Translations under genes and position numbers: made by a program
Notes under the pieces: generated by a model
Database searches by the model: none
What the model saw: only the letters and a program-made list of their open reading frames with translations
Told to the model about the DNA's origin: nothing
Assembly: GCA_030637025.1 (NCBI GenBank)
Contig: DAOVVV010000001.1
Location: forward strand, 1-50,138
Length of the DNA: 50,138 bases
Direction of reading: 5' to 3'
DNA from: Clostridia bacterium
Lineage (GTDB): Bacteria; CBDUZB01; JAGLHV01
Shown here: in pieces, positions 1 to 50,138 of the stretch
How positions within the stretch are numbered: position 1 is the stretch's first letter
Layout of the letters: each line of letters begins with the position of its first letter

Positions 1-98
1 ACCGCTTTTACAGGCATTTTCAGATTTTGATATTCAAAGAACAGAGCCAGATGCTCAAATGCCCTTATTTTAAAGGCAAAAACATCGGGACAGTAGTG
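1..98 (+). mobile_element. Probable right end of an IS4-family insertion sequence (transposase C-terminus plus terminal inverted repeat), truncated by the window edge
   Basis: Frame 2..73 reads PLLQAFSDFDIQRTEPDAQMPLF*, resembling (from recall) the 'P.LQA...Q..LF*' tail of IS4/DUF4372 transposases. It is followed 12 nt later by CGGGACAGTAGTG (86-98), resembling the GGACAGTAGTG/GGACACTAGTG termini of that group. Only a fragment is visible. Confidence 0.5.
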
Positions 99-125
99 CC
101 CTAACCCCCTTTTTCAAAGGGGGAA
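99..125. repeat. Short hairpin repeat CCCTAACCCCCTTTTTCAAAGGGGGAA
   Basis: CCCCCTTT-TTC-AAAGGGGG inverted repeat. A degenerate partial copy (TTTTTCAAAGGGGAAAAATT) lies at ~4079-4098. Confidence 0.55.
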
Positions 126-129
126 ATTT

Positions 130-471
130 GTTTGCGTCATACATTGTCATAAACGCAAACGGATAAATCCGAAATCCTAATATCTAAATCCTAAACAAAT
201 CCAAAATTCAAAACAAAAAAATAAAGGTAAAATGTGTTTCGAACGATATAGCAAATTTTAGCGAAAATAAGCGTTAAAAAAATAAGCCTGTCTGAGCAAA
301 GCGAGTTGCTTATTTTTAGCTTGTTTTTGCGTGCCCGCAGGGTAAAATTATGCGTCCAGAGAGAAACATATTTTGCCTTTGTTTTCCCTGTTCTAACTCA
401 TGGCTCCTAAATACTATATCGCAAATAGTCATAAACGATGTTTGACTATTCTTAATGCTATATCTACAAAC
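130..471 (+). repeat. Composite structured repeat, copy 1 (168-nt rod core at 218-385)
   Basis: Colinear high-identity match to ~3758-4074 and, for the core, to 19466-19633. Nested inverted repeats with compensatory substitutions between copies. Confidence 0.95.
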
Positions 472-491
472 TGTTTTTTGCCATTCACAGT

Positions 492-544
492 CTTTTATCT
501 GTTGTCTATGGACTATGGACTATTTGTTGCCTTTCGTCTGTTGT
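492..544. repeat. 7-nt-period array (CTTTTAT-CTGTTGT-CTATGGA-CTATGGA-CTAT...) overlapping the kdsB stop codon
   Basis: The same units recur at 3605-3657 and 19749-19835. Confidence 0.85.
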
Positions 545-1272
545 CTAACTATTTCCCTCACTTTTTCTAAGTCCTGAGGGGTATCTACGCTAATGGAATT
601 ATAATCACTAATCATTACTTTTATTTTATATCCGTTATCTAAAAAACGTAATTGCTCCAGTTGTTCTATTTGTTCTAAATTACTCGGGGACATCAAGTCA
701 AAATTTATAAGAAAGTCTTTTTTATAAGCATAAATTCCCAGGTGTTTATAATATTGAGGTCTGGGGGCCATTTTGTCTTCATCCCGAACAAAAGGAATGG
801 TCGCCCGGGAAAAATATAAAGCAAAATCAAACTTATCTATCACCACTTTTACAATGTTCGGGTCTTTTATTTCATTTTTATCAGAAATACTTGTAACTGC
901 GGTAGATATGGACACATCCGAATTTTCCGTGAACGGTTGTACTACCAAATCAATCACTTCAGGAGAAATTAAAGGTTCATCCCCCTGAATATTTACGAAA
1001 ACATCATATTCTAATGTTTTGACAATTTCGGACAATCTTTCTGTGCCGCTATTACAACAGGGAGAACTCGTAATCACCCTTATTCCTGCTTTCTCCACCA
1101 CTTCCTTAATACGATTGTCATCGGTAGTAACAAAAACATCTTCCAGCTTTTTTGCTTTTTTAGCCTGTTCATAAACCCACAACACCATTGGTTTACCCAA
1201 AATACCGGCTAAAGGTTTACCCGGCAGTCTGGTAGAATTATATCTAACCGGAATAATTCCTGCTACTTTCAT
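520..1272 (-). CDS. kdsB: 3-deoxy-manno-octulosonate cytidylyltransferase (CMP-Kdo synthetase)
   Basis: IIPVRYNSTRLPGKPLA, SGTER, VNIQGDEPLI, ALYFSRATIP, KHLGIYAY, EQLEQLRFL and SVDTPQDL motifs; 250 aa. Confidence 0.96.
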   Translation of the reverse strand: MKVAGIIPVRYNSTRLPGKPLAGILGKPMVLWVYEQAKKAKKLEDVFVTTDDNRIKEVVEKAGIRVITSSPCCNSGTERLSEIVKTLEYDVFVNIQGDEPLISPEVIDLVVQPFTENSDVSISTAVTSISDKNEIKDPNIVKVVIDKFDFALYFSRATIPFVRDEDKMAPRPQYYKHLGIYAYKKDFLINFDLMSPSNLEQIEQLEQLRFLDNGYKIKVMISDYNSISVDTPQDLEKVREIVRQQTKGNK

Positions 1273-1287
1273 TTTATTTTACCTTTG

Positions 1288-2292
1288 TTAACCTCTATTT
1301 ACTTTTTTCATTGCTTTTTTTATCTCTTCTATACTAACAGTAGCTGTCCCTAATTTTCCCACTACGATACCCGCCGCATAATTTGCAATATAAGCAGCAT
1401 CAAGAAAACTATTTTTCTTTACTGCCAGACATAAAGCAAAAACACTAATTACCGTATCCCCTGCACCGGTAACATCGTAAACTTCCCGTGCCACCGTGGA
1501 AATATGGGTTATTCTTCCTTTTTTTTCAAATAAAGTCATTCCCTCTTCACCCCGGGTAATTAAAAGGGATTGACAATTTAACCTTTTCATTAGTTTTCTC
1601 CCTGCCATCAATAAACTTTTTTCATCATTAATTTTAAGGTGTATTGCCTCTCCTGCTTCATGATGATTAGGGGTAATTCCCGTCACTTTTTTATAAAGCA
1701 AAAAATGTTCTATTTTAGGGTCTACCAATAGAGGAATTCCTGATTTATAAGCTTTATTTACAATAAATCCAAGAATTTTACGATTAATAACCCCTTTTCC
1801 ATAGTCCGAAATAATAATTGCATCTATATTAGAAAACACTTTATTAATATATTCTATAACACGCTTACTCATCTTTTCAGATAAAGTATTTTTAACTTCT
1901 TTATCCGTCCTAACTACTTGCTGATGATCAGCTATAATTCTGGTCTTTAAAATAGTAGGGCGGGAAGAATCAACAAGTATACCGGAAGTTTCTATACCCT
2001 TATTTTTAAATTCCTCTATCAATCTTTTCCCTACTAAATCTTCCCCGATAACCCCACAAAGCAATACTTCGCTTCCTAATGCCCAAAGGTTATTAACCAC
2101 ATTACCTGCCCCTCCCGGCATATATTTTTCTTCTTTTATTTCTACTACCGGGACCGGTGCTTCGGCAGAAATACGGGAAACTTTTCCAAAAACAAATTTA
2201 TCTACTATAATATCTCCCAGCACTAAGATTTTTTTCCCGCTAAATCCATCCATAACCCGATATAAGTTTTTTATCCGCTCTTTTGATATCAT
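1288..2292 (-). CDS. rfaE1: D-glycero-beta-D-manno-heptose-7-phosphate kinase (RfaE/HldE domain I, PfkB family)
   Basis: VLGDIIVD...RISAEAPVPVV, PGGAGNV, ISDYGKG, VDPK, TPNHHE, VYDVTGAGDTV and VVGKLGTATV motifs; no fused adenylyltransferase domain. Confidence 0.93.
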   Translation of the reverse strand: MISKERIKNLYRVMDGFSGKKILVLGDIIVDKFVFGKVSRISAEAPVPVVEIKEEKYMPGGAGNVVNNLWALGSEVLLCGVIGEDLVGKRLIEEFKNKGIETSGILVDSSRPTILKTRIIADHQQVVRTDKEVKNTLSEKMSKRVIEYINKVFSNIDAIIISDYGKGVINRKILGFIVNKAYKSGIPLLVDPKIEHFLLYKKVTGITPNHHEAGEAIHLKINDEKSLLMAGRKLMKRLNCQSLLITRGEEGMTLFEKKGRITHISTVAREVYDVTGAGDTVISVFALCLAVKKNSFLDAAYIANYAAGIVVGKLGTATVSIEEIKKAMKKVNRG

Positions 2293-2335
2293 AAAAAATT
2301 CTTACCCCTTATTTTAAATTAATTTAATTATCCTC

Positions 2336-2364
2336 ATTCTACTAAATTTTTACTTTTTTTCCAA
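2336..2364 (-). promoter_or_regulatory. Possible sigma70 promoter upstream of rfaE1
   Basis: Minus strand reads TTGGAA-N17-TAGAAT, 44 nt upstream of the ATG. Chance matches are common in AT-rich DNA. Confidence 0.3.
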
Positions 2365-2372
2365 ATAAAATT

Positions 2373-3437
2373 TTATTTCTTTAATTTTACCAAAACAGCT
2401 ACAATTGAACCTACCATAATCTTACTTTCCATTAAAACAGGCATCTTTCTGCTGTCATTAGTCACCCATATCCAAAGCCGTCCCTTTTGTTTAAAAATTC
2501 CTTCCTCCCTTAGAACCGGTTCAATACAAACCGTCCGGAATTTACCTGCTTTTGTTTTTACTATCTCTTCCTTGGAAACTTTTACCCGCAAAGCCCAGTT
2601 TTTTTTGTCGGTATTTACATCAATATCATATTTTTCACCTACCTCAATATCATGAGTGCGTAAATAATAAAGAGCAGATAAGACATCCTGAACAAACGGA
2701 ACGACTTTAACTACATTCCCGTTGGTAATAGCCAAATGATTCTTTTGATCATAAATCGTTTCTTTCAGGGAATGATACTTACCTTCGTTTAATTCTTTTC
2801 TAAATCGCCAACTGCAGATACTTTCTACATCGACAAAAGTTTCTACTGTATCTCTTACCTTATAAATTTTATCAAAAAAGGAAGTGGAACGAGTCTTAGC
2901 AACTATATGATATACCTTGCGGCCATTAATTTCTAAAATTTCACGCACCTCTAAAGTAGAATAACCGGCAGTTATTGCACCCCATTTTATGGCAAAAGTT
3001 AATTTTTCCCCTACCCGAAAAGCATTATTTTCTACTTTGCGCCATTTAAATTCTTTACCTTCGGCAAGTTCCTTTTGGTTAAAAACCTGTTCTGTTTTAT
3101 CTTTTTCAGGAATAGACTCTTTTACTTTTTGCTGTTTATCTTCTCCCTTTTTAATACTTGATAATTTCTGTGCTTCATGATCTTCTGTCATTGTTTTTTT
3201 AATATCTAAACTGCTTAAACTTTCCTTTATTTTTTTTTGATCAATAGCTTCGGTCTTCCGCACCATAGTAGGTAATTTCTCCTCAGAAAGTTGCTTCGTT
3301 TTGTCTTTTTCTAATTTTTCTTCCTGCATAATTACTTTCTTGTATTTCCTGTCTTTTTTAATTCTTGATCTATACCTGCCAGAAGTGCAGGCACTAAACA
3401 TCAACAAAAAAACAAAAAAAATAATTTTGTATTTCAT
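2373..3437 (-). CDS. DUF3108-domain lipoprotein with a long charged N-terminal linker
   Basis: Lipobox-like LMFSAC; ~110-aa K/E-rich linker; then AFRVGEKLTFAIKWG...QDVLSALYYLR...GKFRTV...IWVTNDSRKMPV, typical of DUF3108. Confidence 0.8.
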   Translation of the reverse strand: MKYKIIFFVFLLMFSACTSGRYRSRIKKDRKYKKVIMQEEKLEKDKTKQLSEEKLPTMVRKTEAIDQKKIKESLSSLDIKKTMTEDHEAQKLSSIKKGEDKQQKVKESIPEKDKTEQVFNQKELAEGKEFKWRKVENNAFRVGEKLTFAIKWGAITAGYSTLEVREILEINGRKVYHIVAKTRSTSFFDKIYKVRDTVETFVDVESICSWRFRKELNEGKYHSLKETIYDQKNHLAITNGNVVKVVPFVQDVLSALYYLRTHDIEVGEKYDIDVNTDKKNWALRVKVSKEEIVKTKAGKFRTVCIEPVLREEGIFKQKGRLWIWVTNDSRKMPVLMESKIMVGSIVAVLVKLKK

Positions 3438-3569
3438 TGAAACACCCCCTTATAAGAAAAAATCCGAAATCCTAATATCTAAATCCTAAATCCTCCTTAC
3501 AAACTGGCGGACAGGCAAATCCAAAATTCAAAAAGTTAAATTCAAAACAAAAAAATAAAGAAGCCTTTC

Positions 3570-3592
3570 GGGCGACCAAGGGTCGCCCCTAC
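3570..3592 (-). repeat. GTAG-type REP palindrome
   Basis: Minus strand reads GTAG-GGGCGACC-CTT-GGTCGCCC: a GTAG foot plus a perfect 8-bp GC-rich stem. Confidence 0.8.
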
Positions 3593-3604
3593 ATTAACTC
3601 CCAT

Positions 3605-3657
3605 CTGTTGTCTTTTTTCCGTTGTCTATGGACTATCGACTGTGAACTATGGACTAT
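3605..3657. repeat. 7-nt-period array
   Basis: CTGTTGT-CTTTTTT-CCGTTGT-CTATGGA-CTATCGA-CTGTGAA-CTATGGA-CTAT. Confidence 0.85.
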
Positions 3658-3757
3658 TTTATTTTTGCGTGCCCATAGGGTAAAATTATGCGTTTAGAGA
3701 AAAACATATTTTGCCTTTGTTCTACCCCCCCCTCACAAATAGTCATATACTCACTTC

Positions 3758-4074
3758 GTTCGTGTCATACATTGTCATAAACACAAACAGATAAATCCAA
3801 AATCAAAAATTCAAAACAAAAAAATAAAGGTAAAATATGTTTTGAACGACATAGCGAATTTTAGCGAAAATAAGCGTTAAAAAAATGAGCTTGTCTGAGC
3901 AAAGCGAGTTGCTCATTTTTAGCTTGTTTTTGCGTGCCCGAAGGGTAAAATTTCGCGTCCAGAGAAAAACATGTTTTTCCTTTATTTTCCCTGTTCTAAC
4001 TCATGACTCCAAAATACCCTATTGCAAATAGTCATAAACGATATTTGACTATTCTTAATGCCATACTTACAAAC
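3758..4074 (+). repeat. Composite structured repeat, copy 2 (168-nt rod core at 3821-3988)
   Basis: Core aligns without gaps to 218-385 (offset 3603). Confidence 0.95.
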
Positions 4075-4133
4075 TTTCTTTTTCAAAGGGGAAAAATTAT
4101 TTTATAAGTCATTCACTATTTTCTTGCGTTTTT

Positions 4134-5393
4134 CTAAGTTTTCAAATATTTCCTGGGATCGGTAATTTTACCTTCTATAACTGAACTGGCTACGCTAGCC
4201 GGTGAAGCTAAGTAGATTTCAGCATTAGGATTTCCCATTCTACCTTTGAAATTACGGTTAGCCGTAGAAATAACTTTCTCTCCATCAGCAGGAACCCCGT
4301 TATGAGTTCCTACACAAGGGCCGCAACCGGGGGTTACTATAACCGCTCCTGCTTCTACCAAACTTTGCAGGATTCCTTTTTCTATCGCCTCTAAGAAAAC
4401 ACTCCGGGAACTGGGAGCTACAATAAATCGCACATCAGGATGAACCTTTTTCCCTTTTAATATTTTTGCGGCAATCTCTAAATCTTCTACCCGGCCATTA
4501 GTACAGGTACCTAAAAATCCCTGTTGAATATAAGTTTCTTCCAGTTTACTGATAGGAGAAACATTATCCACTGTATGCGGCTTAGCTATTTGAGGTTCTA
4601 ACTTAGAAACATCATATTCTTTGATATTCAGGTATCGGGCATCTTTGTCCGGTTCAACGGGAGAAAAATTCCTGGAAGAATGTTGCTTTACCCACTCACA
4701 AACTTTTTTATCAGCCAACATTATTCCGCATTTAGCACCCATTTCAATAGCCATATTAGCAATGGTAAATCTCCCCTGGACACTTAAAGAATCTATTGCT
4801 TCCCCTGTAAATTCTGTGGCATTATAAGTTGCTCCGTTAGCACTAATATTCCCAATAATATATAAAATTAAATCCTTGGAAAAAACACCTTCGGGCCATT
4901 TTCCGAAACAGTCAAATTTTATGGTTTCGGGAACCTTGAACCAGTTTTTACCTGTAGCAAATCCAGCGGCTACATCGGTTGAACCCATTCCCGTAGAAAA
5001 AACATTAATTGCTCCATAAGTACAGGTATGCGAATCCGCTCCGATAACCAAATCTCCGGGAACAACTAAACCTTCCTGAGGAAGTAGTTGATGACACACC
5101 CCACAACCAATATCAAAAAGAAGTATCTTTTGCTGTTTAACAAAATCCCGCATTTTTTTATGTATAGCAGATACCCCCTGCAAAGGACTGGGAGAACTAT
5201 GGTCAATAACCATTGCACATTTTTTCGCATCAAAAACATTGTGCACCCCCATATTATTAAAACTATCAATAATTATACCGGAAGTTCCATCCTGCCCCAT
5301 GCAGAAATCTAAATCGGCAATAACTATTTCCCCGGCACAAACATCTTTTTTACTATGACTGCTCAAAATTTTCTCAACTATCGTTTTTCCCAT
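4134..5393 (-). CDS. leuC: 3-isopropylmalate dehydratase/homoaconitase-family large subunit (short LeuC/HacA type)
   Basis: MGKTIVEKIL, DH, GVCHQ, GADSHTCTYGA, RFTIANMAIEMGAK, GTCTNGR, PGCGPCVG, STANRNFKGRMG and YLASPA motifs with three 4Fe-4S cysteines; 419 aa. Confidence 0.92.
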   Translation of the reverse strand: MGKTIVEKILSSHSKKDVCAGEIVIADLDFCMGQDGTSGIIIDSFNNMGVHNVFDAKKCAMVIDHSSPSPLQGVSAIHKKMRDFVKQQKILLFDIGCGVCHQLLPQEGLVVPGDLVIGADSHTCTYGAINVFSTGMGSTDVAAGFATGKNWFKVPETIKFDCFGKWPEGVFSKDLILYIIGNISANGATYNATEFTGEAIDSLSVQGRFTIANMAIEMGAKCGIMLADKKVCEWVKQHSSRNFSPVEPDKDARYLNIKEYDVSKLEPQIAKPHTVDNVSPISKLEETYIQQGFLGTCTNGRVEDLEIAAKILKGKKVHPDVRFIVAPSSRSVFLEAIEKGILQSLVEAGAVIVTPGCGPCVGTHNGVPADGEKVISTANRNFKGRMGNPNAEIYLASPASVASSVIEGKITDPRKYLKT

Positions 5394-5467
5394 TTCAATT
5401 CCTCTCCGTTTTAATTTATAATTTACAAATTACATTTATTTACATTTTTATTGTTTGGTTAGTTTTT

Positions 5468-6613
5468 CTAAAAGTAATTTGCATATAATATTTCTATTTC
5501 TTTCACCATCTGATCAATATCAAAAGTAGAAGAAAGCATCTCTTTACCTTTTATCCCTATTTGTTTCATTGTTTCCGGATTGTTAAAAAGATAAATAATT
5601 TTTTGGGCCATTGCCTCTATATCCTTAGGGGGAACCAAAAAACCGTTTACTCCGTTTTTAATCACCTCTCTTGCACCGTCTACCCCGGTAGCTACAACCG
5701 GAATACCTAACGCCATTGCTTCCGGAAAAACCCGGGGTAATCCTTCCCATAGAGATGTTAAAACCATTATATCAAAAGTTTGTAACAATTGGGAAACATC
5801 TCGCCGCCAACCCGGTAATTTTATTTTTTCCTGCAAATTCAATTTAGCAATCAAACCCTCAATTGCAGGACGTAACACTCCGTCCCCGACTAATAAAAAT
5901 TTTGCCTGCGGCAAGTAACCGCAAACTTTATGCGCTAATAAGACAAAAGATACCGGGTCTTTCTGCGGTTTAAAACAAGCGATCATTCCTATTACAAAGT
6001 CTTTATCATTAAAAAAAAATTCTTTTCTTTTTTGCTTTTTAATTTCCGGATTAAATAAAAGTTCTTTGATCTTTATTCCGCTATGAATAACCACATATTG
6101 CCCGGGTTTACCGATTTTATTAGCTAACCCCTTTTTAATGTTTTCAGAGGATACAGTAATTAATTTTGTGGTAATGGAAGCAGTAATTCTTTCTACGGTG
6201 ATAAACAACCATTGAATAAACCGCTTCTGATAACTATTGAATCCAAATCCATGATAAGTATGAATAATATAAGCAACCCCGGCTAATTTAGCTGCCCAAC
6301 GCCCCAGAATACCGGCTTTAGAACTATGAGTATGCACTAAAGTGATTTTTTCTTTTTTTAATAAACACCAGATTTTAACCAGGGCTATAAAATCAAAAAG
6401 GGGGTTTATTTTTCGCGACAATTCCCTGACAAAAAAAACCTTATCCCCTAAGCTCAAAAAAACCTCTTGATCAAGTATTCCTCCTTTTCCACAAATAAGA
6501 ACAGCTTCAAACTTTTCCCGGTTTAAATGCATTAGGGTATATAAAGTATTTTGCTGTGCACCACCTAACTCCAACTTAGTAATAATATGAGCAATTTTTA
6601 TCTTTTTTTTCAT
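5468..6613 (-). CDS. Glycosyltransferase family 4
   Basis: HIITKLELGGAQ, VHTHSSKAGILGR, TSLWEGLPRVFPEAMALGIPVVAT (EX7E motif). Confidence 0.93.
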   Translation of the reverse strand: MKKKIKIAHIITKLELGGAQQNTLYTLMHLNREKFEAVLICGKGGILDQEVFLSLGDKVFFVRELSRKINPLFDFIALVKIWCLLKKEKITLVHTHSSKAGILGRWAAKLAGVAYIIHTYHGFGFNSYQKRFIQWLFITVERITASITTKLITVSSENIKKGLANKIGKPGQYVVIHSGIKIKELLFNPEIKKQKRKEFFFNDKDFVIGMIACFKPQKDPVSFVLLAHKVCGYLPQAKFLLVGDGVLRPAIEGLIAKLNLQEKIKLPGWRRDVSQLLQTFDIMVLTSLWEGLPRVFPEAMALGIPVVATGVDGAREVIKNGVNGFLVPPKDIEAMAQKIIYLFNNPETMKQIGIKGKEMLSSTFDIDQMVKEIEILYANYF

Positions 6614-6639
6614 TATTTTTGTTTTAAGTAGCGATATTT

Positions 6640-8022
6640 TTATCCCGGCAAATTATTTGCTATCTTCTTTCCCTCCAAAAGAGAATCTTCCATTGTAGAA
6701 TATTTCCATGAACCATACCGGCCGATAGAATAAATTTTATTGCTTTCCAAAAAATTATGAATTACTTTTTTGCTTACTGCGTGTTGGCGGTCATAAATCA
6801 CATAAGCATTTTTTATATTTAAAATCTTTGCAGTCAAAATCTTATCCTTTTTCTTTAAAACCCTTGCTTTAATCAAATCTTTAATAACTCTATCCATCAA
6901 TTTTTTTTTGTTTATTCCCTCTTCCTTAAGATCGGCTGTACCTTTTTTTCTGTCTAATAAAAAACCGGAAATTGTCTTACGGTAAGCTATTTCCGTATAA
7001 ATGGAACTTGTCCCCGGTGGTGTCATAGAAGAAGAAAAATTCATAGGGAAACCGGCCCGATAAAAAATAAATTCTTTTTCGGGAAAATATATCCAGTGTT
7101 TATCAGAAATATTCTTCCGGTTAATTCCAAGATTTATATTTAAAACCGAATTACATTTTAAATCCCCGGCCTTCTTTACTACCTGATGCGGAACCTGTTT
7201 AATTATTTTTGAAATCAATTCTTTTAGGGGTAAAGTAGAAACCAGATAATCATATTTTAATTGTTGCCCATCACTAAATTTAACATTTTTTTCCGATAAA
7301 CAAATTTCTTTTACCTTCTTTCCTAAAAACAGATTACTTTGCACTTTCCTTGATAAAGCATCGGCTAAGACCTGTATACCCCCTTTCTGGGGATAATAAA
7401 AATAACTGTTATAACCAAATGTTTTACCTTGCGGCATAAATGCCCCGGCCAATACTTCTCTTATTTTAGGAAGAGGAACAAACTCCCCTATCCATTCACA
7501 GGTCATTTTTTTAGGATGAACAGTCCATATTTTTTTATTATAAGGAACCATAAAATGCCGGGCAAACCCCTCTCCGAAAGCATCAATAATCCAATCATAA
7601 AAAGAACGATAAGTATCCGGCTGAAAATTATAACTATTCCCTCCCAAACAATATCTTGTCTTAAGAAATCCTTCTATGCACTCCTTTACGACTTTTATAG
7701 GAAGCCCGTATAGGTTTGCCTGAAATGGGTAAGGAGTATAAGTATCGTTAGAATAAATACAGGCCTTTCTCTTTATCCTTTTCAAATTTTTTTTTAATAA
7801 TTTTTTAATTAAATTTTTAGTATAATCACTTTTTAGATGCAATAAATGTCCTGTATAGTCAAAACCAAACCCCTGACTAATTTCCGAGCGGCATAAACCT
7901 CCGGCAGTATCTTCTTTTTCATAAAGGCCGAAAGAAAAATTACTATTTTTTTTTCTTTTCTGCTCAAGGTGATAAGCACAGGATAACCCAGTCAACCCTG
8001 CACCCAAAATTATTACTTTCAC
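6640..8022 (-). CDS. FAD-dependent oxidoreductase, probable NDP-pyranose mutase (UGM-like) family
   Basis: GAGLTG dinucleotide fold, GGLCRS, FDYTGH, YPFQANL, FMVPYNKKIW, FYYPQKGG, AYVIYD, IGRYGSWKY. The start is moved to the in-frame GTG at 8022 (RBS GGAGAAGGAG) because the ORF-track extension runs into a hairpin. Confidence 0.75.
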   Translation of the reverse strand: MKVIILGAGLTGLSCAYHLEQKRKKNSNFSFGLYEKEDTAGGLCRSEISQGFGFDYTGHLLHLKSDYTKNLIKKLLKKNLKRIKRKACIYSNDTYTPYPFQANLYGLPIKVVKECIEGFLKTRYCLGGNSYNFQPDTYRSFYDWIIDAFGEGFARHFMVPYNKKIWTVHPKKMTCEWIGEFVPLPKIREVLAGAFMPQGKTFGYNSYFYYPQKGGIQVLADALSRKVQSNLFLGKKVKEICLSEKNVKFSDGQQLKYDYLVSTLPLKELISKIIKQVPHQVVKKAGDLKCNSVLNINLGINRKNISDKHWIYFPEKEFIFYRAGFPMNFSSSMTPPGTSSIYTEIAYRKTISGFLLDRKKGTADLKEEGINKKKLMDRVIKDLIKARVLKKKDKILTAKILNIKNAYVIYDRQHAVSKKVIHNFLESNKIYSIGRYGSWKYSTMEDSLLEGKKIANNLPG

Positions 8023-8054
8023 TTTCTCCTTCTCCCCCAAAAAATAATTTAACC

Positions 8055-8103
8055 TAATTCCAATGCGGGTTTGGAAAAACATTCCAAACCCGCATTGGAA
8101 TTA
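8055..8103. promoter_or_regulatory. Perfect 22-bp inverted repeat with 5-nt loop (leader hairpin or terminator)
   Basis: TAATTCCAATGCGGGTTTGGAA (8055-8076) / AAACA / TTCCAAACCCGCATTGGAATTA (8082-8103); a T-run follows on the + strand. Confidence 0.8.
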
Positions 8104-8127
8104 TTTTTCTTCAATAAAAACTTATAA

Positions 8128-8156
8128 ATTATACATTTTTTAAAAGCAAATTGCAA
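8128..8156 (-). promoter_or_regulatory. Probable sigma70 promoter
   Basis: Minus strand reads TTGCAA-N17-TATAAT in the intergenic gap upstream of the 8022 gene. Confidence 0.55.
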
Positions 8157-8251
8157 AATTTATTTATAGGCTTTTTGTAAATAATGCGGGACAACAGGGT
8201 AAAATTATGGTGTAAGGGGGAAGAATATCTAAAGTTAAACACTTTTTCTCA

Positions 8252-9832
8252 TTACTGTATATTTATTTCCCAGTCGTATAATTTATTCAATTCATCACGG
8301 AAAGAAGAAATATTAGGAGCAAGTCGGACTATCTGTTCATATTCTTTAATCGACTTATCCAATCTCCCCCACCGGAAATACTTTTGCGCCAACTTTTTTT
8401 TATACCACACATTTCGAGGCTCTAACTCTACTGCAATTTTGAATTCGTCCAAAGCATTAAGGAAGTATCCCTCCTTTTCATATATATCTCCTAACTGCAT
8501 ATGATATTCAGCAACTACAGGATTAGTAAGTACACTGCGCGAAATATTTGCTTTTGCCTGAATTAATTTGCCCTCTTTTAAGAAATTTTGTCCCCTTTTA
8601 TAAAATTGAGCACTTAAATGGATCAAACCAAACAAGAGCATTAAAAAAATAATTACCAGGTAAACAGATATTTTAACCATATACGAAGTTTGATTTGTCT
8701 CTTTTTTTTCTTTAGGCAAAATTATTCCTATCAAAAAACAACAGGGAAAGGTAATTGCTATATTATGCAGATTAAACTCCACCCCTGCCTGTATCAGCAC
8801 ACTACACAAAGCAGCAAAAAAACCCGGATATAACAATTTCCCGGGAATTACACTTTGTAATAATTTTATTATTATCCACCCAAAAAGAATAAAACCTACT
8901 ATTCCCATTTCAGCTAATAAATTTAAATATTCATTGTGTGCATATTGTGCGGTATAAATTCCTTCCATTCTTTTATACCGGGGATAATAATCTCTAAAAG
9001 TCCCCAGGCCGCAACCTAAAACAGGATAATCACTCCATAACTTCGCCGTATCTTCCCAAATAATCAGCCGTTCATAAGAATAAGAATCGCTTCTTTTAAA
9101 TTCCCCCCCTACCTTTGAAAAGAAGAAACAATAAATTAAGGTCATTAAAACTAACACCAGTCCTGTAAGTAAAAACTTTTTGTTTTTAATATAAATTAAT
9201 ATCAAAAAAGAAAAAAGCAAAGTAATCAATCCAGAACGGGAATTAGTCGAAAAAACAAGTATAAATCCCATAATTAAATATATAAACAAACCTACTTTAA
9301 GGCCTTTTTTTATTTTTCGAAATAAAATAATCCCCCCGGCTATCAAAATAGCAAGCGTTAAATACCCGGCTAAATGATTATCGTTGGCCATACGGGGCAA
9401 AAAAAATAAAGGAAATTGACCAACTATATTGGGTAATAAATTTCTCATTATTACCTGAAACATTTTTATACCGGAAACAATTAAAAAGAAAATAGTAAAT
9501 CGTCGAATACTATCTTTATTATCAAAAACATTTATTACCATAATCAATAATAAATACAAACTAATAAACATACATATTTGCATCAAGGTAAAAGAGAAAT
9601 TAGAGGTTTTGGATAAGGAAAGCAGGGAATACAATAAAAAAAATAATATTGGAAGATTGATTTTTACAGTATAACGGGGAAAATAATTTATTATCCAGAA
9701 AAAAAAGATAATTACCACTAATAAGTTTACTAAGGAATTGGTAAACATATCTATGGTGCTGGGAACAAATAAGGTTATTACTAATAAAAAAAGAAGGCTA
9801 TATTCTATTAATTTTTCTTTAATCTGTATCAT
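8252..9832 (-). CDS. O-antigen ligase (WaaL/Wzy_C)-like membrane protein with C-terminal TPR repeats
   Basis: Multiple TM segments; NDNHLAGYL, TNSRSG, RLIIW, YPVLGCGLGTF, AHNEYLNLLAEMGIVG; C-terminal TPR-like helices (AEYHMQLGDIY...AVELEP). Confidence 0.85.
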   Translation of the reverse strand: MIQIKEKLIEYSLLFLLVITLFVPSTIDMFTNSLVNLLVVIIFFFWIINYFPRYTVKINLPILFFLLYSLLSLSKTSNFSFTLMQICMFISLYLLLIMVINVFDNKDSIRRFTIFFLIVSGIKMFQVIMRNLLPNIVGQFPLFFLPRMANDNHLAGYLTLAILIAGGIILFRKIKKGLKVGLFIYLIMGFILVFSTNSRSGLITLLFSFLILIYIKNKKFLLTGLVLVLMTLIYCFFFSKVGGEFKRSDSYSYERLIIWEDTAKLWSDYPVLGCGLGTFRDYYPRYKRMEGIYTAQYAHNEYLNLLAEMGIVGFILFGWIIIKLLQSVIPGKLLYPGFFAALCSVLIQAGVEFNLHNIAITFPCCFLIGIILPKEKKETNQTSYMVKISVYLVIIFLMLLFGLIHLSAQFYKRGQNFLKEGKLIQAKANISRSVLTNPVVAEYHMQLGDIYEKEGYFLNALDEFKIAVELEPRNVWYKKKLAQKYFRWGRLDKSIKEYEQIVRLAPNISSFRDELNKLYDWEINIQ

Positions 9833-9837
9833 TGATA

Positions 9838-10848
9838 TTATTCTACTTTAATTTTACTCAATTTATTTCCCATTAAAAAGCCGAAAATTACTACAATAAA
9901 ATACACTCCCAAAGCTAAGTAAAAAGTTATTTTAGTTATCATAAAAGCCAGCAAACCCAAAATAAAACAAAACAAATAACTTAAAAACACTATTTTCTTC
10001 CGGTTAAACCCCAGAACTTCCAATCTTAGAGCATAATGGTCCCGGCTGCCTAAGAATATCGATTTTCCCTGTTGAAAACGCAAAATCATCACCAACAATG
10101 TGTCATAAAGAGGAACCCCTAATATTAAAATCGGAGAAAATAAAGCAATATTATTAATCCGGGTATAACTCTCTCCCAAAGAAATTGCCGCTAATACAAA
10201 TCCAATAAAAAGACTTCCTAAATCCCCCATAAAAATTTTAGCCGGTATAAAATTATATTTTAAAAAACCCAGGCAACTTCCCATTAGAGCAACCGCAGCA
10301 AAATTAACATAAATTTGTTCCGTGGGTAACCCGATAAAAAAGAAAAAAAGGCAGGCAATTATCGCTATACCTGCAGATAATCCATCCATAACGTCGATAA
10401 TATTGAAGGCATTAGTAATACCCACCACCCATAAAATAGTGAACAAAACTGACAGATAAACAGGTGAAATAAACCTTATTCTAATACCAAACAAAATCAA
10501 AATTATTGCCAAAAGAAGTTGAATAAAAAATTTTATTTTAAAATTTACCGGTTTAATGTCATCTAACAAACCTACCAGCATAATAATTATTCCCCCGAAA
10601 ATTATTCCGCGCAAAGCCCGCAATGTCCCGGTAGGAAAAGAAGTAAAAAAACGAATAACCAGCAAACTAACGATAAAACCAACTCCTATGGCTATCCCAC
10701 CCAGATAAGGTACCGGTTCTTTATGTGTTTTTGCATGATGGCTATTGGGTAAATCTACAATATTATGATAAATTGCTATTTGCCGCATTAAAGGCGTAAG
10801 GCTAAAACTTAAGATAAAAGCAATGCAAAAGGTTAAAAAATAAAGCAT
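9838..10848 (-). CDS. WecA/TagO-like polyprenyl-phosphate N-acetylhexosamine-1-phosphate transferase (MraY family)
   Basis: PYLGGIAI, GLLDD, NAFNIIDVMDGL, FLKYNFIPAKIFMGDLGS, PLYDT and RDH motifs. Confidence 0.92.
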   Translation of the reverse strand: MLYFLTFCIAFILSFSLTPLMRQIAIYHNIVDLPNSHHAKTHKEPVPYLGGIAIGVGFIVSLLVIRFFTSFPTGTLRALRGIIFGGIIIMLVGLLDDIKPVNFKIKFFIQLLLAIILILFGIRIRFISPVYLSVLFTILWVVGITNAFNIIDVMDGLSAGIAIIACLFFFFIGLPTEQIYVNFAAVALMGSCLGFLKYNFIPAKIFMGDLGSLFIGFVLAAISLGESYTRINNIALFSPILILGVPLYDTLLVMILRFQQGKSIFLGSRDHYALRLEVLGFNRKKIVFLSYLFCFILGLLAFMITKITFYLALGVYFIVVIFGFLMGNKLSKIKVE

Positions 10849-10935
10849 TTTTCCTCCCTGATGTATATATACTCGCAGAAAATTAAACCTGGACCCTTCG
10901 CCTCCTTACAGTCTGCTCAGGATCAATTCGACTAC

Positions 10936-10968
10936 AGAGTTTTTGTCAGCTATGCTGACAAAAACTCT
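10936..10968. terminator. Perfect 15-bp hairpin downstream of the GT-C gene (possible terminator or mRNA-processing stem)
   Basis: AGAGTTTTTGTCAGC-TAT-GCTGACAAAAACTCT; no clear U-tract after the stem. Confidence 0.5.
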
Positions 10969-10994
10969 AAGTCTCATTGAAAACATTTTAACAT

Positions 10995-13010
10995 TTATTT
11001 GATTCCATAGTCAATTTCATAAATATATACAGCTTCTTCCTGATATATACATTGCAAGTATTTTTGTTTAAAGTTTTTATTAATCTCATACCCGTTATCA
11101 TTCCAATAAAAGATATGGTATCCTTTTTCCAATCTCTCTGCTTCCCTGTCATTATACAGGATATGAGTTATTCCCATATTCTTTAATTTTTCTAACATTT
11201 CTTCCGCACTCTTAGAATTATTGGCTATTTCTACAATAGGATTAAGGTCAAAAACGCTATTTGTAATATAGCAGCGATTACAATAGTACCCCCTTGTCTC
11301 TCCAATAAATAAAATCTTTGCCTCTTTGGGTAAATTATTATTTATAAATTTCATGCCTTTATAATAGTCTAATTTACTTTCCAGATATTCTTTTCTTGTT
11401 TGGATACCTAAGGCTACAGGAAAAGGATCTACCACTGTTTGCAAATAGCCAAACAAGAAAAAATTACTCATTATAGAAACAACTAAAACAAGTCTAACTG
11501 CTTTCCATCGCTTTCCCTTCTTTTCTATACAAATCAAAGAATAAGCCGTCAAAATACTTAAATAGGGAATGATTACTACCAGAAAACGAAGCACCTTTCC
11601 TGTTACTATCCAGACAAAAAAATACAGGATAACATATATTCCGAGTTGTTTTATTATTTTAGTGCCTTTTTTTAAAAAAAGCAAAAAAGGAAGAAATAAC
11701 AAAAATAAAGGGCCCCATACACCACCCCAAATATCAAATCCTCCTCCGAATTCTATTCCTTGCATCGTTATTGTCCAGGGCAAAACAAGCAAATCAAGAA
11801 AATTATGAATAGTAACTCCATAAGTACGAATATGATTTACGTAATTTTCCGCTAATCCTGCATTAATAGCATTGCCGTTAAATAATCCACTTAAAAATGG
11901 AAAAAGCGGATTGCCCGTATAAACGAAATTTTTTATTAACCAGGGAAGTAAAATCAAACAAGATAACGAAACATAAACAAAAAAATATTTTAAAATATTT
12001 TTAATATTTTTATGCTTATCTTTTATTACCAATTTCCATCCGACAAAAATCGTTAAAATAAAAAGATTGATTACCCCTGTGTATTTTACTCCCATAGCTA
12101 ACCCGCTAAAAATTGCAGAGATTATAAACCAGGAATATCTATTACTTTGCCACCAATTAATCAACGCATATACAGATATAAAAACAAAAAAAGTTAACCC
12201 TAAATCAATATATGTTCCCCCTGCTAAAAGCATTATTGCCGGTGTTGAAAAAAATATGAGCATAGATAAAAAATTCATTTGCTTGTTTTGAAAATACCTG
12301 CTACAAAAAGAATAAATACCCAAAATAAGCATTACGGCAAACGAAAAATGAATGAGATTGGCCACTATATCGTCATACATTAATATTGCCAGGGTATACA
12401 ACATTTCTAAGTTCTGAGGAAAATTACTCAGCAAATTATAGGGGAAAAAAATTATCTTATGTTGTTGAATATAACTCCCCGGAACTGCCAGGTGATAAAC
12501 CAGAGAATCATAAAAAGTAGGAGGAGAAAAAGCTGCTATCAAAGACATAAGCAAACTTATCCCTAATATTCCCATTAAGATTAAATCCCAGGTAGAAAAA
12601 GATTTTTTGCGTAATTGCTCAACAGACTTTTTTATCGATGATAGAAAATATATTATTTCCCGAATTAATAAAAAAATTAAACCCGCAAAAATAAAATAAA
12701 ATAAACCGCGATAAAGTAAGCCGCAAACGCCTAATCCAAATACTAAATAAGCAATAATGCCCCATCCTAATCCCAGGGAAAAAACAACTTCTTCCGTAAA
12801 ACCCATAAAAGGAATATTAAAAAGCTTAAACACCTTAGATCCTAAGGAAAAACCCACCAAAACAATCAAAAAAAGAAAAAACAATTCTGTTAATCTCATT
12901 CCTAAATTAGCTATAGGAAAATTAATAAAATAAGTATACCCGATAAATACAACCCAAACTACCAGCACAAAGTAAAATAATTCTTTTTTTATTCTTAAAT
13001 TATTTTCCAT
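10995..13010 (-). CDS. GT-C-fold (ArnT/PMT-like) integral membrane glycosyltransferase
   Basis: Many TM helices; PPTFYDSLVYHL, YIDLG, GVKYTG, PWLIKN...GNPLFP, LRFL; soluble C-terminal domain; 671 aa. Confidence 0.8.
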   Translation of the reverse strand: MENNLRIKKELFYFVLVVWVVFIGYTYFINFPIANLGMRLTELFFLFLIVLVGFSLGSKVFKLFNIPFMGFTEEVVFSLGLGWGIIAYLVFGLGVCGLLYRGLFYFIFAGLIFLLIREIIYFLSSIKKSVEQLRKKSFSTWDLILMGILGISLLMSLIAAFSPPTFYDSLVYHLAVPGSYIQQHKIIFFPYNLLSNFPQNLEMLYTLAILMYDDIVANLIHFSFAVMLILGIYSFCSRYFQNKQMNFLSMLIFFSTPAIMLLAGGTYIDLGLTFFVFISVYALINWWQSNRYSWFIISAIFSGLAMGVKYTGVINLFILTIFVGWKLVIKDKHKNIKNILKYFFVYVSLSCLILLPWLIKNFVYTGNPLFPFLSGLFNGNAINAGLAENYVNHIRTYGVTIHNFLDLLVLPWTITMQGIEFGGGFDIWGGVWGPLFLLFLPFLLFLKKGTKIIKQLGIYVILYFFVWIVTGKVLRFLVVIIPYLSILTAYSLICIEKKGKRWKAVRLVLVVSIMSNFFLFGYLQTVVDPFPVALGIQTRKEYLESKLDYYKGMKFINNNLPKEAKILFIGETRGYYCNRCYITNSVFDLNPIVEIANNSKSAEEMLEKLKNMGITHILYNDREAERLEKGYHIFYWNDNGYEINKNFKQKYLQCIYQEEAVYIYEIDYGIK

Positions 13011-15015
13011 ACTTTACCCTATACAATAAAATATTATTTTTTTGATAAATATTTTCTAAATTTTTATCAAAAAAGTCATCGAAAATCTCTTTTTTATCGC
13101 CCAGTGAATTTAAAGAAAAATTTTTAAAACTTACCCTGTCCAGCTTTTTCGGGTCAAAAAGTAAATGTGTTATTTTATATGTTTTTAATTTATTTAAAAG
13201 TTCCTCGATATTATTTGATGAATCAATCAAAGAAAAAAGTAAAGGTTTTTCGAATTCAGAACTATACAAATAATTTCGCTTCAAATATCCCCCATCATGA
13301 TAATGCCCTAAAAAAAGAATTTTAGCTGAAGGAGAAAGATTCCGGTTAATATATTGAAACATTTCATAAAAAGGGATTTCTACCCGTAAATAATCAACCC
13401 TTGAAATTCTCCCCCAAAAAAGATATAACTGAGGCAAAAGATAAGGAGACCTGACCAAGAAATGAAGTATATTCCATACAAAGATAAAGGATAGTATTCC
13501 TTTTATAAAAAAGTTAAATTGTTTACTAAAAAATATCAGTACCCGGCAAGAAGACCGTGAATTTTCTACGATGTTTATTATTTTAAAAATTAGATAAGCA
13601 ATAATTATCCCCAACAAAGGAAAAACCGGCAATAAAAACCTGACATTCTGTATACCATATACCCAAATTAAATAAACAAGTACGCAATAAATAATAAGAT
13701 ATTTTATCTTTCTATCCACCCCCTTTAAAAAAAATAAAAAAGGCAAAAAAGCAAGATAAACCATTCCTGCTCTCCAATTTTCAAAATGGCTAACATATAA
13801 AGTAATATGCCAGGGAACAACTAAAGGCAACCAAAACCAATTTAGTTTGTTTATGTTTATTCCTGCACTGGAAAGAATTTTCATATACAAATCATTGTTT
13901 CCGGAAAAAAAAGGATAAACCGGATTTTTTACACAAAATAAATTTCGTAACAACCAGGGAGAAACAACAATTAAGGTAATACCAAAAAATATAATTAACT
14001 CCCTAAATGCAAAAGAAAATTTTACTTTATCGATTGTATATCGCTTAAAAAAATATAATATACCTGCTATTAGAACAAAAAGGCCTCCGGAATATTTTGT
14101 ACTTACGGATAATCCTGCAAATACAGCTGAAACAACTAAATAATTTATTTTTTTCTTCTCATCATAAATAAATAATGCATAAAACGATAAAAAGAAAAAG
14201 AAAGCCACTCCCAGGTCAATAAAAGCCACGGAAGAAAGAAGTAAAACAAACGGCGTAGTAAAAAAAATAAGCGCCGCTAATATTCCTGTCCGGAAATTAA
14301 AATATTTCTTTCCCAAAGAATAAATGGATAAAGCAGTTAATACTCCTGCCAGACAATGGAACATCCTGGCTAAGCCGGAACTTTTTAAAAAGAACGTAAA
14401 AAGATACAACATATCAAATAAAGCAGGAAAATTACTAAAAAAATTATTGGGCAAAATAAATATTTTATGGTTTAGAAAATATAAATTAGGAATGGACAAA
14501 TGGTACCGTAAGGCATCCGTAGAAATTACCGGACCCAGAGACGCAAAAAAAGATAAAATAAAAGCGAAAATTAAAATCGCAGTCCACGGGGAAAAACTAA
14601 ACTTTTTGCAAATAATTACTGATTTTATTTCACTAATTATTTGCCTTATTTCTTTAAAACAAAAAACACTACTAACAATAAACAATCCTAACACCAACTC
14701 CGAATATAATCCACCCAGAATACCTAAAAAAAAGATGCAATAACCCCAAAATCCCAGGCCCAAACCAAGAGCAAAAATATTATTCTCTAAAAAAGAAACA
14801 GTATGTAAAGAAATCCGTTTCAATATTTTTTTCCCCATTGCCCAAATGAAAAAAACGACCATTATGAAAAGTAAAATTTCCTTTGCCTTTAGTACTAAAT
14901 AATAAGTTGTATACCGGACAAAATAATTGCCCCCTACCAAACTTATCCAGGACAATAAAAATAAAGGAAAAAAATATTTTTTTATGTAAAATTTTATGGC
15001 AAAAATAAACGACAT
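13000..15015 (-). CDS. GT-C-fold (ArnT/PMT-like) integral membrane glycosyltransferase, paralog of 10995-13010
   Basis: [29 protein letters not shown]...NPVYP, VRFLLP; 671 aa. Confidence 0.8.
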
Positions 15016-15740
15016 TTTTTAATTCTCCATTTGTGCAGCAAAAATTTAACCAAAACAAACAAAGTTTTTATTCCATAAACTACACTATTAATAAAGTTAA
15101 TAGTCGATGCCTCTTTAAAATAGCGGGTAGGTACGGGAATTTCTCCTATTTTAAAATTAAAAACCACTGACTGTGCCAATATTTCAGAATCAAAAACAAA
15201 ATCATCTGAATTTTTGCTAAAAGGGATTTTTTCCAGTACTCTCCTGTGAAAAGCACGAAAACCACTATGAAATTCACTCAGGTTCTGTCCTAAAATAATA
15301 TTCTCAATAAAGGTTAAAAAACGATTGCCAATATATTTATATTTAGGCATTCCGCCGGCTAAAGCTTCTTTACGCGTCCTAATCCGGGTTCCAATCATTA
15401 CATCACAAATTCCATCTCTGATTAACCCTGTCAAATAAGGAACAAGCCGGCTATCGTACTGATAATCAGGATGAATCATGACTACAATTTCTGCTCCCCT
15501 TTTCAATGCTTCTTGATAACAAGTCTTTTGATTAGCCCCGTAACCCTTATTTTCTTTATGTTGTAAAACCCGCATCCCCAGGCTTTGGGCAATGGCAACG
15601 GTATTATCACTACTTGCATCATCCCCTAAAATCACTTCATCTACTGCACCAGAGGGAATATCCATAAAAGTCTGTTTTATAGTACTCTGAGCATTATATG
15701 CCGGCATAACGGCAATAACCTTTTTTTTATTATTAATCAT
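14994..15740 (-). CDS. GT2 polyprenol-phosphate glycosyltransferase (DPM1-like)
   Basis: [58 protein letters not shown]. Confidence 0.9.
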
Positions 15741-17307
15741 TTTGCTCCCTTTCTTTTACCTGAAATAAGCTTACATCTTTACCTTCCGCAGAAAGAAATA
15801 ATCTATAGTTTTTACTCAATAAGTATTTGTTTTCAAAATCAAATGCATCCGAAAGAAAAAAAACATTATCACCCCTTGCTAACCAACGAAAAATTATCTT
15901 TTGAACTAAATCAAAATCTTTTTCCTTAAAGCGATTTAAAATTAAAGTCTGCCTCCGGGCAAAATAAGGAATATATACCTTCCCTATAGCAAAAATACCC
16001 CTACCCGAAATAATGACTAAATCCTCATCGGAAGTATTTTCTCCTACCAAATGTGCTCTGGACAAATTAATATTATTTACTTTTAGAGAATATGGAAATA
16101 TTCCCCCATAAAAATTAGAAAAAATCAAAGCAAACAGATAACTACTTAAACAAAAAAGCTTTATTTTTTTATTCATCCGTATAGATGAAAAAGCCGTATA
16201 TGCCAATAAATAAAGCGGTATTAATTCAGGCATTCTATACATTATGGTTTTAGTTTCCCATGTAGAAAAAAACAAACTATAACAGACTATCCAAACAAAG
16301 CACATTTGTATCATAAATTTATTTTTTTTATAAATACTTTTAAAATGTAAAAAGAGAGAAAATAAAGCAGTGAAAAAAAATAGTTTGGATATATTAATTG
16401 ATGTTTTTATTATTCGATGGGGAAAAAGTTCTTTAATAAAAGATACCCTTTTTAAATTTACCCAGATTATGTCTTCTAAAGACGAAGGAATAGTCAGGAG
16501 ATTTTCCAGGCTAAGTTGTCCGTGCCAATTAAACGATTTAGTAGAATCATCCAGGGCATTTCCTAAAAACCATAAATAAATTTCTCGCAAACTAAAAATT
16601 TTAAGTACCATAATTATCACTAACAAATAAGAAAAGGCACAAAATAATCCTAAAACAATTAAATATAAAAAAATACTACGCACTATTTTTTTTCTATCAT
16701 TTCCACAATGCCATAAACTTATACATACTACAGGAATAAAGATAATATGCGAAATATGAGACAAAACAGCCATTCCATGACAAATTCCTATGATAAAAGG
16801 CACACCTACCCCTAAACCATGATAGCCGGAAAAAAAATTGTTATACCAATAAAGCAAAAGAACCAATAATAAAATAAAAACCATACCCAACAAATAAACC
16901 TGGGCTTCCATACTCCAGAGCCAGTAGCTATAGGAAAAAGCTAAAAACAAACTCCAAAAAAAGGCATATTTTATACTTTTACTAATTTGTTCCATTAAAA
17001 CAAAAAATAAAATAATTCCTCCAGAACCTAAAAGACAATTTAAAATTTGAAGAGAAAGAAGGGTCGTTCCGGTATATCCTGAAATTTTTATTAACTGGTG
17101 AAAAAGATATCCTAAAAAACCATAAATAAGATGATTTCCATGAAAAAGATTTTTCATTTCTCCTAACTCAACCGCCATAGCACAGGCTACACCATCATAA
17201 TTATACATATTCGATAAAAAACTAATGTAAACAAAAAAAACAGCAATGCCTAAACCAAAAGCAAAAATAAACTTATCAAATTTAGTATCTAACAAATCCT
17301 GTGCCAT
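15733..17307 (-). CDS. Polytopic membrane protein, probable GT-C glycosyltransferase
   Basis: N-terminal YDG...[14 protein letters not shown], multiple TM segments, C-terminal soluble domain; stop overlaps the GT2 start region. Confidence 0.6.
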
Positions 17308-17343
17308 TGATTTCCCTTTTTATTTATTATTAGTATTTATTTT

Positions 17344-19281
17344 TTAAAACTTAATGCTTTTGTCGATAAATATTTGATGCCAGACCTCTAAAACCAATAA
17401 TGACCAGAGACGATAAGAATGACTAACCTTTCCACTGGAATGCTCCACTAATAATTTTTCAATTGCCTCTTTTTTAAAATACCCCCGTTGGATACTTTTT
17501 GGAGCTAAAAGTGTTTCCGTTAAATAATTTTTTAATTCACCCCTAAACCATTTACCTATCGGCACTCCAAAACCCATTTTTTTCCGATTTAATATCTTAT
17601 TCGGCAAAAATCCTTTCAAAGATTTCTTTAAAATATCTTTGGAGGTTAACCCCTTTATTTTCCACTGATAAGGAAGTGTTGCCGTAAACTCTATAAATTT
17701 ATGGTCCAAAAAAGGAGAACGGGTTTCCATGGAATTTGCCATAGTGGCAATATCCATTTTAACCAATAAATCTTCAGGAAGATAACTGTTTATGTCGGTA
17801 TAAAAAATCTTATCTAAAAAATCAAAAGCATTAGCTCCACTATAAAGCTGAAATAAATATTGGTTTGCATCAAAATCCATGGTCTTTTCAAGCATTTCCT
17901 CTGTATAAAGAGCTTTTTTTTGAGCACTATTAAAAACAGAATGCCACTCAATATTGGGTAAAGGCATAGGTTTATCTGCGGATTGAATAAAACGTTTCAT
18001 CTGTCTTAACCGAGATTTTCTCCCTACAGACTCAGGAAAATGTTTAAACAGATATTTCCACATTGCTTTTCGCAATCCCAAAGGAACTTTTTGAAAAAAT
18101 AAAGCCATCTTATTAGCCCTATACCTGTCATAGCCGCCAAAACTCTCATCCCCTCCATCCCCATTCAAAGCTACTTTTACAAATTTACCGGTTTCTCTGG
18201 CTACATAATAAGATGGAAGACAGGAAGAATCCGCAAAAGGTTCATTATAATGCCAGACAATTCGCGGTAAAACATCCAACATTTCAACTTTTACAATAAA
18301 TTCATGGTGCTGGGTATGAAAAAGATTCGCCACTATTCGTGCATATTTCAATTCACTAAAATCTTCTTCCTGGAAACCAATACTAAAGGTTTTAACCGGT
18401 TTAGAACTAAATTTACTCATCATCCCTACCACTGCCGAAGAATCTATGCCCCCTGAAAGAAAAGCACCCAAAGGAACATCACTAATCATTCTTAAATTCA
18501 CAGCCTCTTCCAATCGGCTATTTATCTGGTTATATATTTCCTGCATTTTAAATTTTGAATTGCTAAAATCCAACTTCTGCCGATAATCGATATCCCAAAA
18601 CTTTGAAATTTTTATTTCCCCTTTCGCATTACAAATTAATATGCTTGCCGGGGGTAATTTTTTAATATTTTTAAATATGGTTAAAGGACTGGGAACATAC
18701 TGATAAGTCATATATAAATCAATTGCTTGCGGGTCTATATTTCTTTCGATTTGATTATTTTCCAGAATAGATTTTATTTCCGAGGAAAAAATTAACCTGT
18801 CGTTTAATAAAGTATACACAAGCGGTTTTTTACCCAACCGGTCCCGGGCCAAAAATAACTGTTTTATTCTTTCATCCCAGATGGAAAAAGCAAACATCCC
18901 TCGCAAGAAATCAACACATTTAACCCCGTAATCTTCATATAAATGAAGAATTACTTCTGTATCCGTTTGGGTATAAAAACAATGCCCTTTTTTTTCTAAT
19001 TCATTCCGTAATCTTTTGAAATTATATATTTCACCGTTAAAGCTAATCCATATTTTTTTATCTTCATTATGAATGGGTTGTTTTCCGCTTTTTAAATCAA
19101 TTATAGACAATCTTCTATGTCCTAAACCTACCCGATATCCGCCATTAGCCATAGGCCAGCCTAAATGTATCCCCTCTTCATCCGGACCGCGGTAATTCAT
19201 AACAGTACACATTCTACTTAAAAGCTCTTTATCTACGCTCTTTTGTGAATTAAATTCAAAAATCCCGCATATTCCACACAT
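17344..19281 (-). CDS. asnB: Asparagine synthase (glutamine-hydrolysing)-family amidotransferase, probably glycan amidation
   Basis: MCGICG N-terminal nucleophile, RGPD, GHRRLSIIDL, FNGEIYNF, RDRLGKKPL, FLSGGIDSS, GDGGDESFGGY, RSPFLD, RKKMGFGVP. Confidence 0.95.
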   Translation of the reverse strand: MCGICGIFEFNSQKSVDKELLSRMCTVMNYRGPDEEGIHLGWPMANGGYRVGLGHRRLSIIDLKSGKQPIHNEDKKIWISFNGEIYNFKRLRNELEKKGHCFYTQTDTEVILHLYEDYGVKCVDFLRGMFAFSIWDERIKQLFLARDRLGKKPLVYTLLNDRLIFSSEIKSILENNQIERNIDPQAIDLYMTYQYVPSPLTIFKNIKKLPPASILICNAKGEIKISKFWDIDYRQKLDFSNSKFKMQEIYNQINSRLEEAVNLRMISDVPLGAFLSGGIDSSAVVGMMSKFSSKPVKTFSIGFQEEDFSELKYARIVANLFHTQHHEFIVKVEMLDVLPRIVWHYNEPFADSSCLPSYYVARETGKFVKVALNGDGGDESFGGYDRYRANKMALFFQKVPLGLRKAMWKYLFKHFPESVGRKSRLRQMKRFIQSADKPMPLPNIEWHSVFNSAQKKALYTEEMLEKTMDFDANQYLFQLYSGANAFDFLDKIFYTDINSYLPEDLLVKMDIATMANSMETRSPFLDHKFIEFTATLPYQWKIKGLTSKDILKKSLKGFLPNKILNRKKMGFGVPIGKWFRGELKNYLTETLLAPKSIQRGYFKKEAIEKLLVEHSSGKVSHSYRLWSLLVLEVWHQIFIDKSIKF

Positions 19282-19304
19282 ATAGAATATCCTCCAGAAA
19301 CTAC

Positions 19305-19339
19305 AGTTATTAGTTACTCGTTATGAGTTATAAGTTAAA
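19305..19339. repeat. 7-nt-period array (AGTTAnn)x5
   Basis: AGTTATT-AGTTACT-CGTTATG-AGTTATA-AGTTAAA immediately upstream of the asnB RBS. Confidence 0.8.
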
Positions 19340-19359
19340 GACAAAAATAAATACCCAAT

Positions 19360-19636
19360 ACTAAATCCAAAATCCTAAACCCTCCTTACAGACTGGAGAA
19401 CAGGCAAATTCAAAATTACCGCCTTACAGATTGGCGGACTGTCGCTTTGCTCCAGCAAAACAAAAAAAATGAAGGTAAAATATGTTTTGAACGATATAGC
19501 AAATTTTAGCAAAAACAAGCGTTAAAAAAATAAGCCTGTCTGAGCAAAGCGAGTTGCTTATTTTTAGCTTGTTTTTGCGTGCCCAAAGGGTAAAATTATG
19601 CGTCCAGAGAAAAACATATTTTTCCTTTATTTTCCC
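19360..19636 (+). repeat. Composite structured repeat, copy 3 (168-nt rod core at 19466-19633)
   Basis: Core aligns without gaps to 218-385 (offset 19248). The left flank carries AAATCC heptamers and two CCKCCTTACA mini-hairpins. Confidence 0.95.
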
Positions 19637-19641
19637 CGTCC

Positions 19642-19667
19642 GGGTGAACACAGGGGTTCACCCCTAC
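19642..19667 (-). repeat. GTAG-type REP palindrome (second sequence class)
   Basis: Minus strand reads GTAG-GGGTGAAC-CCCTGT-GTTCACCC with a perfect 8-bp stem. Confidence 0.8.
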
Positions 19668-19699
19668 AATAACATCTCCATGTTTAACTGTTTTTTCAA

Positions 19700-19835
19700 A
19701 ATCCCAATTCCCAATCTCAAAATCCCAAATTTTTTAACTCATATGTCTCTGTTGTCTTTATTCTGTTGTCTTTATTCCGTTGTCTATGGACTATGAACTG
19801 TCGACTATGGACTATCTGTTATCTTTTAACCGTCT
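19700..19835. repeat. 7-nt-period arrays (AATCCCA-type and CTGTTGT/CTATGGA-type)
   Basis: AATCCCA-ATTCCCA-ATCTCAA-AATCCCA (19700-19727); nine in-phase units from 19749: CTGTTGT-CTTTATT-CTGTTGT-CTTTATT-CCGTTGT-CTATGGA-CTATGAA-CTGTCGA-CTATGGA. Confidence 0.85.
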
Positions 19836-20936
19836 TTATAACTTATCCTTAATTAAGTCCTCATATATCTTTTGTGTTTGGTTAATCATTTTATCCATAC
19901 TAAATAGTTTAATTACCCTCTTCCGACCCTCCTCCCCCATTTTAACTCTCTCTTCCCGATGATTAAACATCCACACAATATTTTCTGCGAAAGCTAACCA
20001 ATCACCGGAAGGAACTAATTTTCCGGTAGTCCCATCTAAAACAACTTCTGCTACCCCACCTACTTCAGTAGCTACCACAGGTTTCTCCATAGCCATTGCC
20101 TCAAGAATCGCTTGTGGTAAACTTTCTTCTTTTGAAGGTAAAAAAAACAAATCAAACGAAGAAAGCACTGCAGGAAGGATATCTTCAGGAACCCTGCAAC
20201 CGGTTAAGAAAAAATTTTTATCCAGGGATAACTTTTTAATTTTTTCTTCCAATCTTTTTTTTAAAGGACCATCCCCCACTACTAAAAATTTTATTTCCGG
20301 TATTTTTTCTCTTACCTTTAATACAATCTCAGGTATATAATCTGCACCTTTCTCCTGATGCAATCTTAAAATGCTTCCCACAACAAAATCTTTAGAACCT
20401 AACCCCCATTTTTCTCTAATTAAATTAACTTTAACCCGGGGATTAAATATATTAGTATTTACCCCGTTATAAACCACATGAATTTTTCTGTTATCTACTT
20501 TCTCCCTACGGGATAAAATAGTTTTAGCAACTTCAGAATTAGTAATAATACAATCTATAAAACACGCAGTAAACCTATCAAGCCAAACATGATAAAATTT
20601 TTTCCAATTATCTATTGACTGTTGACTGGAAATAATTATAGGTAAAGAAGCTATCTTTCCTATCACCCGTCCTAAAATATTTGCTCTATACAGATGAGTA
20701 TGCAAAATATCTATTTTCCGGATTTTGATGAACCGATAAATCTTATATAAAGAATTTAATTTATATACTTTAATTCCTAATTCTTCTAATTCTTTTCCGA
20801 TTAGCCCCTTTTCCTTTATATATCCCACTAAAACATTAAATTTGCTCTTTTGTTCTTTAATAAGGGTTAACAAATACTTTTCCGTACCCCCCACATTCAA
20901 ACTGGTAATTAAATGCAAAACATTTATTTGTTTCAT
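19836..20936 (-). CDS. Glycosyltransferase family 4
   Basis: HLITSLNVGGTE, LHTHLYRAN, PSKEESLPQAILEAMAMEKPVVAT. ATG at 20936 is preferred over the GTG at 20945. Confidence 0.92.
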   Translation of the reverse strand: MKQINVLHLITSLNVGGTEKYLLTLIKEQKSKFNVLVGYIKEKGLIGKELEELGIKVYKLNSLYKIYRFIKIRKIDILHTHLYRANILGRVIGKIASLPIIISSQQSIDNWKKFYHVWLDRFTACFIDCIITNSEVAKTILSRREKVDNRKIHVVYNGVNTNIFNPRVKVNLIREKWGLGSKDFVVGSILRLHQEKGADYIPEIVLKVREKIPEIKFLVVGDGPLKKRLEEKIKKLSLDKNFFLTGCRVPEDILPAVLSSFDLFFLPSKEESLPQAILEAMAMEKPVVATEVGGVAEVVLDGTTGKLVPSGDWLAFAENIVWMFNHREERVKMGEEGRKRVIKLFSMDKMINQTQKIYEDLIKDKL

Positions 20937-21048
20937 TGTAAACACTCATCATAATTTTTACTGTTCATTTATTATCTTCTCAAAAAAACCGGAATCTCTT
21001 TTTTTTAACACTTAATTTATTAACTCAACTTCTGTCTTTCTATTTTAT

Positions 21049-21996
21049 TTAAACAATAGTTCTCCAATAATTTAAAATGTCCTTTAAAGTTTTTTTCATA
21101 TCAATAACCGGTTTCCACCCCGTATCTTTCCTGAGTTTTGAATAATCTCCGATTTGCAACGGCAGATCATATCCCTGTTTTTTATTCCTTTGCTGTTTTA
21201 TTTTTATCTTCACTTTGCTCATACCCGTTAATCTATCCAAAATATCCTGAATATTATATCCTTTACCCGAACAAACATTATACGCTTCTCCTATTCGGCC
21301 TTTTTTAACACAAAGATAATAAGCTTTAACAACATCCCTTGTATCAGTAAAATCCCGAATCGATTTTGTATTACCAACACATAATATTGGTTTTTTATAC
21401 CCTTTTTCTATTTCAGCAATTTGTTTTGCCAAACTGGAACAAACAAAAAAAGGATTCTCGCGTGGAGCAGTATTATTAAAAGTACGAGTTCTGATTATCT
21501 TAAGATTATAAGTTTCATAATATTGAAAAGCAATCATATCCTGTGCCGTTTTACTAACACCGTATGGAGTACACGGATTAAGATTGTTTTCTTCTTTTAT
21601 GGGATTTTTTTTCGAGGAAACCAATCCATATTCAGCACTGGAACAGGTTACCAAAATCAACGGATTTATATTATTAATTCTCACCGCTTCAAAAACATTT
21701 ATCATCCCTAAAATATTTGTTTGATACATATTTTCTAAAAAGTTTTTTCGGAAAGAATTATAAGTAATTCCCGCAAGATGAAAAACAAAATCAGGTTTAA
21801 TCTCACCTATGATTTTTGTAAGCATCTTCTTGTTTTTGATATCACATTTCTGCAATTTTATTTTATTTACAATACTTTTTATATTATGATTATTAATATT
21901 AATATCAACACCAAACACCTTATATCCCTTATTTATTAATAATTCTGCAAGATAACTTCCGGCAAGGCCGGTAATTCCTGAAATAAAAGCTTTCAA
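21049..21996 (-). CDS. GDP-4-keto-6-deoxyhexose reductase (Rmd-like) / GMD-family extended SDR
   Basis: GITGLAG, SSAEYG, PYGVSK (YxxxK), AKQIAEIE...VGN...RDFTDTRDVVKAY; TTG start with GAGG RBS. Confidence 0.75.
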   Translation of the reverse strand: MKAFISGITGLAGSYLAELLINKGYKVFGVDININNHNIKSIVNKIKLQKCDIKNKKMLTKIIGEIKPDFVFHLAGITYNSFRKNFLENMYQTNILGMINVFEAVRINNINPLILVTCSSAEYGLVSSKKNPIKEENNLNPCTPYGVSKTAQDMIAFQYYETYNLKIIRTRTFNNTAPRENPFFVCSSLAKQIAEIEKGYKKPILCVGNTKSIRDFTDTRDVVKAYYLCVKKGRIGEAYNVCSGKGYNIQDILDRLTGMSKVKIKIKQQRNKKQGYDLPLQIGDYSKLRKDTGWKPVIDMKKTLKDILNYWRTIV

Positions 21997-21997
21997 T

Positions 21998-22708
21998 TTA
22001 GACCTCTTTTATAAAAAGATTTTTATTCTTTTTAAATTCCTTTATTGCCGCTTCATAATCCTGCGGCATTCCTATATCCAGCCAGAAATCTTTACAAGGA
22101 TAGCTTATTACTTTTTCTTTATTTGATATTAATGTTTTAATTAGTTCCGGAAAGTCCATTTTTTTATCTTTTGAAATATACTTTAATACTGCCGGTTCAA
22201 AAATGTATATACCCATACTTACCTGATATTTATTTATTGGTTTCTCTATATAATTTTTAATTTCACCATTCTCAGCAACTTTAAGAACACCCAGTTCTAT
22301 CTTGTATTCACGATTATATGTTCCTACCGTAACAAGCGGAGAATTAAGTTTGTGATATTTAATTAATTTTAAATAATCCAAAGTCGTTAAAAGATCTCCG
22401 TTCAAAACCATAAAGGTTTCGTCCAAACCTTTAATTAAAGAAAGAGGCCCTGCCGTACCCAAAGGTTCGTTTTCTTTTGAGTAACTGATTTTTACTTTAT
22501 ATTTTTCACCATTCCCTAAAAAAGCCATGATTAATTCCCCTAAATGACCGACAGCTATCGTAATGTCTGTTATTCCATAATGCCTCAATTGTTTTACTAT
22601 AATTTCTATTATTGGTATATCATCAATAGGCATCAATGGCTTTGGAAAAATCGTAGTATACGGAGTCAATCTCTTCCCCTTACCACCGGCTAAAATTACT
22701 GCTCTCAT
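21998..22708 (-). CDS. Sugar-1-phosphate nucleotidyltransferase (NTP_transferase; PtmE/WcbM-like, no CBS domains)
   Basis: ILAGGKGKRLTPYT..PKPL, EPLGTAGPL, NGDLLT, GIYIF, WLDIG. Confidence 0.88.
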   Translation of the reverse strand: MRAVILAGGKGKRLTPYTTIFPKPLMPIDDIPIIEIIVKQLRHYGITDITIAVGHLGELIMAFLGNGEKYKVKISYSKENEPLGTAGPLSLIKGLDETFMVLNGDLLTTLDYLKLIKYHKLNSPLVTVGTYNREYKIELGVLKVAENGEIKNYIEKPINKYQVSMGIYIFEPAVLKYISKDKKMDFPELIKTLISNKEKVISYPCKDFWLDIGMPQDYEAAIKEFKKNKNLFIKEV

Positions 22709-22731
22709 AATTCATCCCCTCCTGAAATATT

Positions 22732-23721
22732 TCAAATATTATAAATATTCGTTTTATATAATTTAATATTTTTCTCAATCCATTTAATTGTCTTCTTTAA
22801 TCCCTCATCTATTGTTACCTTTGGGCTCCAATTAACCAATTCTTTCGCTTTTGAATTATTCGCAATTAATCTTCCTACTTCACTTTTTTTAGGCCTGATT
22901 CTTTTTTTATCAAAGGTTATTTTCAATTTCTTTCCGATTAAAGAACTAATTTTTCTCACCAAACTTTCAATAGAAATTTCAAAATTTGACCCTATATTAA
23001 TCACTTCTCCTATAGACTTGTGTACTTGAGCTGCTTTAATAAAACTTTCAACTGTATCACTCACATATGTAAAATCTCTAGTTGGATACAAAGAACCAAG
23101 AAAAATTTCTTTTTTTGTTAACATCTGTGTAATTATTGTAGGAATAATCGCTCTTGCTGATTGCCTCGGACCATAAGTATTGAAAGGCCTGATAGTTGTT
23201 ATTGGTAAATTAAACGAACAATAGAAACTCTCTGCCAGTTTATCCGCTGCAATTTTAGTTGCTGAATAAGGGGATTGTCCTTGTAAAGGATGTTTCTCAT
23301 CTATAGGGCTATATTGTGCGGTTCCATATACTTCACTGGTAGAAGTATGAATTATTCTCTCGATATTCATATCTTTTGCTGCAGTAAGAATATTTAACGT
23401 TCCCATAATATTGGTCTGGACTACCTCTCGGGGATGGACATAAGAATAAGGAATATCGATCAAAGCTCCCAAATGAAATATTATGTCTCTGTCTTTTACT
23501 ACTTCTCTAATCGTTTCAGGATCTCTTAAATCTCCCGTAACCACAGTTATTTTTGTTTTAATCTTATTCGGTAAAATCTCGATCAATCCATAATCATTAC
23601 GGGAATTATACCTGACTAATGCACGCACATCTACGCCGAGTTTTACTAATTTCTCTACCAGATGACTACCAATAAAACCACCCGCACCTGTTACCAATAC
23701 TTTCTTTTTAGTCCAATCCAT
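22732..23721 (-). CDS. NDP-HexNAc 4,6-dehydratase, LegB-like extended SDR
   Basis: GAGGFIGSHL, VRYNSRN, LGALIDIPYSY..P, TSTSEVYGTA, QGQSPYSATK, RPFNTYGPRQSARA, RPKKSEV. Confidence 0.85.
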   Translation of the reverse strand: MDWTKKKVLVTGAGGFIGSHLVEKLVKLGVDVRALVRYNSRNDYGLIEILPNKIKTKITVVTGDLRDPETIREVVKDRDIIFHLGALIDIPYSYVHPREVVQTNIMGTLNILTAAKDMNIERIIHTSTSEVYGTAQYSPIDEKHPLQGQSPYSATKIAADKLAESFYCSFNLPITTIRPFNTYGPRQSARAIIPTIITQMLTKKEIFLGSLYPTRDFTYVSDTVESFIKAAQVHKSIGEVINIGSNFEISIESLVRKISSLIGKKLKITFDKKRIRPKKSEVGRLIANNSKAKELVNWSPKVTIDEGLKKTIKWIEKNIKLYKTNIYNI

Positions 23722-23780
23722 TTTATTCTCCTTTAATCTCTCAAGTCAATTTATTTATTAATTCACTTATAAAATAGTTC

Positions 23781-24713
23781 TCATTTATTCCCTACAGCGT
23801 ATAAACTGATCCGGTATTTTATTTTCCTCTTCAGCCAGCCGGAACTTAATAAACTCATTATAAAAAAAAGATACCATGATAAACAGCCGGGATAATTAAA
23901 AAATGCTTTAAAAAACTCCCCTTTTGCTTTATAAAAATCCTGATGCGAAAAATAATACCGGGATAATTCATAATGCAAGCGGGACAAACACTGGCCACGA
24001 ACTTTCCTGATATGACAATGAATTTCTTTATTTAAAAAAATTTTATCATAAACTGTTCTTATACTTAAAGAGGTACAAAGACTATCCTCATTTTTTCTAT
24101 AGAGAGTTAATTCTTTACTGATGGAATAAAATTTATGATTAACAGCTAATTTAATCCAGAGAAAAAAATCTTCCGACCCCCTGATTTTTTTATCATCATC
24201 AAGCAATCCTACCCCAAAAAGAGCCTTTTTTTTAACCATTACACTGGAATTCGTAATAAAGTTTCCTTTCTTTAGTAAAGAAAGCAGGACATTTTCCTTT
24301 AGCAATCCCCCTTTTCTTCTTCTTAAAACATTTCCTCTTTTATCAATAATTTTTATACCGGTAAAGATCAAATCTACTTTCGGAAACCTATCAAAAATTT
24401 CTATTTGTTTAACCAGCTTATCTTTTGTCCATTTATCATCACTATCCAGAAAAGCAATATACTCTCCTGTTGCTTCCCGTATTCCTTTATTTCTTGCCTT
24501 AGCAGGCAACCCGGTATTTCCCTGATAAAAATATTTTATTTCACAACCAAAAGAAGCAATTAATTCTCTCGTATTATCTGTTGAGCCGTCATCCACAACA
24601 ATAATTTCAAAGTTATGATAAGTCTGATTTAAAACAGAATTTATAGTATCTCCGATTAAATCCGCCCGATTATAAGTAGGAATAACTACACTAACCTTTG
24701 GGTTTATATCCAT
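23781..24713 (-). CDS. Glycosyltransferase family 2
   Basis: VSVVIPTYNR, VVDDGSTD, ARNKG, AFLDSDD, SEDFFLW. Confidence 0.93.
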   Translation of the reverse strand: MDINPKVSVVIPTYNRADLIGDTINSVLNQTYHNFEIIVVDDGSTDNTRELIASFGCEIKYFYQGNTGLPAKARNKGIREATGEYIAFLDSDDKWTKDKLVKQIEIFDRFPKVDLIFTGIKIIDKRGNVLRRRKGGLLKENVLLSLLKKGNFITNSSVMVKKKALFGVGLLDDDKKIRGSEDFFLWIKLAVNHKFYSISKELTLYRKNEDSLCTSLSIRTVYDKIFLNKEIHCHIRKVRGQCLSRLHYELSRYYFSHQDFYKAKGEFFKAFFNYPGCLSWYLFFIMSLLSSGWLKRKIKYRISLYAVGNK

Positions 24714-25391
24714 TTAGTTAAACTCTCCAATAACCGTACAGGGCATACTATCAACCCCTTCTACAAACAAAGGAATAGCAAAAACCCTTTCTAACCCCTT
24801 TAAATTTTCAGACAAATTCATATCTTCAATCAATAAAACAGGCGAACTTTTATATTCTTCTTTACAAAAAAATATTTTATGTGTCTGGGATCCTAATTTG
24901 CGATGTTGACAGGAAGAAACCGATATTGTATCAACACCGATTGCCCGAATATTTTTATAATCAGAACGAATTAATCTTGCTGCATCCGGAGAAATTACCG
25001 GATTGGAAAATTTATAGTCTCGAGTTTCTCTATACCGGGAAAATCCGGTACGAATTAACAATAAGTCACATTTTTCCAGATAATATTTATTCTTTTGGAA
25101 AATATCAGGCATTATTAATTCATTACTTTCTGTCAAACACTCCAAAACATAAGGAAAATTAAAAATAAATTCTTCTATACCATATTCCCCAATAGATTTT
25201 CCCTTATTATCAAAATGTTTAGGAGCATCAATATGTGTCCCGGTGTGATTCAAAAAACTAACTATCGCCGTATTACAACTGTCCTTTCGGTCTATCTGCT
25301 TTTCCTGTTTTATTTGAAACGGGAAACCATTCCCATAAACAGGCGTATTAACATGCAAAGGATAAGAAAGTAATTTATATTTTTTCTCCAT
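24714..25391 (-). CDS. Cyclase-family (kynurenine formamidase-like) metal-dependent hydrolase
   Basis: HTGTHIDAPKHF (HxGTHxDxPxH), LLIRTG, IGVDTIS, IEDM, DSMPC. Confidence 0.85.
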   Translation of the reverse strand: MEKKYKLLSYPLHVNTPVYGNGFPFQIKQEKQIDRKDSCNTAIVSFLNHTGTHIDAPKHFDNKGKSIGEYGIEEFIFNFPYVLECLTESNELIMPDIFQKNKYYLEKCDLLLIRTGFSRYRETRDYKFSNPVISPDAARLIRSDYKNIRAIGVDTISVSSCQHRKLGSQTHKIFFCKEEYKSSPVLLIEDMNLSENLKGLERVFAIPLFVEGVDSMPCTVIGEFN

Positions 25392-26037
25392 TGCTTATCT
25401 CCTTTAAATATTGCTCTAAACCAAACAAATTCTTAATTATTCTTTTTACCGTAAGTTTAATAAAAGGATTAATATTTTTATCTCTAACACGGCCGATAAA
25501 TTCTACACCGTTATTTGTTGCTCCCTCGTAATCATTAATAGCATCACCAATAAATAAAACCTCTTCCGGCCTAAGTTTATAATCCCGTAATACCTTTGCA
25601 ACTAAAGTTGTTTTATCTTCCGGTGAACCATAAATATTAACAAAAAAACCGGATAATTTTCGTTCTTTAACAATAGAACTCATCTCTTCCTGGGGAGTTC
25701 CGGAAACAACAAAAAAAAGATACTCTTTATGATATTTATTCAATAATTCATAAGATCCTGCAACAAAAGGACAGTCCAAAACCGACTGATATACATATTC
25801 GGAAAATTTTTTATTTAGCAATTCCATTTCAGCAGGTGAAAGCGGTTTTTTTATTATACTCTTATAAATTATTTTAAACTTTTCAAAACGCGACATCCCT
25901 CCGTTATCTATATGTAATTTCACAATCTGCTCTACATATTCAGGATAATCACTAAATAAATCAGCAAAAGCTTTAGTCTTAATATCCATAGATTCTAAAA
26001 TTACCCCATCAAAATCAAAAAGTATTGCTTTTATCAT
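25375..26037 (-). CDS. HAD-superfamily phosphatase
   Basis: FDFDGVI motif I, VSGTP, GSP..K, FIGDAINDY. Confidence 0.9.
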   Translation of the reverse strand: MIKAILFDFDGVILESMDIKTKAFADLFSDYPEYVEQIVKLHIDNGGMSRFEKFKIIYKSIIKKPLSPAEMELLNKKFSEYVYQSVLDCPFVAGSYELLNKYHKEYLFFVVSGTPQEEMSSIVKERKLSGFFVNIYGSPEDKTTLVAKVLRDYKLRPEEVLFIGDAINDYEGATNNGVEFIGRVRDKNINPFIKLTVKRIIKNLFGLEQYLKEISNGEKI

Positions 26038-26074
26038 AAATAATCCGCCAAATCCCTTTCAATATTTATTTTTT

Positions 26075-26989
26075 TTATTTCTTCTTGGCTTTGGAAGAGT
26101 TACAAATCTCTTTATAAAGTTCTTCCAAATAACTAAGTAATCCTTCTCCCAGATCCAGGTAATATTGGCTGATAAATTTTTTGGCTATTTGAGGGCTAAA
26201 TGAATAGGGAGTAATTTGATAATGTAATTCCGCATCATAACGATAATCTTTATTACCTATTGGTTTATACTCAACTCGTATGCGATTTCCCATTATTTCT
26301 TTAATCATTATCAATAAATTTTTTACTTTCATAGGGTGATGCCCTGTAATAATTACACATTGGTTTTCATATTTTTTATCTAAAATTTCTATACTACACC
26401 GGGCAGCATCTTTTACGTGTATATACTCCCTAATTTCTTCTCCATCACCATAACGGTTAATTTTCTTTTCTTTTAGTGCTTGTTTTAAGATTTGACACAT
26501 CCAGTTCCCCTTACCGGCTCTGGGGCCATAAAGAGAGCCATATCTTAATATAGTAAAATTTAATCCATACATTTTATTATAATTTTCAATGATTAATTCA
26601 GCAGATTGCTTACTACTGCGATAAAAAGACCCTGCTTTGCTATAAACATAAAGAGAACTGGCAAAAACAAATCTTTTTACTTTTTTTTTCGATGCTATAT
26701 CTAAAAGAATAGTGTTTCCTAATATATTGTTTTTTACTGTTTCCACAGGATATTTTTTAGCCTGGTCAATATCGGCAATACCGGCAAAATTATAAACTAC
26801 TTTGCAATGATCCATTGCTCTTTCTACTTTTTTTTGATCTAAAATATCACCTATAATCATTTTTTGGTTATTTTTTAAATAAGGAGAAAGCTTTAAATCA
26901 TAAACAACTACTTCATATCCATAATCTGTTAAAATATCTGCAACATAACTTCCTAAAAAACCAGCCCCTCCAAAAACAACTGCTTTCAT
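26075..26989 (-). CDS. NAD-dependent epimerase/dehydratase (extended SDR)
   Basis: GGAGFLGS, ASSLYVY, FYRSSK (YxxxK), LRYGSLYGPR, REYIHVKDAA. Confidence 0.88.
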   Translation of the reverse strand: MKAVVFGGAGFLGSYVADILTDYGYEVVVYDLKLSPYLKNNQKMIIGDILDQKKVERAMDHCKVVYNFAGIADIDQAKKYPVETVKNNILGNTILLDIASKKKVKRFVFASSLYVYSKAGSFYRSSKQSAELIIENYNKMYGLNFTILRYGSLYGPRAGKGNWMCQILKQALKEKKINRYGDGEEIREYIHVKDAARCSIEILDKKYENQCVIITGHHPMKVKNLLIMIKEIMGNRIRVEYKPIGNKDYRYDAELHYQITPYSFSPQIAKKFISQYYLDLGEGLLSYLEELYKEICNSSKAKKK

Positions 26990-27018
26990 AAAAATCCTCC
27001 TTTTAATATATGTTCATA

Positions 27019-27210
27019 TTATAAACCATTTATCCTCTTTGGGTTGAAAACAAAAAAATTAAAATACGACCCACAACAAAGATTCAATAATTTATCGGCA
27101 AATGAATTATTATCAAAATAATTTAAAGGGAAACTTGTTTCATATTTAAGCCTGGTATAACTTAAAATATTTTTAAAATCACCCGTAAAAAATTCATCCT
27201 TCTCTATTAT
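27019..27210 (-). pseudogene. Possible 3' remnant of a lost gene
   Basis: 63 stop-free codons (IIEKDEFF...NPKRINGL*) without an ATG/GTG/TTG at the 5' end, filling the only large gap in the otherwise tightly packed 19.8-50 kb stretch. Confidence 0.3.
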
Positions 27211-27258
27211 TTATCTACTGTATTTTTAAACTTCTACAAGTCTCTGCTCACCATTAAT

Positions 27259-28755
27259 TCAGAAATATTGTTTATAGTAAATATTTCTCAATTCCTGAAA
27301 CATTTTATTGCCTTTTTCATCAGCCTTTTCAGCAAGCCGTATTTTATAAAATTCAGATTCCGGCAACTTCACATACAAGCAAAAAGTCCTCATCAATCCT
27401 AAAATTTCTTCCCTGCTTAACTGAGGCATATTTAATACTGTATCATATATAAGCGTTGCTGTGGAAGAATGATTGTCAATATAACCCTTTTTTAAACATA
27501 CTTCCCGTAAAGGAATACCTCTATACGGCGTAAATATGTATACACTAATGCTGTCTGCATTAATCCGACGATTTAAGTTAATCGTATCAAAAACCAATTC
27601 TCTCGTTTCATCAGGAAATCCAATCATGTTATTAACCGTAACAGGAATTGATGATTTTTTTAATATGTTAAAAGCCTTTAATACATCCTCATTTAAAAAA
27701 TGTTTATTTAAAAGTTTTTTTCTGAATTCTTCATTGCCATGTTCAAGACCAATGGACATTCGATTACAATTCATTTCTTCTAATAATTTTATCTTTTTTT
27801 CCGTTATAGTTTCAATCCTGGTTTGACACCAAAAAGGTAAACCTATTTTCCTGTACAACTTACTGAACTCATATAATTCGTCCTCCGTCATTGATAAAAA
27901 TGTTTCACAATTAAAATAAATATAATCAGCCCCATATTTTTCTTTGTGATATAAAACTTCATTTATAACTTTTTCTATTCTTTTCTTTCGAAAATAATTA
28001 CCAAGCTCTAATTTTCTATAGAACTTTCTCAAGGTAGGAGCCGCACAGAAAGAACAGTTATATAAACAACCTCTATCTATTTCTATCGGAACCATTTTAA
28101 AAATTTTTCCTTGCATCGGCCTATAAAATCGCTCTTTTTCAAAAATGCTAAAATCTGCATACAATAACGTATTCAAATCAATCAATGGTCGCAGAGAATT
28201 TTTTATTATTTTATCATTGTGTTTTACCCATATATTTTTTACCAAACTATAATCTTCGTTCTTAGCCATTTTTTCGCAAAGCTCTACCAATGCTTCTTCC
28301 CCTTCACCAATACAAATCATATCTATACAATCTTCCTTTATTACCTCTTCAGGCGAAAAAGTAGGATAAATCCCTCCCATAATATTTGGAATATTAAACT
28401 TCTCAACACATTTCAATAATAATACCCCTAATTTGTACGTATCTTCTACAGCATTTACAGCTATTAAATCCGGTTGATACTCCTTAACTTTTTTCTTGAA
28501 ATCATCAAAAACATTGGTATCCTTATAGAACACACCATATTTAGACAAATCAACTTCTCTCACCTGTAAATATTCAGCTCGTATTTCATCTTGAGTTTTC
28601 CTGCTATTCCTATACAAAGTAGTATCAAATAAACTAACCTGAAAGCCTTTGTCTTTTAAATACGCCGATAAAATAGAAATATTCGTTGGAAGTAAATTTA
28701 CCATAGTTAAATTTGGATAGACCAATAAAACCTTAAAATTCTTAATCATAAACAA
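27259..28755 (-). CDS. Cobalamin-binding (class B) radical SAM protein
   Basis: N-terminal B12-binding domain (GGIYPT, CIGEGE), RGCLYNCSFC (CxxxCxxC), IGLEHG, MIGFPDET. The start may be the ATG at 28749. Confidence 0.9.
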   Translation of the reverse strand: MFMIKNFKVLLVYPNLTMVNLLPTNISILSAYLKDKGFQVSLFDTTLYRNSRKTQDEIRAEYLQVREVDLSKYGVFYKDTNVFDDFKKKVKEYQPDLIAVNAVEDTYKLGVLLLKCVEKFNIPNIMGGIYPTFSPEEVIKEDCIDMICIGEGEEALVELCEKMAKNEDYSLVKNIWVKHNDKIIKNSLRPLIDLNTLLYADFSIFEKERFYRPMQGKIFKMVPIEIDRGCLYNCSFCAAPTLRKFYRKLELGNYFRKKRIEKVINEVLYHKEKYGADYIYFNCETFLSMTEDELYEFSKLYRKIGLPFWCQTRIETITEKKIKLLEEMNCNRMSIGLEHGNEEFRKKLLNKHFLNEDVLKAFNILKKSSIPVTVNNMIGFPDETRELVFDTINLNRRINADSISVYIFTPYRGIPLREVCLKKGYIDNHSSTATLIYDTVLNMPQLSREEILGLMRTFCLYVKLPESEFYKIRLAEKADEKGNKMFQELRNIYYKQYF

Positions 28756-30729
28756 TCAACCCTTTAGCCTTTCAATTCTATTCAAGAATTCATTATCTAA
28801 CTTTAAAAACTCACAATAATATTCAATAAAATCCCTGCACTTTTTATAAAGAAGAGGCGATTCCTGTTTTGTCATTATTTCATCCACTGTCCTTCTTAAT
28901 CCCTGTGAATTTTCTGCATAAATAGCCAAATCAGTTATACCGGAAAGAGGATTTATATCCACTGTGCTCAGGAGATGAGGAATAATCACCGGACATTGAG
29001 AAGCAATGCTTTCTAAAGCAGCGGAAGACCCCGCAACTACCGTTGCTTTTGATAATGGTAAAAGCCTGGTCAAAGAAGTATCTACGAATTTAAAAATATC
29101 TTTATTCATTTTTATATTTAAAGATTTAACTAATTTAAAAACATTAAGCAAAGGGTGACTCTTAACCAGTATTTGATAATTTGGTTTATCTCTAAATGCT
29201 TGATAGGCATAGAGTAAAACCTCTTTAGATTCTTTGGGATCAATAGATAAAGCAATTATTATTCTATTTTTTCTCTCTTTCCAAACTACTCTATGTTTTA
29301 ATAAATATCTATAATGTTGAAATCTAATATTACCCAACACAAAAACTCTTTTTTTATCCCAACCCATATCTTTAAAAAATTTAGCAGGAATATGTCCTAC
29401 ACAGGCCAAATAATCAGGTTTTGGCATTGTTTGAATATCCCCCCCTTCTTTTAATTCTTCTTTATAACTAAAATAATTTAAAAGCAATAAGGGAACGTGA
29501 GTGTGTTGAATACCTATTATTTTCGAATTTTTTCTTTTATGACCGGCAATATTCAACGCTTTTTCCCAGGCATGATTCTCAGCTAAATAAGTAATTGCTA
29601 TATCTTTTTTCAACTGATGAAAGAGTCTATTAAAAATACGGTAATAAATAAGCCCTTCAATTAAAACCCAACCACTGAAAGAATCATACCAATTTTTTCT
29701 AAAAATCATCCAAATATTAATATTTCCCAGGTATTTAAATTTCATGGAAACATAAGATAATTTTAAAAAAAATTTTATTGACAAATAAGTATATTGCAAA
29801 AGAACAATAAAAAAATCTACTATTCTTAAAAATTCTTCACAAAAAAAAAGAGAATTACCCCATTTATTTACTTTCCGGCCCAAATCAACACTTTCTACCC
29901 ATTTAAAACCGCCCAGCGGAACTACCATTGCTAACCAAACAAATTGGTTTTTATATTTATACTCCATGGCTTTTTGTAATGGTTCATAGTATTTATTAAT
30001 AAATTTTTTATTTTCAACGTCTTTTTTATTTACAAGAGGAAAATAGCTTAGCAAAAGGTATTTGCTGTTTCTCAATATTTTTTTGCGGCTATTTAATCCC
30101 GACATATATAATTTTAAAAAAACAACCCTTGCAAAAGTACGCAAAAAATATCCCCAGGCTTTTACAAAATTACTAAGAAAAAAAACAATCTCTGATTTTT
30201 TTTTATTTATTCTTAAATCATTACAGGTAACTCCTTTTTTTTTAAGGTTATTTATTATCGAACAAGTTAATTGCGAATCGTTAATGTTCAACCAAACCTC
30301 ATTACAGTAATATCTCTGCCGAACATCTAAAACAGTTAGTAATTTAACCAACTTATGATAACTGTTTGTTTTCAATGTATTCTTCTCTGCAATTAATGAA
30401 AACCACCATACAGAAAACGATTCAAAGGGACATTTAAAATAATCCTTTAAATTTCTATTTTTAGATATGAATAAATTGCCGAATTCATAAATAAATTTAA
30501 TATAATTGTCTTTTTCAGAAAATGCTCTTTCATTAAAATAATGAAGGAAAGGAACTTTTATAATTTCTTTCTTCCCTTGCATAATTTCAATCTCATGAAC
30601 GGTTGAAGAAATATAATCTTCATTGGTGGTCAAAGGACAAATAAATATTTTTTTATTTTCTCCAAACTTTTTAACATATTCTTTAGATCCTAAAACATTA
30701 TCAAATATATACAGAATATTTTCCGGCAC
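28756..30729 (-). CDS. Surface-carbohydrate biosynthesis protein (TIGR04326/LIC13510-like), putative GT-B transferase
   Basis: SVWWFSLIAEKN, LLSYF, YLAENHAWEKAL, GIQH, PDYLACVG, VKSHP, SSAALE; GTG start. Confidence 0.65.
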   Translation of the reverse strand: MPENILYIFDNVLGSKEYVKKFGENKKIFICPLTTNEDYISSTVHEIEIMQGKKEIIKVPFLHYFNERAFSEKDNYIKFIYEFGNLFISKNRNLKDYFKCPFESFSVWWFSLIAEKNTLKTNSYHKLVKLLTVLDVRQRYYCNEVWLNINDSQLTCSIINNLKKKGVTCNDLRINKKKSEIVFFLSNFVKAWGYFLRTFARVVFLKLYMSGLNSRKKILRNSKYLLLSYFPLVNKKDVENKKFINKYYEPLQKAMEYKYKNQFVWLAMVVPLGGFKWVESVDLGRKVNKWGNSLFFCEEFLRIVDFFIVLLQYTYLSIKFFLKLSYVSMKFKYLGNINIWMIFRKNWYDSFSGWVLIEGLIYYRIFNRLFHQLKKDIAITYLAENHAWEKALNIAGHKRKNSKIIGIQHTHVPLLLLNYFSYKEELKEGGDIQTMPKPDYLACVGHIPAKFFKDMGWDKKRVFVLGNIRFQHYRYLLKHRVVWKERKNRIIIALSIDPKESKEVLLYAYQAFRDKPNYQILVKSHPLLNVFKLVKSLNIKMNKDIFKFVDTSLTRLLPLSKATVVAGSSAALESIASQCPVIIPHLLSTVDINPLSGITDLAIYAENSQGLRRTVDEIMTKQESPLLYKKCRDFIEYYCEFLKLDNEFLNRIERLKG

Positions 30730-30741
30730 TTTTTCCCCTTA

Positions 30742-31665
30742 TTAATTTTTTTTTAATCCTTTTAAAAGATTATCAACCGATTCGTTTTCCATTTGAATTC
30801 TTGTTTCTCTGGCATAAGTTCCCATATGGGCAGTTAATATTATATTGTCCATGTCTTTTAAAGGCCCGTTATAAGGCTCTTCTTCAAAAACATCTAAAGC
30901 CGCTCCCCTAATACTCTTATTCTCTAAAACCCCCTTTAATGCTCCTTCATCAACTATTCCTCCCCTGGCAGTATTTATTAATAAGGCATCTTTTTTCATA
31001 AGATTAAATTCCTTCATTCCTATAAAATTTTGCACTTTCGGAGAAAAAGGAATATGTATGGAAATAATATCGGCCTGTGATAAAAGTTGATTTAGAGGAA
31101 CTATTTTGATTTTAAATTTCCGCACAAATGAAACATCGGGTTTTAATTCATATGCTATGACCTTAACATTAAACGGTTGAACCAGTTCTACTACTCTTTT
31201 ACCTATCTTTCCCAACCCTATAATACCCAGGGTTTTTTTATAGAGTAATTCTCCCATAAGTTTGGCCCATTTTCCATTTCTGATATTTCGATTGCTTTCT
31301 GTTATCCGACGGCACAATGAAATAATTAATCCCAAGGTCAATTCCGCCACCGATTCGACAGGAACATCGGGAGTGGAAAAAACTTTTATCCCCATCTTTT
31401 TTGCCGCTTCCAAATCAACATTGTCTAACCCTGCCCCGCAACGGGAAATTACTTTTAAGTTATTTGCTTTTTCTAAGACTTCCATTGTTAAAGGTTCTGT
31501 CCCGGCAATTAAACCCGTTACCCCTTTCAGTAAGTCAATACTCTCTTGCGGTTTAAGTTGCCGTTTATACGGATTTAATGTGATATCCAATCCTGTTTTT
31601 TTTAATTTTTCTAAAGAATCTCCGGTAAATTTACCAAAAGAACTGGTAGAAATCAAAACCTTCAT
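30742..31665 (-). CDS. D-2-hydroxyacid dehydrogenase (phosphoglycerate dehydrogenase-like, no ACT domain)
   Basis: ISRCGAGLDNVD, VAELTLG, GIIGLGKIG, INTARGGIVDE, AALDVFEEEP, TAHMG. Confidence 0.88.
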   Translation of the reverse strand: MKVLISTSSFGKFTGDSLEKLKKTGLDITLNPYKRQLKPQESIDLLKGVTGLIAGTEPLTMEVLEKANNLKVISRCGAGLDNVDLEAAKKMGIKVFSTPDVPVESVAELTLGLIISLCRRITESNRNIRNGKWAKLMGELLYKKTLGIIGLGKIGKRVVELVQPFNVKVIAYELKPDVSFVRKFKIKIVPLNQLLSQADIISIHIPFSPKVQNFIGMKEFNLMKKDALLINTARGGIVDEGALKGVLENKSIRGAALDVFEEEPYNGPLKDMDNIILTAHMGTYARETRIQMENESVDNLLKGLKKN

Positions 31666-32415
31666 TTAATCCCCCCCACTAACACTAAATGTTTCTCCTG
31701 TAATAAAATCTCCTGATTCCGAAGCTAAAAACAAAGCCATCCGGGAAACATCCATCGGTTCTCCCGGCCTTTTTAAAGGAATAAGTTTTATTCTGGCTTC
31801 AATATTCGGTCTTTTAAATTTTTTATGAAATGGGGTATCTATAAATCCACCCCTTATCGTATTAACCAAAATATTATAGGGCGCTCCTGCCCTGGATAAC
31901 CCAATAGTAACGGATTCCAACGCCCCTTTTGCTGCCCCATAATGTAAAGAATTGGTCGACCCCCCATATTTAGCTGCAATTGAACTGATATTTATTATTT
32001 TTCCGCCTTTATTCTTTTTCATATGAATAAAAGCCTGCCGGGCTAAAAAAAAGGGAGCTTCAACATTTAAAGAAAACGTTTCTTTCCATGATTTTTCATC
32101 CAGATTTAAAAAATGTTTATTACCGATTATTCCTCCAGCATTGTTAATAAGTATATCTATCCCTTTAAAAACACTAATGAAAGAACTTACCAACTTTGCT
32201 CTTTCTTTCGCTTTTAACAAATCCGCTTTAAATATTTCCGCCTCTCCGCCTTTGGTTTTTATCATTTTACGCAACTTTTTTGCTCTCTCATATCCCCGAC
32301 AATAATGAATCCCAACCGTTGCTCCATAGGAAGAAAATAACTCCGCCATACATGCCCCTATTCCGGAACTTGCTCCGGTAATAAGAACTTTTTTATTTTT
32401 TATTTTTTCAAACAT
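31666..32415 (-). CDS. Classical short-chain dehydrogenase/reductase
   Basis: TGASSGIG, LINNAG, NISS, YGAAK (YxxxK). Confidence 0.9.
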   Translation of the reverse strand: MFEKIKNKKVLITGASSGIGACMAELFSSYGATVGIHYCRGYERAKKLRKMIKTKGGEAEIFKADLLKAKERAKLVSSFISVFKGIDILINNAGGIIGNKHFLNLDEKSWKETFSLNVEAPFFLARQAFIHMKKNKGGKIINISSIAAKYGGSTNSLHYGAAKGALESVTIGLSRAGAPYNILVNTIRGGFIDTPFHKKFKRPNIEARIKLIPLKRPGEPMDVSRMALFLASESGDFITGETFSVSGGD

Positions 32416-32442
32416 AAAATTATCCTTTCGCTATTTTTAATT

Positions 32443-33195
32443 TTATTTATTATGAGAAATTTCTTCCTCGGTAAAACCGTTTTTACGCAGCCAATACTCT
32501 ACCTGAGGAATCTGCCAGTCATAATCCACATCACATCCACCCCATTGTTTTAGCGGATATATTTTTTGCCCCATCCATTTCTGAGGCAACAGCCCTTTTT
32601 CCATATTCTCAAGACAGGCAGGTCTTACTATTGAAACTCCCATATCAGCAAACCAAACATCTCCCTGTGAATCTCTATCGCAATTCAATTTTTGCGGATT
32701 ACCGAAGGTTTCAAAAGGGACAAAAGGATGTAATAAATTATCTTTCCCAATCTTCCTTGCTCGTAACGGACTCCACATATTATAACGGGAAACCGTTACG
32801 GCAGAATCAAAAGATGGATTAGCTCGTAAAACCTCTATCCCTTTATCAATAGTTTCGGCTAAAACATTTACAGCATTACACAATAATAAAACCACTATTT
32901 CAACATTTTTGTTAATATGAGAAACTATATGCTTATATCCGTGTACAAAAACATTTTCGCCTAAAGCTTCATCTGTGCATAATTCGCCGGGACGATGAAT
33001 AATTTTTGCTCCGAAGCTGAGGGCAATGTTTTTTAACTTTTCAGAATCCGTAGTTAAAAAAACCTCATCAACATATTTTGAATTTTTTGCCGCAAGTAAA
33101 GGATAAGCCATCAGCGGCCTTCCAAGAACCGGATATGTATTTTTCCCCGGAAATCCTTTACTACCCTCCCTACCCATCAGAATCGCAGGAATCAT
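32443..33195 (-). CDS. NeuA/KdsB-superfamily cytidylyltransferase (divergent subgroup)
   Basis: GREGSKGFPGKN, TTDS, CDVDYDWQ; ATGA overlap with the upstream radical SAM gene. Confidence 0.8.
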   Translation of the reverse strand: MIPAILMGREGSKGFPGKNTYPVLGRPLMAYPLLAAKNSKYVDEVFLTTDSEKLKNIALSFGAKIIHRPGELCTDEALGENVFVHGYKHIVSHINKNVEIVVLLLCNAVNVLAETIDKGIEVLRANPSFDSAVTVSRYNMWSPLRARKIGKDNLLHPFVPFETFGNPQKLNCDRDSQGDVWFADMGVSIVRPACLENMEKGLLPQKWMGQKIYPLKQWGGCDVDYDWQIPQVEYWLRKNGFTEEEISHNK

Positions 33196-34169
33196 TTTTC
33201 CTCCTCCATCGATTTTCTAATTTCGCTGTCTCTTAGAAAACAACCGTTACATCCTTCAACTAAATGAGAATCTCCATTTTTATGGAGCTCTCTGACCTTG
33301 TTTAGTCTTTCAGCTTTCCATGCATCCTTGATCGAAACGCTCTCAATATTTCCTAAACTTAACAGGGCACGGTCATCATGATTACAGGGAATAATAGTAC
33401 CATCCCACCATACACACATCCGTTGCCATAATTGTGGACATGCCCAGGAATAAACAATGTCCTCTTTATGTTCTTTCATTTCCTTATAATCCAGATAAGC
33501 AACTTCATCTGCACCTTTCGCCAACCAGAAATTTTTATATTCTTTCAAATGATTTATCAATTCCGGGACTAAAACAGTCTGAACTCTTACTTTAGGATAA
33601 TCTATACCCATCTTCTTTCTCAACTGTATTAGTCTCTCTACATTTTTAACTACTTTATTAAAATCAGACCCCACACGATATTTTTCATACACATCCTTTG
33701 TGTATCCCTCAAAAGATATGGTAATTCTATCAAGTTTTGCATCAATTAATTTTAAAGCTTTTTCCTCATTTAATTTTAGTCCGTGAGTATTAAAATAAAC
33801 ATCTATAAGCCCCTTATCTTTAGCATACTTAACAAATTTATGAATCTCCGGGTGAAGAAGCGGTTCCCCCCTGAAATTAAACTTCACTCCGTAAAGTCCG
33901 TTGTCAGCCCCTTCATCAATAATCTTTTTCACCAGATCAAATTTTATAAAACCACCCTTTATCCGTTCTCTATTATAGCAAAAAGAACATCTTAAATTGC
34001 AAGTGCTTGTAGACTCAATATCTATAAACAAAGGAAAGTCCGGTACAGTAAATTTTTCCGGACATTTGAGCCATTTTAAGCGATATTCCTTAAATCTCTC
34101 ATCCTTATTTTCAAATATATTTTTACCGCCCAACACATGAAAATTTGTATTTACTCCTATTTTAACCAT
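33192..34169 (-). CDS. Radical SAM protein with SPASM/twitch domain
   Basis: CNLRCSFC, RGEPLLHP; C-terminal CPQLWQR...DGTIIPC...CNGC. Confidence 0.9.
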   Translation of the reverse strand: MVKIGVNTNFHVLGGKNIFENKDERFKEYRLKWLKCPEKFTVPDFPLFIDIESTSTCNLRCSFCYNRERIKGGFIKFDLVKKIIDEGADNGLYGVKFNFRGEPLLHPEIHKFVKYAKDKGLIDVYFNTHGLKLNEEKALKLIDAKLDRITISFEGYTKDVYEKYRVGSDFNKVVKNVERLIQLRKKMGIDYPKVRVQTVLVPELINHLKEYKNFWLAKGADEVAYLDYKEMKEHKEDIVYSWACPQLWQRMCVWWDGTIIPCNHDDRALLSLGNIESVSIKDAWKAERLNKVRELHKNGDSHLVEGCNGCFLRDSEIRKSMEEEK

Positions 34170-34232
34170 AAATCTTCCTCTTTTTTTTAATTTTTAAAAA
34201 CCAATTATTCCGGAGGTATTTCATTATATTTT

Positions 34233-36044
34233 TTACGTATCTTTATTCTCTGCTCTCCCTTCATTGGGTGTCTTTACTTTATACTGAAGGTTATAATATT
34301 CAGCATAATGTTCTTTCTTAGCCAATAATTCACTTTGCGTTCCAATCTCAACAATTTCTCCCTTTTCAATCACAACAATTTTATTGGCTTTTTCCAATGT
34401 AGAAAAACGATGAGCAACAATAATAACCGTACAATCTCCACGTATTTTCTCAATAGCGTTTTGAATATGATGTTCCGACTGAACATCTAATGCACTCATC
34501 GCTTCATCCAAAATGAGTATTTCCGGTTTCTTAATTAACGCCCGTGCCAAAGCTATTCGCTGTCTCTGCCCCCCGGAAAGGAGAACACCACGATCGCCTA
34601 CTATTGTATTGTACTCACGGGGTAAGTCCATGATATATTCATGAATATAGGCTTCTTTCGCAGCCTTTACGATTTCATCTTCCGAGGCATCCGTTTTTCC
34701 GTAAATAATATTATTCTTTATAGTATCATGAAAAAGAAAATTATCCTGCAAAACCAGTCCGATTTTGGAACGCCATGACTCTATAGCCAGGTCTTTTAGA
34801 TTTATACCATCCACAGTAATTATTCCCCTGGTCGGGTCATAAAAACGAAACAGTAGTTCGATCAAAGTAGATTTACCGCCTCCCGAAGCCCCTACCAAAG
34901 CCACTACTTCGCCATTTTTGATTTCAAAAGAAACATCCTTTAGAGCAACCACTTCCTTCCCCTTGTAACTGAAATAGACCTCCTTGAAAGAAATACCATC
35001 ATGAAAACTATCAATTGTCTTCTCTCCGTTGATGATATAAGGTTTATTGTCCCGGGATATCAAATCACTGGTTTTTTCTAAGGGGACAATAGTCTCAGCC
35101 AGATTAGTCCGATAAGCATTGAATTTTGTTACATCCGGTGCCAAACGAGAGAGAATAAAGAGAAATGTAATTAATACCGCGAAATTCAGTTCAAATATTT
35201 GAACGCTGAGAAATATTATCCCTACAAGAGATAATGCCATTGTAAACTCGGATATGGCTACGACAAGTGTTGCATTAAACTTTTTACTCAATTGAATGGA
35301 CCGCGCTTCTTCCAGAATATTCCCAACTTTACCGATTTCATTTTTCTCTTGCAAATATGCCTTCACAATTTTTATTCCGGAAAAAAGCTCCAAAAGTTTA
35401 GAAGCAATCAAGTTTCTCTTCTCCAGTCCTCTCTTAGACAATCTTTGAACTTTCCCAATCATAAATTGAATCAACAAACTTACAACAGCAAATATTCCTA
35501 ACATAAGCATCATCATTTTCCACGACAACAAACTCATCATAATTATATACATAATCAGCGTGAAGATCTGAACTATTAAACATATAAATAGATACACCGA
35601 CTGAGCGCCTTCTCTTGCTTCTCTGACAATAGTATTGATTAAACTTCCTATTTTTTTCTTATGATAATAAGATACACCAACCTCCAAGAGGCTCCTAATA
35701 GATTCTACCCTGAGCCATTTAGTACAGTCAACACATAATTTATTACCTAAGTAATTATGAATCACCGTAAGAAAAATCTTAAGAGATATCATAATGAACA
35801 TAGAAGATAACAAGACGGAAAATGTAGGAGTTATGTGTAATATGGAATATAAATAATTAATTTTTTTTAAAAGCCAGGAACTATATTCCGGATTTGTTCC
35901 TGCCTGCAGGGTTTCCAAAAGCGGCACAAATAATCCTATACCAACACCATAAAACAGAGTTCCTACCAGAGCAAGTATAAATATTAATAAACTCATCCCT
36001 TTACGACGCCACAAATAATCAAAGATAAATTTATAGTTTTTCAT
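34233..36044 (-). CDS. ABC exporter (TMD+NBD), MsbA/PglK/Wzk-like lipid-linked glycan flippase
   Basis: N-terminal TM domain; Walker A GASGGGKST, signature LSGGQRQR, Walker B ILILDEA, AHR. Confidence 0.9.
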   Translation of the reverse strand: MKNYKFIFDYLWRRKGMSLLIFILALVGTLFYGVGIGLFVPLLETLQAGTNPEYSSWLLKKINYLYSILHITPTFSVLLSSMFIMISLKIFLTVIHNYLGNKLCVDCTKWLRVESIRSLLEVGVSYYHKKKIGSLINTIVREAREGAQSVYLFICLIVQIFTLIMYIIMMSLLSWKMMMLMLGIFAVVSLLIQFMIGKVQRLSKRGLEKRNLIASKLLELFSGIKIVKAYLQEKNEIGKVGNILEEARSIQLSKKFNATLVVAISEFTMALSLVGIIFLSVQIFELNFAVLITFLFILSRLAPDVTKFNAYRTNLAETIVPLEKTSDLISRDNKPYIINGEKTIDSFHDGISFKEVYFSYKGKEVVALKDVSFEIKNGEVVALVGASGGGKSTLIELLFRFYDPTRGIITVDGINLKDLAIESWRSKIGLVLQDNFLFHDTIKNNIIYGKTDASEDEIVKAAKEAYIHEYIMDLPREYNTIVGDRGVLLSGGQRQRIALARALIKKPEILILDEAMSALDVQSEHHIQNAIEKIRGDCTVIIVAHRFSTLEKANKIVVIEKGEIVEIGTQSELLAKKEHYAEYYNLQYKVKTPNEGRAENKDT

Positions 36045-36097
36045 TTCTCCTTACACTTCCTTTTGTTATTCTTATTGCTCTATTTAATTAAACCCGT

Positions 36098-37519
36098 TTA
36101 CTTAGATAAGCCGTCCCGCAAGAAATAAATAATCCGGATTATCTTTTTCCCAAAATATGTTCCTTTTAAATAAAATACCAACTTCTCTCTTAAATTAGAT
36201 ACCAATAAATATTTTATTCCTCTTAATAGACTAATCCTTCTGTATACTAAATACTGGAAATTATCATAATAATATTTAATTCTTTCCTTGCTTATCTGAG
36301 GATAGTTAAGAATCGATTCTTTTTTTTCAAATACTTCTTTATTCTCATCCGCATTTAACCAACCTTTTTTTACACATAAATCAAATAATTCCGAGCCTTT
36401 ATAAGGATAAAAAATACTAACCCCTATTGATGAAGCTCCAACTCCGGCATTTAACGCTATTGTTTCTTCTATCATTTCTTCCGTCTCATACGGTAACCCA
36501 ATAACATTCGGAGCGACAGATTCTATATTACAGCTATGAATTATTTTAAAAGCCTCTATAATTTTTTTTCGAGAAATATTCCTTTTCATAATTTTATTTC
36601 TTATAAAATCATTTCCGGATTCAATAGAAAGTAAAATTCTGTAGCAACCTGCTTTTTTTAATTTTTTAATAAGTTCTTCAGTAACTATATTCGGACGAAG
36701 ATGACACATAAACGGATAACTGAATTTTTTTGAATATAAACATAAAAATTCATCTAACCATTTTCTGTTCATTGCAAAAATATCATCCAATATCCAAATT
36801 TTTTTAAAATTATAATTTCTATCCAATAATTCCAATTCTTCCATGCAATTATCGGGGGATCTATAGCGGATATAGTGCTCCTCACTAAACCCATAAACTT
36901 CTCTAATCTTTTTGTTTGAACAATATGTACAATTAAAGGGACACCCTCTGGAAAAAACAACTTGTAATATTTTGCTATTATCATTCAATATTTTTTGATA
37001 ATCAAAAAGTTCCCTTTCGGGAAAAGGCAAAACATTTAAATCACTATGTTTCAAAACCACTTTATTTTTTTTTAATCTTCCTTCTTCATCTTTATAAGCA
37101 AAATTGTCAATATCTCTATAATCATTATTTTCCTCAAATCTATTAATAAACTCTAAAAATTGCTCTTCACTCTCTCCGATAAAAATCCCATCCAAACTAT
37201 CCGATTCTAAAATACAGGCAGGATATATCGTTGGATGCACACCGCCGCATACAATAGTCACATCTTTAAATATTTTTTTTATTTCATTACTTATCATATT
37301 CACATAATAAAACTGAGAAGAAACAGACGTAAAACCAATAATTTCAGGATTATAATTTTTAATAAATTCCATCAACTGATTAATTGCGGATTTATTATGG
37401 ATTATCTGTAACTTTACTTCATGATATCTTTTTATATAACTAATTATTGAAGCCAGTCCGAAATGATAATCTTCAGGATGAATAGTATTAATATTTGTAT
37501 AAACCAATAATATTTTCAT
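36098..37519 (-). CDS. Cobalamin-binding (class B) radical SAM protein
   Basis: GLASI, GGVHPT, IGESE, SRGCPFNCTYC, IESG, IGLPYET. Confidence 0.9.
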   Translation of the reverse strand: MKILLVYTNINTIHPEDYHFGLASIISYIKRYHEVKLQIIHNKSAINQLMEFIKNYNPEIIGFTSVSSQFYYVNMISNEIKKIFKDVTIVCGGVHPTIYPACILESDSLDGIFIGESEEQFLEFINRFEENNDYRDIDNFAYKDEEGRLKKNKVVLKHSDLNVLPFPERELFDYQKILNDNSKILQVVFSRGCPFNCTYCSNKKIREVYGFSEEHYIRYRSPDNCMEELELLDRNYNFKKIWILDDIFAMNRKWLDEFLCLYSKKFSYPFMCHLRPNIVTEELIKKLKKAGCYRILLSIESGNDFIRNKIMKRNISRKKIIEAFKIIHSCNIESVAPNVIGLPYETEEMIEETIALNAGVGASSIGVSIFYPYKGSELFDLCVKKGWLNADENKEVFEKKESILNYPQISKERIKYYYDNFQYLVYRRISLLRGIKYLLVSNLREKLVFYLKGTYFGKKIIRIIYFLRDGLSK

Positions 37520-37592
37520 ATTTATCCCGTATATCCATTCAAATTTACATATTTATAAACCTACATTAATCTAATCTTTTGGTCTTCTTATT

Positions 37593-39452
37593 TTAGACAA
37601 TAGGTATTGGTTTATAAATGATTTCTAACGTTCTTTTTAATGCCCTTTGAACACTCTTCCCGTCACATAAATGATTCCCATGTGTCCTGAGATACTCATC
37701 GTTACCAACATCAGCGGAATAGGTCCTCTGCTCAACATATTGCTGTATTTTATTAATAAGTTCCTGAGCCGTATCTTCACATACAGCTCTTTTTTCCAAC
37801 AACGTTCTACTACCCTGCGGGTATTGAATATTCCGAAGAAGAATAAAAACCGGCTTTTTTGTTGCTACTGATTCCAAAACTGTAGTCGTAGGAGAATCAA
37901 TCACTATAATATGATTTGCAGAAAAAAGCTCAGCAAACTTGGGCATAGACTTTACGATCCTGAATAAGGATGTAAAATCATTTTTAAATTGACTGTATAA
38001 CGACATTTCCGGCAACAATTTAACCGTAACTTCAACATTGTATCTCTTCGCAATGTTTTCTAAACCGGTCATAATGGTTAACTGGTCATTAAATAAATAA
38101 CGGTCACTGTACGGCGGAGAAAAACCGCAATACCATCGATTTTGGTAATAACCTGTAGTTACGTAAAGAAGCTTTTTTCTGAAAATTTCTTTCCTTCCCC
38201 TGTTCTTTTCATATATTTTATCTACCGACGGAGAACCGATGGATATTACTTTAACCGGAAATTTATTAATGTACAATTGATGAGCACAAGTAGATGCTTC
38301 CCCATAAGTAAAGAGAACATCACTGGTCATCATATCGTTAAACTCATTTAATTGATTGATACGTCCATTTTTAGCAAACATAAACCCATGTTGCCAATGA
38401 ATAACCGGTACACAAAAATAACGAAATGCCTGTTGTACGACATGATCTGTAAATGTATATGTATTTCCGGTACAAACTGCTTTTATATTATAACATTTAA
38501 TTATTTCTTTACATCGGGAAATAATATTGTGACACTGTGTAAAAGAACCTTTAAAAATCCAGTTTAACCGTTCTTTTACCAGAGAATAAAATGAAATTCC
38601 GGATACTTCAAAAAGAGACATTAGACCTGGGTTTTTCATAACAAGGTCTTCGATAGAACCTTCTTCTCTATGTTTTATTTTAGAAGTATTACTCTTAAAT
38701 TTTTTAGGACCGGTAAAAATAATTTTCACCTTTTCTTTCGCTAATAAAGGTACGATAAATTTCCACTCATATAAAGAACCATAGAATAATATTCCCCGAT
38801 GTTTTTTCTTTATCGCTCTAATTATTCCTTTTAATCCTTTTAACCTCCAAAGCGAAGTCAGATTATACAGATTAAATAATTTTTGCATGGGATATTTTAA
38901 TATTTTTTTTATATATTGAAATGTTTTCTCCCCCGGAGGTAAAAGAAACTCTATCCTGCAATTCCATCCTGAAAGAGCAAGAATATTACCCCAGAGTGTT
39001 TCTTTCCCGGAAAAACAAAGATCAAATTCTTCCCATGGATAATGGGGTGCTTTATATATCCATATTGTACGTTCCGGATAGACCTTTAAAATTTTACTGA
39101 GCTGCATTATCCGGCTTTTTATAATATCGGTTAATCTAATAACAGAATCTATAAAAAAGAGCATTGGATGAATACGCCATTTTTTAAAATCAGGATGTTT
39201 TTTAAAAAGAATCCCATCAATATAATTACAAAACTTTTCACATTTTTCATGAGAGCTCAAACATAACTGCTCTAATTCTTCATTAGAACAAAAATCTTCC
39301 GGTATTTTATAAGGAATCCCTTTTCGCTCAAGAGCATACATCGCTCCCGGACCAAGGGCAATCCATTCTCCTTCATCACGCATATTCCTTCTTAATAAAT
39401 CATCCACTTGTGCAAAATCTTCAACTAAAAACAGATTATCCGTTTTATTCAT
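37593..39452 (-). CDS. Hypothetical glycan-locus protein, putative GT-B-fold transferase
   Basis: HWQHG, FTYG, IGSP, IDSPTTTVLES...KPV in the C-terminal half resemble capsule/ulosonate-transferase-like proteins. Confidence 0.5.
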   Translation of the reverse strand: MNKTDNLFLVEDFAQVDDLLRRNMRDEGEWIALGPGAMYALERKGIPYKIPEDFCSNEELEQLCLSSHEKCEKFCNYIDGILFKKHPDFKKWRIHPMLFFIDSVIRLTDIIKSRIMQLSKILKVYPERTIWIYKAPHYPWEEFDLCFSGKETLWGNILALSGWNCRIEFLLPPGEKTFQYIKKILKYPMQKLFNLYNLTSLWRLKGLKGIIRAIKKKHRGILFYGSLYEWKFIVPLLAKEKVKIIFTGPKKFKSNTSKIKHREEGSIEDLVMKNPGLMSLFEVSGISFYSLVKERLNWIFKGSFTQCHNIISRCKEIIKCYNIKAVCTGNTYTFTDHVVQQAFRYFCVPVIHWQHGFMFAKNGRINQLNEFNDMMTSDVLFTYGEASTCAHQLYINKFPVKVISIGSPSVDKIYEKNRGRKEIFRKKLLYVTTGYYQNRWYCGFSPPYSDRYLFNDQLTIMTGLENIAKRYNVEVTVKLLPEMSLYSQFKNDFTSLFRIVKSMPKFAELFSANHIIVIDSPTTTVLESVATKKPVFILLRNIQYPQGSRTLLEKRAVCEDTAQELINKIQQYVEQRTYSADVGNDEYLRTHGNHLCDGKSVQRALKRTLEIIYKPIPIV

Positions 39453-39459
39453 AATTATT

Positions 39460-40587
39460 CTAACACCTTTTTTGCCACATATTTTTAATCATCTTTTTTA
39501 TACCCAGTATTTCCAGACACTTGATTAAATAATATTTAGGTAAATACTTGCGTTCCATCCTTTTTAAATACGAAACTACTCTTTGAAATTCCATATCAGG
39601 AATAAGTTGTTTTTTCCTAAAAACATTATCAACTTTAAAAAAAGAATCTATTTTTTCATTTCCATGAATTAGTTTAAAACCGCAACATTCCATTACATAT
39701 GTAAGTGACCCGAGACTAAATTGATACGTATGCGCATTTTGTAACAATCCCATAATATCCGCACCGCATATATTATTAATCCACCATAAAGTTCCGGGAA
39801 CAGCAATATAAATAAGGCCGCGGGGCTTCATAATCTTGCGAATGGCTATTAGTTCCCCTTCTAAATCACAAAAATGTTCCAGGACGTGATGCAATACGAC
39901 TATATCGGCCTTTTTATTTGTTTCTATGAGTTTCTCTACCCCTCCAATAAAAAGATTTTTTAATCCTGTTTTTTTTCTGCCATATTCAATATGTTCAACT
40001 CCATAATCACAACCATACACATCATATCCTGCTTCGGCAAAAGGAAGAAGAGCAGTACCGAAATCACAACCAACCTCAAAAACAACAGCTTTGGCCGGTA
40101 AATCAACATGCTTTACCAAATAGTTGTAGCGTTGTTTTCCTTGATTTATTCGATATTCAAATAACTTAGCTACACCACTATCACTCTCTCCATAAGCATT
40201 ACGATATTCCTCGGCATAGAATTTAATATAGGACGCCTTCGTCATTCTGGGATTAGCCCGTATTAACCCGCACCTTTTACATATAGCTAAAGGATAATAA
40301 AATCCATACCTATCAATTTCCGATATAACCATGTCGTCACATGAACCACAAAAACAAGACACATTCTCAAATTCATATTCACCTGTTACAATCTTCTGTT
40401 TAATTTTTTTTATTGCTTCCCGGGCTTTGTGCCCGACTTTTAATGTTCGCGGCTGGATTTTACCGTCATTCCATGCCAATCGCCGAATCATCGGCTTACA
40501 CCCAACAAGATTAATATTTATACCTTTTATATTTTTCATTAATTTACTTTTTAAAATCAATATCAATATCCCGTAGGTACTCCCCAA
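39460..40587 (-). CDS. Class I SAM-dependent methyltransferase with N-terminal Zn ribbon
   Basis: CFCGS...CKRCG, VFEVGCDFG motif I, HHVLEH, IAVP. The true start is probably downstream (ATG at 40539 or 40491). Confidence 0.85.
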   Translation of the reverse strand: MGSTYGILILILKSKLMKNIKGININLVGCKPMIRRLAWNDGKIQPRTLKVGHKAREAIKKIKQKIVTGEYEFENVSCFCGSCDDMVISEIDRYGFYYPLAICKRCGLIRANPRMTKASYIKFYAEEYRNAYGESDSGVAKLFEYRINQGKQRYNYLVKHVDLPAKAVVFEVGCDFGTALLPFAEAGYDVYGCDYGVEHIEYGRKKTGLKNLFIGGVEKLIETNKKADIVVLHHVLEHFCDLEGELIAIRKIMKPRGLIYIAVPGTLWWINNICGADIMGLLQNAHTYQFSLGSLTYVMECCGFKLIHGNEKIDSFFKVDNVFRKKQLIPDMEFQRVVSYLKRMERKYLPKYYLIKCLEILGIKKMIKNMWQKRC

Positions 40588-41363
40588 AATTCACAAGAAC
40601 TACACAATGGGATTTTTTTTCTCTTTCCTTCTATATGATATTTTAACCGTTCCTTTCTTATAGGACTATTCCAGATATCTACCAGAGGATTTTTTGTACA
40701 ATCACCTATTACACCCAGTCCCCGGGGGTCAAACCTTACACACAGAGAAACTTTACCATCTCTTTTAATAACCATATGGTTGAGCAAATCAAGACAGATA
40801 CCAATTTCGGGGATAGTTGGATTTTTCTTATATTTGAAACTACCCATTGGCGAATGCAACACCCTGGTGGCAATTATACATCCCAATTTTTTATATCTAT
40901 CTAAGTCCATACTTCCCAGGCATCTTATTATAACGTTGGGTTTTCTGTTTTTCTTGATTTTAAGAAATTCTTCAATCAACTTATATTGTTCTTCGGCTTC
41001 CTCGTCTTTTTCAAATGTAGATATGGTTAATGTATCAAGATTGTCTATAATCTCTCCGGCTTTCTTTACCAATAATTTACCATTAGTATCCATACATCTA
41101 ATCTGCCGATTAAATAATCTAACGGCTTCTCCAAATTGTTCATAGAGAAGCGGTTCACCATTATCATGAAATTGGACTACTATATTTTCCGGTAACTGTT
41201 GGGCAATAGATTTAACCAACTCAAATTCCATATCTCCATACTCAATAGCAATCTCCGGATATTCCCTCTCTATTTTTCTCCTTCCACACATCCAGCAATT
41301 CTTATTACATCGTGTAGTTAATTCTATATTTACCGTAGTCAGCCCATTAAAACAGCAATTCAC
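40563..41363 (-). CDS. Radical SAM protein with SPASM/twitch domain
   Basis: CNKNCWMC, GEPLLY, TNG; C-terminal CLDLL...DGKVSLC...CSSC; GTG start; only 266 aa. Confidence 0.88.
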   Translation of the reverse strand: MNCCFNGLTTVNIELTTRCNKNCWMCGRRKIEREYPEIAIEYGDMEFELVKSIAQQLPENIVVQFHDNGEPLLYEQFGEAVRLFNRQIRCMDTNGKLLVKKAGEIIDNLDTLTISTFEKDEEAEEQYKLIEEFLKIKKNRKPNVIIRCLGSMDLDRYKKLGCIIATRVLHSPMGSFKYKKNPTIPEIGICLDLLNHMVIKRDGKVSLCVRFDPRGLGVIGDCTKNPLVDIWNSPIRKERLKYHIEGKRKKIPLCSSCEFWGVPTGY

Positions 41364-41441
41364 TTTTCCCTCTCTATTATAAAAATATTTTTAAATCTTT
41401 TATTCTGCTCTTAAAAAATATATTATTCGTCTCTATTTACA

Positions 41442-42422
41442 TTAAAAAGAATAAGGAGTAGGAGCCCCTGCCCTGCTTTTTTGTAGAATTTTATTATACC
41501 GTTTAATTTGTTTTGCTATATCAACCCCAACGTTTTTACCCCACTTATCCAGCAGCATTTTGGTAACTTTTCCCATTTTTTTATTACCGATACTAATATT
41601 ATTTAAACTGGTAACGGGTAATAGACAAAAGGGAGTTCCGGGCATAAATGATTCATCCGCAGTATAAACATCATACGGTTCTATATTTCTCTCTACACAT
41701 TCTAAATCCAGCTCTTTTGCCAACTCAAAGATATAAGCCCTGCTTATTCCTCTTAATACATTTCTGCCCTCAGGTGTTATAATTATACCGTCTTTTACTA
41801 TGAAGAAGTTATCCCCTGTCCCTTCAGCTATAAAACCATCCGGGTCAAGCAGCAATGCCCAATTGTTATTTCCCTTATATTGCGAAACCTCTATATTTGC
41901 CATCTGGTAATAAATCCTGCTTCTATTTTTTATTTTCGGGTCAAGCAGATATGCCGGAATTGTCCTCTGAGAAGGAATAACGGCATTAATCCCTGTATTA
42001 AAAAGTTTTCCCATACCTATAACCGTCCATTTCAGTGGAAAATCAGCAATTACAACCGTTGGCTCTAATTTCCCGTTAAAAACATGAGCATAAATGCTTA
42101 AAGGCCCGCGGCTCACATTTATCATTAATCTATGTTCATCGTCATCATTAAATAACGGAGCATTTTTCTCAATTACTTCATAGCAAAGTTTTTCCATTTC
42201 CCCTATAGATATTTTTAAAGGAATTCGCAAAATCTTAATTCCTGTGTATAACCGTTCAAGATGTTCCCGTAATTTAAACTGTTTTTTATTAAAAGACCTG
42301 GTCATTTCAAAAACCATATCTCCGAACATCAATGCAGAATCATATATAGATATTCCTGCTTCTGCTTCAGGAACAAACTTTCCATTGAAATAAACCAAAC
42401 GCTGATTTTTTTGACTTTTCAT
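41442..42422 (-). CDS. PLP-dependent aminotransferase class IV (IlvE/D-amino-acid aminotransferase fold)
   Basis: FGDMVFE, HLERL, KIKNRSR, AEGTGDNFF, LRGISR, ADESF..T. The start is moved to the ATG at 42422 (RBS GAGAGG). Confidence 0.88.
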   Translation of the reverse strand: MKSQKNQRLVYFNGKFVPEAEAGISIYDSALMFGDMVFEMTRSFNKKQFKLREHLERLYTGIKILRIPLKISIGEMEKLCYEVIEKNAPLFNDDDEHRLMINVSRGPLSIYAHVFNGKLEPTVVIADFPLKWTVIGMGKLFNTGINAVIPSQRTIPAYLLDPKIKNRSRIYYQMANIEVSQYKGNNNWALLLDPDGFIAEGTGDNFFIVKDGIIITPEGRNVLRGISRAYIFELAKELDLECVERNIEPYDVYTADESFMPGTPFCLLPVTSLNNISIGNKKMGKVTKMLLDKWGKNVGVDIAKQIKRYNKILQKSRAGAPTPYSF

Positions 42423-42426
42423 ATTA

Positions 42427-43284
42427 TTACCTCTCTTTTCTGGGATAAATATAATCAAAATGTGGTTTTAATTTATCGCGCACTACCTTTTCGGCCTTTG
42501 TAACTCTTTTTACCCCATCCCCTATTGCCCTTTCTATAATTCTGATATCTCTTACTAATTTTATAACCCCTCCTGATTCTAAAGATGCTGCCTGGTCAGA
42601 ACCATACATGGTCCTATCCAGGGTTATATGTCTCTCAATGGAGGTAATTCCCATAGCTACTGCTGCAAGCGAAATTTGTAAACCTATTTCATGTCCTGAA
42701 TAACCCACCCTGCAATTATATCGTTCCCTGAGTGTTTGAATAACCTGCAGATTTGCATCTTCATCTTTCATAGGATAGGTACTATTGCAATGCATTAATT
42801 CAAAAGGACATTTTTTCTTTTTGAAAATATCTACCGCCTTATCTATTTCCTCAAGGGAACTCATCCCTGTTGAAACAAAAGTATATTTCTTTTCATCAGC
42901 TACCAAATCAAGTAATTCCCAATGAGTTAACATTGCTGAAGCGATTTTGTTATATTTCAAATTATATTTTTCTAAAAACCGTTGACTATCTATATCCCAG
43001 GCTGAAGCAAACCATTCAACATTTTTTTCCTTACAATATCTATTTATTTCATTATACTCCTTTTCCCCAAACTCAAGCCCTTCTTTTTGTGCTCTTTGAG
43101 TCGTACCCCATGGACTTTCCCGATAAGAATCAAGATATTCTTTTGTATAAACTTTATCTATAGTCCTCTTTTGAAACTTAACTGCATCACACCCCGCAAA
43201 TACAGCTAAATCTATTAATTTCTTCGCTATTTGCAAATCTCCGTTGTGATTAATCCCTATCTCCGAAATAATAAATACTGCCAT
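42427..43284 (-). CDS. NeuB-family nonulosonate synthase, short form lacking the C-terminal SAF/AFP domain
   Basis: ISEIGINHNGD, AVKFQKR, KIASA, STGM, HCNSTYP, GYSGHE, IERHITLD..MYGSDQ; 285 aa. Confidence 0.92.
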   Translation of the reverse strand: MAVFIISEIGINHNGDLQIAKKLIDLAVFAGCDAVKFQKRTIDKVYTKEYLDSYRESPWGTTQRAQKEGLEFGEKEYNEINRYCKEKNVEWFASAWDIDSQRFLEKYNLKYNKIASAMLTHWELLDLVADEKKYTFVSTGMSSLEEIDKAVDIFKKKKCPFELMHCNSTYPMKDEDANLQVIQTLRERYNCRVGYSGHEIGLQISLAAVAMGITSIERHITLDRTMYGSDQAASLESGGVIKLVRDIRIIERAIGDGVKRVTKAEKVVRDKLKPHFDYIYPRKER

Positions 43285-43339
43285 TATTAACCTCCATGTT
43301 TTCTGTTTTTTCCCTAAAAAAAATTAACTGTAAATTCAG

Positions 43340-44062
43340 TCATTTCTTCAATAACTTTTTTGTGTGAAATATCTTCTGCATAAAATACTCACATATCTCT
43401 ATATCCTTTAGCTTATCAATCTCAAAAGATTTCCAATAATCCATTATGTACATCTCAATTTTACCGCCGAAACGATTATTGAATTTCTCTAAAATCGAAG
43501 GTTTAAAAATATAAATAGACCCATTTTCCAAATATAAAGGCTGTCTATTTTGTCTATTTCCCCTATTTTGATAATTATAGCTTAGACTCGTTAATTTTTT
43601 ATCCTGATTACTCCATATACAAAAATCTTCAAGGGCCGCTGCTGAAAAAAGAGAATCTGCTTTTTTAGATATAAAAAGTTTTATCGCCTTATCAATATCC
43701 TCACTTGTTCTCAACGGAGAAGTAGCCTGAAGAAAAACTATTATGTCAATTGTTTCCTTATTAAATTTCTTAATATAACTCATTGCATGTAATAAAGCTT
43801 GTTCTGATGAAGAAATATCCGTAGCCAGTTTCTTAGGACGCTTTATAATTTCTGCACTTGCTTTCCCGGAAACCTTTAGAATCTTTGCATCATCAGATGA
43901 TACATAAATTTTTTTTATATATTTACTTGCCTTTGCCTGTTCTATTGACCAGACAATAAGTGGTTTTCCACAAAAATTCATAAGATTCTTTCCGGGAATT
44001 TCTTTCGAACCTCCCCGGGCAGGAATAATACATACAATATTTAAGATTTGTTTTTTTTTCAT
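43340..44062 (-). CDS. neuA: Acylneuraminate cytidylyltransferase (CMP-nonulosonate synthetase)
   Basis: IPARGGSKEIPGKN, VSSD, LQATSPLR, RQ, ENGSIY, EID..D. Confidence 0.9.
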   Translation of the reverse strand: MKKKQILNIVCIIPARGGSKEIPGKNLMNFCGKPLIVWSIEQAKASKYIKKIYVSSDDAKILKVSGKASAEIIKRPKKLATDISSSEQALLHAMSYIKKFNKETIDIIVFLQATSPLRTSEDIDKAIKLFISKKADSLFSAAALEDFCIWSNQDKKLTSLSYNYQNRGNRQNRQPLYLENGSIYIFKPSILEKFNNRFGGKIEMYIMDYWKSFEIDKLKDIEICEYFMQKIFHTKKLLKK

Positions 44063-44063
44063 A

Positions 44064-44855
44064 CTAACACTTCCTTTTATAACTATCGTCTATCGAAGTC
44101 TTAGATATTCTCTTACTTAAACGAAATTTAACAGTATTCATTATTTCCTTTAAACGAGAATGACTATCCACATAGTGAATTGCTTCCCGGCAACCAAACA
44201 AAGGATTGTCAGGATATAATGCATCAAAAACTGCTTTCAGTATTTCCATGTCTTCCGGATAGTCGGCGATAAAACGCAACTCAGGCCTTGTTATCTCCAA
44301 TGGTGCTTTATATAAAAAAATTTTGTACTTCTCTAAATGATTATGTACATAAGCAAGAGGATTTTCTGCATTTTTTAGTGAATCCTTCCTTTTTTCAAAA
44401 CTATCTATGAACAAATATTTTTTTGCAATTCGCACGTCTATCCCTAGAGGAAATGTTCTGGTTTGACCCACACCATTTGTTGTATAATCCGCCCCTGTTT
44501 CCAAATGAAAGCGTATGATATTATCAATTACTCCGGGATCCTGCATAGGGGCATCTCCACAAAACCTCAAATAATTCTCTGCAGGATATTTCTGTATTAC
44601 GTCATACATACGTTTAGAAACATCTTCTTCATCCCCTTTTTCACAAATGATATTTTCCTGTATACAAAACTCCGAAATACTGTTATCTGTTTTTTTATTT
44701 GAGGTGGCAACAATGATATTATCTACCAGGCATGACGCTCGAATTCTATCAAAAATATGGCCTAAAATTGGACGATTACATAATTTCAAGAGAGCCTTAT
44801 CGGGCAATCGGAACGAACCCATACGCACCTGAACAAGTGCTATAGTTTTGTGCAT
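44064..44855 (-). CDS. SpsF-type cytidylyltransferase
   Basis: VQVRMGSFRLPDKAL, IVATS, GDEEDV..R, RFCGDAP..DP, FPLG, R..ADYPED. Confidence 0.85.
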   Translation of the reverse strand: MHKTIALVQVRMGSFRLPDKALLKLCNRPILGHIFDRIRASCLVDNIIVATSNKKTDNSISEFCIQENIICEKGDEEDVSKRMYDVIQKYPAENYLRFCGDAPMQDPGVIDNIIRFHLETGADYTTNGVGQTRTFPLGIDVRIAKKYLFIDSFEKRKDSLKNAENPLAYVHNHLEKYKIFLYKAPLEITRPELRFIADYPEDMEILKAVFDALYPDNPLFGCREAIHYVDSHSRLKEIMNTVKFRLSKRISKTSIDDSYKRKC

Positions 44856-46069
44856 TTTTTCTCCCCTGTACCATAGGTGTCCACAATTGATTGGGCAATA
44901 TCAAAAAAACGTTCCCTGCCACTTTTAAGACGGATAATTACCTCATCAATAATTCCAATACTTCTTTTCCAATTTTTTTTAATCATACTGCCTGATACAA
45001 TTGATTGTAAATGAGTTAAATAGGTATACTCGGACAAATTAATTCTGCTTGGATCAAGACTCCGCATTCGCTGAGCATAATTAACAAATGCTTCAAAAAA
45101 CGGCTTTTGCTGATATCGACGGTAAACATTTACATTACATTTTTTACACGGAAGGAACTTATCATAATCACCCTTCCAGACCGCTTCCCGTATACGCTGA
45201 GCTTCTTTGTTATTCCATATCTCATAAAGCGGTACCTCGGCACAATTACCGATGCAGGTTTCATCTCCTTCAGGATCTTGTAAGCAAAAATTACACCTTC
45301 CATCCCAGTAAATACCGATACAATACCAGGGGTTGATACAGGGTGCGGTTTTATTATCCGGGTCAAAATCAATATCTACCGTTCCCATAAGATTAAAACA
45401 ATCACCTACGTTTGTCCTATCGGCAGAAATAACTTCAAAAAACTGTTTAAATAATTCAATTTCTCTTTCGTATCCGGGATATTTAACCATACTGACTTCA
45501 ATAACAGGTTTTTCCACGCCACGAACAAACCGTTCCCGGAAAAGAGAAAGAATATTAATAAGTCTTTTATGAATAGGAATTCCCATTACCTCCTGATGAC
45601 GCTCATCATGTATAGTATCCACGGATATGTTCATCTTATCAAGACCGCTTCCCAAAAGCATATCACGCTGTTTCTCAGTCATAATCGTTCCGTTTGTAGG
45701 AAGATAAGCATAAAGGCCATGATCCTTTACAATTTTGATAAACTGCTCAAGATTCTTATTCATCAGGGGTTCTCCCCAACGAGTAAGAGCAATTTCTGTC
45801 ATCTCCCGATCACCAAAATCATCTAACATCTTGCTAATATCTTTAATAATTTTTTTAAATAAACCGATATCCATCTCTCCTTTGGGTCGTTTCATTGTTT
45901 GATGTGCACAGAACTTACAATTAAGAGTGCAATAAGTCGTAATCTCAATCCATATCCCTCTTGGTGGAAACGGACATATTGGTTTTGCATCGGAATCAAA
46001 CCACATTGCTTCCAACACCTTCTTCTCATGGTGATATGCAATTTCATCAATTTCATGATTAAGCCGCAT
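44840..46069 (-). CDS. Radical SAM protein with SPASM/twitch domain and C-terminal extension
   Basis: CTLNCKFC, WGEPLMN, TNG; CINPWY...DGRCNFCLQD...CKKC; ~95-aa extra C-terminal tail. Confidence 0.9.
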   Translation of the reverse strand: MRLNHEIDEIAYHHEKKVLEAMWFDSDAKPICPFPPRGIWIEITTYCTLNCKFCAHQTMKRPKGEMDIGLFKKIIKDISKMLDDFGDREMTEIALTRWGEPLMNKNLEQFIKIVKDHGLYAYLPTNGTIMTEKQRDMLLGSGLDKMNISVDTIHDERHQEVMGIPIHKRLINILSLFRERFVRGVEKPVIEVSMVKYPGYEREIELFKQFFEVISADRTNVGDCFNLMGTVDIDFDPDNKTAPCINPWYCIGIYWDGRCNFCLQDPEGDETCIGNCAEVPLYEIWNNKEAQRIREAVWKGDYDKFLPCKKCNVNVYRRYQQKPFFEAFVNYAQRMRSLDPSRINLSEYTYLTHLQSIVSGSMIKKNWKRSIGIIDEVIIRLKSGRERFFDIAQSIVDTYGTGEKKCTKL

Positions 46070-46071
46070 GT

Positions 46072-46791
46072 TTATAACCCCTCACAATCCGTCTTTGTTA
46101 TATTGTCTGCCATAATAATGGACTTTGCCTTATTTTCCCCAACATTAAAAAGTAAATCTAAAATACACATTCCTTCCTGAAAACCAGTGTACACCTGTTG
46201 ATATCTGGGATGATTATAATTTTGAAATACTACTTTAATCCCTTTTTTTCTAAAAGATGCAACATCAAGATAATTTTTGCCTAAAGCACCGGATATATAA
46301 ATATCTGCCTGAATATAGGAGCATAAATTTTTTATAAGTTCCTGCTTTACTCCACCGATAGGAAGAGAAGAACTTCTTAAAATTTGTGTATTAATTTTCA
46401 ATACCTTAAGAAAATATTCTGTCATAGCATATATAAAATCACAGAACGAAAACTTCGCACTTAAAATATGCCGTTTAATATCAGGAAAAAATATATTAAA
46501 ATAAGGAGACTGAGAATAATTCAACTCTATTGAACGTAAATGTTTATTTTTCCATTTGTCATCGGATGATATCTCCATATCGCACAAAATTTTACCGGTA
46601 TGATTCTTAATACCAACAGGTACAGTAAGCCATATAGGCCCATTTTTTGTAAGAATTTTATTTCTATTGGTAAAACTATTCTTCTCAAACTGAACCGTAT
46701 CTAAAAACAAGAAGACATCCGAAAGAATAATTTTATGAAAATAACCCAGCCACGGCAAATATGCCGGTTGATGAATTGTTATTACTTTCAT
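46072..46791 (-). CDS. WbqC-family protein
   Basis: IHQPAYLPWLGYFHKI, DTVQF, NRNKI, WLTVPV, YISG..GKNYLD, ILDLLFN. Confidence 0.92.
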   Translation of the reverse strand: MKVITIHQPAYLPWLGYFHKIILSDVFLFLDTVQFEKNSFTNRNKILTKNGPIWLTVPVGIKNHTGKILCDMEISSDDKWKNKHLRSIELNYSQSPYFNIFFPDIKRHILSAKFSFCDFIYAMTEYFLKVLKINTQILRSSSLPIGGVKQELIKNLCSYIQADIYISGALGKNYLDVASFRKKGIKVVFQNYNHPRYQQVYTGFQEGMCILDLLFNVGENKAKSIIMADNITKTDCEGL

Positions 46792-47354
46792 ACATCCCCT
46801 CTATAACACACATGGTATTGAGAACTATCATCTTCCACTATACGATCTTCCAAAACCTTTGCTTTTCTTCCCCTTAATTTAAGATATTTTTCTATTTCAT
46901 TCTTCTTCATTAATAAAAAACCGAGTTTCTTATAAAATGTTAAAGCCACATTATTAAGACAACTTACTTCAATGGTCATTTTAGTTAATCCTATTTCACA
47001 TGCTTTCACCTTAAGACGTTCAAACATGTTTCTTGCCACTCCTTCTCCAGAATATTCTTGCGAGACAAGAACCCGATGCGTATGGCATATATCCTTGACG
47101 GTATTACTCGCTACCCATACACCAGCAACACCATCATCTAAAGAGCATGCCACCTGACTTAATTCCCATTTCCCCCTGAGATCAAGAAGATAATTATCTC
47201 TACCCCATGGAAATGTACAAAATTGTGCTCCCAATTCCCTTACGTAATTCTTATCAATAGCAACAATCTCTTCTATTAAATTAACCAATTTTTCCCGCGT
47301 CAGCGTCTCAATTATAATAGGCAATTTAACGATTCTTTTTTCATTCAAGGTCAT
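46788..47354 (-). CDS. GNAT-family N-acyltransferase
   Basis: V...YSGEGVA (motif A), EV...N..A..FYKKLGF (motif B). The start is uncertain (ATG at 47354 chosen). Confidence 0.8.
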   Translation of the reverse strand: MTLNEKRIVKLPIIIETLTREKLVNLIEEIVAIDKNYVRELGAQFCTFPWGRDNYLLDLRGKWELSQVACSLDDGVAGVWVASNTVKDICHTHRVLVSQEYSGEGVARNMFERLKVKACEIGLTKMTIEVSCLNNVALTFYKKLGFLLMKKNEIEKYLKLRGRKAKVLEDRIVEDDSSQYHVCYRGDV

Positions 47355-48372
47355 CCCACCTAAGAGGTTCAAAAGCCTTTAAATCACGAATAACTTTTTT
47401 CCCTATGATTTTATGAAAATACTTGGGCTCCAGTCCCCCGGCCGGACGCTTAATTTCCAGATGTTCTTCTTTCAAAATCTCCCCTTTTGAAACATCCCCG
47501 GCAACGTGTATACTCCTATACATCTTCTTTCCTGCCTTTTCATCCGGTCGTCCGGAAACTTCAGTTAATCCCATTTCGATATCACGAATTCCTTGTACCA
47601 AATCCTTCAAGTCATCAGGTTCGAGAGAGAAAAAATGATCCGGCCCCTCTAAGTTTCTATCAATGGTTATATGTTTTTCGATAATCTTTGCTCCAAGAGT
47701 AATTGCTGCAAATGTACCATAGTTGCGAAAAGAATGGTCGGAAAAACCAATTGGCAGGCTATATTTAGATTTTAAATACTCAATTTTACGAATATTCATA
47801 TCCTTCGGCTCTGTGGGGTAATTTGAAATACAGTGCAATACAGCAATATCTTGTCTATCAGGATATCCAATTACAGAAAGTGCTTCATTTATTTCATTAT
47901 CCTGAGCCATACCGGTAGAAATAATTATTGGCAAACTAAATGTTCTTATTATTTCTAAAAAGGGAATATTATTATTATCCATTGAAGCAATTTTTAATGC
48001 ATCAGCTCCTATATCAACCAAAAAACGCGCACGTTCTACACTACAGGGGGTTGCTATAAAGGCCATCCCCAAATGATGTGTTAAGTCTACCAACTCAGGA
48101 TACCATTCAAAAGGCAGCATAATTGAATCTAAGAATTCATACCAGTATTTATATTTACTCGCCTGAGAACATTTATAATCCGTAGATAACTGTCCTTTTG
48201 AAGCTATATCAAGGCCGGAAAATGTCTGGAATTTTACTGCCTGAACCCCTGCTTCAGCTGCGATATGAATAAGCTTTTTTGCCTGTTCTTTTTTCTGATT
48301 GTGATTATTAGCTATTTCAGCAATAACAAAACAAGGTAATTCTTTTTTAATAATAAAATTTCCTATTTTCAC
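47341..48372 (-). CDS. NeuB/PseI/LegI-family nonulosonate synthase with SAF domain
   Basis: IAEIANNHN, AVKFQTF, KIASMD, STGM, HCISNYP, GFSDHS, IEKHIT..GPDH; C-terminal RSI...KRPAGGLEP. Confidence 0.92.
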   Translation of the reverse strand: MKIGNFIIKKELPCFVIAEIANNHNQKKEQAKKLIHIAAEAGVQAVKFQTFSGLDIASKGQLSTDYKCSQASKYKYWYEFLDSIMLPFEWYPELVDLTHHLGMAFIATPCSVERARFLVDIGADALKIASMDNNNIPFLEIIRTFSLPIIISTGMAQDNEINEALSVIGYPDRQDIAVLHCISNYPTEPKDMNIRKIEYLKSKYSLPIGFSDHSFRNYGTFAAITLGAKIIEKHITIDRNLEGPDHFFSLEPDDLKDLVQGIRDIEMGLTEVSGRPDEKAGKKMYRSIHVAGDVSKGEILKEEHLEIKRPAGGLEPKYFHKIIGKKVIRDLKAFEPLRWDDLE

Positions 48373-49430
48373 TCTTTTTTCTCCTCTACATATTTACCCC
48401 TAACAAGAGAAATCCTATCATTAAATATTTCTTTTTCTTTCCCGGTAAGTACTAACCCATCCCCCTTAGCAATCCCAATAATTCTTTCCGGATTTCCGGC
48501 ATTATCTACAATAACATCTCCATAACATCCTATCATTCCTCCACTAACCAGTGAAAAACCTTCCTTAAGTCTACGTTTTGCAATAACATCAACTATCTTT
48601 CGGAATTCATAACGGGAAACCATCATGCCGTTAAAACCGGGTTTTGATAGAAGACAAATAATAGGAATATTTTTTTCCCCGGCTTTATGTATCGCTTTAT
48701 CAGTCACTGTTTTTAACCCCGCATCTATCACAAAACCATCTTCTTCTAACTTGTCAATCATCTCAACAGTAACAACAGGAATACCGTTAGTTACCCCGAC
48801 AATAACTAAATAGTTTTTTTTTATAATCTGTTCTTTTCGAATATGATGCAAGCGACCATTACACCCTCTTGCAACCATAGTATTGATTGATTCCACAACA
48901 TGTTGACTTCTTTCTTCATCACAATCACAAATATAAACATCCATTCCATACTCAACAAGTATCCCGGCTATTTTTGCACCAAGATGTCCTGCTCCTATCA
49001 CACATGCCCCTCGTCCGGAAAAATCTATATTTTTTATCCTACAATAATTAGTAAAAAAATATTCAAAGGCATTTGCAGTAATGGCATTGCCTCTAAAATA
49101 TCCAAGGGTACTTTTCTTTATACCCTTTCGAATAATATCATGCATCTTAATGCATGAAGATTTTTTTCCCTCAATATCAATCAAAATTTCATTAACCCGG
49201 CCATCAATAATTCCAACTATCTCATCTAAATCACAGACATTCGAAATCATAATATTTCCGCACACATAAGAAACCCCTTCTCTGATAGATGAAAAGAAAT
49301 AGTCTTCATTCCCCACATTCATTGTTGTACCAATACAAAAAACCGAATGTTTTTGTGTTGTATCTGCTTTTCTGCTAATTTCAGCAATCAATTCGCAAAG
49401 TTTATTTTTGATGTTTTGTTTTAGTCCCAT
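48369..49430 (-). CDS. Hypothetical NAD(P)-binding protein
   Basis: Internal Rossmann motif VIGAGHLG...YICD; C-terminal VSGG.IG..GDVIVD...IGIA.GDG; stop overlaps the neuB start. Confidence 0.6.
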   Translation of the reverse strand: MGLKQNIKNKLCELIAEISRKADTTQKHSVFCIGTTMNVGNEDYFFSSIREGVSYVCGNIMISNVCDLDEIVGIIDGRVNEILIDIEGKKSSCIKMHDIIRKGIKKSTLGYFRGNAITANAFEYFFTNYCRIKNIDFSGRGACVIGAGHLGAKIAGILVEYGMDVYICDCDEERSQHVVESINTMVARGCNGRLHHIRKEQIIKKNYLVIVGVTNGIPVVTVEMIDKLEEDGFVIDAGLKTVTDKAIHKAGEKNIPIICLLSKPGFNGMMVSRYEFRKIVDVIAKRRLKEGFSLVSGGMIGCYGDVIVDNAGNPERIIGIAKGDGLVLTGKEKEIFNDRISLVRGKYVEEKKE

Positions 49431-49436
49431 TTCCGT

Positions 49437-50138
49437 TTACCTTTTCCGATATCGTTGAATAATTAATTCAACTACTTTTGCTGCACCATTTCCATCTATC
49501 TCTTCCATTCCACAGAGCGAGAGTTTTTTTCTTGACCGGGAATCATCAAGAACTTTGTGAAGTGCCCGGGAAAAACTTTCATTTTTTAATTCACTCAAAC
49601 GGCCAAGATTAATTACACAAAAACGTTCGGCTAAACGCCCGGCAGTCTCTAATTCTTTTTCTTCATCTGTAAGTGTTATAGAAGGCACACCCATACACAG
49701 GAGTTCGAATATACTTAAACCGCATCCGGATATCGCAGCAGCACATTCTATCATTATCTCAGGCATATTGGAAACATTCTGTCTTAAGTCAACTTCTATA
49801 TCAACTTCTTCTATTGTTTTTTTCATATCCTTATAATGAGCATACGCTTTTCCTACAACAGGAACAGCAATAATATCTTTTCTTACTTCGTTTAATTTCC
49901 TTACAATGCGGGTTATACCATTCCAGCCATCAACTCCTCCCTGTAAAATAAGGATTCTTTTTTTTTCAGACAAATCCGGTTTTGTTTTATATTTCTCCCG
50001 GCAGGCAACGAACTCCCGCCGTAACGGCATATATCCTGGAGCAGCGTATACACTAACACTACTATCTTCCATAGAGAAAAGTGGAACATATAAGGGATTA
50101 AAAGCAATATCCGCCTCACGCACCCCTTCACCGCTATC
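49437..50138 (-). CDS. PseG/SpsG-family NDP-sugar hydrolase (GT28-like C-terminal half), 5' end outside the window
   Basis: Y.PLRREF, QGGVD, NMPEIM...AISGCGLSIFELLCMGVPSI, IDGNGA; the frame stays open to the window edge. Confidence 0.8.
   Translation of the reverse strand, partial: DSGEGVREADIAFNPLYVPLFSMEDSSVSVYAAPGYMPLRREFVACREKYKTKPDLSEKKRILILQGGVDGWNGITRIVRKLNEVRKDIIAVPVVGKAYAHYKDMKKTIEEVDIEVDLRQNVSNMPEIMIECAAAISGCGLSIFELLCMGVPSITLTDEEKELETAGRLAERFCVINLGRLSELKNESFSRALHKVLDDSRSRKKLSLCGMEEIDGNGAAKVVELIIQRYRKR

Follow-up and report, generated by a model that had tools for sequence, protein, structure and literature searches.

A dispersed rod-shaped repeat of a Clostridia bacterium, paired on one strand only, with an apical head found across phyla

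The first 50 kb of C74, a contig in a Clostridia draft genome (G000; 2.36 Mb, 77 contigs, 33.5% G+C, completeness 97.8%), make up the window analysed here (50,138 nucleotides), which carries copies of a rod-shaped repeat in which pairing is kept on one strand only, i.e., changes in its stems are compensated or pass via G·T, and almost never via A·C. The element and the superfamily of long hairpins with which it shares an apical head match no catalogue searched; the element is gene-less and probably mobile. We put at about even the chance that it is a non-autonomous, TA-flanked foldback repeat from an uncatalogued cross-phylum superfamily, probably mobile via a single-stranded hairpin formed by one strand, with an orientation linked to replication and not to a function as antisense RNA. 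The rod would then be a foldback repeat comparable to MITEs or REPINs, and its approximately 50 full copies, halves, arrays, and chimeras in this genome would represent a local expansion of the superfamily.

Copies, ends, and neighbouring modules of the rod element

Three copies of 168 nt that align without gaps, and a 3' half copy, lie in the window (Table 1), where the preliminary description had placed them, with the half copy extending over the range given in the table. The three-base loop of the side hairpin was described as variable and indeed reads GCA, GAA, and AAA in the full copies and ATA in the half copy. The hairpin module that flanks the rod also has a second copy, in which one pair is altered on both sides (C135:G155 to T3763:A3783), as can be seen by direct reading. 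The similarity between copies 1 and 2 reaches 283 nt in a repeat finder because the neighbouring repeat modules are common to both as well.

Table 1. Features of the rod element in the window and Y1_Tnp open reading frames (ORFs) elsewhere in the genome
Feature	Position	Strand	Remark
Rod element, copy 1	218..385	+	core ~220-383, ends TAAAGG...CCTTTA
Rod element, copy 2	3821..3988	+	
Rod element, copy 3	19466..19633	+	
Rod element, 3' half copy	3659..3721	+	model positions 104-166; heptamer-repeat module precedes
Head (apical knob) TGTCTGAGC-AAA-GCGAGTT, copy 1	289..307	+	cross-phylum motif
Head TGTCTGAGCAAAGCGAGTT, copy 2	3892-3910		
Head TGTCTGAGCAAAGCGAGTT, copy 3	19537-19555		
Conserved core	271..325	+	asymmetric internal loop (5' GTTAA / 3' A), strongly covarying 10-bp stem, head
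Side hairpin TGCCC-NNA-GGGTA	332..344	+	three-base loop variable
Flanking hairpin module GTTTGCG...CGCAAAC	130..160	+	separate from rod
Flanking hairpin module, second copy	3758-3788		
Long Y1_Tnp ORF, 318 aa	G000:C6:6441-7397		
Long Y1_Tnp ORF, 332 aa	G000:C26:35953-36951		
Short Y1_Tnp ORF, 182 aa	G000:C73:2041-2589		GTAG-tagged small hairpins on both sides

Several other modules occur near the rod. A tandem heptamer module with GGACTAT- or CTGTTGT-like units adjoins it at 470-537, 3604-3657, and 19748-19815, and copies 1 and 2 have other heptamer-like runs (AAATCCT, AAATCCA, AAATTCA) on their 5' side. Small G+C-rich, REP-like hairpins with a GTAG tag, separate from the rod, are present on the minus strand at 3569-3591 and 19642-19667. 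Lastly, a stretch of 44 nt at 8185-8228, at the overlap of two ORFs on opposite strands, has 70% identity to the side-hairpin region; this resemblance is probably due to chance.

The description of the element as dispersed is borne out by the whole genome: a profile built from the three window copies gave 87 nhmmer matches (E up to 1e-5) in the 2.36-Mb assembly, and of these, 42 span the model from position 8 or lower to position 160 or higher; about 48 copies are near-full. The remaining matches are 5' or 3' halves, plus truncations at contig ends. Tandem arrays on contigs C35, C73, and C64 have a unit of ~186 nt with a constant spacer of 22-24 nt; an example with 186-nt units is found at 46840-47321 of C35. 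Deletion derivatives of the rod are present too, as are chimeric copies in which the inner ~60 nt (head and inner stem) are swapped for a heptamer-repeat segment of 110-125 nt. The module inside these chimeras, in the place of the head, has the same GGACTAT / CTGTTGT-like units, and the chimera of heptamer-repeat module and rod 3' half seen in the window recurs elsewhere in the genome.

Alignment of 41 copies with their flanks showed that the element ends in AATAAAGG...CCTTTATT and that the 5' flanks are unrelated from copy to copy; the flanks of many copies consist of other repeat modules. The ends form an inverted repeat with TA outside AAGG...CCTT on each side (TA|AAGG...CCTT|TA), which gives an element of ~164 nt. 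Inverted ends with TA on both sides are found in nearly all copies, both in this genome and in the second carrier genome described below (G389). TA is itself palindromic, i.e., its own reverse complement, so that a target duplication is indistinguishable from an extension of the inverted repeat.

The element was found in all three sister species (20-26 matches each), and was absent from all 37 other relative genomes searched. Some copies in the sister species reach 189-191 nt, as their 5' arm contains a nested GTAG-tagged small hairpin. Orthologous intergenic regions differ in module content between G000 and the sister species, and as these regions are mosaics, their comparison yielded no clean empty sites.

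Pairing kept on one strand

The plus strand of copy 1 folds with -56.6 kcal/mol (z -7.2, none of 200 shuffles as good), and its minus strand with -33.4 kcal/mol (z -2.7). Covariation was assessed in an alignment (A1) of 43 copies, of which 23 are from this genome and 20 from the three sister species. It contains 59 pairs, and 97.5% of the pair cells are standard. The compensatory changes named in the preliminary description are real and were extended to 17 pairs and 94 cells that changed on both sides; as related copies lack independence and many are of common descent, these cells are not counts of events. None of 500 shuffles reached these values (means of 8.1 pairs and 29.1 cells), and in a control where the partners were slid by 1-3 columns, only 1-5 pairs had both-sided changes. 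The inner stem beside the head is the most variable part, e.g., pairs 92:116 and 93:115 have 19 double changes each.

The strand on which the pairing is kept can be read from the kind of mismatch. Among the consensus pairs of 41 full copies, 235 cells are G:T or T:G vs 20 that are A:C or C:A. The same bias was obtained with a fold that forbids G-U pairs and hence treats both strands alike: the 1x1 stem mismatches are G·T in 64 cases, A·C in 4, and other in 26, and G·T exceeds A·C in 32 copies while the opposite holds in 2. Together with the both-sided changes, this upholds the claims that the structure is kept in preference to the sequence and that the fold is specific to the plus strand. The bias has the same direction but less strength outside the genus, namely, G·T vs A·C of 70 vs 39 in 102 hairpins (binomial p 0.004) and 57 vs 24 in G389 (p 0.0003).

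Mutation bias was considered as a source of the G·T excess and rejected. The folding strand has a GC skew of +0.20, like the sense strand of genes, and lies on a C-rich host strand with a skew of ~-0.25, so the excess is not the host composition showing through. Deamination on the exposed sense strand would be expected to give the opposite pattern.

These data bear on whether the folded molecule is RNA or DNA. An antisense structured ncRNA family would mean that a copy or array is transcribed from the folding strand and that rod and knob act as a functional RNA, e.g., as a protein sponge or RNase III substrate. Such a reading accommodates the tolerance of G·U but not of A·C, the 17 pairs changed on both sides, the sense-like skew of the folding strand, and the tandem arrays, from which multi-unit transcripts would be possible. 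A near-absolute preference of G·T over A·C is a classic RNA signature, and counts against a DNA reading. The same holds for the fold energies (means of 41 copies): with RNA parameters they are -52.1 for the folding strand and -38.0 for the complement, a gap of 14 kcal/mol that exceeds the one obtained with DNA parameters (-30.9 and -26.4). The evidence against transcription comes from the surroundings of the copies and their orientation, and is taken up below.

The head and its rods across phyla

The head was described as invariant. It is present in all three window copies and in 45 places in the genome, but it is not private to this genome: TGTCTGAGC-NNA-GCGAGTT is the 19-20-nt apical knob of an uncatalogued superfamily of long hairpins with unrelated stems. 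An exact scan with the 18-mer GTCTGAGCAAAGCGAGTT over both strands of one genome per species (GTDB species representatives, 596 Gb) gave at least 110 loci, with ~17 expected by chance arithmetically. Carriers among the matches listed include Marinobacter (many species), Clostridium, Tepidibacter, Lachnospiraceae, Mediterraneibacter, Megasphaera, Bacteroides, Polaribacter, Sphingobacterium, Saccharibacteria, Gracilibacteria, Nitrospirales, Rhodoferax, and Desulfuromonadales. The base before the 18-mer is T in 106 of the 107 listed instances that have sufficient flank, and at most listed loci complementary flanks begin directly beside the 20-nt head, forming hairpins of 90-240 nt. In G000 as well as at these loci, the head forms the apical loop of a long hairpin and lies on the better-folding strand, and the stem sequences underneath are unrelated between taxa. 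A subset of loci (including Clostridium, Tepidibacter, Bacteroides, Polaribacter, Sphingobacterium, and Sulfurimonadaceae) shares with the rod of G000 a local layout, in which a stem of 9-10 bp is followed by an asymmetric internal loop (5' CGTTAA(A/G)AA, 3' TTTAG).

When mismatches were allowed, the variation was located in the mini-loop GC-NNA-GC, with AAA, GAA, GCA, GGA, TAA, GTA, ATA, and ACA, and the third base is A in all heads except two with TTT. A degenerate head pattern was found in 21 viral contigs and in 15 of 401 evenly drawn Clostridia genomes, vs none of the 401 for a reversed control. The cross-phylum loci stem from exact-pattern scans, so the family is undercounted and the AAA loop over-represented. 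In the head, two G-C pairs close the three-base loop, and a tandem G·A/A·G may lie beneath them in the stack. Three-base loops closed by C-G, and tandem G·A in a pyrimidine-GA-purine context, are unusually stable in DNA. Self-cleaving ribozyme, K-turn, tRNA-like, and attC identities are considered improbable, as the head appears to lack their defining features.

That the element belongs to no named family, as first proposed, agrees with the searches. Rfam 15 gave no match at gathering score over the whole window, only chance rows far below the gathering score for positions 100-520 (E up to 10), and only generic microRNA-hairpin rows below the gathering score for 20 diverse head loci. The literature, searched by motif strings, variants, and words, returned no account of the element or head, and the available part of a paper on new bacterial RNA motifs does not describe the element. 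Around the heads in viral and bacterial loci, no shared neighbour family was detected by Pfam among 63 ORFs.

Two further observations were made at the head loci. In several unrelated taxa (L011, L022, L026, L127, L129, L130, L031, and L102), the rod is followed after 30-60 nt on its 3' side by a second hairpin, whose 5' arm is rich in pyrimidines and whose 3' arm is rich in purines (CTTTCTTTTG...CAAAAGAAAG-like); this hairpin may be an additional module under conservation. Direct tandem arrays of three heads occur in a Megasphaera record (G043:C1:1854184-1854662, 230-nt period) and in G088 (C1:1755631-1755941, 146-nt period), in parallel to the 186-nt tandem units of G000.

Of the carriers examined, the heaviest is G389, a complete 2.82-Mb Clostridia genome with dnaA and dnaN at its start on the plus strand. 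It contains 40 heads within one mismatch; its rods of ~262 nt fall into three subfamilies and number about 60 or more, 47 of them in subfamily 1, with ends TATAGGGTTTGTAA...TTACAAACCCTATA or TATAAGGACAAAC...GTTTGTCCTTATA. Copies lie a few bases from stop codons and beside terminators on either side, and no consistent T-run is found on either side of the rods. One 262-nt rod is missing at the orthologous site of the congener G446, where the distance between the flanks is 40 nt vs 404 nt in G389; the sites are too diverged for the junction to be read. G446 has 5 weak matches to the subfamily of which G389 holds 47. Rods of subfamily 2 occur as divergent inverted pairs around ~0.8 kb of DNA (L189:2150-2945 = G389:C1:2433750-2434545; also L169 and L168). 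This DNA has no ORF of more than 88 codons, long internal inverted repeats, and no Rfam match; a larger element in decay and an unknown structured RNA are both conceivable. In Marinobacter, the stems are near-perfect palindromes of which both strands fold alike, and the heads are mostly located after gene ends, often as inverted pairs between convergent genes.

The location of copies just past stop codons, near terminators, and often between convergent genes in Marinobacter and G389 could point to a cis element that serves the host in RNA, i.e., one that stabilises mRNA 3' ends or acts as a terminator of, or an insulator against, antisense or convergent transcription. Some window copies, with T-runs after the rod on both strands, would fit such a role. 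However, a terminator scan lists nothing for the rod and only the mini-hairpin of the head at 3896-3915, at the rate of shuffles, and the G389 rods have no such runs consistently. Moreover, the strand present in mRNA would be the weakly folding one, and sister species differ strongly in copy number, which is more in line with a selfish element. A host-useful role of this kind is therefore judged improbable.

Orientation, candidate movers, and comparison with known systems

ORFs in G000 were called by a simple greedy rule (1901 ORFs, 88% coding). Among the 53 matches with a coverage of 100 or more model positions, only one is next to an ORF on the folding strand, and on one side only. For the other 52, every known neighbouring ORF is on the opposite strand, on both sides in 34 cases and, with one neighbour known, on that side in 18. 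The claim that the fold is antisense to all genes, made for the window, thus generalises to the genome, but it is better read as the folding strand being on the leading-strand template, with genes mostly co-directional with replication. The gene arrangement in G000 is extreme in general: 1660 of 1824 pairs of adjacent ORFs run in the same direction, a single strand carries >90% of the ORFs in most contigs, the GC skew of contigs is ~±0.25 with a G-rich, purine-rich sense strand, and all long non-overlapped ORFs in the window are on the minus strand.

In the complete genome G389, 45 of the 47 subfamily-1 copies switch strand with the replichore: the folding strand is the minus strand before 1.42 Mb and the plus strand after it, i.e., the leading-strand template. 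Here the gene on the 3' side is on the opposite strand for 39 of 45 copies; the six that break this gene rule all follow the replichore rule, and of the two copies that break the replichore rule, one follows the gene rule. These counts link orientation to replication no less closely than to the neighbouring gene. The folding strand is on the leading-strand template in G389, and probably so in the draft genome G000, for which replication direction is derived from gene direction and skew only.

The same arrangement weighs on the ncRNA reading introduced above. Promoter-like sites are not more frequent than in shuffles, and since the 5' flanks differ between copies, there is no shared external promoter; a transcript with both rod ends would have to begin outside the element. 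Of the 35 copies that lie between two ORFs, 34 have no neighbour that could provide read-through into the folding strand, which, at the resident sites in G000, is neither the mRNA strand nor served by a shared promoter. Together with the G389 orientation, which follows the replichore better than the neighbouring gene, this makes an antisense ncRNA family rather unlikely, despite its fit to the pairing data. Between antisense RNA and a folded single-stranded DNA element, we lean towards mobile single-stranded DNA because of the lack of promoters above shuffles, the differing 5' flanks, and the replichore-following orientation in a complete genome.

In the preferred reading of the rod as a foldback repeat, the folding strand would take up its fold in single-stranded form while the element propagates, with DNA more likely than RNA, and a protein would recognise the knob. 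The weaker complement would be on the lagging-strand template, the one exposed as single strand. Orientation may then reflect a replication-linked filter, by which copies that expose the strong hairpin strand are lost or harmful; the logic of such a filter has reportedly been shown with asymmetric palindromes in E. coli. For the attC sites of large chromosomal integrons, a filter with this logic has been described as well. A counterpoint is that the Marinobacter heads lie on both strands (9 forward, 8 reverse). Alternatively, orientation could arise from replication-coupled insertion. Replication-coupled single-stranded transposons such as IS608 have their active strand on the lagging-strand template, so the polarity would be the opposite of that of the rod.

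The preliminary description proposed to look for a co-occurring HUH/RAYT gene as a partner. Such a gene does exist in G000, which has three Y1_Tnp ORFs, but none of the three is flanked by the rod. The short one lies between GTAG-tagged small hairpins, a classical REP/RAYT arrangement of a different repeat, and it is this repeat to which the gene belongs; in the rod-rich G389, no match to Y1_Tnp (PF01797) and no homologue of the long Y1 protein was found. Homologues of the long Y1 proteins were found in the head carriers G280 and G041, and not in G389 and G043. The ORF on C6 has a weak DnaA C-terminal-like helix-turn-helix in the Pfam scan, and two copies of a 30-nt hairpin precede the gene on C26. 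Were the rod REPIN-like, with a REP-associated tyrosine (HUH, Y1) transposase as its mover, hairpin selection on one strand would be accounted for, as such enzymes impose it; carriers in Marinobacter and Megasphaera have Y1_Tnp as well. The rod resembles REPIN/RAYT systems in its intergenic dispersed hairpins with tens of copies, compensated stems, one-strand selection, and tandem and chimeric arrangements. It differs from them in lacking a GTAG-type terminal tag, in being much longer (164-270 nt), and in being conserved at the apical loop and not at the stem base. With the RAYT-like gene of G000 flanked by another repeat and the 60 or more rods of G389 lacking such an enzyme, movement by a Y1 transposase of this kind is very improbable.

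A second candidate route is that of a TA-duplicating MITE of the IS630/Tc1 type, moved as double-stranded DNA, in which the rod would be a by-product of palindromic origin and the strand asymmetry and orientation a result of nothing but host selection against a strong hairpin in exposed DNA or mRNA. TA-duplicating MITEs of the IS630/Tc1-mariner kind include Correia/NEMIS, RUP, and Nezha. The likeness consists of TA-flanked inverted repeats, a rod-like fold, non-coding content, and a location near stop codons or terminators, and one IS630-family gene is present in the sister species G001. This single gene was rejected as the mover, as its ends are unrelated to the rod ends, and DDE_3 (PF13358) has no match in G000, G389, G043, or G088; a partner transposase whose ends equal those of the rod was not found. 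A transposase that binds terminal repeats would also leave unexplained why the pairing is full-length, on one strand only, and with both-sided changes along the whole rod, why orientation is near-absolute, and why an identical 19-nt tip is found across phyla while the ends vary. From Correia/NEMIS, RUP, and Nezha the rod is set apart by their descriptions, not by their sequences. We regard this route as unlikely. An autonomous rod copy in G000 was also looked for and rejected: distant arm pairs enclose host genes, e.g., a pair on C8, 1.2 kb apart, encloses an ordinary host ORF. With no transposase having matching ends, mobility is inferred from the copy number and from one empty site in another genus.

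Single-strand systems offer closer parallels for the fold. IS200/IS605 elements and PATEs share with the rod the recognition of a hairpin on one strand and a replication-coupled orientation, but theirs are subterminal hairpins without inverted ends or a full-length rod, their active strand is on the lagging-strand template, and G389 has no Y1_Tnp. The attC sites of integrons are likewise imperfect palindromes that act as a folded single strand with one polarity, and according to section 5.1.1 of PMC8946536, their bottom strands are predominantly on the leading-strand template in sedentary chromosomal integrons. They differ in being located in a gene-cassette array beside an integrase, whereas rod copies are dispersed over ~40 contigs, and in being conserved at the stem base with a variable tip, the reverse of the rod.

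Most small hairpin repeats can be assigned to a known transposase family; the rod cannot, and its rod-rich carrier G389 has neither of the usual enzyme types (DDE_3, Y1_Tnp). The ends differ by lineage, while the 19-base tip is letter-identical from Gammaproteobacteria to Clostridia, Bacteroidota, candidate-phyla bacteria, and phage-like contigs. Tentatively, the knob could be the recognition site of a cross-phylum single-strand system, either a new mode of moving DNA or a conserved host factor, and the rods could form a mobile class of their own, distinct from REPIN/RAYT, IS200/IS605, and IS630 MITEs, with the active hairpin hidden on the leading-strand template. If the rod were an ordinary MITE with a conserved centre, its value would lie mainly in annotation, as such repeats break assemblies and mimic RNA genes. 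The near-absolute orientation also shows, in a natural case, how long hairpins are tolerated by a genome. If the tip is the recognition site of a protein or enzyme, it would indicate an unrecognised mobilisation system or a universal host interaction, and several of its carriers, namely, Marinobacter, Clostridium, and Megasphaera, are cultivable.
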